A stretch of 64,000 nucleotides of DNA, taken from the NCBI RefSeq assembly GCF_006345805.1, contig NC_043008.1, positions 30,132,001 through 30,196,000 on the forward strand, read 5' to 3'. The DNA comes from Octopus sinensis. Its lineage: Eukaryota. Positions 1-64,000 of the stretch are shown here, piece after piece. Under the pieces are notes generated by a model that made no database searches, was not told where the DNA came from, and saw only the letters and a program-made list of their open reading frames with translations. Made by a program: the position numbers and the translations under genes. Position 1 is the stretch's first letter. Each line of letters starts with the position of its first letter.

Positions 1-30
1 TCGGTTTAAAAAAAAGAAGAAGAATCCAGT

Positions 31-225
31 AGGCACAATACCTCAAATCTGGGGAAGGAGACTAGTCCATTACATCGTCCCCATCGTTTGACTGATACTT
101 CATCAACCCCGAAAGGATGATAGTCAAAGTGGGCACTGTCGGCATTTGAATTCAGGAAGTAAAGCTGGACGAAATACCACTAAACATTTTGTCCGTTACG
201 CGAACGATTCTGCCAGCTTACCGCC
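31..225 (-). mobile_element. tRNA-derived SINE, family A (octopus-type)
   Basis: Reverse complement reads GGCGGTAAGCTGGCAGAATCGTT (A-box-like)...CTGAATTCAAATGCC (B-box-like)...CATCCTTTCGGGGTTGAT...GATGTAATGGACTAG; matches other copies in the window. Confidence 0.8.
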
Positions 226-713
226 AATAAGAATTTCTCATTCGAACACCTCAGTTGAGGACACTCATACACTTCTCTTGAAAATTGTTCGCTTATTGAC
301 AAAGCTGGAAAAGTTTATTATAGTGAGACTGATACAATGATGAATAGCAGATTAAATCTTTTTTACTTCAGAATTACTATGGGATTGAGGTTGCTTTTCC
401 CTTTAAACTGTCTAATGACTAACAGTAATATACTGGACATCGATTCAAATCTATTATATCTTCCCAGTCATTCATGTCCGTGTACCTTTGTTACAAACAC
501 TGATTATAATTATTTCATAAAAGCGTTGAGAATTACCATCTGCTATTGTAATGCATCTACAGTGGATATTTGGTCAATCTGAATACAGTAATCGATTAGC
601 AAAATGTATTAAAAATAAGTGGAACGGCCTTGATTTTGATGAAGAAGACTGAGTTGTTCAATCAAATAAACAACTCGCTCTTTTCAGTCTACAAAACGTG
701 GATGTAATTATTA

Positions 714-1205
714 GAGCGCCGATTTTGCGGTATTCGCCTTGAGAGTTTCACTCATATGGACGTACGGTGCTAAACGCACGGACATATATCGTGCCAGACA
801 CGAATAGTCTGGTGTAGGTGCCGGACCTGCCAGATCACCTGATTTCAGCGTACTATGCTTCATCAGTCACTGATGTTGCAAATAGATAGCAAGCTTATTA
901 AGAATTAATATTTACGACAGAGCTTTATTAATACGAAAAGGCAATCTTACATCCTACAGCACATGCATGTACTTTTAGAGCACAGAATCCTGCGGTTTTC
1001 GCCTTAAGATGTCGTCTCATACAGACATATGGTGCTAATGATACATATACCGTAACAGACGAGAACCGTCTGGTGTGGGCACCGAATGGCGATGCTACAG
1101 TATTCGGTACTCTAATAATACATCCCGGTTTAGTAGAATATTCAGATTGATCATTGTTATTAATACTGCTTGCATCGCTAAGAAAGTCGCTTTTCGCCTT
1201 AGCTT
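714..1205 (+). repeat. Diverged direct repeat, about 264 bp period
   Basis: 714-825 (gcggtattcgccttgaga...ggtgctaa...gtctggtgtaggtgccg) aligns with 978-1090 (gcggttttcgccttaaga...ggtgctaa...gtctggtgtgggcaccg); partial third copy ttttcgcctta near 1191. Confidence 0.65.
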
Positions 1206-2725
1206 GTGTATGTGTCTGGGTATTGCACTGATACAATGCTATCCCAACGGAGAATCTACATGACAGAATGTGTAGCAGGGGTGGGACTTAGAAGTTGCTC
1301 CAATCTTTTCAATCTTTCAAAACTTTTGTCTATTTCTAATATCACACTCATTGCTGGATTCCACTCGAGCTCATGATAAATTAATCTGCACCAAAACGTT
1401 ACGTAATGATAGCGAACCCAAAAGAGGTTCGTGCTATCCTCTGCCTTTAGTGGTATCACAAGCAAAATTTAGCTATGTACCGTCAGAGTCTAAGAGCAAA
1501 TCGTGTCTGAGCCGACATTCCCTTTTATTTAATTTTGGTCGATAAAATTATTTCCATTATAAAGTGCGGTTTGTTTAATTCAACACGCTACATATTAATG
1601 AATTGCCTTGTGGTATTATTTGAGATGCGTATTTAAGGGAATATTTCGCTCTGAAACTGGATTTACAACCTTATAGTATTTATTGTTTGTATGCATTTTC
1701 ATCTGTGGGAGATGTTTCAATAGATTATTCCCTTTATTATATAAGTTTGACCCACTGAAAAAAGATAAACATTAATACCATTAGCCCAATAAATACATTA
1801 GAGTTCAAGACGTTGGATTCGATTATGTTCCTGACATAAACACCTATCAAATTATCTTCATGTTTTATCGTTTAGCAATTCGACTGGTTTCTAGTTAGGC
1901 ATTATGCGATTATAACTATGCTATTATTTGTTTATATTCTCTAGAATATATAACAAATGGGATTGAAGTAACTTGCTTAATAATCATAAACATATAAACT
2001 AGATTATATATCACCTTCTATCCCAAACACACAGTTTTGTTGAAAATCGATAGAAATGGGTATATAAAAGACCTAATAAAGCATAAACGATAAGATATAT
2101 TACATCAAAGACGTAGTTATATGTATACTATAACAAACTCATTACTGTCCACTTTTACACGATTTTGACCATTTTTTCGCCATTAATGTCCTTGAAAAAC
2201 GCATAATTTGATAAATATTTATATCTGACACAAGAGGGACAGTATTACATTGATTATGAGGCATACACAAGACCAGATTGTTGATCTGAATGTTTCTCAG
2301 ATTTATTCGTTAAAAAATATATATTACTGACCTAAAATGTATATAAGAAAGCGATGAAACAGCTTCTAAAACCGATTTTGAGAAAAGCTTGCGCAACTTC
2401 AGAAGAGGAACTACATCAATGATAATCTCAGTTTCTTAAAGTGAGCTGTCGAAGAACAATTTTGTCGCTTGTTAGAGGTATCACAACATTTCTTATCAGA
2501 AAATCTGTCAGAATTTGACTCGTTTCTAGAAAATTTCATGCAGCCAGTGGAAAAGAACTTACATATTATTCCTAATTTGTGTATGAAGTGCTATGAATAG
2601 ATGCTTGATTTTATATCTATTAATATCAATTGTGCATTTCTAGTATATTTAAATTGCTGCTTCACATCTTTCAAGCAAATATACACAAACATGCAGGAGC
2701 GCATTTGCGCACAATTGCTCAGGCA

Positions 2726-2761
<36 letters not shown>

Positions 2762-3599
2762 TACACACACTCAGATGACCCATCCGATCGTTATCCGTTT
2801 TATCATTGGATACATCAGCACCGACATCCAGAGTCTATGATCTGTAAATCCAGCTATGATTACATGAAATAATCTTTGACGTCAACTGTGCCACTAAAGC
2901 AATTATTTATCATAGAGATCAATAAAAGAGATGAACCATTGAAGACTTAACTTTAATCAAGAAGACAATTGTAAAATTAAATTACCTGGTGTAGGTCTTT
3001 GTTATTTTTAATGAATAATGACTTGGATTTATGTGAGACAGGATGGAGAGAGAGTGGCAGTGCCTTTGTACGCGCCTGTTTAGTTGAGATCGTTAATAAA
3101 TATACACCAGTACATGCACATAACTACACATCACCTATACATAATGAAGTGTTTACATTTACATTCACGCATACATATGCTCTCAAACACATGCACACAC
3201 ACACACTCACACACACACATATTAAACTAGATAGATAGGTACATAGAGAGACAGACAAGCAGGCAGACACACAGAGAGATAGACAAACTATGGAAAGTTA
3301 CAATTATTTTGATAAAAATTGCAATTGAGTGAAAGAAATTAGTGAATAATTCTAGATGGGTTGGAAGAATAATAACTAATATATTTAATTCTGAATCAGT
3401 TAGACGCTACTGGTAGTTTTTTGCTCCGCAAACTTAGGAGACTGCCTGTATTTATTATTCTTACAGGCAACTGGCTTAAAGCAACTTAGCAGGAATTCTT
3501 GGTTCCACATATTGACATTGACTCGTATGTAAACGAAAAAATAAAGTAGCAAATATGAAAAATCGCTTTGGCGTCAACTATGAAAAATTTTTTTCATCA

Positions 3600-3715
3600 G
3601 AAACAGATTCAATAAATAGTAGGTTTACAAAGAATAAGTCCTGGAGTCGATTTGTTCTACGAAAGGCGGTGCGCCAGCATGGCTTCAGTCAAAATAACAA
3701 ACAAGTAAAAGAAGA
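3600..3715 (+). mobile_element. 3' fragment of SINE family B
   Basis: aagaataagtcctggagtcgatttgtt...aaaggcggtgcgccagcatggcttcagtcaaaat...aaacaagtaaaag matches the 3' end of the copy at 53086-53476. Confidence 0.65.
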
Positions 3716-5034
3716 AAAAATAAAAGAAAGACAAGGTGTTTACATTACGAAAATAATTACAGAAAGATTTGTCACAAATTTCGATTAAAAAATGAGAATA
3801 GGAAAGATCTAGCCAACATAAGAAATAACATTAACTAGTAAATACTAATAAGGCACAATATTAAGAGTGAATTGGTGGCATTATTGGTAGGTATGTCCAT
3901 TGATTGTCATGTAAACAGCATGTTTTGGCTGTTGTCAATCCGTCTCTCATTGTCTATCGTTACTTGGTATGCAGGAAATGAGGTTGAATGTGGATACAAA
4001 AATCTAAGTTTTACTTTCTACTTCAATTTATGACATACAAAAGATCATCTATAGGTCACTTCAGGATATGTATTGTATGCAGAAGTGAAATGAGGCGGGA
4101 GAGTTATTCACTGCCTTCACACGTGATAATGGACGCACGTGTGCATTTTGTTACTCTGCGTGTATGCGCGCGCTTGCGTATGCGTGTGTATGAGTGACTG
4201 TTGTAAATAAGAGTGTCTAAATGTTGTGACTGTATGCGTGTGCGTGCTTATATATCTAATATAGAGAATAAAAAGATGTTACCATGCCCCGTTGTGGAGT
4301 TAGAGTGTCTTGAACGTCTTGTTCTTTTTGTTCAGTCGGGAATTTCGCCCATGATATCAAGGTCTATGAAGATCAAATAGAACACAATGATATCAAGTCC
4401 AATAGAGATATATTGGTGTTTTTTATATATTTCATTTTTTTTTGCGAATTGTATTTATTTATAATCTTGCATAATACAGTGTCGTTGCAAGCGTTTCTGT
4501 GTCACAATTGAAGTCAGCCTTACACTGTCTTATAGACCCAAACACTGGGCTACTTGGTGGTCGATTAAAATATCGTACCACTTGATTGGAAATGGTAGAT
4601 ATGTCTTGTAACTTTTGAGATCGATGATGTATCTGCATTGTCCTGCTCCTTTCGGAGCATATTACAAAAGTAAAAACTGTACACGTTGTGTAAGAAGCAA
4701 TATATGATGGTCTGTTATAATGCATTCTTCAGCAGAGAGGGTGCCAGGCAGATCCCTACTTTTAGGATGCATTAGTAATTAAAAGGTTGAATCTTGCCTC
4801 TGGATATATTTCTGTCACAGAAAATGTGATGACATGGGATGCGCAACCCAGTATTAAATAGTCATTGCAAAGATTTTCTCTTTTGTCTTATACCCTAGGG
4901 GCAGTCCTTGTTATTGCAGCGTTCCGATCAATGCGTGCGCCCTCGATGATAAAATACTAGCAGCTGCGTGGCAAAACATTGTGCTCATTTATGATTTACC
5001 TGTCACGCTTTCTTTTAAAATTTATTATTTTATA

Positions 5035-5070
5035 CTAGCTGACCCCGTGCCGTAAAAAATGACGGCTAAT
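5035..5070 (-). mobile_element. Helitron-type 3' terminus
   Basis: Minus strand reads GCCGTcattttttACGGC hairpin, about 10 nt, then CTAG|T; this is the canonical Helitron 3' end pattern. Confidence 0.45.
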
Positions 5071-5163
5071 TGAAGTATTTCATAAGTAAATATGGATGGT
5101 AAATCAAATTTATACATTTGTCAATGTTAACATGTTAACATACATTCATATACATTATTTACA

Positions 5164-5385
5164 TTATTCATATTCGACGGATATTTGTCCTCACCTTGTT
5201 TGCTGTTAACACAACATTTCGGCTCATATACCCTCCAGCCTTCTTCAGGTGTCTTGGGGGTTCTCATTCCTAAGGTATTCTTCGAAACATTGTGTTAACA
5301 ACAAACAAAATGAGGACAAATATCCGTCGAATGTAAATAATTTAAATAATGTACATAATTCCCAATCTCTTAAATATAGAACTGT
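5164..5385. mobile_element. Foldback PLE-pLTR-like element with one-sided tail
   Basis: Inverted arms 5164-5221 and 5283-5340 (ttcgacggatatttgtcctca / tgaggacaaatatccgtcgaa), extra tail 5341-5385, HHR motif overlapping the left arm. Confidence 0.7.
5208..5253 (-). ncRNA. Minimal type-I hammerhead ribozyme motif (decayed)
   Basis: Minus strand: GACAC CUGAAGA A GGCU-12nt-AGCC GAAA UG UU GUGUU; stem I GACAC/GUGUU, stem II GGCU/AGCC. Confidence 0.7.
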
Positions 5386-6473
5386 ATACATTCACATACT
5401 TCCCTTGTACACGCACGCACACACGCACATATACTCACACAAAGATGAAACGCTATTCAATTGCTCTTTTCAGCGTTAAATGTTCATCATCCCATCAGTT
5501 TGCATCACTCCTTCCTTCCTTATTTATTTATCACCCCTTCCTTTGTTATTCCTATGTTGTGACGGAGAAAAATACAAGAGTATTATTAGAGTAGATATTT
5601 TGCAACCCGTAACTTAGCAGACACCGCTAAAGACACGCTGCAATAAGTACCAAGTCCGAACTGACAAACTTAAACTTTCAAACCAGCGTCCTAGTTTATC
5701 TGCTGTTCAATGGTTAAAAAAAAGAGAATTATATGTGCGTATTTATGCTTGTAAGTATGTATATATAGACGTGACTATAGATATACATGTGTATGTGTGT
5801 GTGAGTGGGTGTGTGTGTGGAGAGAAAGCGTGTATGAGAGATCGAACGAAAGAAGAGACTTTGTTCACAAGTTAATTAATTACTCGATCTAAATAATTTA
5901 TAAACAAGCCGTCCGGAATTTTTTATTATCTATTTATTTTCTACGTTATGTACTGTGTGATCTCTATAATTATGGTGAAGGTGAAAGAAAATGCAAGTTC
6001 TATCAGTTTGTTCTTTTGAAGTATAGAGAAGCAAGCTGAGTTTTGAATGCTGGGTTTGATTCAATCATTTAAAACTTAAGTCTCACGGTATAATTATGAG
6101 CGTGTATGTATGTACGCACACATATGCAGGCACGCACACACATAGAGCAAAAAACATACGCGCGCGTGTGTGTGTTTATGCTTGTGCGTATATAGACGTA
6201 TGTATGAACTTTTACGGTACGCGTGTGTGTGTGTATGAGTTTGTATATATATGAGTATATATTTGGCGAAAAATGCGATTGAAGATGTATACGTTTTCAT
6301 AGTGACGTATAAGTACACACGTGGGTCCGCGAGCGCACATGTGAGCGTATGACTAGCCATGTTTACGTGTTTACTAGGAACTTTTAATCTTATTTTATAT
6401 AAGTAGCAGAATTATAACACAGTAATTTCCCTTTATATAACGGTATTTTTCCATAGCGTTTTTCAGATGGCCA

Positions 6474-6534
6474 GATAACCGAAGAGATGGTGTTGTGGAT
6501 TTCCACTTCGGTATCTGAAACTCAGAGTTTTACC
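6474..6534 (+). ncRNA. Hammerhead ribozyme motif, U4C variant
   Basis: gauaa CCGAAGA GAU...GUGGA/UCCAC...AUC U GAAA CUC-A-GAG UU uuacc; lies in an element (about 6420-6640) homologous to 11525-11725 and ending at (TA)n. Confidence 0.6.
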
Positions 6535-6635
6535 TTGACTATTGAGTAATTGTAACATATTATTTTATAGATAACTTTCCTCTATTTACATAATATTGAG
6601 GTCTCTTTCTTTCTTTTGTTATCTTACCGTTTTTA

Positions 6636-6671
<36 letters not shown>

Positions 6672-6844
6672 CACGAAGTGTCATATAGTGGTTGATTGCA
6701 AGAAATGAGGAGTAGATAGATAGCCGAGAAGTGTCCTGTTTTCCATTTTCTCTGTCGTTATTTGCGTATATAACTCATTTGTTTTATTATTTCAAGTTGT
6801 TTACTATTGGTAACGGCCTGTAACCATATATGCGTATATAAATA

Positions 6845-7424
6845 TAAAACGGAACGAAAACGCAATAGAGGACAATCAAACATCGGAACAGATAGACGAT
6901 ACAAAGGCGGACAGGAAAAACAATTACTGGGACAGGGAAAAAAGAATGGGTCATTCGTGGTCTTTTTTCCTCAGTCAAGTTACCAGATGTGCTTACAGTT
7001 TCGGGCAGTTATACTTGCGACTGTTCGATCTGGTTGCCCCCAAGAATTGTAAGCTAAGTGCATTAGATATTTTGTAAGAAAGCTAGCGAATGTGTACGAC
7101 AACAGAGACAAAAATTGTAGAATATGGTACACAATTACAAAATACAAACAACAAGACTATAAAAACAAGTGTCATTCGACTGAGGACGAATCAAACTGAG
7201 CTAGCGTGTATAAAGTGAAAGACTTTATATTCTTGTTGCTGGTATTTGTAATGGTGTACCATGTTCTGTGGGGTATTTTTGCCTTTGTTTTCCCATACGT
7301 TCCTTAGCTTTCTTAGAAAATATCCAATGCTCTTAGCTTAGATTTTTTGGAGACAACTGATCGAACAGTCTCAAGTGTAACTGCTAAAAACTGCAAGGAC
7401 ACCTGGTAACTTGACTGAGGAAAA
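6845..7424. repeat. Diverged foldback element (about 190 bp arms) with left tail
   Basis: 6965-7156 (ttttcctcagtcaagttaccagatgtg...aacaaga) is the reverse complement of 7231-7424 (tcttgtt...cacctggtaacttgactgaggaaaa); related sequence at about 59925-60250. Confidence 0.7.
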
Positions 7425-7771
7425 TCAAAATCAAATATAATCATATCGAAGGGAAATGGAAATTAATAGAAATTTTCACTTACGTACTTCGTCCCTGTCT
7501 ACCAAATCTATTCACTAGGAATTAATCGGCCGGGGCTATAGTTAAAAGTACTTGCAGTCGGACTAAACTCATAGTTGCAACACAAGTTTCTTAGTTTGGT
7601 AGGCTACTTTATGAAATTTATTTTATCTATTTATATGCTATTAGTCCAATGTTTCTTTCACCGGTGACAAGTAGGTGTTATCTATTCATTTTATCATTGC
7701 GCTGTTCAATCAGCAAAACTCACATCACAAACTGTCGGTTTTCTGAGTATAGTCAAAACAATATATATAAC

Positions 7772-8095
7772 AATTGCAGCGTGGAAAGTATTCATAAGCT
7801 ATTTAAGAAACAAAAAAAAAACGTTAGATTCACTTCCACATTTAAATTTAATTTTCCAAATTATTTTCGTCGCTTTCAAATTTCCTGCTGCATCTCGGAT
7901 TTTGTCATTGAACAGGTCGCGGTCTCAAAGCGACGAAAATAATTTGGAAAATTAAATTTAAATGTTGAAGTGAATCTAACATTTTTTTTTGTGTTTCTTA
8001 AATGGCATATAAACACCTTCCACGCTGCAATTATTTTCGTTCCAGCACACGATCTCAGCTCAGGTCACTTGCTATGCAAGTACATCTCCATAATA
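7772..8095. mobile_element. Foldback PLE-pLTR-like element with one-sided tail
   Basis: Arms 7772-7876 and 7927-8032 are highly similar inverted repeats; tail 8033-8095 ends in a TA run; degenerate HHR-like core UUGAACA GGUCGC..GCGAC GAAA at 7908-7938. Confidence 0.7.
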
Positions 8096-8104
8096 TATAT
8101 ATTA

Positions 8105-8340
8105 GAGTAGGAGAGAAGAGAGAAAGAGACTAAGAGAGAAGAGGGAAAGAGAGTAGGGGTGAAGAGAAGTAGCAGTGAAGAGAAGTAGGAGTTGGGACAA
8201 GAGAGGAGAAGACAAGGAGTGTGAGGGAGCAGAGAGAAAGAGAGAAGAGAGAAAGAGAGTAAGGGAGAAGAGGGAAAGAGAGTAGGGGTGAAGAGAAGTA
8301 GGTGTCGGGGAGGATGTTAGATGAAGAGGGGAGGAGAGTT
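8105..8340 (+). repeat. Polypurine tract with internal direct repeat
   Basis: agaagagagaaagagactaagagagaagagggaaagagagtaggggtgaagagaagtag at about 8113-8171 is repeated at about 8243-8301. Confidence 0.7.
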
Positions 8341-8601
8341 GAGCCCAAATGGCGCAAAAGAGCGAAGTGAATGATAAACCCACCCACCCCCACACACACA
8401 CATGCAAAACACTGTTCACATTAAATCAGTTTAAGTCTGCGGAACTGTCTATTTTTTGCTTTCAGCTTTGCATCATTTAAAATAAATTTTAATGGACGTC
8501 ACTTAAAATTTCAAGTGAGATTCGCAAGGCGATATATATGCATTTGCATAAGTCTATAGACACTAAAAGATTCTTTGCAAGTGTGACAACTGAAACAATC
8601 A

Positions 8602-9940
8602 GGTATTCGTCTGCCGCTACGTTCTGAGTTCAAATTCCGCCGAAGTCGACTTTGCCTTTCATCCTTTCGGGGTCGATTAAATAGGTACCAGGTACGCACT
8701 GGGATCGATGTAATCGACTTAATCAGTTTGGCTGTCCTTGTTTGTCCTCTCTGCATTTAGCCCCTTGTGGGTAGTAAAGAAATAGGTATTTCAGCTCGCT
8801 GGACGGAGTGCTTAGCGGTATTTCGTCCGTCGTAACGTTTTGAGTCAAATTCCGACATGGTCGACTGATGGTAGTGGTTATTGTTGTTGATATTTCCCGC
8901 TGGGTTATTTTTGGGTGTCATTCCTTTGTGATTAATAAATGAAATAACGGCTTAGTACAGTAGGGGTGGGGTCGTAAAATAAAACCCCAGTTTACTACCG
9001 GTGTTGATGATACCTACTAGAAACTCCACTTCAAAATTACCTGTCTTACAACTAAAACAAACAAGCATAATAGAAAAGACCTGAACAACGCAGACAAAGT
9101 AAACGAAGACGTCAGGAAAAGAACTGTAGTTATTATTATCATCATTTGTAAGGCAGAGAGCATGCAAAATCGTAAGCAACCCGGTCAAAATGCTTAGCGG
9201 AATTTTCGCCCGTCTTTACGTTCTGAGGTTGACTTACCCTTCTATCCTTTCCGTGTTGATGTACGCACCAGTAATCTACCTCCTCAAAATTTCAGGCCTT
9301 GTACTTATAGTAGAACAAGTAATTATCATTATTTATAAGGTGGTGATCTGACAGAATCGTTAGCATAACGGGCAAAAATTCCTAGCGGCATTCTGTCTGC
9401 CTTTACGTTCTGAGTTCAAATTCCGCTGTGGTCGGCTTTGCCTTTTATCATTGCGGGGTGGATAAAATAAATACCAGTTGAAAACTAGGGTCCATGTAAT
9501 AGACTTACCCCCCCACACACACACACACACATCCACCCCGAACCTACTGGCTTTGTGCTTAAATTTGAAACCATTATTATTATTTGTAATGTGGCGAGAT
9601 GGCAGAATCGTAACATTTCGTTTGTCTTTAATTTCTGAATTCAAATTCTGCCGTGGTCGACTTTTCCTTTTATCCTTTCGGAATCGACAAAATAAGTACA
9701 AGCTGAACGATGGGATCAATACTATCGACTTACCCGTTCCTCCAAATTACTGCTAAATCATTAGCACGTCGGGCAAAATGTTTTGCAGCATTTCGTCCGT
9801 CTTTATGTTCTGAGTTCAAATTCTACCGCGATCGACTTTATCTTTCATCCTTTCAGGGTCGACAAAATAAGTACTGGAGTTGACGTAACTGATTTGACTG
9901 CTCCCTCCAAATTTCTGGCCTTCTGCAAAAAATTGAAATC
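8602..9940 (+). mobile_element. Cluster of five or more head-to-tail SINE family A copies
   Basis: Recurrent ggcagaatcgt..ggcaaaatgcttagcgg..ttacgttctgagttcaaattccgcc..gtcgactttgcctttcatcctttcggggtcga at about 8602, 8795 (partial), 9160, 9338, 9590 and 9758; copies are separated by (ATT)n. Confidence 0.8.
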
Positions 9941-10130
9941 ATTATTATTATTTATAAATTACGAAGTTGTCCATCCTACTAGGTACTACCAATACTTGAT
10001 CACTGGTTACAATAAACGAGCCCAATTTTTACCGAAGTAACTGCAGAAGTATGGAGTTTACTATTCGAATTGCCTAATATATTTATACCTCTTAGATCTT
10101 CTGACCTTCTATGATTCATATATGTATGTA

Positions 10131-10293
10131 TATTATTGTGTCTCGGGAGAGTCATTCTCTTTTAGTGTCTTATCAATTCAACACACTCACCGATTTCCAC
10201 TCATTAACTTATTTATTTTTATTAAAATTTTCGTTGCGATTTGCAACCTATTAGTAAAAATAAATAAGTGAATGAGTAAAAATTGGTGAGTGT
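10131..10293. repeat. Short foldback element with left tail
   Basis: Arms 10183-10225 and 10251-10293; the spacer retains GGUUGC..GCAAC GAAA on the minus strand (HHR stem II remnant). Confidence 0.6.
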
Positions 10294-10365
10294 TAAGTTC
10301 ATAAAGAATCTTGCATACCAAATATAAAAACGAAATATATATACACACACACTCACTCACACACG

Positions 10366-10454
<89 letters not shown>

Positions 10455-10456
10455 AG

Positions 10457-10535
10457 TCCAGTTCACTCAGCCGTAGAAATAAGTTGTGACGTCACTGGTA
10501 CAGATTTGTGCTTGCGACCGGAACTTTCTAGACAG
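10457..10535 (+). mobile_element. Fragment of SINE family C
   Basis: ccagttcactcagccgtagaaataagttgtgacgtcactggtac matches 37511-37552. Confidence 0.6.
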
Positions 10536-10946
10536 AATTGGGGCTTTACCATATATATATATATATAGAACCTGCTTTTTTATTATGTTCTCGTACATTT
10601 TTTTAGATGTGTGTTTCTATACGCGTGTGAGTATATGTATACGTATGCATATATTAAATGTGTATTTGTATTATATATTTACGCATGTATGTATATCTGC
10701 GGTCGTAAGGGTGTTGATAGGAGGGTGTATATGTATGTATGTGTATATGTGTATACATATGTACATATGTGTATATTCATATATGCGGTGAGGGTGAATA
10801 CATGCCTGTACGAGTATGTATATATGTATGAGTATATTTTATATGGATAAATGTCTAATATATTTGTAAACATACAACTATGTGGATATGAAGATGAATT
10901 TGCGTACATATATAAGTATGTGTGTATATTTATACATATACGTGCA

Positions 10947-11335
10947 TATATATATATGTATATCAGTGTGTGCGTTTAGAGATGTGTATATGAGCACGTA
11001 AATGCACGTATATTTTTGTGTGTGTATGGGCATACATGAGCACCACCAGCTTAAATATTTTTTCCTCTGTCTTCCCTTCTTGGGATCTTTCCTTCTCCTT
11101 GTTTCCGACGAGGAGCTCCGCTCGAAACGTTAAACCCTCCTTCCCTTCTTTCCTGAGCGTCAATAATACTTTAATTGTTCCACGTCCTCGCGTTGCTGTT
11201 TTTTTCTCTCTTTTTTTCTGTGTTTTGTTGTTTGGATTAACTTTATATATATATATATACACATGTATGTATGCCCATATACACACAAAAAATATACGTG
11301 CATTTACGTACACACATCTCTAAACGCACACACTG

Positions 11336-11351
<16 letters not shown>
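10947..11351. repeat. Inverted duplication of flanking DNA around an HHR-bearing insert
   Basis: 10947-11037 and 11267-11351 are near-identical inverted copies (atatcagtgtgtgcgtttagagatgtg.. / ..cacatctctaaacgcacacactgatat) enclosing 11038-11245. Confidence 0.75.
11101..11135 (+). ncRNA. Minimal hammerhead ribozyme motif, U4C variant
   Basis: GUUU CCGACGA G GAG-cuccg-CUC GAAA CG UU AAAC; stem I GUUU/AAAC, palindromic AACGUU in place of stem III. Confidence 0.7.
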
Positions 11352-11391
<40 letters not shown>

Positions 11392-11575
11392 GTTTGTGTG
11401 AGTGTGTAGGTATGTGGACTTTACGAACGCAAAAGGTTTTATATATATCGTGAGAATATAGTTGTATGTATTTTTTATAATTTTAATTTTTTATTTTTTA
11501 TCTTTTGTAATTTCTCCTGTCTATTAGAGTAATTTCTCTTTTATTCAACTGTTTTTTCATAGCGTCTATTGTCAA

Positions 11576-11636
11576 AATAGCCGACGAAAATGCATCGTAG
11601 CTCTTAGCCCCGGCATTTGAGACTCTGAGTCCTATT
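11576..11636 (+). ncRNA. Hammerhead ribozyme motif, U4C variant (GAAA decayed to GAGA)
   Basis: AAUAG CCGACGA AAAUGC-19nt-GCAUUU GAGA CUC-U-GAG UC CUAUU; all three stems pair, GUC cleavage triplet. Confidence 0.7.
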
Positions 11637-13280
11637 ATGACAACTTACTGATTGTTCCATAAGATACATATATAAATTTCTCTATTTACCTAATATCGAG
11701 GTCTCATTCTTTTGTTGTCATTTTATTATTATTATTATTATTGTTGTTGTTGTTTTTATATATGTGTATGTATCTATGTATGTGGGTTAGTCAAAATTTC
11801 TGTCCAAATCCCTGTAGACTGACACTCTGACCATGACACTACACAAATACCGGCATTAAATTAGAATCTATTTGTACAGGTCTTAGATGCACAATCACAA
11901 TTCTAAATATCCATAAATTATTTTAACGTGATTATGACAAAGTATACATATTTACAATAGATTTAATGATTCCAAGCGCGTTGAAACGGTTTTTATAAAT
12001 TACAAAGTAGTATTACACAAAGGAAGCATTCCGAATATATATTAAAATTCATATGTATATACGAGCAATCATCTCGATATATGTTTCACTACCAATAAGA
12101 CATACACATATTGATTGATTGATACAGATATAGAAACATATGTGTGTGTGCACGTGTACGTTTGTGTGTTTGTGAGAGTATGTATGTGTGTGTGTGTCTG
12201 TGTGTGCGTGCACGCTGGTTACCTGTGCGTCTACGGTTGACTGTTGTGATTCAAACAAAGCAATAATTTATGTAGTAAAATTTTTCAAATCATGTGTGTC
12301 TACAGAACTCATATATTTATATATCAATCGATATCAAAAATTTGTTATATTCATACATGTATAGATGAATATCCTGTGAGACAAACTGAAGTTTAGCAAA
12401 AGTCATTCCATTTAATAATAAGACTTACTCATAGTAAACCAAGAACAAATCAATGTTGTGAAAATTGACAGGAATTAATTAAGCATGATATGAGACATCG
12501 TTCTAGCGGTAATGTCTTTGAAGGTTTCATAGTGATTACTGTAAGAGAAAATGCCTCCTCAAGATGGATCTTAATATGTGGGTATGTCATGGAGGAGCAT
12601 CAGATATTATGATTTATTTGAAACAGAACGTACGAGGCAATAGTAGTTCTCGCTTAAGTGACATTTTAAATGAAATACACCTGAATAAATAATATAAATT
12701 CACACATTTGTCATAAATATGTATATGTATATCCTTCTGTCCACATATTTATTTATCTGTCGATCGATCGAACTATAGAAATGTAAATCTATCTATTCAG
12801 CTATCTAGCTAACCGGTTATGTATCTATCTACCCATGTACCAAGCTAGCTGTTTCTGTATGTATGTATGCGTGTATGTATTTTTGTATGTATGTATGTAT
12901 GTATGTATGTATGTATGCATGCAAGAATGTATGTCTCTATGTATTAAGGCGTCGAATGCTCAGACATTTTTAGAAGCTTGCTTAGTATGCCTGCCGCATC
13001 TGTTCAGTATCGATGTTTGGCAATCAGTCATCCCCACTGAAGCACATTAACTTTCATTCGTTCATGATAAAACGCACAAGAGCAGTGTGTTCGCTTGTTG
13101 GAAAGTTAGAACTTCGAAAACAAGGCTTCACATCACCGTTTTTGGGACTATGCGTACTAAATAAAATTCCACCCCATGGTCGCCGCCAAAGATACTTCTC
13201 AGGTGTGCCCAATATTTTAGTTGGTCACTCAAAATGCCACTTAGTCAATACATGAACATTTGCATGTATAGAATGAAATA

Positions 13281-13314
<34 letters not shown>

Positions 13315-13404
13315 CGGAGAGTTTACGAAAAAAACAAAATACGAAGACAAGTGGTGTACAAAACAAGCAGATGTATTAGTATAACGCCCAGGAATAGAAA
13401 AAGT

Positions 13405-13440
13405 CTTTTACGTTTCGAGCCTACGCTCTTCTACAGAAAG
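13405..13440 (-). ncRNA. Minimal hammerhead-like motif, A6U variant, in a pLTR-like fragment (about 13315-13500)
   Basis: Minus strand: CUUU CUGUAGA A GAGC-guag-GCUC GAAA CG UA AAAG; the element abuts (TA)n. Confidence 0.65.
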
Positions 13441-13530
13441 GGACACAGAAAAAACAAGGAGAGAAAAAAGGAGTGAAAAAGGAGGGAAAAAAATGAAAGA
13501 AAAAAGTAGACAAAAGAAGGAGAGAAAAAA

Positions 13531-13534
13531 TATA

Positions 13535-13578
<44 letters not shown>

Positions 13579-13714
13579 TATATATATATATCATATATAT
13601 ACATATAATATATATTTATATAATATATATATATATATAATATACATATATATTATATATATATATATATTATATATATATATATTATATATATATATAT
13701 AATTATATAATAAT

Positions 13715-13770
<56 letters not shown>
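13531..13770. repeat. (TA)n microsatellite, imperfect
   Basis: Direct inspection; one of dozens of TA/TATG/TG tracts (e.g. 15021-15164, 24571-24704, 35400-35470, 36141-36230). Confidence 0.95.
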
Positions 13771-13772
<2 letters not shown>

Positions 13773-13788
13773 TGTATGTATATATATT

Positions 13789-13978
13789 GGCGCAGGAGTA
13801 TCTGTGTGATATGTAACTGTCTTAACAACCACATGGTTCCGGGTTCAGTCTCATTGCATGGCACCATGGGCGAGTGATTTCTACTATAGCCTCGGGCCGG
13901 CCAAAGCCTTGTGAATGAACTTGGTAGACGGAAACTGAAAGAAGCCCATCGTATATATATATGTATATATATTTTTAG

Positions 13979-14029
<51 letters not shown>

Positions 14030-14140
14030 GTATGTGCGTGTAAGTGTGAGTGTGTACGTGCGTATGTGTCGACTAAAGTGGTGCTTCAGCATGGCCACAG
14101 TCAACTGACTGAAACAAATTAAAAGAACAGAAGCATAAAA
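13789..14140 (+). mobile_element. SINE family B interrupted by a microsatellite
   Basis: ggcgcaggagta..accacatggttccgggttcagtc..tctactatagcctcgggccggccaaagccttgtg..ggtagacggaaactgaaagaagccc; 3' cagcatggccacagtcaactgactgaaac. Confidence 0.8.
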
Positions 14141-14296
14141 GAATACACACTGCATACATACATACATACATACATTCATAATTACAATACTATAAACACA
14201 CGCATATATAAACATATAGTAGTACGTATCAATAAATGTGGAAGTAAGGAAGAGACAAGATTTAACGCTGAAAAAATAGGAAAGTGTCACTCGGGG

Positions 14297-14347
<51 letters not shown>

Positions 14348-15017
14348 CACATATAAACCTACATGTATACATATTCATATATATATAAATGTATGCATAT
14401 ATATGTATGTGTTTGTCTATGTATACATTTATATGCGTGTCTTTATATATATATATATATATATAATTACTTGGCCATTTTTCTTCTTCACCTTAACATT
14501 GATAACAATGCAATATAGTTTAGCAGCATATTGAACAAAGCAACAGCATCTCATCGGAATGACCTGTTTCATACGTTATTGTCACTCATTGATTAATACA
14601 ATGCATAGACTGAAAAGTTTCGTGATATATATCCCTTAACTTATTGAATATACTTCCACGTATTTCTTTGGTTATGTTGTAATGTGTGATTATGAGGAAC
14701 AGAAGAAGCTGGATAGCTTTCTCTGTTAGGCAGTTGTGCGCACGCACGCACGCGCGCACATACATATTCGGTCAACGTAAATGAGATAGCATTACATAAT
14801 ATCGTAATCTGTATATCATCATACTAAAACTTAAAACAACGATAGAAATCCACGATGACATAGTTTCGTTTCTTTGACAATTTAGTTTCGTGATGCATTT
14901 GAATGCTTTATATCTATTCAGTATGAGAGACGAATGATGATATCTATATCTGAGTGTATGTATGTGTGTGTGCATGTGTGCGAGCGTATGTCTGAGTGTG
15001 TATGTATGTATGTATGC

Positions 15018-15069
<52 letters not shown>

Positions 15070-15072
15070 ATG

Positions 15073-15171
<99 letters not shown>

Positions 15172-16586
15172 ATATATGTGTGTGTGTGTGTATAATCTTG
15201 GTAGATGTTATCTCAAATCTTTGGAAGAAAAGTGCTAAGACATTACTGTAGATTCACAAAAATTATGCAGACATAAGAATTGAAGAATTCTAGATTTACA
15301 TTTTATTTTTATTTATGCAAAGTTAGTACGCTTCCTTTTCGAAAAAAGACAAAAAAGAGAAAAACCGTTTAGATGATCAACAAAGGAAAACAATTGAAAA
15401 AGAGGAATGCTGCCAAAATGAGTCAAGTTTTCAAAGCGAATGTCATGAATTATTAACAATCATGACAATCTTATTGAAATCTTTTATATTTTCTGCTTTT
15501 TATTTCAAAACAAATATATTTTATCTTAGTAAAAACACCAAAGAGACCAATCCTATTACATATTCAGATGTGTATTAAATTAAACATGAGGCAAATAATA
15601 CTTTCGTAATTCCCATCGTAAATTCGTAAAACGTTTGTTTGTAATGTAGTCAACGAGACCAGACATGGATATTTGAAAAATATGCTACTTTCGTAACCAT
15701 ACATTTCTGCGTTACTTGCACTACACATGAACTGCATTGGGTCGCTTCTACAACAAATTTGGCCGAGTATTGATTCATGATTGAAATTTTGTACGAGAGA
15801 AACTATGCGGAAGCCTTTTGGGGTTTGGGGCTATGTGTGGTGGTCTCTGTATATCTGTTGATCTTTATATCTATCTATCTATCTGTTTATTTCTCTATCC
15901 ATCTACAGATGGATACATAGTCGATAGATAGACAAATAGATTTTAAAGCTATATATACACGCATAGAAATATACGCATACATACTTGTATGCAAATATAT
16001 ACGTGTGTATATGTGCATATGCCGTTATATGTATGAATGTATATAGGTGTGTTTATATGTGGTGATGTATACGGTTGACATATTACACATCAATGAACCG
16101 GTAAGTTCGAACAATAAATAATTTATTGCACACATTCTCTTGCCGTCGGAAACGCATGAACCAGTGATTTGACTCGTTTGAAACCAAATGCCAATGAGGT
16201 TATTGGTCACAAAATACATGATATCAAAGAAAACGAAAGTAAATAGTATTTCTTCTGTATGACTTTCCACAGAATTCAGTAACAAATTCATCTAGAACAT
16301 ACTCAGTAGTAGCTAATGAGAACGAAGGTCCATGGTTCGTTAGTAAGTTCGATGAAGACGTATAGAGTTTTGCCAGAAGCCGAATATTACAGACGTACTA
16401 CCTTCCTTCTTCACAACTATCAATAGTCTTGAACTATACGCTGAAATCTAACGAAGCAGTGGTGAATTACACATATGTTTCTTGCTTACCTTTCTCACTC
16501 TGTATGTATACATACACACACACACACACATATGTATGTATATATATATATATATATACACATATATATTTCCCTCACTCACCGTG

Positions 16587-16620
<34 letters not shown>

Positions 16621-17294
16621 GTATGAATATATATGGGGAAAGAGAGTAATATATGTGTGTGTATATACACGAATATATATAATGTTTATATCTGTCTATG
16701 TATGCGCGTGTGTGTATGTATGTATGTATTTATGTATGTATGCATGTATGTATTGTACAATGTAAAACCATTGATTTTCTAACCATATGCCACATATTTT
16801 AAGGGAAGCAATAATCTATAAAAGCGACCAAAATACTTGGCTCATACTTAATTTTATCAAGGAGGAATATAAGAACTGCGAGTTCAATTTGAACTCAGAA
16901 AGTAAAGAGACAAAATAAATTATAGTATTCTGCCACAACTCTAACGATTTTATCATCCACCTGTCTGTATATATAATACTTGATATAATTTATTATACCA
17001 TGTTATTTGAAAAGATTGTGGTTGAATCTCAGGCCAAGGGGCAGGTTGTAAAATGATATTACTCCACTTGTATTCAATTAATTGAAAGTCTTGGTGCCAA
17101 TAATGATAATGATGTTTTCATATCTGCACCTTCGACATCTTTCAGTCATCGATGGGGTGGGGGGGTTCAAACACAAACAAAAAGACACCATATATAATAT
17201 AGAGGATCTTTAATCTTCGGATTTTTTAAATATGCTAGGCCACTGGTTTTAATTGATTAATATCAATTTTTACCCTTATTTAATTTTAAATATA

Positions 17295-17327
<33 letters not shown>

Positions 17328-17491
17328 CGTGTGTATGTATGTATGTATGTATGTATGTATGCTTATGAATATGTGAATGTTTATGTCTGTGTATATATGC
17401 GTACATATATATATATCCATATATGTATATGCATGTATGTATCTATCTCTATATATGTATATGTATACATGTATATATATATATAATATAT

Positions 17492-17542
<51 letters not shown>

Positions 17543-17650
17543 GTATATTTATATACATATATGTATGTGCGTGTGTATGTATTCGCTATGTTGGACCACT
17601 GAACATAGCAGGTTTTTTTCCTTTCTCTTCCTATTCATTTCCTCTTGTTC

Positions 17651-17686
17651 CTTTCTGTCGAAAATCATAGACTCGAAACGTAAAAG
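17651..17686 (+). ncRNA. Hammerhead-like motif, A6U variant (decayed)
   Basis: CUUU CUGUCGA AAAUCauagACUC GAAA CG UA AAAG. Confidence 0.5.
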
Positions 17687-18161
17687 ACTTTTCCATTTTT
17701 CACAAGCTTCAAACGAATATACTTAGTTGTTAAGAAGCCTACTTTCCTACCACATGGTCCGAGTTTAAATCGCATTGTGTGGCAACTTGGGTATCTGACT
17801 TCTACTATAGCCTCAGACCGACCAAAAACTTTATGAGTGGATTTGGCTGACGGACACTGAACAAGGCCTTTCGTATATGTGTGTGTGTTTGTGTATTTGT
17901 GTGTGATTTTGTGTATGTGTGTTTTAGTGACTGTGTTTGGTCCCCACCACCACTTGACAACCGGTTTTGGTCTGTTTACGCCCGCCTAACTTAGCGGTTT
18001 GGAAAATGATACGGTTAAAAAAAATTATGTGTACCGTCGTGCCAACGCATTCGCCTGCAAATTCGTCAATCTATATATGTATGTGTATAAATACATACAT
18101 ACATGTATATATATAATATATATATGTATGTATATATATATATATATATTATATATATATA

Positions 18162-18199
<38 letters not shown>

Positions 18200-18582
18200 T
18201 TTTTCAACCGTTTACTTCCCTCAGTCATTAGGCTGCGGACGTTGAGACGAATTTTCATGCAAATATGTCGGCACGATGGCACCCATACTTTTTTTTCCAA
18301 AACGCTAAGTAAATCGGACGTAAACACACCATCAGCGATTCTCAAGTGGGGGTGAGGTCAAACAGAGTCACAAAGACAGAATCACACACACATATACGAA
18401 AGGCCCTGTTCAGTTTCCGTCTACCAAATCCACTCATATAGGTTTGGTTGGCTTGAGGCTATAGTAGAAGACACATACCCAAGTTGCCATGCAATGCGAC
18501 TGAAACTCAGACCATGTGGTTGGAAAGCAGGATTCTTAACAACTAAGTGTATTAGTTTCACACTTGTGAAAAATGGAAACGT

Positions 18583-18618
18583 CTTTTACGTTTCGAGCCT
18601 ACGCTCATCGACAGAGAA
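18583..18618 (-). ncRNA. Hammerhead-like motif, A6U variant
   Basis: Minus strand: UUCU CUGUCGA U GAGC-guag-GCUC GAAA CG UA AAAG. Confidence 0.6.
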
Positions 18619-18713
18619 GAACGAGAGGAAATGAATAGAGAGAGTGGTCCAACATAGTGAATACATAGAGACAGACATACACATACACACGCACATACAC
18701 ACATAAACACACG

Positions 18714-18761
<48 letters not shown>

Positions 18762-18792
18762 TATATATACGCATATATACATATATATAGAT

Positions 18793-18827
<35 letters not shown>

Positions 18828-18935
18828 GCACATATACACTCATATATTTGTACATATATATATATACATATATTTATATATATATACACACACATACATA
18901 CACACAAGCATATATATATATGTATACACACACAT

Positions 18936-18981
<46 letters not shown>

Positions 18982-21099
18982 CAGAGAGAAAGGGGAGTGA
19001 CAGAAGTGAATGATAGGGACGAAGACAGAGCTGAAAGCAAAGCATACCATTTCTTTGTCTTGTTTCAATCAGAACTAATGTCTTCATTCAAAAAAGACTT
19101 GTTTGATATCATTCACCTCTATTGATATTCTGGTTTCCTCTAAGATCTCTATTGACCAGGCAATCTGATATTCTTAACACATGTCTGCTCCATAATTCTG
19201 ATAGTGATTCCATTGAGAATAAATTTTGCAATTTATGAAGAGATAAAAATACTAGAGGCTAACTTTAAAAACACAGACCAAATTGATATTATTCGTTCAC
19301 TGTTGAGTTGAATTCATTTTCTGTCACTATCACCAGAAATATCTCGCTACAGCGTCAAAAATAGAATATCTTCAATTGAGTGATTGTTCGATTGAATTAC
19401 CTACCTTCTTTCCCGTTGTATCCATACATGTGTGTTTTGTGCGTATGATTATATGTCTGTCAAGGATAAATAAATGAGTGTGCCTGTGTGCGTGTATGCA
19501 TGTATGCATACATATACACGTTCATAAGCATACGCACACAATCATATAAAGTATGTATGCATATATGTATATATATATACCTATCAGAACAAAATTCATT
19601 CACGCTCCTACAAAGACAAATACGCACGCAGGCATATGCATACACATACACACACACACACACACTCACATACACGTACGTATATATGTACGTCAGCATG
19701 TATGTATATATATATATATATATATGTATATGTATATATATATATGAGAGAGAGAGACAGAGATAACGAGAGGAAATTGTGTGATGGGGTTATAATCTGG
19801 TATCCATTAAAATAATGAATTATTTCGGTTTGTGACGAAAGATTGCAGAGAAGGAAGTCGGTGAAAAATGACATTTTGGCCTTTATAAGCTTTTGATTCA
19901 ATAATAGAGCTTCTTCGGAACACGAAGTAATTTAACAATGGAACGAATAGTTTCTGGTTGGCTATGAACATGTCTAAATGAGGCCAGCGGTGATAGACTT
20001 TTCCACATGGTCCAGCTTAATAATGCTATTGTGTGCGGAAACCAACTTATTTCGACTGTCTACTCGATCTATCAGCCAAAGTTTCCTGAAGTCACACTCT
20101 ACCGGTTACTTTTGCTGAACTAAACTTTGTTTTACATTGATATAAGACCCGCAATAACAAGGAATATGCCACAGAAATTTCGACTTTGTTTTGTACTTAT
20201 TTAAGTTTAAAACTACTGCAAGTTGCAGTTTTCTCATTTAAGTGCTCGAAAATGCATTTGATAAAAGACAACACCCAATATATCATTATTCACATAAAAG
20301 CGATTACCGTGCTGATCTATTTTATTTACTCTGTTTAATGAGCAGCTTTATGTTTTCTGTATACACATCACTCCATATATTCTTTTTACCTGTCATGATA
20401 GGTGAGGTGATACACTCAAATGAAATAAATGCATTCAATAGGAACTCCATTTCAATACTCAAAATTTACTGGCACAGGGAAATTTTATGCATATATTTGT
20501 GTGTAAACGGGAGAAAATTAAAATATTAATGATTTTTGATATATAGAAATGAATATTACCCGTTTTGTCGATTTTGGTTAACTATAAGTTTTGCTTTAAG
20601 AAAGATTGTCATATGATTGACATCGTTGTTAATGTATCTTGGTGCCTGCTTTTATGGTACATTCTATATAACTGACTATATTTATCAAACTTCAGTAGAC
20701 AAACTCAATACATGAAGATTCAGCACCTCTGTATTGATTAGCTGTTTGTAGCTTTTACACGAAGTAATTTAACCTCAGTCACGATAAAATACTTTATGTT
20801 AGAGTCATTTGTAGTCTTCAGACGACATACAGTAGAGAATTCATCGAAACAAATATCGCATCCATTTAGAAATAGTACAAACTTATTTCTAGGATATTTA
20901 AGTAAGTATTAGTGAGCAAATAAATGATCTTATATTCAAACTCTAGTAAGAACATCGAAACAGGTTTGTAAAATAATCATAACTTAAATTTTGGACCACT
21001 GGAAGCAACACTAGCGACCTGCGTTTCCAAGAAATGTAATGTACAATTTCATGAACAGAGCGAATGCATGCGTATATATTTATAATTCTATATATATGA

Positions 21100-22700
21100 A
21101 TCTTTATAATTTTTCTTATAGAAGTACATACATCAAATATTGCTGTTATGAGTGTATCGTGATGTGACTGTGTACTAAGAACTTCAGAAAGTAATCATTA
21201 CTAATCTTTGAATCCGAAGGACAAAACCACATATGAAAAGTATTAACATGTTACATATCTCATATGACCACATGTTTTATACGTAAAGACCTTTGGGATT
21301 CAAAGAGATTGGAATATATAAGATTTTCCTCATGTTCTGATTAATCTCATTTCGACGTTAATGCTGAAGGATTAGAATATGAATGATATTTTGCACTACA
21401 TCTATAAAAATATTATGCTTTCTTGTTATCCTTTGAGTGGAGAGGATTAAATCATAGCGCTTGAGTCCTTAAAAATTTACGATATACATAACAATTATTT
21501 TTTTCGAGAAATACTCTTGTTTGTATCTGAAATATTGATGTTTATGAGAATATTTATAGGACAATGTTTATGAGAATGTGTAAGAATACAATTTGCGACA
21601 ACATTGAACATTGTGATAGCTTATGCACTGACAAGCTTGTGGTATAGAAGGTTTGGGCATTGTTAGTTTTTATTATCGACTGTGCATCTCACCGATAAAC
21701 TCGTTTTAATTCAGAGGCAATAAGCAGTGTGTATGAAAGGAGTATATATGAGAGTATAGCAATCATGGTTTATATTGCTATAAGCAAAATTAAATAAATA
21801 AAATCATAGCATTCTCTACTATTTATCTTAATTTCGAATATATGAAGGCGGACTCTGGTAAATTGAATATGTGTCTGGAAAAGACAGAATTTAATAGGGA
21901 CGTGCATTTGTTTGGTGAAATACTTTCGTGAGTTAATTTTCTGCTTTCCTTCATCAGGTATTAAATTTAATGAAATGTATGAAGTCTAGTGTAGAGGAGA
22001 AAAGTAAGCAATGAGTGTACATTTTTCATACATATTTTAGCAAGATATATATATATTTAACAATATATATATTTAATGGTAATCCCTCATTTAAAACATC
22101 TCACGTTATTCCCTTAAGTAAAGATATTATCAACATTAATGTTGTTTGTTATTGAAAGAATACCAACATTTTTAGATGCAAGTATTGAAAATGTAGAGAA
22201 AGAATATATTCCAATGGTATTAATAGGTAATGTGGGAGGGAAAAAAGCAACTCTTTGGAACATGCATTCAAATCTTATCTATGGTCTAACATCTCAAGTA
22301 GCATGTTACCTCACTATGCGGGGAACTGAAAGTAGAGAAGTGATTATATGTAACACTAAAAAAGGAACTGAGAACAAGCCAACCAGTGGAGCGTAGATCA
22401 AAGATTCTTATGAAGTTGCGTCATTTAGGTTTTGAATTCAGGTGATGTCAATTTTTTTTTATCCTTCTGTGGTTAATGAGATAAGTGCTCGTCAAGTATA
22501 TGTGGACATATAATCGACTAATCGATCCGCTTGAAGTTATGGACTTATTCCTATGTAACATATTAATCGATTTACCACCGAAATTTATGACGTAAGAAAT
22601 TAATCGGTTTCCGAATACAACCGTATCCAATTCACACATTCATCTAATTAAGAGATCAGTTCTATACTAAGAGAGTCCTCAAATCGAAGAATAATAATAT
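21100..22700 (+). pseudogene. Possible heavily decayed Helitron Rep coding remnant
   Basis: Scattered peptides in the expected order (SINMLHISYDHMFY resembles RIxExHxSYDxLQY; IDPLEVM resembles YIxxxEAxW; EINRFPNTTV..IHL resembles IHERxPxVxxLxVHL); no intact frame. Confidence 0.25.
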
Positions 22701-24149
22701 TGAGAAGAAAAAGATATTAAAAACAATTACATCATAAATATTTCACATACTAATTGAATAAGAATGTTATGGAATGTGGTACAAGCTTTAATTCCAAATA
22801 CTGTTAATACCAGATGTTAATTTGTTGTCCAAAACTCGAGTAATTAGAATTGATGTCAGCTTCATAATTAGAAATTAGTGGTAATTATCCGACATTGTAG
22901 CATCTATACATCTTTATTCATGAGATTTATTATAAATAATTGTCAAACATTCCTATAATAAATATTTGAAATAATTTTAAATAGTAAAAACAATTATGTT
23001 TGCACTGTCCTCACCAGTTCAGGTTCATTTACTTAGTAACCATAGTAGACATGTAGGGAAATATATACACAAATATTTCCCTACGGTCAATTTCTCTATG
23101 ACGTTTTCTTCCACATGCAGCCGTTACAGGAGATAAACTTTTGATTATCCAGACTATTTCAGTCGATTCCTTTACTGCTTCACACAACTCTGTTAATATA
23201 TGCAATACTCCTTCTATTCCTCATCAAAGGACGTTTCGAACCGAAATAATTTTATCTTATTTTCTCACAGGTTCCTACTAAGCAATAACATTTTTTACTA
23301 TAACATTTCTATAATTTCTGAGGATTTAATATTTTCAATATTTGGTATCGCGTTATGACTACGATATCTGTTGCACTAAATCTATTAATAGTACATTTTA
23401 ACATGCACTTGCTTCGAATTGTAAATTCTTATGTAAGCTAAAACGAATATATTTCGAAAAACTTTATTTCAAGTCGAAAAATATATAAATAGTTAATGAT
23501 TGTAGACTTTACTAGGAAATTTGGTCGAAGATCCTTCCTTCGTTTATGCAGGTTGATGCCAAATAGTTGCAGTGTGCACTGTGTGTAATTTCATTAGAAA
23601 CTACAAGTCAGTTTCTGTTCAGCTTCACATTTAACGAAACCATTACAATTAATTCCCTAATACCTCCTTATCCTCAACGAATTATAACGTTAAATCACCT
23701 GAAGGGTGTGTCGAATTATATATTATACCACCAATGCCAGGTGATCAGAGAGCTACAAAAGCCGACATATCATGTCATTTCTCATCCATGATGGCTGGTT
23801 GTAGGAACAATCTAGAGCTTTCTCAATTACTTGAAGTGTCGTAATGATGGCTGAAGTAACAATATATTAGCATTTCGAGTGAAATGTCCATCAGTCTGCG
23901 TTGCCAAACTATCGCTTTAATGTGTGAAATCTGAAATGATGCAATAGTAAACCCACATTCCAAGTAAAAGTCAGCTCTAAGTAATAATTACTGATAGATG
24001 ATTCACAAATATAATAGCAAGAATTGTTTAGCCAGTGTTCAGCATTAAGTGTGATATATTTCAAAGCTATTTTGTAAACGTTTAATCAAAAGAAACGAAG
24101 ATAAGTTCGAACACTTGAAGTACATCAGCATCTGGAAGAAGCGAGATGA

Positions 24150-24296
24150 TTCACAACTTGAGAAGTAATCACAGCGATGCCACTCGGCACTGCCTCATGA
24201 ATGCCACGGCTGACTCTCACTGTGCATGCAGCCCTGTGCTGCTATCTGTTTGCACGCTACAGAACTAGTCCGAGAACCTTTAGATACCACCTCGTA
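24150..24296 (+). mobile_element. Mariner-type non-autonomous element end
   Basis: Ends gtccgagaacctttagataccacctcg|TA, resembling a Tc1/mariner TIR with a TA target. Confidence 0.45.
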
Positions 24297-24567
24297 TGCA
24301 ATGTAAACATCTATACTCTCAGAAGGACGAAAGGAAATAAAATATTAATATTCGCTTATATTTATAATGTATATTGAAAAGAACATATAGATACACAGGC
24401 TAAGCAATATACCCACACACACAAGAGCAAGTGGCAATCGAAAACAAAAGGGAGTCAACACATTTAGTAAGAGTTACATATATTATGTAATTCAGCTCGA
24501 ATTAACTATACCTCTGCAAAAAGCCTGCGAATCTTAAGTCGCAGGGAGCCGAATCAAACAGTTTAAA

Positions 24568-24705
<138 letters not shown>

Positions 24706-24744
24706 GAAAGAAGGTCTGAAAATGCAATTTTAAAAGATGTTTAT

Positions 24745-24789
24745 TTACTTTTCCGGTTTCACTCTTTAGAAAGAGATTGTCAAAAGTAA
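24745..24789 (-). ncRNA. Hammerhead motif with U3-A8 compensatory core
   Basis: Minus strand: UUACUU UUGACAA U CUCUU-ucua-AAGAG U GAAA CCGG AA AAGUAA followed by AUAAA; 6-bp stem I; about 40 bp from (TA)n. Confidence 0.55.
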
Positions 24790-24814
24790 CATGTAAAAGT
24801 TTGGTTGTGTTAAA

Positions 24815-25250
24815 TTATTGGTTGTCACAAAATGCTACAATACATATATACAGACTTTGGTAACAAGAACATGTTAAGGATATAAAAAACTTTAACAACC
24901 TCATTAAAATATTGGGCATAAAAGATTACAACATAAATATACATTCTTTAGAAAATGGTAAAGATAGTTTCCAGAAGGAATTATTAAAAAGTTCAGTGGA
25001 ATATTGGTATTGTATCTGTATATTCATACATGGACAGAATATTGGTTGTCACAAAATGCTACAATACATATATATACATTCTTTGGTGACAAAAGCATGT
25101 TAAGAACATAAAAAATTTAACAAGTTCATTAAAATATTGGGCAAAAAAGATTACATATAAATACATTCTCAAGAAAATGTTTAAGATAGTTTCCAGAAGA
25201 AATTATTTAAAAGTTCAGTAGAATATTGGTATACACGCACAGAATATTGT
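24815..25250 (+). repeat. Tandem duplication, about 224 bp unit
   Basis: tattggttgtcacaaaatgctacaatacata...aaagttcagt(g/a)gaatattggtat occurs twice (about 24816 and 25040). Confidence 0.85.
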
Positions 25251-26254
25251 GTGTTCAAAAAAGTTTACATTATAGTAGTAGGGAAGCTCAAACTGACCTG
25301 CTCCACCATGTTATCGTAAAAGACTATTTTCTATGTCAAGAGACACTGTAAGTGTGTTTGGGTGTGGGGAAGAAAGAGTAATGTGGAACTGAAAATAATT
25401 TCTTTTTGTTTCTCCTTCACGCATCAATGATTTGGGGATTGATCTTTAGAGGTCAGAATGGTGCGAGTGTGTGTGTCTTTGTGTGTGTATATACATATGT
25501 GGTGTGAATAGATGTGTCTGTGTGTTTGTAAAATTTGGTAGGACGGTATGTGTATATGTGTGTCCGTTTGTCAACCGTGTGTGTAAAACCCACCGTGCGT
25601 TTTACTGATGATGCTCTGCAGTGCATCCACGAGATGTAGTTTCAGGTTGTGTGGATATGTGTGTGTACATATGTATATACACGTATGTGTGCGTGTCTGT
25701 GTGTCTGCGTGCGTGTGTGTGTATGTGTATCTTAAAGTGTGGGGAAGATAAAGATTGGAAACTATCTGAAAAATTCGAATTATCGGACATACCGTCATCT
25801 TCTATACCTCCTTTGTACAATACTCATGTGTGGACGCCCCCAGACGATGAAGTAGACTAGCCCAATACGTAGATATAGAGGGAGAAGTCTAGACGTCGGA
25901 GAGTAGTAAGTGTAGTGAACAGTTGAGTAGCAGCCGGAGCACAGCTGATTAGTAGTAGAGAGAGTAGACTAGAACGGTTGAGTAGCGGTGACAGAAGATT
26001 AGAGTTGAGTAGTAGGGGCATCCGAACGTGCGACATAACAAATACTGTACCTTGGATATGTGTGAACTAATATCTTCGTTCATCTGTTATTAAGACCATT
26101 CTAACTATTAATGAAAGTCAAGGATTGAGATGTTTATTTGGTGCATTGTTTAACACACTATGCGACTTATTGCAAACATAGTGTTTTTACCAACTTTATC
26201 TTAGTTAAAATATGTTTGTAACATATCTGAAATTCTAAAGGCAAATTCACTAGA

Positions 26255-26565
26255 GTTGCCGCTGAAAAAAGAATTCTCTTTTGTGGTAAAAGGTGTAAAA
26301 ATTCCGTGCCAGCCCTGTGTTGCGCTCTATTGCAAATTCTCCCAACCGGGTGGTCCAACAGAGCAACTTAGTCAATGTTGTTGACTGTATTTAGTTAAAG
26401 CTGCGGCTTTAAATCTAGTGAGAATTACCTCTCTGCGGCATTTTCCATTTAGGTAGACCAAAGAGGCAGAAACTCTGAGCGTGGGAATCCAATACAGAGC
26501 AGCAATGGGCAGATATGGTATTTTACACAATTTAACCTAACAGAGAATTTTTCCTGCGCGGTAAC
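26255..26565. mobile_element. MITE-like element with long imperfect TIRs
   Basis: gttgccgctgaaaaaagaattctcttttgtggtaaaaggtgtaaaa versus reverse complement of the end, gttaccgcgcaggaaaaattctctgttaggttaaattgtgtaaaa. Confidence 0.5.
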
Positions 26566-26662
26566 AACAGTAGAATTACATTTAGAACTTGAAATGTGTC
26601 ACATACATTTTAACTAACCTAAATTTCGCGTATGCATTATCACTGCTTGGTTCTGATTCTGT

Positions 26663-26716
<54 letters not shown>

Positions 26717-26836
26717 CGCGTGAACGTGTGTGTAAGTAAGTATACGGGTGTTGTGTATGGAAGCACATAAACACATATATATACATATGCTTCCACCCAC
26801 ACACACATGCAAGAACATACATGTATATACATGTAT

Positions 26837-26919
<83 letters not shown>

Positions 26920-27685
26920 TGTATGTATGTATGTATGTATGTATGTGTGTGTGTGTGTCTGCTCACGAGAGTTCATTTCTTGTACTGTTACATTTCCAAT
27001 TCGTTTACGCTACTATAACTTCCGAGAGGTGAAGATACTACACATTTTACCCGAGTTTCTATTAATTTAAGGTGTTCTGTCTCTAAATTAAATCAATATT
27101 TAATTGGTGTTTACAAGTTTCGTGCGAGATTCTCACGTATTTTCCTTTGAGACACTTTTATTTAATGATCGTCAATTTACTCTTGTTTGCCTAATTCGAT
27201 TTCTTATTATTTTGAGTACTTCTTTTATCTGCTTCTGTTGTTTTGTGGTGTTTTTCTTTAAGTTCTTATTTGTTCTCCAAGTAAATATTATTATTTATCT
27301 AATTACGAAAAATTAATGTATTTCACTGTGTAATCTTCTTCAGACAAAAACATAACAAATACAGCGTTCGATCGCCTCATTTCTAAGGCAATGATATATA
27401 TTCTAAAACGTAGGTTTTTCGTTTATTTAATAAAGAATACTTATGTAATCGATACTTATTATGAAATTATATCTATTCTCTATAATATAATGGCTTATGC
27501 GACACAGTCATCTTTCGGCGTTCTATGAGAAAGTAATACAATATATAATATTCACTCTATGTATGCAAATACGTACATATATATATATATATATATAAAT
27601 ATATATATGTATGTAAGTGTGTGTCCTAATATACATCTATATATACATATGTGTACATATATATAAATATATATACATATATATA

Positions 27686-28234
27686 TCTATTATATAAAAT
27701 CCGTTCTGTCTGTCTGTCTGTCTTCTAGGATCTCGAGCATCCTCCAACCGATTGCACTCAAACTTGATATGTAGATAACGAAGGTATCAGGGCGTGTATA
27801 AGTCTTAAAAAAAACTAAAAATTGATTCGAGGTGAGAATGCGATCGATAAAACCGTGGGAACGTGCATTTGGACGCGCATGTACATCAGCTGTTGCGATG
27901 GACACTACGCGTACGCGAGAAAAACGCACGTGCAGTTTGCGCAAAAAAAGCCGGCTGGCTTCAAATAATGCCACAAAATGCAGTATATTTAAGAGACCGA
28001 AAAAGTAGGATGCAACACTGATACTTTCTTCAAACTTGGCATGAAGGAAGGAAAGGCTATTGTGTGTCTCAAGAAGTTTTTGTTTTTTTTGCCTAAACTT
28101 CGTTTAACAAAACCAAAAATTTTATTGAAATAAAGGCATGCTTAATTATTTTTTAATGAAAAGAAAACACTGATTGCGTTTTATTCAGCAGATATGATAC
28201 AGCACTGTCTATTGGACGAGGGGCGTTTTGCTCG
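27686..28234 (+). mobile_element. Non-autonomous Helitron
   Basis: Starts A|TCTATTATATAAAA followed by (CTGT)n and ccaaccgattgcactcaaacttg; ends gggcgttttgCTCG|T (decayed CTAG); inserted in TA-rich DNA with no TSD. Confidence 0.6.
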
Positions 28235-28543
28235 TATATATATATATATACACACACACTCACACACATACACTCCCATATATAGATATGTGTATCTTGC
28301 GTGTATGTATGTGCGCATATATATATATATATATAACCTTAGCATTGTGTTTGATGTACAGTCGTTGTTGGCATTCTTTCTTGTAAACTAAGGCGAAACT
28401 GTGTGTTACTGTGGACTGCCAGAATATTCGAGATATTTTTCATACGCTGAAATTCTAATGAAACTTAAATCATTTTCAAAACAACGCATGTGCAGACACA
28501 CACACACACTTATATATATATCTCGTTCAGAGATTTATTATTG

Positions 28544-28594
<51 letters not shown>

Positions 28595-29309
28595 TGTATA
28601 TCAAAAATAATATCTGTATGTGTATGTGTATATGCATGCTTGTACACAATGAGCGATGTTGCTTGCTAAAGCACCAATGTAATGTTAGTATACGCTGTAG
28701 TGGAAAGGATCTAACTAATCTCTCCATAATATATTTGTTTAAGATATTGTGAAAAAGTTTTCACTCTCAACTTATAATTTATTTAGTCTCTGTTGGTTGT
28801 GGCATTGAATTAATACTGTTTCAAATTAATGGGGAGCAGATTCCCAAATTCCCGGGTGATGATATTAGAGTGCAATCACCGTAGCTGAAAGATAACATTA
28901 AATATACATGCTACAGCAAGGTTATTCTATAGAGGTATATCAAAAGGAATACATATTCATAAGAATATGGTAAATGATTATGTAATTCTGTTCAATATTG
29001 CTTGATGGTCAGTTGCTTTTGTATTAACTACAGCAATATATTACAATGTAAATTTATAATAAACCGCTTACATATTCTACATGTAATATGAGTAAACATG
29101 TGCTGAAGTGTCTTACTGAGTGGCTCAATAAAAGACTAACTTAAATTTAAAAACTCGAGAATGTAACAAGATAATATTGATACGTTAGGAATGAAATCAA
29201 TAGCATAGATATTAATAAATTCAAACCTTACTTCAAAAAGTGATAAGCCACATTGCCGATCTTAGAGTTGATTACTTACAGCCTAACACTGCATTGTAAT
29301 CCAGAAATA

Positions 29310-29610
29310 AGCAAAGAATTTATAAGCTAGCTTATCAAACTGGGAATTAATAAAAGAGAAAGAATTCAATAGGTATTAGTAAACTATGGTTCAAAATCAG
29401 GAATTAGTAAACTGTATCAAATCACAAAGAATTAGATGGCCAGATATGAAAACAAAGAATTAGTAAACTACAGTATGGCATTAATAAATGATAAGCTTTC
29501 TTGTACAAGAAAGGATTAGTGAGGTGGATCATAACAATAAGAAATATTATTGTGTAAACATAGGCTTTAGTAGTCCGGATGTACGTATAATATCTATCAG
29601 GAATTAGATA
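29310..29610 (+). repeat. Degenerate minisatellite, about 30 bp
   Basis: Recurrent (a/g)gaattagtaaact-like core, about 8 times. Confidence 0.5.
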
Positions 29611-30569
29611 AGTTTTATACTGAGAATAAATTCATTCACTCTAATCTAAAGCCAAAATTCTGCTTCCATATTCCTTGGTAAAAAATCCGAAAAGAGAGAT
29701 CATTTTTTTTTTCTGATTTGTAAGGAATCAAAAAGAAAGTAGGTTCCAGCAATTTCACAATATGAATGCAAATATCCTCCAAAGAACGTCGCAGCTTTGA
29801 CACATTCAAAACAAAACAAAATTATGGGAAACAATATAATTTCCATTCTCAACTTATAGCTGAACGGAGAAAAATTAGAAAATATGTTGCTAGTCAATTT
29901 ATAAATATCGGTTAGCGGAACTTACGTAAATGGATATTATATAAAAGGATATCACTTTCAAAATGTAGAGTGTTTCTTCATACTACTTATTTTCATGTTA
30001 CTTTCCAAAACAGGAATATATTATGTCAGTTATTACGATAGACTGATGATGAACTTTTCTATACAAAAACATCCACTTTATCTCTGATGCAATAATTGAT
30101 ATGGAAAAACAATATTTTCACTTTTAATGTGCTATTCAAGTTCTACATACCAGACCTCGGTTTGTCAAAATTGATTTGCCTATATCGATAAGTAATGAAA
30201 GTGCGAATTGAGCTATTAAAATTATTGCTAATAATTATATATGCTTGTATTCCAATGGTGTATATACGATATATAAATGAGAAAGCTTACCTGATTACCT
30301 GAATGTCTACTCTAGTAATCACACACATAAATACACACATATATACGCACACACGCACACGCACACCCATACACACTCGAGCACTTATATATATATATGC
30401 TCTTTAAGTTACGAACAAGAGTAAAAAAAAATTCAAAAAACGTAGGGCGCTATGACACATTTAATCCGGTTCAGTTAGACTGGCTTAAATGTATCATAGT
30501 ATGGCAGTCGCTTCTTCAGACAAGAGAGCCTAGGCGAAGCAACAACATACATTATACTATTGAGAGAAG

Positions 30570-30740
30570 TAAGGTTGCGAACTGGCAGAATGTATAGCGA
30601 CATTTCTTCTGTCACCACCTTTCGAGTTCGAATTCCGCCTAAGTCGACTTAGACTCTCATCCTTTCGCAGTAGTTAAAATAAGTTGAACACTGAGGTCGA
30701 TGGAATCGTCTTACTTCCTCCCCACAAATTTCAGACCAGT
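30570..30740 (+). mobile_element. SINE family A
   Basis: gcgaactggcagaat..gagttcgaattccgcctaagtcgactt..catcctttcg..aaaataag..gaggtcgatggaatcg. Confidence 0.7.
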
Positions 30741-31134
30741 AACAAAATCGAAAAAAATCATTCTGTTGAGGAAAGTTGTGTGAAAATATATTTTGATAAT
30801 TAGTAATCTCAAACTCCAGAGCACGTGAGCCTCAAACCAAACAAACACAAGGTGTTACTTTCCGTTGTAACATACACACGCAAGCGCATTCAGGTGTTTA
30901 GCTGAACACATGAATACACAGAAACACAATTCTTCGTACAAAAAAAAGAACATTTGAAATTGCAACCACAGACTGCCAGAAGAGAGTGAGTGATTATATA
31001 TATATGAATATATATATATATATATACATATGTATATATATGTAGTAACAATTTAATAAATAAAACATATGCATACATACATACATACCGACATCTATAT
31101 GCATATATACATATATACATGCATATATGGGTAT

Positions 31135-31193
<59 letters not shown>

Positions 31194-31196
<3 letters not shown>

Positions 31197-31482
31197 CAAA
31201 TTAGAGACAAAACCACTATTATGCAAATCAAACAAAGAAAGACTTAAGCCTATACATAAAATAATTTATATAAATTAAAATTTAAGTAGTTATTCATATG
31301 TTAAATTTTAATGTATAAAAATTATTTTTTGTATTGGCTTAAGTCTTCCTTTGTTTGATTTGCATAATAGTGGTTTTGTCTCTAATTTGATATAATATAA
31401 TATTTTATTATAAAATTGGATTCAATCTTAAATCTGAATTTTCCTTGTAAATTTGGATTTATTCCCTAATATTTATTATCAT
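31194..31482. mobile_element. Foldback element with right tail, between two (TA)n tracts
   Basis: Arms 31194-31285 and 31301-31392 (tatcaaattagagacaaaaccactattatgcaaatc / gatttgcataatagtggttttgtctctaatttgata); tail of about 90 bp. Confidence 0.8.
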
Positions 31483-31541
<59 letters not shown>

Positions 31542-31678
31542 TGAGAGGAATGTTTACGCAATGTAAGCATGTATGGGGAAGAGTCACAGTCCTTTCACAC
31601 GTACATTTTCTGAATTGCACAACACAACCTTTCCACATATTCCGTCGTGACTAATCAATGCTTTCAGTTATGTAGATG

Positions 31679-31715
<37 letters not shown>

Positions 31716-31838
31716 ATCTCTATGTATATGTGTATGTATTTATATATGTATATATATATGTATGAATATCTATATATATATGAATATATAGATATGTATA
31801 TATATGTATATATATATACATATACATTATATACACAG

Positions 31839-31870
<32 letters not shown>

Positions 31871-31969
31871 TATATATATATATATATATATATTGGACGA
31901 CAAAAAGATAACAAAGTCAAGGCTGTCACGTGGTTTCAGAACATTTATGAGGAAAGTGATGTAGATATA

Positions 31970-32017
31970 GTCTTACATCGGTTTCTGGGATATTACGGAC
32001 ATCCCTTCATCAGAGAC
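31970..32017 (-). ncRNA. Type-I hammerhead ribozyme motif, canonical core
   Basis: Minus strand: GUCU CUGAUGA A GGGAUG-7nt-UAUCCC A GAAA C-cgau-G UA AGAC; stems I and II pair, GUA triplet; about 80 bp from (TA)n. Confidence 0.8.
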
Positions 32018-32821
32018 GATGTGAGATGTTTAAATAGAGGTAATTGTTTGAATTCGAAATAAGGAATTATTTTGGAATAGGAGGACATAAGGAATATAGA
32101 AGGAAATAAGAGAATGAAAGTAGGAGTAAAATATATAACATTGTTGTTGCTGTTCCATTATTCGAGTAAAGGGGTGTATAGAAGTGGTGAAAAGTTTCCT
32201 GCACATGGTATGTAAGTTTTAATAGTAGTTCAAGTTTAATCATTCCTCATTTTGGAGCCGTGGATTCTGTGTTGCTCAATCGAAGAGGTTTTGTTGTGTG
32301 AATGAAAATTTGAGAATGTATTGGTAGCATCGGGGTTGGGGGAGAGATGTGTATGATTAGAATGAAATAGGTCAAAGTGAAGACAGGAAGTGAAAATGAG
32401 AGGAAGAACGAGGAAATAAGGACAAAAATAATAAAAAGAGAGTGAAAAGAACAGAGAGAACAAAAAAGTGAAAAGAGTGAAAAGAAAATAAGAAAGAAGA
32501 TTTAAGTGGAGGGAAGTATATAAGTATGTCAAATTTCTATAAATAGACGTATGAGATTGGTAGGAATCAGAGAGGAAGAAATCAGATATAATGACATTCG
32601 AAAGCGCGCACATACGTACATATACATATACTACCAGAAGTTCACCGTTACAGATAGTATAATTAACAACCACACAATAATAACGATAATAGTAATAATA
32701 ATACTAATAACTTAAACCGTCCTACCCCCATCTCTAACCTCTCATCTAACAGTATCACCTTTTCCATTCCTGAAAATAATCCCTAAAATACACCCACTTC
32801 TAACTGCCATCTTGGGTCCAT

Positions 32822-33170
32822 CTGCCGTCTACAAACCCATTGTAGAAGATCTAATGTAATTTATAAATGCACCATCCTCAACAGATTACACAATTCAACA
32901 GCTATATATATAGTACCATAAATGTTAAATCAAGATATCCCGCTCTTTTAGATACAAGAAACAGTAAATCCATCGTACTCGCCTGTCACATACATCATCT
33001 CAAAAATTGAAATTCCCAACATTTTGTCATGGTTCATAATAGATTCAGGGCTTTCATACCAAGGTCAACGCTTAGCCTGTAAGTTATGCCTAAAAGAGGC
33101 ATTCCACACTAATAAATAAATATGATAAGAGCTTAAGTACATGTAACCACCGCTTTTAACATACCTTCAA
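32822..33170 (+). pseudogene. Penelope-like element GIY-YIG endonuclease remnant
   Basis: Translates CRLQTHCRRSNVIYKCTI...AIYI, then LACHI..LK, LSWFIIDSG..YQG..ACKLCLKE..C.HRF, matching the PLE CPLxGxC / VIY-YIG / CxLCLxEK / CRH pattern; frameshifted. Confidence 0.7.
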
Positions 33171-34260
33171 CTTTTACCAGAAATCTAAATGTAACCTAAA
33201 TAACCACACAGCATATATCAACAGCACCCCTAGGTAATCCCCAACAACCTTACTTAACTCTATCTCCATTTGAATTTTGAATTTTTATTCTATATTTTCT
33301 TTTTATCTCGCCTGTCTTACATTAAGGATCTCAGTCATTTAATACTACATATATGGACATACAAGCGGATACATGGGTGTGTGTGTAAATGTGTGTGCAC
33401 AAATTGTATGTATGAATATGTATGTGGGTATATGTATGTATATTTATATATATATGTATGTGTGTATGAATATGTATATGCATATGTATATAGAAATGCA
33501 CATGAGTGTACATATATGTACATATGTATACATAAGTACCTGTTTCTGCGCGTGAGTATGACTGTGTGTAAGCGCGTGTGTGCCTGCGCAAATGTATGTG
33601 CGTATGCATGAACATGTATACGCATACGCACGCATATGCGTGTATCAATACGTTTATGGATGCGCGTGAGCGTGCACGTGTTTGCATATGTGTATGTATA
33701 TGCGTATGTATATGCGAATGTATATATATGTGTGTGTATATGCATGTATGCATGTGCGCACATGTGTATGTACGTATGTGCGCGCGTACGTATGTCATTA
33801 TGCCTTAGTTCCTCCTCTCTGATTCCTGCCTATTACACTAACCTATCACATTTACAGAAACTTGACTCCCTTATATTCTTTATTCCGCTTTATATTTTGC
33901 TACTAAAACAGCTACTCACTTTGGTATCATCCCACCTATACCTTATCACCCCTACTCAAACTTAGTGATTCCTTCCACCCCTCCCCCACTTCTTTCACAT
34001 CTTCCCCTCACATTATCTTGACCACCAACTAACATTCTTTTCGCACTTGTTTCACTCTTTCTTATTTTCTTTTCACTCACCACTATCGAAAAAAGAGTGT
34101 AACTACGGTCTGGCCATAGACTTACTTAACATTACAAGATTGTCTTTGGGTCTTCTAGATACCAATACCTTATATCTATGACAGTGAATGTATTGGTTAT
34201 ATATTATATATGCATATACATATATATATCATACGATACATATATGTATATGTATGCATG

Positions 34261-34292
<32 letters not shown>

Positions 34293-34617
34293 ATATATAT
34301 ATACATACATGTACATTGAGACATATAAAAGCATGCAGAGCAGACATTTTTATTCATGAAATACATCACTTACCATCTTTTGTTCTATGAATATCGATTT
34401 CATATGTCCCCCTACTATTTCGCGTGTTTACTATGTATGCATGTCGGTAATAAAGTATGCCTAGAAGAACCAATTAATATCATTATATACATTCATATAT
34501 GTGTGTATTTTGCTTGTATGTATAAACACATGCAAACGCGAGTTTTTGCCTTTGTACACACATACACATTTATATATATTATATGCATATGTATACATAC
34601 ATATACATTTATATACA

Positions 34618-34654
<37 letters not shown>

Positions 34655-35402
34655 TGTGTATATGAATGTATACAAACATGTATAAATCTATACGAATGTA
34701 TACTTATGCATGCTTACACATATTAGCGTGTGTGCATATGCACTTATGTATGGATGAATGTGTTCTGAATTTTGATGAATTAGGTCTAATCAGCAAACCA
34801 GCTCTGGTACTGTGCTTTCTCTACTCATGTCTGTTTTCAGTAAAATCGCTAATGGAGTACGGCAGGTGTGCGTAAGCTTAACGCTTAGAAAGCTCTAGAA
34901 TCTATGTTAGGATCAGTCGGCATGAATGAATAACGAAGCATGCAACATTTGTAAGAAAGATCGATCAAAGTAGGCTGCAGTTTGCAAAGTGGAAGTGGTT
35001 CTCTTGTTTGCTGCTTAAACGGTGGCTAGGCCAATTGTTCGTTACAATACAATGATCTGTTTTGTCAATTTATTCATTCTTTCTCTCTCAACAATCGCCA
35101 TTCCTACGCTTACCGTAGCTCGCCCACTTGCACGCACTCTCACCAACCCACAATCACAACATACATACATACATACATACATACATACATACAAAAAACA
35201 TATATATACATAAATATATGTATGCATATATATATGAATATATATTATATATATAAAGATAGATATACATATATGTATGTGTGTATATATATATGAATAT
35301 TGTATATATATATATGTATATGTAAACATATATGAATGTATATATATATATACCTATATATATATATATATACAATATATGTATATGTGTGCGTGTATAT
35401 AT

Positions 35403-35466
<64 letters not shown>

Positions 35467-36134
35467 TATATACATAAATGTATATGTGTGTGCGTGTATA
35501 TACATATGTTAATATATATATATACATACACGTAAATGTGTGTGCGTGCATATACATATGTTTATATATTTATATATATATATATATATAAGCACGTATT
35601 TCTGCTGCTGTTTGTGTCTTCATCTCTCTGTCGAGCTATTTCACTTTCTATCTCACATTATATATTCCGCTTTTCTCTCTATATCTCTTTTACTCTCTCT
35701 CCGTCTTGTACGAATTAAATGTCTGTGATAGCATATCTCCGTGATCGTCTTTAACTTTTAAACTCTACAGATTGTGCTCGAGTTTTCTGATTTTACTCAT
35801 CTTCTTTATGCTTTCACCCCTCTTTCATTCGACACCTGCTTCTTTATCTACCACTCCAACTATTTCAAAATATATCTTTTATCTGGCTTTCTCGTCTGAG
35901 AATAATCTATCTCCTCAACATTGTTTCTTTATCGAAATATCTGCTTAAAGGCCTTATCCTTGTTCATCTTCGTTGCATTATAATTCTTATTTCCAACCAC
36001 TATCTCAACTCTGGGTCTCTCTCTCTTCCTCTCCATCTCTCTCTCCCTGTAAATATGCATACAAATATATATGTGTGTGTGCGTGTATTATATATAGGTA
36101 TATGTTATATAGATATGTATTATATATATGTACA

Positions 36135-36230
<96 letters not shown>

Positions 36231-36889
36231 GCGTGTGTGTGTGTGTGTGTTCCTTTCTTTCGCTCTTTCACTCTTTCACTATATTCTCTCTCCTCTCCAC
36301 ACCGCGCCCGCTGTCTTTCTCGCGTAAATGCATTTTAGCCGATTGGATATCGTATCGAGGGTCTTCAGCACAGGCTATCTTATCAACAAGTTGGGGAGAT
36401 AATCTAGACTACTGCAATTCGTGACGATTGTATGTTAATTTATTCTGCTAAATTTCACTTTCAAAATTGAATTTGAATAGGCAGCACATGGAAACTCTAA
36501 ATATCTCATACCTTTGTAAGTATAAATGCACATACACAGAAACAATTACAAGTAAGTACACATACTTATATTGATTGTTACTAATATATATACGAAATGG
36601 TAATTAGCTGCTAACGCGTGTATCTGCTTTGTCCTGAAAATCTCTAAGAAAATTGGAAATAGTTCGAAATAACTAACAACTGAGTGAAATAATATATATA
36701 TTATAAAACTGATGAAATAGTATATTATGAAATTAATATATAACATTGAGGGAATCTTCGACAAATTACGAGGTTTAAGTATTAGATGTAAAATTTTCGA
36801 CAAAACTACTTGTTTTCGGAAACTTCGAAATACTTCTAAACCAATTACATGGTAATATTTACTTCCTCAGAATTTTAGTTACAATTTTT

Positions 36890-37070
36890 TGCACAAGGAC
36901 AGCAAGGTTGGGAAGGTAAAACAAGTTTACTTTCATCGATCCCATTGCTCAATTCGTACTCATTTTATCAAACCTGGAATGATGAAAAGCAAAATCGTTC
37001 ACGTCGGTATTTGAACTCAGAATGGAAAGACTGTGAAATGCGAGATAACGATTCAATCAGTTCGCCATCT
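36890..37070 (-). mobile_element. SINE family A (decayed)
   Basis: gcacaagg..tcgatccc..ggaatgatgaaaagcaaaatcg..cggtatttgaactcagaatg. Confidence 0.65.
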
Positions 37071-37434
37071 TACGTTCTTAGAATATTAACCGGAACAAAC
37101 GTATGAAATTGTTGTTCAAATCAATATTGAAATTTATGACGAGGCAGAATCTTAAGTTAAAATCGTTTTAGTTGTGACTACATATTACTGATTATCGTGC
37201 ATCAGCTAAAGATAACAATAGCTTAATTTGATATCTTTTGTAATAAACAAATATGCTATATACAACTTTCAGGATTTTCAGGCGAAACTAATTAATTAAT
37301 CACGCTCACACATGCATACACGCGCGCACGCACAGATACATACGCGCACACACACATGCACACACATGCACACACAGACACACGCGCACACACACATACT
37401 CACTCACAAATATATATACAAACGCACATATATT

Positions 37435-37712
37435 GTGAAGGCGCATGGTTTAGTGGCTCGGCCAAGCTGTGTGTTGTGTTCTGGAGCAAGATACTGTATT
37501 TCAAGTTGCTCTAGTTTACTCAGCCGTAGAAATGAGTTGCGACGTCACTGGTACCTAGCAGTATCAGCCTTTGCATTTCTCTTGGATATCATCGATGGCA
37601 TGGGAAGGAGCAAACTAGCATGCATGGGCAACTGCTGGTCTTCCATAAGCAACCTGCCCCAGACTTCTGCCTCGGAGAGGAACTTTCTAGGTGCAGTTTC
37701 ATGGTCATTGAC
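37435..37712 (+). mobile_element. SINE family C (tRNA-like head)
   Basis: gtgaaggcgcatggtttagtgg..gtgttgtgttctggagcaagatac..ctcagccgtagaaatgag..gcatgggcaactgctggtcttccataa. Confidence 0.7.
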
Positions 37713-37979
37713 TCTTTATTATGATATATAGATATATATACATTACAAAATTTCCCAAAAATTTGCACGATCCCATTTCGAAGAAATATCTTCCACGGAG
37801 ATATTTCTGTAGATACCTTTTCTTCTCTCCCCACCCTTTCCATTACCTTTCCCGCTTGCTCTCCCTTCCCTGTATAGATATATGTATTGTGCGTGTACAT
37901 AAATATATGTGTGTGTATACGCAAATAAAGAGATGCATATCCTTCCATAATTACTAAAATTGTTTCTGTATTTAGAGTA

Positions 37980-38628
37980 CCTCACTTCAGTTCTCTTTCC
38001 CCTTCATCACTCTCAGCCATCGAGTATTTCTCTTCACCTCTCTCTCCCCAATCGTCCTACCCTTTCACGCACACCATTCTCGATCTATTTCTCTCATTTA
38101 TCCTTTCTAATATTCACTAAATCTCCAATCCACATTTATCCTACTCTCTCTTCTAGTTGCTCTCACCGCTGTCTTTCATCCGCTCTTCCCTTTCTGCCCT
38201 TTCTTTCCCACAAAAATTTACAGCCCCACTGTGGCTCACAAAAAATTACTCTATGCCCATCGCATATTCATTTGCTCCCCTTTTTTATCCACTACATGCT
38301 CTCTCGCCCTCCATCTGCCCTCTCCTCCCACCAACACTTTCTCTCCTCTCTCGCTCTTCATCACCTCAACTTTCTCATCTTATTTTCCCTCTTCTCTATC
38401 CTCATGCCTTCCTGCACAACTTCCATTTCCTCTCTTCTCTCAGCCTCCCTCTCTTAACCCCTCATATATTCATTTATTCTCCTCTCTCGCACTCCACAGT
38501 CTGTCCCCTCTCACACTCCACTAAGCCTCCTCTAATTCTCCTCTCTTAGCTTCCATTTTGTTTCCTATATCACCCTCTGGTGTTCTTAACTGACTCAAAT
38601 CTCTCCCTCCTCTAATAACCTCATCTAT

Positions 38629-38692
<64 letters not shown>

Positions 38693-38850
38693 CCCGTGAA
38701 TTCTCTTTTATATCCACCTCTACATTCTCTCTTCGTTCTCTCTTTTATTGTTCTTTTCCCTCTCTTGACTGAGATTCCCCATTATTCTCTTCTCTCACTT
38801 CCCCATTATTCCTTCGCTACCTCTCTCTCATTGTCTCTCACTGCCTCTAT
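37980..38850 (+). repeat. Polypyrimidine / (CT)n low-complexity region
   Basis: Strong C/T bias with a (CT)n run at 38629-38689. Confidence 0.85.
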
Positions 38851-38889
38851 CTTCACCTACGAACAAACGACAAATTGGCACACACAACA

Positions 38890-39485
38890 AAGAAGGAAAT
38901 GATCAGTACAGTGAAAATGCCGTCGACTAAAAGACTAACGAAACTGGAAACGCTTCTCTGAGCTTCAATGGAAGCTGTGTATGATCCACCCAATAACCTT
39001 ATTGCTGTGGCCCACAAAAGCACGGATTTACTAGAACCGTGGCACAAATAAAGCTGCAAAATTTAATATATCCGCTCTTCTAGACTCATCAGACCACACT
39101 TGGATAAAGTGGTGATACCTACGATCTTTTTCGTGATACTTGAGAGATCTGTCTGCATTTAGTCAAGCAATATACGAAGATGCATCAGTGTACTGACAGA
39201 GATGATGAAGAGATACACATAGTATTGGTTGTTGTAAACAGCAGAAAAACCACTGAAATGTGTATGTGATATATCTCGACGTAGCTAAGTTCTTTCAAGC
39301 AGTATGATGGGATGATACATCACAATCTGTGATGCCTTGTTATCACAGGAAAGCTGGGAGACTGGCTACATAGCATTTTGAAAGGGAAAAACCAGACAGT
39401 TGCATTTAATGATGTTTCTCTCAAGAGACAGCCACTCACAGCGGAATCCTTCAGAGAGATATACTAGGAACACTACTGAATTACA
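38890..39485 (+). pseudogene. CR1/L2-type LINE reverse transcriptase remnant
   Basis: Translates NVYVIYLDVAKFF..YDGMIHHNL*CLVITGKLGDWLHSILKGKNQTVAFND..SGILQRDILGTLL, matching the LINE RT motifs DVIYLDFAKAFD..LGxWLxxFL..SGVPQGxVLGPLLF. Confidence 0.75.
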
Positions 39486-39967
39486 CACGTACAAAAGGAG
39501 AAAACTCTTTGAGATCTTCATGAATTAAAGGAGCACAATATTATACATTTTCATCATAACATGCGACTAGTTTCAATTGTTTTAAAACATGTAATCAGAA
39601 AAGAAAAAAATATGATAAATCTAAATTAAACGAAAATTTCGTGATAGAAGTTTTCAAATTTCACCTGTATTCTTACAAGATTTAAAGTATTGCCTATTAG
39701 GTTCTGTCCTATGACTCCTTGGCCACTATTACGACTTAGCAGTTAACTGAAGAAGCCAAACAATCAGTTCCATTTGAATTTTTTAAGAGTAAGACTCAAG
39801 ATTTGAAAACAACTATCATGGTAATTAATATATGTCGATTTATTTTCCCTTTCTGAATTGTACGAACAAAAGTATATTTTGATAACGATGTAAATATTTT
39901 CCTCCTTTTATTCGTGCTAAAGTTCTTAAAGCATTTCAGCATATATATATATATATATATATATATA

Positions 39968-41308
39968 CTGCAATAGTTAATATCAGGCATTGTGAGGAAA
40001 GTATTATGAAAAAATATGTGGGTATGGCCGGAAGAATGCAAAATAGATCCAAAGTAAATTACAACGAAGCAGGCATATGAATTAATGGTAACTTATTCTG
40101 CATTCACTATTTACTCGTATTTATATATATATATATATATATATACGTACATATATATGTGTATGTTTGAGTATGTATATGTGTACATATACATATAAAT
40201 ATGTATGTGTGTATGTGCGTGTATATGTATATACGTATGCGTGTATGTATATATATATATGTGTGTGTGTGTTTAATAAGTACAACAAGGAAAATCAAAT
40301 AAGACGTGGACATACGCTTTTCCCATCAGCTATTGTTCAAAAATCATTAGAGTTTTACGCCTTTAATAATAAGATTGTTCATTGTGATGGTGTCAACAGC
40401 AAAAAGCTGCTGAGAACAAGTGAGCGAACGTAAAAGTCGGAGGCAAAAAAACATTAATATTTGGTGCACATATAAATATAGGCATGCAAATAAAGGCCTT
40501 GCAGCAATGTGAATGCATTAGATAGACTACATAAGCATATGATTTTGCTTAGGCTCGTACAAGTAAAATTATAGACGTCTAAATTTTATTTTTACTTTTT
40601 TCTTCTTTATTTGCTTGCATATTGAGAACTGACGTGTCAATGATTCCATCTAACAATAATTATTGTTAGTGAATGATAAATAACACACTTTCTATTTTAC
40701 TATGTGTTTAGCTATGAAAAACATCATTTCAGCACATCTCCAATTTTATCGTTTTAGTATTAAAAATACACGATAGTTGCCTCTAACGAAACTTCGCTGT
40801 GCATGACTTTTAGTAATATGTTAAAAGCTTATAAAGTTTGGCTGTCATTGTAAAATTTCAAGTGAAATAGGTATTGATATAGATATTCGTTTCTACTCTA
40901 GGATCAAGGCCCGAAATTTTTCGGGAAGGTGCCAGTCGATTAGATCGACCCCAGTACGCAACTGGTACTTAGTTTCTCGACCCCAAAAAGGAGGAGAGGC
41001 AAAGTCGACCTTGGCGGAACTTCAAGAGTTTGGTATATATGTTGACAGAGAAGAATCCTACTCGACAGTACTTATCGAAAGGCTGATCTCATTCACATGA
41101 CCAATGAAAACGAACCTTAATTCTTGGGTTTCCTTTAGAAACCGTGATCATTTCAAAGAGAAAAGGGACAAAATAATTGGATTTGATTTTTATGTGTCTG
41201 CTGAAATTTAGTTATTCAGAAGTTGTTCAAAATATAACTTGAAAACCCTCGATATGGGTTGTATGTACTTTTCCTTTGTTCCACTATACCTTCCATTCTA
41301 TTTTTCTG

Positions 41309-41378
<70 letters not shown>

Positions 41379-42735
41379 CTGCAATAGTTAATATCAGGCA
41401 TTGTGAGGAAAGTATTATGAAAAAATATGTGGGTATGGCCGGAAGAATGCAAAATAGATCCAAAGTAAATTACAACGAAGCAGGCATATGAATTAATGGT
41501 AACTTATTCTGCATTCACTATTTACTCGTATTTATATATATATATATAATATATATATATATACGTACATATATATGTGTATGTTTGAGTATGTATATGT
41601 GTACATATACATATAAATATGTATGTGTGTATGTGCGTGTATATGTATATATATATATGTATATACGTATGCGTGTATGTATATATATGTGTGTGTGTGT
41701 TTAATAAGTACAACAAGGGAAATCAAATAAGACGTGGACATACGCTTTTCCCATCAGCTATTGTTCAAAAATCATTAGAGTTTTACGCCTTTAATAATAA
41801 GATTGTTCATTGTGATGGTGTCAACAGCAAAAAGCTGCTGAGAACAAGTGAGCGAACGTAAAAGTCGGAGGCAAAAAAACATTAATATTTGGTGCACATA
41901 TAAATATAGGCATGCAAATAAAGGCCTTGCAGCAATGTGAATGCATTAGATAGACTACATAAGCATATGATTTTGCTTAGGCTCGTACAAGTAAAATTAT
42001 AGACGTCTAAATTTTATTTTTACTTTTTTCTTCTTTATTGCTTGCATATTGAGAACTGACGTGTCAATGATTCCATCTAACAATAATTATTGTTAGTGAA
42101 TGATAAATAACACACTTTCTATTTTACTATGTGTTTAGCTATGAAAAACATCATTTCAGCACATCTCCAATTTTATCGTTTTAGTATTAAAAATACACGA
42201 TAGTTGCCTCTAACGAAACTTCGCTGTGCATGACTTTTAGTAATATGTTAAAAGCTTATAAAGTTTGGCTGGCATTGTAAAATTTCAAGTGAAATAGGTA
42301 TTGATATAGATATTCGTTTCTACTCTAGGATCAAGGCCCGAAATTTTTCGGGAAGGTGCCAGTCGATTAGATCGACCCCAGTACGCAACTGGTACTTAGT
42401 TTCTCTACCCCAAAAAGGAGGAGAGGCAAAGTCGACCTTGGCGGAACTTCAAGAGTTTGGTATATATGTTGACAGAGAAGAATCCTACTCGACAGTACTT
42501 ATCGAAAGGCTGATCTCATTCACATGACCAATGAAAACGAACCTTAATTCTTGGGTTTCCTTTAGAAACCGTGATCATTTCAAAGAGAAAAGGGACAAAA
42601 TAATTGGATTTGATTTTTATGTGTCTGCTGAAATTTAGTTATTCAGAAGTTGTTCAAAATATAACTTGAAAACCCTCGATATGGGTTGTATGTACTTTTC
42701 CTTTGTTCCACTATACCTTCCATTCTATTTTTCTG
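39968..42735 (+). repeat. Near-identical 1.4-kb tandem duplication bounded by (TA)n
   Basis: 39968-41308 is repeated at 41379-42735 with a few substitutions/indels and microsatellite length differences; each copy includes a SINE A fragment (about 40900-41025 and 42328-42452, minus). Confidence 0.95.
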
Positions 42736-42752
42736 TATATATATATATATAT

Positions 42753-42821
<69 letters not shown>

Positions 42822-43109
42822 CTATAATATGATATTATATACATACACACACATGCATATATGATTGGAAATGAAAAATAGAAATTATTAACAAATGAAA
42901 TACAACAATAAGCAAATTATAATTTAGCTCTCAAAGCTGATAAAACGATCTAATTCGAAGTCGTGATAATTTCATTGATTTTCGATCCGTCTACTTAATC
43001 TGAGGTTTATAACACTAACATTAATTAATTCCCTTTACATATTAATGTTTGTTTGTGTATGTTTTTGTCTAGAATGTGTGCATGTCTTTATATGTTTGAG
43101 TGCCGATAG

Positions 43110-43140
<31 letters not shown>

Positions 43141-44278
43141 GATACATACATACGTACATACATACATACATACATACATACATACATACATACATACATA
43201 CATACATACGCACGCGTATATGCATATATGTGTGTTTGCAAATGTGCGTGTGTGTGTTTTTGTAGGGTGGATTGTATATGTGCATGCGTATGTACATGAG
43301 GAAATTTTCGTTTGAAAAAGTTTTATAGAATACACGCCTATATTTGACTTTAATTGTTATCACTATAGATTTTGCATATTTCTTCATAAGATATATTTCC
43401 TCATTAGCCTTTCTTAATTTGAGACTATAACGTTACTAAGACCATTAAAGTCTCAAGACATTCTCCGCCCATTATCGAAAGGAATGACGATAATGTCACG
43501 CTCTTGCCACGTCTTTTAATAGGCTGCAAGTGATCATAGTAATGATGCAACTGCTGAAGCCGCCTCCGCTGCCTTAATACTTTATTCTTTATTCTTAAAT
43601 ATGCTGCTGGCTTATTTTTATGTCCTAATCATGAGTTACTCATTTAAAATACGATCGATCAATCTTCAATGTATATATATATTCCTTATTTTTGTAATAT
43701 GAGATTATTGTTTACTAATAATTTATTATTCATAAACGCTTCTACATGTATATATTACCGATTCATCTAAATACAAACATATTAACAGTATCATTCCTAA
43801 TAAAAATTATAGAAGGGGCAAATTTTAATATATATCGACAAATATACTCATTTTAGTTTTAAATATATTATTCCGTGTATACAAATCTCTATCTATGTTA
43901 GAATATCATTTTAAATTTCTGTTTAGCATACATTTCCTTTTGTACGATATTAATGTAAAATTCACGCGAAATACTTATTTCAACTATTCATATGAATAAA
44001 TGCGAAAAATAAATAAAATATATAACGCTTCCTATGATTCGTAAAACGTTTTCAATTCACTTCATCTAATAATGCTTTGAATAAACGAATCGTATAAGCA
44101 GTGACGTTTCAGATGTGGAAAAAACATCTTGAATAATTAATGAGAAATATTTGACAACTCAATGCCCATGCATATGAAAACAGTCAAGAAGAAAATCAAG
44201 CCAATACGCAAACATCAATGTAATGTACTCAAACTTACAAACCTACACACATAAATACATTCATAAACGTATATGATA

Positions 44279-44325
<47 letters not shown>

Positions 44326-47280
44326 CATACACACACACACGTAAGTATATTTGTATATGTGTGGCTATATATATATACACACACGTATATTGCTATAAAA
44401 TCGAGTGTATCTTCGCATGTTTTTCTCTTTCTAATCACGTATTTCTCATTTAAAATCTAGTCAGTTATTCTTACATGTATGTACATGCTACGAATTTGTA
44501 TAAGTTGTGTGTTAGGCATAAGTATCTAAATTTAGATTGAACAGCATATATTGAAATTTAGCCCCTTGTGAGCTAATAGTCTACATAAAACATATTGTAT
44601 AGCTTTCAAGCATTAACATTGACACTGTAAATACTAATATATTAAATTATTAAGCTCTGAATATCTCCGTTGCAAATGGAATGTACTGCGAAGTAATATT
44701 ATCATTAACGTTCTGCTGAATCTTTTAACAAAGGCAGCAGACAAAAGAGACATTTATCCGAAGGCAACCAGTATGCAACACAGCCTAAGTAGACGATATG
44801 CGAATTTACAATATACGCACACGGAGCACATCAATCATCTGATACCTTACTACAATTCAAAGAATCCAAGTGACACCACTTAACCATAACCCAAACAACA
44901 CATTAATAATCTCGTATATAATAAAACATGGTAAACTACAATACTTTGCTAAATTACTTAGTCGATGAATGCTCTCATTTCTCCACATAGCACGATAACT
45001 ACTAAGCAATGCAGCTGTACATATGAGATCGGTCAACCGCCTAGAAATAGAAACTAATTCTTTTTCAACTCACATTGTATTGCCTTGAAAAAGAAAAGCA
45101 TATTAAAATTGTATTGCCCTTTGCAGAAGAAAAGGGGAAAGGTGGTTTAGACGTAAACCAGCTGACATAACGTAAAAAGCTAACATCTGCTCCTTCAATC
45201 ACTTTTTATTCTGAAAGTATGGATTTTTTTATCATTTAGAATAGATTGCCACAGGTTTGAAGACGTATAATTATAGTTCAAACATTCAATTTGTTTAACT
45301 TTCAGATTTTTATCTTTACTGCAGAATTTTGCCAACAAAATCATTTATGAAGCTTAAATGTGAGCAATAATCTACATCTACATTGAAATGGAAAAAGTGG
45401 CTTGACAGCAAACTAGAAATATGAGAATTCGATGTATTATGAAATGACAGTATTGCAAGATGAAGGATGATAATGAAATAAGAATTGTTGCCCACCTCCA
45501 CAAGAATATTATCAAAGCTATGTATCAGCTAAAAACGAAGTAAACTCTATAACTGAAATATATTCATGCTTACATCATTTTTATTCACACTAACTGTACA
45601 CTTATATTCACAAAACTCTCTAATACGTCTGCAACATAACATTCTAATAACTCCTCTAGAAATAATGTGTTCCCCCACACACAGAACTTAAACAAACTTA
45701 ACTGAAAACATGGAACGACAAAATGGTAGGAAAGCAATGCATAAGCTACCCCGTTTCCTATATAGTTTTGAAGTAGTCTTTGCATATTAGTTGGCTTAGC
45801 CTCAATTTTGCAGCCTTCTTTCTGTGCTTGTTGCTTTAGATTTCGGTTTCAAAATTTTGACCTGAACCCCTTATTATACGTACGAGATTGTATTGTTCCT
45901 ATTCTGTTGTCCATACTAGAGACATTTCCGTTACTATTCCTCCTTGATGTGATGACATGCTCCCCCTGCATGAATCAGAGTATACGTTCATTGTATGACA
46001 AAGAATTTGAAGCTATGAAGCTTCTGCTATGAACAGTTAACAACGATTATCACCATTATCTCATTGTCCTATCATACAATTAGGTAAAGAAAATTATGAG
46101 CTTTAAACAGGATATTTTTGCAAATGGACTTCGTTCAACAACGTAGTTTTGATTGAATTGGAACAGGTGCATTGGAGCGAGGTAGAAGAATATTTAATGC
46201 TATGGACAACAGAGTCAGAACCGCCTATCTCACGCCGCACTATAAAAATAAAGGGTTATGTTGAAAATTCTGAGGAGGTTATCTGATTTGAGGGGCACCT
46301 GGAGTAATTCGGAAGGCTTAAGACCGAGCGTTTGGGATTATAACGACCAAAATAAGGACACGATTTTGAATATAACAGTGTAAAGCACTTGTTTATATCT
46401 ATTGTTTATACTTATCATGTATGAGAGCTTAAAATTACGACTAGATTTCATATCTAAAGACAGGAAATATACTTACAAGTAAGTGAATATATATTTCGAA
46501 CATGAAAGATCTATAATGCGATATGTGCGTTTATGTATGTGCATGTGTACACATATATCAGTGTGTATGCGTATGTGGTTAGATTTTACAAAAAGACAGA
46601 ACAATGTATGCAATGCATGCAGTAGATTATATACTTTTATCCAAACCAGAGATATTCATCTGTCGATAGACAAACTTCAAAGAACAAAGAAAGTCTCAGC
46701 TTTGAAAAACTAATCATGCTAGTATTTAAAAGAGACTGTCAGTGTTATTTATGACATAGGCCTTGGTATCAATAAATTGCAACTGTCCTGTACATTTAAA
46801 CTGAAGACCTCCTATAGATGATGTGATGATAGTGGCTGTTCATTTTCATGTATGTGCTCTTGCATGCAAATGTAACAACGTGATTTCATCGTCAATACAT
46901 AAACATTCATACATATATATATATATATAAACATATATACGCGCACGCGCGTGTGTGGTTATTGTGTGTGAGAGTGATTTTGTGTACGAAGATCAAAGTT
47001 TGTCGTATAGTAGTTTCAATAATAGTTTCGTGCTTCAATGGCGCATGTTTTAAGATTTTGCACCACTGTGCTGTTTTTACTGATGTAAAAAAGGAAGACA
47101 ACAGACGTGAAAAGAGAGAAAGCGAGAGAGTGAGAGAGAGAGTATGAGAGAGAGAGATGGAAATAATTAGCATATATGAAGTTTGAAGACAGAATACAAG
47201 AGTTAAATACAGGTGGAACTTAGGTGGATGGACAGTTGTGTAGAAGGAAGATAAGAGGCTAGTTTATAGATAATATACAG

Positions 47281-47568
47281 CAGTGTTGGTCAAAGTGGTG
47301 GTCCGCGGACCGGTGCCGGTCTGTGAGCCACAAGCTGCAGCTACACGGTGAGTTTTCAGAAAAGAAACATTATAAAATGCTTATATAATAATGTATTATT
47401 TGTTTACAAAATAAATATAAGATTAAAAAAATGGTCGACTTTTAACATATTCATTATATATATTGATTCCTATATAAATTAATATTACTAAGAAATATTA
47501 CCGGTCCCTGGCGCATTAAGAAAAAAAAAACTGCCGATACGCCACATCAGATTGTTTGAGAAGCACTG
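47281..47568. mobile_element. hAT (Charlie/MER5-like) MITE
   Basis: TIRs CAGTGTTGGTCAAA / TTTGAGAAGCACTG; 8-bp TSD atatacag / atgtacag with central TA; internal ggtccgcggacc. Confidence 0.8.
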
Positions 47569-47669
47569 ATGTACAGGAATATGTCATGCTATACTTACGA
47601 CACCGATGGTCATGAAACCTTCCCTTCATCCTCGCTACTGTTCAAACTTGCACCCTGTGAATCCTCCCA

Positions 47670-47882
47670 AACTGAAGAAGATGAAGGAGGATGTGGCAAG
47701 CGTACTGGATATCTTCACTTAGGAGGATATCCACGAGGCCTTCCATGAGAAGTGACTGGAATGCTACAACAGATTCACTGATGTCACAGAGTCCTACTTT
47801 GAAGGAGATTAGAGCTTGTAGTGTTTTGAATCTAATAAACGTGTTTTCCGAAACGTCTCAAATCTTCTGAAATGCACTTTGA
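47670..47882 (+). pseudogene. Mariner transposase C-terminal remnant plus TIR
   Basis: MKEDVASVLDIFT*EDIHEAFH..LECYNRFTDVTESYFEGD* (mariner ..KCIxxxGxYFE end) followed by TIR-like gtctcaaatcttctgaaatgcac. Confidence 0.7.
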
Positions 47883-48100
47883 GCAGAGGTGTGTGTGTGT
47901 GCGTGTGCTTGTGTGTGTGCCTGTGTGTGTACGTGTGTGTGTATGCGTGTGTGTACGTGTGAGTGATTATGCGTGTGTGTAAATGTATGTAGTTATGTAG
48001 ATACGCCTGAACCCGCTTACTTAGGTTTATAGTTGGCAGCAGAATATCACATATATAGACACATAAAAACGTACAAACATAGATAGCTAGTTATACAGAC

Positions 48101-48285
<185 letters not shown>

Positions 48286-48633
48286 GTAGGCGGGTAAATA
48301 AGTACATCACATATACATCTGCAGGCACAACGAAGCAATCAATGAAACTTAACTTTACTGTTTTCAGTCTTTTACTGTGGAATCCCTTAAATCCGATGTG
48401 AATAATATCTGCCTGTTCTCTTTGCATGCAGTAATATAAAGAAGAATAATCTGATATATTTCCAGTTTATTTGTTCCTGCCATTTTTCTGCCCACGAATA
48501 GAAAGCAGAAACTCAATTTATGCAAAACACAGCGTGCGTTAAAAAGCTTGTAACAACATAACTTAGTTAGCTACACTAGTTGACTTATGAATATATATAT
48601 ATGTATGTGTGTGTGTGCATTTTCATATGTATA

Positions 48634-49040
48634 GGCGATCATTGGCTGTGTGTTAAACAGTTTGTTTCACAACCACTTGGTTCCCGTGCCTGTTCCACTG
48701 CATTTGCTTTAGGCAAATGTGTTCTACTATAGCCTCAAGCAATCCATATACTTGTGAGTGGTTGATGTTAACTGAAAGAATTCCGTCCCTATATAAATAT
48801 ATACGTATATATCTGTGTGTGTGTCTTTGTGTCTGTGTTTGTACCACCACCAGCTCTTGACAACGGGTATTAGTGTGTTTCCGTCTCCATAAACTAGCGT
48901 TCGTCAAAAAGGCGATCGATAGAATAAGTACCAGGCTTAAAAAAGAAAGTAAAGGGGTTCACTTCATTCGGCTAAAATTGTTCAAGGCTCTGCACCAGCA
49001 TTGCCACCGTCTTATAATTGAAACGAGTAAATGATAAAAG
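48634..49040 (+). mobile_element. SINE family B (decayed, full length)
   Basis: ggctgtgtgttaa..aaccacttggttcc..ttctactatagcctc..ttgacaacggg..agaataagtaccaggc..ccagcattgccaccgtc..gaaacgagtaaatgataaaag. Confidence 0.7.
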
Positions 49041-49158
49041 ATATACGGAAGTATACATATTCATGCTGCCCAAACATGCCCTAATATTAGACTATTTTCT
49101 TTAATCAATATACGGTTAAATCTTATAATTATGTATACATTATATATGTACAAATATA

Positions 49159-49680
49159 TAAAATCAAAATAAGCAACAGGGATATCCAGAGTTAAAGCAG
49201 TACGATCGTTTCAAGCAACTCCATTTAATTGAACAATGCAATCTTTACATCAATTTAAATGCAGAGCAATCCTCAGTTGCATAAAGACAGAATTTAATTA
49301 AATTAAAACAGATGGACACATTAGTATAATTTTACATAAAATCTCCAAGAAGGTAAGCTTCTATTCTGAAGTGAAGACAGTATGTTCTTTGTATATCTAC
49401 TTACCTTCTTGGAGATTTTAGGTAATAGTATACCAATGTGTCCATCTATTTTAATTTAATTAAATTCTGTCTTTATGATGCTGAGGATTGCTCTGCATTT
49501 AAATTGATGCAATGATTGCATTGTTCAATTAAATGGAGTTGCTTGAAACGATCGTACTCCATTACCTCTGGATATCCTTGTTGCTTATTTCGATTTTAAT
49601 CACCTTATTTTGAAATTGTAAGGATAATACCGTACTAAATTCTGGTGCCTTAACTGAAGTACCATCTTCATCTGAATCTA
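49159..49680. mobile_element. Foldback PLE-pLTR-like element with two HHRs and right tail
   Basis: Arms 49159-49357 and 49400-49598, tail 49599-49680 to a TA run. Confidence 0.85.
49477..49560 (+). ncRNA. Hammerhead motif with long stem II (mirror copy 49197-49280, minus)
   Basis: CUGAGGA-long hairpin (CAUUUAAAUUGA..UCAAUUAAAUG)-GAAA C-GAUC-G UA; stem I partly decayed. Confidence 0.6.
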
Positions 49681-49966
49681 TATATATATCAACTCATATA
49701 TATATGTGTGTGTAGCTGCATAGTCGTTCGCATGTACGCATATGCTAATGCAGGCATACACACGCTGCGAGCGCGCAGTACATATATGTATATATATTAA
49801 CGCTTCCGTAGTCATAGCTCCCCACTTACCTGGATGAATTCATTTTGCCAGTTACTTCCTGCTCCGATGCAACAATATACACTGAATATTCTCTACATGT
49901 AAAATATCTGAAAATTCACAACTGGAAGCATGTGTCCCCTCTTCTCTCTCTCTCTCTCTAACTCTG

Positions 49967-50019
<53 letters not shown>

Positions 50020-52704
50020 TTTCTGTGTGTACATATATGCAGTTGCATTAATATATGTATGTACGTGTGCATGAATGTATCTCTTCGTTGTACGGCGCAT
50101 GACAGTATTCCGTAAAAGAACACATTTAAAACAAAGGGAAAAATATCCTATGAGATCTACTGCACGAGAAAATACGACTAAATTGATGCCTATATTTCAT
50201 GTATCAAGAGAAGATATGTATATTTAATATAATTTTCTCCTTATTAATGGAAACACTTCAATTATAATGTAGTTCTTGCCTTAAGTTTTACTGTCACAAT
50301 TTCCCTCAACTTTTACATTTATGTAAATTTTCAATTGCAAGGTTTTTTGTTTAAATTTCTGCTGAAATTAGTCGAATTAACATTTCTAATTTCTGTATCG
50401 AATCATCTATTTAGAAAAACTGTTTTGTGTTTATTGTTAATTGTGAAATTATAATTAACAACAATTTTTGCCCCCATACATCACGCATGCTATCAGCAAT
50501 TTACTAATACTTTTCCATGTAGCATACATCCCTAAGTATTTTCTATATCTTTGCTTAAAACCAGCAAACAGTTTTCTAGTGGTGTCTGTGTATATGTGCA
50601 TGGGTTTACACATTTATATTCCGCTCACATATTCTATTCACATATATTTATGTATGTGTGCGTATATGTTTTTCAATGTATGTAAGCTCACACTTTGCAC
50701 AGAATATTTAATGCAGAGAACAGGCGTAACGAATTACTTGCTAAATCTGTCATCATTCGTAATTGGTATGAAATTGTAGAAATTCATCCGGTTTATTTAA
50801 TTTCCGTGATTGTCATTTTTACCTAAAATACTCGTCTAATCAGATAAATGTAAAAATCAGAAAAGCTCAGTGAGCCATAATCATCAACACTGCCATCGTC
50901 ACCAGCAACACCATGTTTATGATCATCAACTTCACCATCGCAATCTACGCCGTCGTCATCGCCGCCGTCATCATCAATAATTTTTTTCTATACTCAATAT
51001 CCATTAAATACTTTCTTGTTGCTTTTTTTATGTATATTTGATTTGTATTCAATATTATGCTAATTATGTAATTTGTTTATTTTTCTTTACTCTCCCCATT
51101 TTTTTTATCTTGTTTCCAAGACTGATATTCAATTTGAGGATGTAACTGCTAGCTATTTTTATTGTTTTTAGAACTGCTAAATAACTAGATTTAATAAACA
51201 GTTACCGATATATTAAGGGAAAAATGAGAAATGAAATAATTCAGTGATTTGGAATAGTCTAATTTTCTTTGAATTAAAAGTGTAGAATTCAATAACCACA
51301 TATATGGATTATAAAATAAATATATTTGCTGAATGTTTCCAAACAAACTATATCATATTTATTGAATCTTTCTGAACGAATCAAGCTTCCTGTTTTAGAA
51401 TATGTAACAGTTTTCATTGTTTATTCTCAATTCATGTGGTATAGTTTAGATATGCTCGTCTGTTCAAAGATGCCCCACTTCTTATCGTCACCAGAACTTC
51501 ATTGTACTGGTAGACAAAAACTTAAATTTAAACTCGTGTAATTCTCCAAGCAGTAGCACTTTCATGTTTAATCCCGCAAGTGCTTTTACTAGCAGCGTAA
51601 TCTTTATCATATCACAAATTCAAAAAGGTCTTACATTGGATATTCTCCTTTGTTATGCGCTGTACTCAAATAAAACATGGTGGTCATGTCTTGGACAACT
51701 GTGGTCATAATTAAACTGATGAGGTCTGATCTGTGACTAAAAATCAATAAATAACAATAACAAAAATTCGGCAATAGCCATATTTGCTGAAGTTATCAGA
51801 AAATGTAATATGTTTATCTCTATAAAGAATAGTTTATTCTTTAGTATTGATGTAAAACACAGTTAAATCTCGAAATAAAGATATCCTCAAAAAACATAAA
51901 TTTGTATTACATAGTAAAATAGACAATATAATTAAAAAGAGAGCAATATCGCATAACGAAACAAAATCATTTGCATTATTCCTTTTCAATTTAACACAGT
52001 GATCATTTGACGTTTAAGAAAAAGGTATTATAATTCGAAGGTTAATAACTACACTTCCAAATACAATTGGGTATTACTCTGATTTATTTCAAATATCCGT
52101 GTTTTATATCCGAATGCTTGAATTTAGTGTTTTGATGTATGGTCTTTTACTGTAAAGATTCAAGTGTCCCACCCTTTTTTGCTCTCTCTCCCCCCCTCTC
52201 TTTCTCTAAACACATTTCCCTTTCTCTTTCTGTTTCTTTCCACACTAAACTTGGAAACCATGAAAGCATTATAGGCACCAATCTAGGAAAATGAGAATAA
52301 TCGCTTAAAGACCGTTTCATTCTAAACGTTTGTAAGCTCATCGAATTAGTAGGCTGGAATTGAAACCTGCTCGGCGATTTCATTTCAGCATGATATATTT
52401 TTAAATTACAAATCTCTCAACCAAAACCGTTTGGTACATAAAAACTTAAATTTATATACCGATATTTTCGAAAATGTAATTGACCATGGAAATGTCAGTG
52501 CTTAATAGAAACGTTAAATAACTTCATTATTCATCCATATCAATATATTTCATATATTTATCCATAATCTAAAATATGAGAAAAAGGGTCCTCATTTTGG
52601 ATTTCCCTTCTATTTTTAAATATGAAACTCATCAATAGAAAAAAAGCTAATATTTTAATGGGCATTTATTAAACTTCTCAATAACCCTTACTGCTGCAGC
52701 AGAG

Positions 52705-52880
52705 GGACTAGTCGATTATATCGACCCCCATTTTCAGCTGGCACTTATTTACGTACCCTCGAAAGAATGAGTGGCAATGTTGACATCGGGGGAATAATAT
52801 CCTTGGAGTTATAAAACGACGAAAGAATGCTAACCATCGTATCCAACACTCTAAATGAGTTGCCAAACCGCTGACTTCAT
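52705..52880 (-). mobile_element. SINE family A (decayed)
   Basis: gactagtcgattatatcgacccc..ctggcacttattt..cgaaagaatga.. Confidence 0.55.
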
Positions 52881-53085
52881 TTTTTTGTTGTAAATAATCA
52901 AATATCTATTTCGATAACTATAATTGAATATTTTCTTTCAAATAACAACTTCCACAATGGAAACAAACTCACATACACACAAACTACGAATAGATATAGT
53001 CATACACACTCGCAACTATAAACATACAAACACACGTATAGAGATAAGTAGGTAGATGGATAGATAGATAGATAGATAAATAGAT

Positions 53086-53476
53086 ACTCTTTTACTTGTT
53101 TCAGTCATTTGACTGCGGCCATGCTGGAGCACCGCCTTTACTCGAGCAACTCGACCCTGGGACTTATTCTTTTGTAAGCCCAGTACTTATTCTATCGGTC
53201 TCTTTTGCCGAACCGCTAAGTAACGGGGACATAAACACACCAGCATCGGTTGTCAAGCAATGCCAGGGGGACAAACACAGACACACAAACACACACACGC
53301 ATATATATACATATACACGACGGTCTTCTTTCATTTTCCGTCTACCAAATCCACTCACAAGGCTTTGATCGGTCCGAGGCTTTAGTAGAAGACACTTGCC
53401 CAAGATGCCACTCAGTGAGACTGAACCCGGAACCATGTGGTTGGTAAACAAGCTACTTACCACACAGCCACTCCTG
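53086..53476 (-). mobile_element. SINE family B, full length, inserted in (GATA)n
   Basis: Reverse complement runs caggagtggctgtgtggtaagtagcttgtttaccaaccacatggttccgggttcagtc..through..gctccagcatggccgcagtcaaatgactgaaacaagtaaaagag. Confidence 0.9.
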
Positions 53477-56400
53477 ATAGATAGATAGATTGATAGATTG
53501 ATGGATGGACGGATGGATTGATGGATATATGTTATTCAGTTTTAATCTTATTCCCATTAAACTGGTAAACTGCGTACAGATATTTCAATGGAGGAAAATT
53601 CACAAAAATTGAAGTCATGTAAAATTATGTTATAATTTGATCTTATTCATATTTAAGATAATTTCAAAATTGTTTCATATCAAATTATATTTATATTTTT
53701 AAAACTTTCAACTTCTCTCTCTCTCTCCCCTCTCTCTCCCTCTCTCTCTACCACGGTTTTAATTTGTGTTTGAAATTTATCTAATATAAATAGGTTTAAA
53801 ACTGAAATTTAGTATATATTTGAAATTACTAAAACTCAGTTCATATTCTATAAGAAAGGGAAAATGCCAATGAGATGAAGCATTTTAAAACATGACCTCA
53901 GCTATCAAAGATCTTCTTTCTATAACTTGATTCTATTTACAATTCTGAAGTAAAAATTGATGACAAACTAAATATGGATAGTAATTATATTACATGTTAC
54001 CCTTTTAAGAGCACACAAAAGCTTATATTTAAAACTATCATTGCGTAAAGAATAACAGCATATCACATGAATAAGAAAAGCATACAATAAAGTAGTGCGT
54101 GTGTGCGTTTATTTATACATGCATGTAAGTGTTTTGTGTGTGTATGTGTGTGTGTGCGTGCGTGTGTGTCTGTGCGTGTGTGCGTGCGTGCATGAGTGCG
54201 TGTGTGTGTGTGTGTGTGTGTTCTGCATACTGTTTATTTTTGAACATATTTTAAACACATGACTAAACTTAGCCTTTTTAAATGAAAATGATTTACTGCT
54301 ATAAATCGTTATATAACATTTTTCTGTTTTACTTTTTTCTGCTATCAGGTTGTTATTATTATTTAAGTGCCCTCGGGATACCAAATATTTTCCCACCCAT
54401 CTTTTAAATAACGTTTTGTGATAATTTTTATGTTGTTTTAAAATTGTGCAAGGTATTGAACATGATATAGTTTAGGCTGATGGAATCACAAAATCAGTAA
54501 GTTTAGAACGTAGTAATGTATTGTATATCTTTTAGAATACCCCCCAATTTGTCATTGTCGTAAAAGTTTTGTATAATTATTCTTATGCAGGCAGAAAATT
54601 TGTTGCTTTGACTTGGAGAGTAATTTCTACCTGTATTAACCACTATTCATTAGTATATGACTCTTACATTATGTGCAGGTAATATTCTTTGGTCATTTCA
54701 ACAAAATGTACATATTTCACTCACTTGTAAAATTGGATGTGAAAGATTTATAGTTTACTATGTTTTATGGAATATGCATATCATATGCCATCAACCAAAT
54801 GCTTATAATTAAGGTTTTTTAATTTATTTCTATAAATTATGTACCTCATTTACGTTTATCAGTTAGGTGAAGATTAATATATACTACAACTTGTTTTTGA
54901 GCTGATTAATCATTGATTTTATTACAGTCAAAAATCTGTCATACACCTTGCTTTCGAAAACTTGTTTTCAGTAATATACATCCCGAAGTACTTCCTATTT
55001 AGTCTTGTACTTTAATATACATCACACTGTGTATATTTTGTGTAAGCATTCATTCAAACTACAAGGAACACACCAATGACACCTAGCATTTCCAGTTTGT
55101 TTGTTTTTATACATGAAAATTAAGCATTCAAACTTTAGCTATATCACTGAAATTCCCGTAAATACATGAAGAGGAAGTGTGTCGCAGTAAACCACGGATT
55201 TGGTTAAGGAAGATTGCATCATGTCCATACATGATAGTGAAGCGGATGAATCAATTGATATTGCATTGAAGTGGTACGAAGCTTAAAACTTCAGATGAAG
55301 AGACAGCATCTGTGCTCTAGGTATTGATAGGGTGTCATAATGGAGGATTGTAACGTTCTTTTTGCTTGAGTTTCAGCAACAGATATAAGCAGAGCTGGGA
55401 TGTTTTTGATGTCTTAGTTCACTGTTATATATTCCTGTTTGCTACTAGATATATTTAGATATTATAAGCCATAAAATGTGTTGTATATAAGAGGTAGTCA
55501 AACGTACTTTGTTTTCATAAATAACCATTTAGTTGTTGCTTGGACCCAACACAACCTTGCATTTAACTGTGCTTAGCAAATGGCATTCAGATATGAATAT
55601 CCAGTTTTTTAGAAGGACATATGATAGTATTTAAATTAGTAGTTCGGCATCTATGGTAGTAGGATGTAACAAGCAGAAGATTTGGCTTCTGTTTCTGTCA
55701 GATCGGCAACAACTGGATTCTTCCTTACGTGATAGTAGTTCTAAAAGTATTCCACTAATGTATCACCATTAGCAACTGGAAAATCTAAAGATTTATATTC
55801 GTTTTTAAGTGGATTTAATCTACATTTTATCAGTCTTAGGGTGATAAAATCAATACTGTTCTTACGTTGAATTAATTTCGTACATCCATTCTACGTGAGA
55901 AAATTATGGTGAGCAGTGTTTATGATAACAGTCATCAATATAGTTACTATTTAACGACATAGTAACAATAAGAAATGCATTAAAATGTTTCATCCTCTTC
56001 GCAAGTAATCAAGTTTTAAACTTCTTTTACCCCAGAGAGTACACAACATATTTTCTCATATATACATACCAACATGTGTCGAATGAAATAATACTGTTTC
56101 CTAGCAATGCAAAAGGCACACGTGGCTTTATACATGTTCTTTTCAGATACTAGCATGTACATAAATTCTCGTGTTCATGCCGGGAGTGGCCAGCAATGCT
56201 TAAGTCCTTCCAAAATTTCGGTTGGAAGGTAAAAGCGAGTTTACTAATAGTATAAGAACAAATTAATAACATGCAGTTTTTCTGAATATTTAAGTTAATT
56301 CTGTTTTTGCACTATAATTGAAACATCTCAATGTAATCCGGGAGTTTGGCGGAACAAATAAATAAAAAATATCTAGACGTATTTACTAAAACCCTATATC

Positions 56401-56782
56401 CCTCAGTACTACAAAATTAAATGTTACCTCAACTTGAGTGTCTGGAACTCGCGGCGTTTTTTTGTGTGGGCGGTTTGGTGGGGTGTGAACTAGCGTATTC
56501 ATTTTCTAAAACTAGCATTATTTTTTTGACTTTGAACTAAGCTCATATCTTTATTTAATCGCAAAGTTAATCATCAAATAACTTGGAAATACATATTTTA
56601 CCATATCTAATTTTAAATAAAATTAATAAGTATGGTTGTTCGTGCTTGTACGTATGTGTTTATCTGTGTGTTTGAGCGTGTATTTATATTCATATAAACA
56701 CACATATATATATATATATATATACACATATATATATTGAAATATATACATATATCTTGCAAGCACACATATATATATATAT

Positions 56783-56861
<79 letters not shown>

Positions 56862-57483
56862 ATATATATATATATACCTATACATATATTTGCTTATCTA
56901 TACATATCCATATAAGTGTGTGTGTGTGTGTGTGTGTGTCTGTGTAAATACACATATATAGACACGCACATATATTCACTCACAGGTGGCGCACAGAATT
57001 TGGTAACTGTCTCCTATTTCTCGACGTTAAGCATTATCTCTGAAGCCCGCTTAATTTCATAGGAGGGCGCGTTATCGTGAGTAACGCATTCAGTTTATCA
57101 GATTTCTATTTTTCTAGTGCTAGTCGAAGTGAGAATTAATTATACTACCGAAATATGCATTATTGATTATATAAGCAGCATGCAATTTCTGCTCTCAATC
57201 AAATTACTGATTTCATCTAATCAGCACGCAAAATCTTTACGAAATCAAATATTTAAAAATAATAACTAGATTGTGAAGGGGCCTCTAGAACAGCGCACAC
57301 CTGCGAGACATAACTGCCAATATACCCTAAATCACCCCCTATTGTGCCAGAATACGAAGGTATATGTTCGAGTATATTTCAGAGAAGGCAACAGGAAATG
57401 CTGTGTATTTAAACAGCAATAAAGTCATCAAAAATTGATTTTATATCTTATAACAATAATCATTATCTGTTAGAATAAGCATT

Positions 57484-57690
57484 GGTTTCAAATTTTGGCA
57501 CAAGGCCAGCGATTTGTGGGAGTGTGGGTAAGTCGATTATATCGACCACAATGTTCAATGTTCAATTTTATCGATCAGGAAAGGATCGATAAAAAAATTA
57601 GCTCCCGCAGGATTTGAACCCAGAACGTATAGATAGACAAAATACTGCTAAGCATTTTAGCCAGCATGCTAACGATTCTGGCAGCTCGCA
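57484..57690 (-). mobile_element. SINE family A
   Basis: ggtttcaaattttggcacaaggccagc..gtcgattatatcgacc..atttgaacccagaacgta..gctaagcatttt..gctaacgattctggcagctcgc. Confidence 0.8.
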
Positions 57691-58623
57691 GAATTTCGAA
57701 CTAATGTTAATACACAACTAAATAGTTCCGAGGTTTTAGTACTTTAAATGATTTTACAGAGAATTTCAAAATATATAGCAATTCACTACTCAGAAATTTG
57801 GACGAATGTTGCAAGGCGTAAATATTGTTTTTATCGATTCTATTAATTCAATGAACCGTTACGACTTTCTAATGTATATTATATTTATCAAGCAAATGCC
57901 CGAAACACTATTTTTTCCTAAATTGCAGCCAACTGTCTCCTAGTGCAACATTTTTGCTTTCTCCCTCTTTTCTCCCCGTTATTCTTTCGATAGTTTCTGT
58001 CTCAATTATTATCGTAATAACTGAATTATCAAAACAAGAATATCTTTCTTTACAAGGCTGTACTACTAAATTTATATCTAGAAAAATCTGAAGTGACTGC
58101 CGGCAAAAGCTAAGCTATTCATATAGCGGAAATTATATTTTTCACTCTCTAACCTCCTGCATGATTAGCTTTTGATCACACACTTGTTTTAACAATGCAC
58201 TCAAGGATTCAGAAAAATACTCAAATGTCAAATAAAACGTAATTTATAAATATATATATATGCATTCATACAGAGAAGCACACACACACATACACACGCA
58301 CATATGCATATAAAGTCACACGCACAAATATAACCATCCCCAGAGACACAAATAGACATATATTATGTGTGAGTGTGTATATCAGAAACGAAAACCAAGG
58401 TTACAGGAAATGACTCATAATGACTAGGTGTATGTATTTGTACAACACAAATGAGTAAAGGTATATAGTTATCTCTACCTCCACAGTGAGTAGAAGAACC
58501 GCTTACTTGTAATCGAGGGTAACTCTAAACGAGGAGAGGAGTTAATCTCAAAAGTCAGAAATTTTCCAAAAGTCAACAGGTTTTTCATGAAAAAACAGTC
58601 ATATATATATATATATATATATA

Positions 58624-59876
58624 TATAAGCGAGAAAGAAGCAACAAGAATGGATAGGTTTTTAGTACGATCGTTTCATACAAGGACAGGTTTTATTAAAA
58701 GTTGCAAAGATTACAGCATATAAACGAGTCCCGTACTCATCAGCTAAAATACATGTAAGTTCTCTAGACATCCTAGTGTTTGAGGCTATACTCATGAAGT
58801 AATGTAGAAAATTAAACAGATTTCTAAAGTTCATTAAAGTTCTTTAAAGATGATGCATAGTCTTATCACAGAATTTTAAAGAAGTTTTGGTAGCATCACA
58901 GAGAAGGTGACCTAATCCATATGAATTTCCATAGATATGATGAGGGATTATATACTCACAGAGGACAAATTTATCCATTGTTATTAGCATTACAGAGAGG
59001 GTGAATTAATCCTTTGTATATATGCACAGATTCCAATGGTGTAGATGTAAATTTCCAGAGAAATGGAGATGAATTTCATATTCACAGGCGATAAATTTTA
59101 CAATGGTTGAACACAATGAGGTAGGTACCAATCCTTGTTATATGATTAGGTGTTTGCCATATTAATCACATTACTGCTATTCACAAGAGGCTGCAGCCTC
59201 TTGTGAATAGCAGTAATGTGATTAATATGGCAAACACCTAATCATATAACAAGGATTGGTACCTACCTCATTGTGTTCAACCATTGTAAAATTTATCGCC
59301 TGTGAATATGAAATTCATCTCCATTTCTCTGGAAATTTACATCTACACCATTGGAATCTGTGCATATATACAAAGGATTAATTCACCCTCTCTGTAATGC
59401 TAATAACAATGGATAAATTTGTCCTCTGTGAGTATATAATCCCTCATCATATCTATGGAAATTCATATGGATTAGGTCACCTTCTCTGTGATGCTACCAA
59501 AACTTTTTTAAAATTCTGTGATAAGACTATGCATCATCTTTAAAGAACTTTAATGAACTTTAGAAATCTGTTTAATTTTCTACATTACTTCATGAGTATA
59601 GCCTCAAACACTAGGATGTCTAGAGAACTTACATGTATTTTAGCTGATGAGTACGGGACTCGTTTATATGCTGTAATCTTTGCAACTTTTAATAAAACCT
59701 GTCCTTGTATGAAACGATCGTACTAAAAACCTATCCATTCTTGTTGCTTCTTTCTCGCTTATAATCACCCCACATTACTGTATTGTTAAATCAGTATAGT
59801 TTTTTTTGGTGCATCTAAGTTAGGTACCATATTCAAGTAAATTTTTTAAATTAACTTGAATCTTTATTGCTCTTTG
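58624..59876. mobile_element. Spacer-less 1.14-kb palindromic PLE-pLTR-like element with one-sided tail, between (TA)n tracts
   Basis: Symmetry centre ctg|cag at 59193/59194; 570-bp arms 58624-59193 and 59194-59763 with one mismatch seen (58881 g versus its partner); unpaired tail 59764-59876. Confidence 0.9.
59638..59728 (+). ncRNA. Type-I hammerhead ribozyme, intact core, extended stem II (mirror copy 58659-58749, minus)
   Basis: UUUUAG CUGAUGA GUACGGGAC-long loop-GUCCUUGUAU GAAA C-GAUC-G UA CUAAAA; 6-bp stem I, palindromic GAUC loop III, GUA triplet. Confidence 0.8.
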
Positions 59877-59879
59877 TAT

Positions 59880-59923
<44 letters not shown>

Positions 59924-60784
59924 CAAGCTTGCGGAAGAAAGGACGATAGCACAGCAACGGCAAACAGGACAAAACAAGATACACGAATCGTTCGCAGCCA
60001 ATTGCCTCTTCAGTCGGAGTCCGGAATGTCTTCCTAGTTTCGCCCAATTATCTCTGATACTACTCGAAACCGGCTGGGCCAGGACTTAAAAGCATTAAGC
60101 CTCTGGGAAAGCCAAACGAATGTACATATACGAAAACAAATAAGTAAACAAAGGAAAGTGACGTTCGATCACCGGACGAACGTAATATATGAAATAGAAT
60201 TATACATATTCAATGAACAAACGCCTTACGGCTATACAACTAAGGGAAAATAATTATTCAATTACAACAAAAATAAAACACGCGTGTAGTAAGCTAACGA
60301 AAGGAAAATGGAAATGGAAAAATGCAAACAGACCGGGTGGCAGGACAGAACAGAACAGATGCGACCAACCTCAAAGGCGGCCGGCCAAAAAAGGACGACA
60401 ATGCTTGAACCAGACAGCGATCACGTTGTAAGGGGGGGAGCAACTGAAAAGGGCGGAGAGACAAAGGAATAGGAGAGGGGAGTAAAGAAATCAGAGGGAC
60501 AAAAAATGAGAGGAAGGGTGAGAGAGAGAGAAAAAGGTACAAGGGAGATACGTGAGGACGGAAAGCAAAAGAGTTTGATTTATAAGTGGGAGGGGGAAAG
60601 AGTTTAAAGAATACGAGAGGGAAAATTAAATCAGAGAGATAGAGGAATGAGAAAGAGAGAGAGTGAATATGCCTTCCCTTTTGTTCTCCAACTCTGTGTT
60701 TTCTGAGCATTTTCGATTGGGTTTCCTACGAGTTAACATGGCCTCCCTTCACGACACTATAAACTTCATTTGATTAAGGTATCA

Positions 60785-60848
60785 TTTGCCCGAAGAGTAG
60801 CTAGCAGTTTACCCCTCGTTTGCGCAGCTATGAAACATATGTAACTAG
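60785..60848 (+). ncRNA. Hammerhead motif, U4C variant
   Basis: CCGAAGA GUAGCU-23nt-AGCUAU GAAA C-AUAU-G UA; stem I decayed. Confidence 0.55.
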
Positions 60849-61228
60849 ATTTTATCTGCTCCGTTCCTTAATTTTGGGATTTTATTCGCATTCACAAGCA
60901 ACACCAGCTGCTAACCACAAACTATACAAAATATACAACTTTTTTTCCCTTTATCGAACTTTGATATGGGAAAAACTTACAACATCCTACGTCAATAAAC
61001 CACTATTATTATTGAGAGTTGTTTTTTATGCCTTCTATGGACTGCTAAAAATTTTAATAACTTCCTACACCTTGATCTTTAGATCTTACCTTTACTAACA
61101 GAGACACACACGCGCACGCACTCACATACATAGATATGTATGTATATATATACATACATATATATATATACACATATATATATATACATATATACATATA
61201 TATATATAAATAAAATATATATATATAT

Positions 61229-61260
<32 letters not shown>

Positions 61261-61403
61261 ATATACATATATATTAAAGAGAGATTTAGGTGATACAAAT
61301 ATCTTAGGAAGAACTCAATATACGTATGCTTCTGAACGAAGCATTAGTCAAGTTCAGAGCGGTGATGAGAAAACAGAAATGACAGAGAAATGAACGTCAT
61401 AAT

Positions 61404-61484
61404 CTCTTACAGATGTTTCTACTATATTATGCAGTGGATTCATAGATGAGTGCCCGAATAACTCCTTATACCTTCGTCGGAGCC
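61404..61484 (-). ncRNA. Decayed hammerhead motif in the 3' pLTR of the adjacent PLE
   Basis: Minus strand: CCGACGA A GGUAUA...UAUAGU A GAAA C-aucu-G UA AGAG; same layout as 31970-32017 and same strand as the PLE ORF. Confidence 0.5.
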
Positions 61485-62044
61485 GCAGACGTGTAGAGCA
61501 ATTTACTTGGAATAACAATTACATTTAGTTTCATATAATTTTTTGTGACCGTATAGTTTTTGTTCTAGTCTGTCTATTATCTATCAACACCCATTTAACC
61601 ATATCCCCTATACCCTTTCATCAGAACGTCTCCTCCTGGCTGATCAATCGGCGAAATCTTCTCATCTTTAAAAACCTGAATGACCTGAAATTAAAAAAAC
61701 ATGTTTTTGTTTTACATGTTTCGGTTATTTATAATCCTTATCAAGAATATTTACTTAAATAAAATATGAAGAGAAAATAGATTATTAATAAAATAAACGT
61801 TCATAGTGACATTTTCTTTTTCCTGTAAGAGCACGTGGTAATTTCCATTAATTTTCGTGGCATTGCTAGTAGTAATTTCAGCTGTTGTCTGTGATGGTTA
61901 ATTTAGTAGTGTGGTCCAAATTGTTTTCAAAAGGAGTGGCCGTAGAATTAAAATAAGTAGTAGTATTAATAATACTTGTCGTAATATTATCTCAGCTAAG
62001 GACTTCACAGAAAGGAAGTTATTTAATCTCCTATATTTATTTTT

Positions 62045-62775
62045 TATGCTCAACGAATTTAGACTCGGTCAATAGTTTCTTATGAAATACATTTCGTTGT
62101 TAATGCGTTCATTTTGAGTAGCACTGTCTTTGAATTTATATTGTGGAAAAGTTGTGAATTTGGGATATTTATTGGATGCTCATCTGTCTATATGTTTGCT
62201 GACAGATATTTTCCAGTATTCCGGAATTCTAATGTGGGATTTGTGCACCGCCATCCTCTGACGTAGGCAGTTTTTGTGTGTTTAATATATTGCCGTTTGC
62301 ATCCCGAACATGTAAATTAAATTCTCCGATGCACATGTAAAGTTCGTTTTTATGCTAAATTTTTGGCTTTGTTCCAATCGGTGTTCTGATCTTTCTATTA
62401 CGTTGATACAAATCCCACAGTTTAGCCTCCAGCACATTTTTACTGTCGTCTTTGTGGCTATTGTTGAGTGTAATTTGGCCTGGGTTAAAGTCCTCTTCAT
62501 TAGTTTTGGTTGTCTCTTACTTATGTTCATGGTGTGTGTTTCGAGGATTTGATTCATCTTTGTCGTAATACTCTTGAGTAGAGTTGTGGTATGGAGTAAA
62601 ATGTTGAAGGCCTCACTGTTATGTGGGTTGTGTGTGGAGATGTAAGGCAGGGTTTTGAATTTTTCTTCCTTCTTTGGTGTTGGTAGTCTAAGTTCTTGTA
62701 TATTGAATTTAAGGACTCGTTGGATCGTATTGACGATTAAGGATTGTGGGTAATTCCTATTGATTAGTGTAGTTT
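62045..62775 (-). pseudogene. Penelope-like element RT-thumb/linker and GIY-YIG endonuclease remnant
   Basis: LINRNYP..LPYISTHNP..SKRQPK..CWRLNCGIC..FTCASENLIY, then after a frameshift CKRQYIKHT..LRQRMAVHKSHIR..VSKHI..RINNEMYFIRNY*PSLN; element about 61275-62780, 5'-truncated at a microsatellite. Confidence 0.85.
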
Positions 62776-62897
62776 TAGTACATATATATATATGTGTGTG
62801 TGTATATGTATATATATGCACGTGTGTTTGTGTGTGTCTCCATGTATAAAACAAATGATAGGAACGAAAAATGTAATATACGACAAATTTTATTGTT

Positions 62898-62988
62898 CAC
62901 AACAACCATTTCGACGCAATTTGCATCGATCTCTCGCGGGTAGGCTGATGTGCAACTCGTCGTGGTATCTGCATGTCTTCAGGTGATG
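62898..62988 (-). ncRNA. Possible decayed hammerhead motif in an inverted pLTR
   Basis: Minus strand: CAUCAC CUGAAGA CAUGCA...UGCGUC GAAA UGG UU GUUGUG, followed by AAUAAA. Confidence 0.35.
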
Positions 62989-63296
62989 TTATAAGATCTG
63001 CCTCGTTAAATAGACACTGTTTCACTCATACCACGCATGCCCTTTATGACAGGATGTCTAATCTGTTGCGCAGGAATGGTGAGTGACGGACTCGATTTCG
63101 TTTTCATAGACAAAGAGAGGGACTAATTCAATAAAATATGGTAAAGAAGAAAAATAAAACTTACAATGCAGTGAAATATTATTTATGCTAGTACCCACAT
63201 ATAGATTCTTCCGTACCCAAACTGGCTGCCCTATGATCCCATATACACTCTCTTATATGCCGAGTTAAATAGACACACAAGCGCGTATGTGTACAC

Positions 63297-64000
63297 TTTT
63301 GAAAAAAGCTATCCCATACTATAATGCTGCATTACAAAGGTCCAACTTTAAGAATAGCATATAACACATTAAACCATATACAAATAGATCAAGAAGACTC
63401 AGACATAGGAAAATATTATGGTTTAATCCATCTTAGGGTATGAATATGGCTAGTAAGGTAGCTAGGACACTCTAAAAACTAATAGACAACCTGTGTCTAC
63501 CTTCACACAAATGCCATAAGATCTTCAACAGAAACATTGTTGAAGTTAGTTATATTTGCCTCCCCAATGTAGGGTCAATAATACTAAATCTCAATAAATA
63601 TAAATACACCAGAAACATCTCAAAAAGACAATGCTAATGTAAATCCCCGACTGCTAACCTCTAAAAACAATTTCTCGAGATTGAACTCATATGCAAGGCC
63701 AAGATCATGGACCCCAACGGAGTAGCGAATATGTATAAGGGAATGGCGTGCAAGTCATTCAAGGAAAGGTATACTCAACAGCTGGTGTCAATTAGAGACA
63801 AAAATGTTTTAAAAAATGCAACATCCCTGTCAAATATGATATAGACATCGAAAGAAGGTAGAATAAGTACCACCTAGATAGAATGAGAAATTATTGCTCA
63901 TGCCAAAAAGTACAGAGGACAGGATACCAAATCTGAATTTTGTATATTGAAAACTAAACGTTATACAACCAACTGATATCATCCTAAACATAAGGGATAA
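63297..64000 (+). pseudogene. Penelope-like element thumb/linker and GIY-YIG remnant (runs off the window)
   Basis: KAIPYYNAALQRSNF..RHRKILWFNPS*..KLIDN..SHKCHKIFNRNIVEVSYICLPNVGSII..ICKAKI..MYKGMACKSFKERY..ATSLS..EIIAHAKKY, matching the PLE WFNPP / HKIFNRNTVKVSYSCMPN motifs; in-frame stops. Confidence 0.85.

What the first reader, a model, noticed from the sequence alone, without database searches (positions are those of the whole stretch)
58624..59876. Spacer-less, near-perfect 1.14-kb palindrome with a ribozyme in each arm and a one-sided tail
Seen: two 570-bp arms meet at ctg|cag with zero spacer and one visible mismatch. Each arm carries an intact HHR pointing outward, only the right arm continues into a 113-bp tail, and both ends join (TA)n. 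Such palindromes are normally unstable, so this looks very recent. Inference: it formed by fold-back (self-primed) second-strand synthesis during PLE retrotransposition. A transcript from either strand would form about 570 bp of dsRNA, with the HHR able to fold only if it outcompetes the hairpin.
Basis: partly seen in the sequence, partly recalled or inferred. Interest (0 to 1): 0.75.

Follow-up and report, generated by a model that had tools for sequence, protein, structure and literature searches.

The report
Back-to-back Penelope retrotransposon ends
The mirror-image sequence is in the assembly as described and is a short insertion of a young, abundant Penelope-type jumping gene, a kind already known to leave such back-to-back ends; its many sister copies suggest that both cut DNA strands likely start copying the same RNA at two fixed sites and that the two copies are then likely joined at a short natural palindrome.

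Summary
Confirmed in the assembly: two 570-bp arms, no spacer, one mismatch, a hammerhead motif in each arm, a 113-bp tail on the right only, (TA)n on both sides. It is a 5'-truncated insertion of a young Hydra-clade Penelope-like element (4.56-kb unit; 947-codon RT/GIY-YIG frame in a sister copy). Inverted arm plus one-sided tail is the published PLE architecture, and this scan found such palindromes before in this genome. The structure is common here: 924 exact internal-end junctions against 1,010 read-through arms; 89 of 100 sampled internal ends have an inverted partner, 6 of the 89 with zero spacer. A second locus folds at the same GCTG|CAGC, and 10 loci fold at TCTTT|AAAGA, so an assembly artefact is unlikely. 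Simple fold-back is not enough: the inverted arm is the longer one in 23 of 89, internal-ended solo copies exist, and 705 of 924 internal ends carry a G seen in only 2 read-through copies. Best reading (inferred): twin priming from both target strands at two fixed RNA sites, then microhomology joining. Not shown: reads spanning this locus, ribozyme activity, transcription.

The parts
58601..58627 (.). Left (TA)n target, 13.5 copies; its last 4 nt (TATA) also read as the arm's end
58624..59193 (-). Inverted arm: 5'-truncated PLE 3' region ending at the internal site (parent unit about 3883-4452), T-type end
58659..58749 (-). Hammerhead motif, left arm (mirror of 59638-59728)
59190..59197 (.). 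GCTGCAGC, a natural 8-nt palindrome of the parent subfamily; centre of the inversion, 8-nt overlap of the two arms
59194..59763 (+). Direct arm, non-coding 3' region/pLTR of the element
59424..59424 (+). Rare variant shared by both arms (C; 1 of 157 other aligned pieces)
59506..59506 (+). The one mismatch: right arm has the family base (185 of 185 other pieces), left arm (58881) differs
59578..59578 (+). Rare variant shared by both arms (T; 7 of 224 other aligned pieces)
59638..59728 (+). Type I hammerhead motif with long stem II and palindromic minimal stem III; predicted cut after 59722
59764..59876 (+). 113-nt tail: the stretch between the internal end and the outer end of the element; in tandem copies the ORF's likely ATG follows 54 nt later
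59877..59921 (.). Right (TA)n target

Best explanation
This is a 5'-truncated insertion, in a (TA)n repeat, of a young Hydra-clade Penelope-like retrotransposon, made of one inverted arm ending at the family's fixed internal site and one direct arm ending at its fixed outer site, and it likely formed by twin priming: both nicked target strands likely primed reverse transcription of the same RNA, and the two cDNAs were likely joined at the natural palindrome GCTGCAGC. Shown: family, parent ORF, the two fixed ends, the TA target, the common origin of the arms, the centre on a parent palindrome, recurrence at other loci. Inferred: the element's GIY-YIG nuclease cuts both strands of (TA)n; one 3' end starts at the tail end and the other 113 nt upstream, so the tail is the distance between two start sites; the two antisense cDNAs are joined through 3'-end microhomology, either by direct annealing of the two ends or by one end folding back and its sense copy pairing with the other cDNA (these give the same junction and were not told apart); host repair fills in. 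The hammerheads are passengers of the duplicated pLTR.
For: Parent and clade. Two fixed ends: 219 T-type plus 705 G-type internal ends joined to (TA)n, against 1,010 read-through arms. Asymmetry: of 89 partners, 84 end at the tail end, 4 run off the fetched stretch, 1 is complex, none ends at the internal site. Truncation points: 37 symmetric within 25 nt (permutation mean 5.4, maximum 14 in 10,000), 29 direct longer, 23 inverted longer. One template: arm-to-arm substitutions 0.3-0.6% against a family median of 2.6-3.5% in all three classes (71 of 89 pairs had at least 100 comparable sites), with shared rare variants in each class; two such at this locus. Microhomology: means 2.4 (22 of 28 resolved direct-longer junctions without insert), 1.7 (12 of 23 inverted-longer) and 3.9 (16 of 36 symmetric) against 0.8 expected. 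Same centre at a second locus with other flanks, other end type and without the two private variants; both belong to the haplotype in which the word is palindromic (13 of 15), while that allele is 34 of 229 read-through arms. Ten loci share the centre TCTTT|AAAGA, with mixed end types and at least two haplotypes. Internal-ended solos with TA at the truncated side: about 7 of 100 T-type, and G-type ones too. In vitro, a Poseidon PLE cuts and extends both strands, starts RT at two internal RNA sites that bound the tail, and is predicted to be a dimer (PMC11167929).
Against: No intermediate was observed; the model rests on genomic end products of one assembly that has many indels in these repeats. 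Two independent cDNAs would not by themselves stop at the same place, so the 37 symmetric cases need a shared RNA 5' end or a fold-back step. Later asymmetric deletion of a palindrome centre could also make inverted-longer copies. 38 of 87 resolved junctions show apparent inserts, some of them artefacts of assembly errors or subfamily indels, and were left out of the microhomology means. The sample of 100 is T-type only (G-type gave 14/11/7 in 32 pairs). One insertion type with tails on both arms was seen (L013, L046). No short-read contig crossed this centre.
Confidence: 0.68

Rival explanations
1. Single-primer fold-back: one cDNA from the tail end folds on itself, copies itself to the internal site, and is joined to the other flank there through TATA microhomology or nuclease resolution; inverted-longer copies arise later by asymmetric deletion of the centre.
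For: Strong excess of symmetric junctions (37 of 89); 17 of 89 loops of 4 nt or less, several on natural hairpins; arms share private variants; junctions with short templated inverted inserts (L058, L073, L162). PMC8557442 attributes the tail to EN-mediated resolution.
Against: 23 of 89 inverted-longer copies, by up to 3.2 kb, with the same microhomology signal; internal-ended solos flanked by TA on both sides; the end-specific G in 705 of 924 internal ends, which looks like a priming event and not a cut; RNA-templated internal initiation shown in vitro for another PLE (PMC11167929).
Confidence: 0.2
2. The palindrome is copied as a unit: a hairpin or antisense RNA from an existing inverted copy is the template (self-priming on an antisense RNA as in PMC3846280, or an RT jump across the stem), or it is a non-autonomous palindromic subfamily.
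For: Identical centres at several loci; would explain a fixed end of the inverted arm and symmetric junctions.
Against: G and T ends occur in every haplotype tested; no recurrent arm-specific variants in 92 pairs (87 differences in 23,015 sites; the top one, 4 of 44, lies in the hairpin hot spot); the two GCTG|CAGC loci differ in end type and private variants; the ten TCTTT|AAAGA loci mix end types and haplotypes.
Confidence: 0.07
3. Assembly artefact from fold-back (missed-adapter or chimeric) long reads at this locus.
For: Perfect zero-spacer symmetry is what such reads give; no spanning read was available; four short-read contig sets had no piece across the centre; arm identity could be raised by polishing.
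Against: The arms lead into different flanks, and the left arm stops at the family's fixed internal site; the same centre and ends recur at an unrelated locus; short-read contigs of two other samples show the internal end followed by (TA)n (19 and 8 records) and cross-arm joints occur in all four runs.
Confidence: 0.04

Closest known systems
Hydra clade of C-terminal-endonuclease Penelope-like elements, including Hydra-1_Obim of Octopus bimaculoides (Craig et al. 2021, PMC8557442; passages, section 11, supplement searches)
   Same: RWK, DKT, CxCX5C linker, C-terminal GIY-YIG, CxxC and CxH motifs, no CCHH, hammerhead in the pLTR on the sense strand, (TA)n target; an inverted 5'-truncated copy is noted for Penelope-13_HM.
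   Different: Unit 4.56 kb against the typical <3 kb (2,507 bp for Hydra-1_Obim); asparagine-rich linker; hammerhead stem II domain of about 60 nt against short stems in the listed Hydra ribozymes, and a different ribozyme sequence from Hydra-1_Obim; tail 113 nt against 30-40 nt quoted for other PLEs; young and abundant.
Penelope elements of Adineta vaga with inverted pLTR, tail and palindromic junction (Arkhipova et al. 2013, PMC3846280; passages)
   Same: Head-to-head inverted pLTR, tail on one side, overlap and palindromes at the inverted junction, asparagine-rich inserts in the ORF.
   Different: That paper reads the palindromes as self-priming on an antisense template; the junction counts here fit two primers on a sense RNA better.
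Poseidon_Ac (PAc) in vitro system (Frangieh et al. 2024, PMC11167929; parts 1-2 of 4)
   Same: Both strands of AT-rich DNA cut and extended; two RT start sites bound the tail; predicted dimer.
   Different: Different clade; start sites lie inside the PAc ORF, here both ends lie upstream of the ATG; the parts read do not treat inverted arms or a non-templated first base.
LINE-1 twin priming (recalled, no call)
   Same: Both target strands prime on one RNA and give an inversion joined by microhomology.
   Different: In L1 the two segments do not overlap and the internal site varies; here the arms overlap fully and the second site is fixed.

Membership tests
EN+ Penelope-like elements | Single ORF with RT and GIY-YIG endonuclease in the parent | tested here: met
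   947-codon open frame in L032 with RT motifs read by eye (QFDI, GSSDS, YRDD); GIY-YIG Pfam hit on the C-terminal 153 aa, E=0.0016, 19.1 bits, below the curated cut-off of 22.6; the whole protein gave no Pfam RT hit; 25 homologues at E<=1e-20, 31-38% identity (one at 68% over 21%)
EN+ Penelope-like elements | Partial tandems forming pLTRs | tested here: met
   Tandem period 4,564 and 4,548 bp in L037 and L038
EN+ Penelope-like elements | Adjacent inverted 5'-truncated copy and one-sided tail | tested here: met
   89 of 100 internal ends have an inverted partner; 84 of the 85 partners with a visible end carry the tail
EN+ Penelope-like elements | Hammerhead motif in the pLTR | tested here: met
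   Core and stems present and near-invariant in about 250 aligned pieces; no Rfam match; activity not tested
Hydra clade | RWK motif and DKG changed to DKT | tested here: met
   IRWKTY and ADKTGN in the L032 frame against section 11 of PMC8557442
Hydra clade | CxCX5C linker, no CCHH in the nuclease, CxxC and CxH around the conserved E and N | tested here: met
   CKCRIKSKC, CQLC and CVH in the L032 frame; read by eye, no profile
Hydra clade | Insertion into (TA)n | tested here: met
Hydra clade | Generally short (<3 kb) | tested here: not met
   4.56-kb unit; the paper gives this as a tendency; the excess is an Asn-rich linker and a long 3' region
Hydra clade | Placement in the RT phylogeny | not tested
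   No tree with named Hydra references was built; reference proteins were seen only as cut text in the supplement
Naiad/Chlamys | N-terminal GIY-YIG and no canonical hammerhead | tested here: not met
   Nuclease is C-terminal and a hammerhead motif is present
Non-autonomous palindromic element (MITE- or retrozyme-like subfamily) | Copies share fixed internal junction and lineage-specific variants | tested here: not met
   Junctions vary from locus to locus; loci with identical centres differ in end type and haplotype

The most novel reading that the evidence does not exclude
Penelope-like elements insert by an obligatorily asymmetric twin-priming reaction: one target strand starts at the tail end, the other at a fixed internal site of the same RNA, and the telomerase-related RT begins with a dC whether or not the template calls for it (untemplated addition or a 2-nt slide-back). 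This one reaction would explain the tail, the inverted pLTR and the spacer-less palindromes, and about a thousand junctions in this genome record it.
Probability: 0.35. Interest if true: 0.62.

Novelty: new member of a known kind. Interest (0 to 1): 0.36.

Why it matters
The locus itself is ordinary for a PLE. The value lies in the family: how PLEs make inverted pLTRs and one-sided tails is stated as open in PMC8557442 and PMC11167929, and this young family offers about a thousand junctions with two fixed ends and an apparently intact coding frame. The counts give sharp predictions for the existing in vitro assay: asymmetric use of two start sites, joining at self-complementary words, and a first dC. 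The family has also placed hundreds of long inverted repeats in the genome, which would yield dsRNA if transcribed.

Tried and rejected
Rfam: no hammerhead hit; miRNA-family hits at the centre are below their gathering scores and reflect the perfect hairpin. No frame of note in the right arm or tail. Sequencing runs: no RNA holder listed. Short-read contigs: the tool skips the (TA)n stretches, so an empty site could not be looked for; no contig crossed the centre in X1-X4, which proves nothing because hairpin pieces may be filtered and the source animal is not known. Target origin of the internal-end G (a TATAC|GTATA target): disfavoured, since TATATACGTATATA is rare (10 against 2,674 pure runs in the fetched DNA) and 2 of 3 informative G-type solos have pure TA on the other side; small numbers. 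Inheritance of the G from a master inverted arm: rejected. Editing signature among arm differences: 20 of 87 are A/G and 16 C/T, no clear excess; this is DNA only and no test of RNA editing. Variable-gap patterns count each locus several times, so only the listed end types were used. A first 88% identity filter dropped arms and was relaxed. Literature: 'Penelope + twin priming + inverted + pLTR' gave no PLE paper containing 'twin priming'; 'Penelope-like + non-templated + GIY-YIG + junction + reverse transcription' gave 0 papers; searches found no paper on this family. Subscription papers are not searched, so absence from print is not established; supplements of PMC11167929 were not read and may show first-base data.

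Full report
OBSERVATION. The palindrome is as described: arms 58624-59193 and 59194-59763, no spacer, one mismatch, a 113-nt tail on the right, and (TA)n on both sides. A type I hammerhead motif lies at 59638-59728 and is mirrored on the other strand. It has a 6-bp stem I, the CUGAUGA and GAAA core, a stem II domain of about 60 nt, and a minimal stem III on the palindrome ACGAUCGU, which suggests a dimeric ribozyme as recalled for PLE hammerheads (Cervera and de la Pena 2014, recalled, not read). Rfam does not detect it. Core positions are near-invariant in about 250 aligned pieces, but the family is young, so this is weak evidence of function.

PARENT. The right arm plus tail has 1,742 first-look candidates in the genome; the 40 scored are 98-100% identical. 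Sister copies run on upstream of the centre into a tandem unit of about 4.56 kb. [quoted passage not shown] Its RWK, DKT, CxCX5C, CxxC and CxH motifs and the TA target match the definition of the Hydra clade (PMC8557442 section 11), which already has an Octopus bimaculoides member with a different ribozyme. The host is likely an octopus (inferred from a named protein hit). No tree was built.

TWO FIXED ENDS. Exact patterns find 219 arms that stop at the internal site with the template base T before (TA)n, 705 that stop there with a G, and 1,010 that read on into the tail; only 2 read-through copies (one contig) have the G. These are exact-match counts, so lower bounds. I fetched the first 100 of the 219 in genome order. 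89 have an inverted partner, 11 do not, and about 7 of those 11 meet TA at the truncated side. Of the 89 partners, 84 end at the tail end, 4 run off, 1 is complex, none ends at the internal site. In 30 loci picked by the read-through pattern, 14 showed the end of an inverted arm within 1.5 kb, all at the internal site. One insertion type with two tails was seen among the first hits (L013, L046). The older family at 49159-49680 of this window ends at the homologous internal position.

JUNCTIONS. Loop sizes in the 89: 0 nt in 6, 1-4 nt in 11, 5-20 nt in 10, 21-100 nt in 18, more in 44 (L059 is a further near-perfect case missed because of an indel). By truncation point, 37 are symmetric within 25 nt, against 5.4 expected by permutation; 29 have a longer direct arm and 23 a longer inverted arm. 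32 G-type pairs gave 14, 11 and 7. The arms of a locus come from one template lineage in all classes; at this locus they share two rare variants (pieces were de-duplicated by sequence, so a locus fetched twice may count twice). Junctions without insert show more microhomology than chance; 38 of 87 resolved junctions had apparent inserts and were set aside. The six zero-loop centres fall on parent palindromes of half-length 5, 5, 3, 2, 1 and 1. Only 5 of 652 positions reach half-length 4; a longer palindrome also offers more break pairs that give the same product, and allowing for that by hand the single 10-nt site is expected in about 1% of cases and was hit twice in six. Genome-wide that site is the centre of 10 loci, with mixed end types and haplotypes. 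The window's centre recurs once, at L172, with other flanks, a G-type end and without the private variants. Both belong to the haplotype that carries the palindromic allele, which is 34 of 229 read-through arms.

MECHANISM. A single cDNA folding back can only give an inverted arm nested in the direct arm. Longer inverted arms and internal-ended solos point to the internal site as a second start of synthesis. That agrees with the anole PLE, which extends both strands and starts at two internal RNA sites bounding the tail (PMC11167929). Both ends here sit next to TA-like words (TATA at the internal site, AATATAT after the tail), and (TA)n is self-complementary, so both nicked strands can prime alike. 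I therefore infer twin priming on one RNA, followed by joining of the two cDNA 3' ends at microhomology. At this locus the join used GCTGCAGC, hence no spacer. Fold-back plus later asymmetric deletion remains possible (0.2).

THE EXTRA G. The G at 76% of internal ends means a C as the first cDNA base opposite a U. It occurs in every haplotype tested, without arm-specific lineages, so it arises per event. A target origin is disfavoured on small numbers. Other listed ends also tend to stop on G before TATA, including two tail ends with a G not in the template. An untemplated first dC or a 2-nt slide-back are both possible; neither is shown. The window's own left arm is T-type.

ARTEFACT. Short-read contigs of two other samples show the internal end followed by (TA)n, and cross-arm joints appear in all four runs. 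None crosses this centre, and the TA runs are skipped by the tool, so presence or absence at this locus is untested.

KNOWN VERSUS NEW. Inverted 5'-truncated copies, one-sided tails and palindromic junctions are published PLE features (PMC8557442 passages; PMC3846280 passages; the retrozyme preprint, passages, added nothing on this). Earlier notes of this scan report the same kind of structure elsewhere in this genome (the sequence look-up found none for this family). The family appears new within Hydra. The twin-priming reading and the end-specific G were not found in five searches of the held library. Verdict: real in the assembly, ordinary in kind, useful as a mechanistic data set. Interest 0.36.

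Noticed in passing
window 49159-49680: A second, older inverted pair from a related family: arms 88% identical, loop of about 40 nt, hammerhead-like motif in each arm (core CTGAGGA), tail on the right, TA-rich flanks; 3,773 first-look candidates, the 40 scored 90-95% identical apart from itself; ends at the internal position homologous to the main family's.
   Followed up: partly
genome-wide, e.g. L194-L223, L172: 705 of 924 internal ends carry a G that is in only 2 read-through copies; likely a non-templated or slipped first nucleotide.
   Followed up: partly
window 62282-62896 (-): 204-codon stop-to-stop frame that looks like a decayed thumb/linker/GIY-YIG region of another PLE (CxxxCxxC and NLIY-like motifs), read by eye only.
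   Followed up: no
window 32013 (-), 61624 (-), 36709 (+): Further CTGANGA...GAAAC motif pairs; 32013 looks like a compact hammerhead.
   Followed up: no
L032:477-8004: Near-complete element with an open 947-codon frame and a 3.0-kb inverted arm; asparagine-rich linker of about 250 aa between RT and nuclease.
   Followed up: partly
L058, L073, L162, L181: Junctions with short templated, partly inverted inserts, as expected from repeated priming and slippage during end joining.
   Followed up: no
L114, L153, L164, L080 and others: Older subfamilies carry an extra segment of about 30 nt near unit position 4093, where several junctions cluster.
   Followed up: partly
L152 (G000:C7:955403-960728): The whole inverted structure occurs twice in tandem, 1,584 bp apart, with the same junction.
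   Followed up: no
P0023: A gene model named 'ankyrin repeat protein' of an octopus includes a stretch 68% identical to part of this element's ORF; possibly a mis-annotation or an exapted fragment.
   Followed up: no
window 59920-60600: The right flank is itself repetitive (contig depth in the hundreds to thousands), so 'unique flank' holds better on the left.
   Followed up: no
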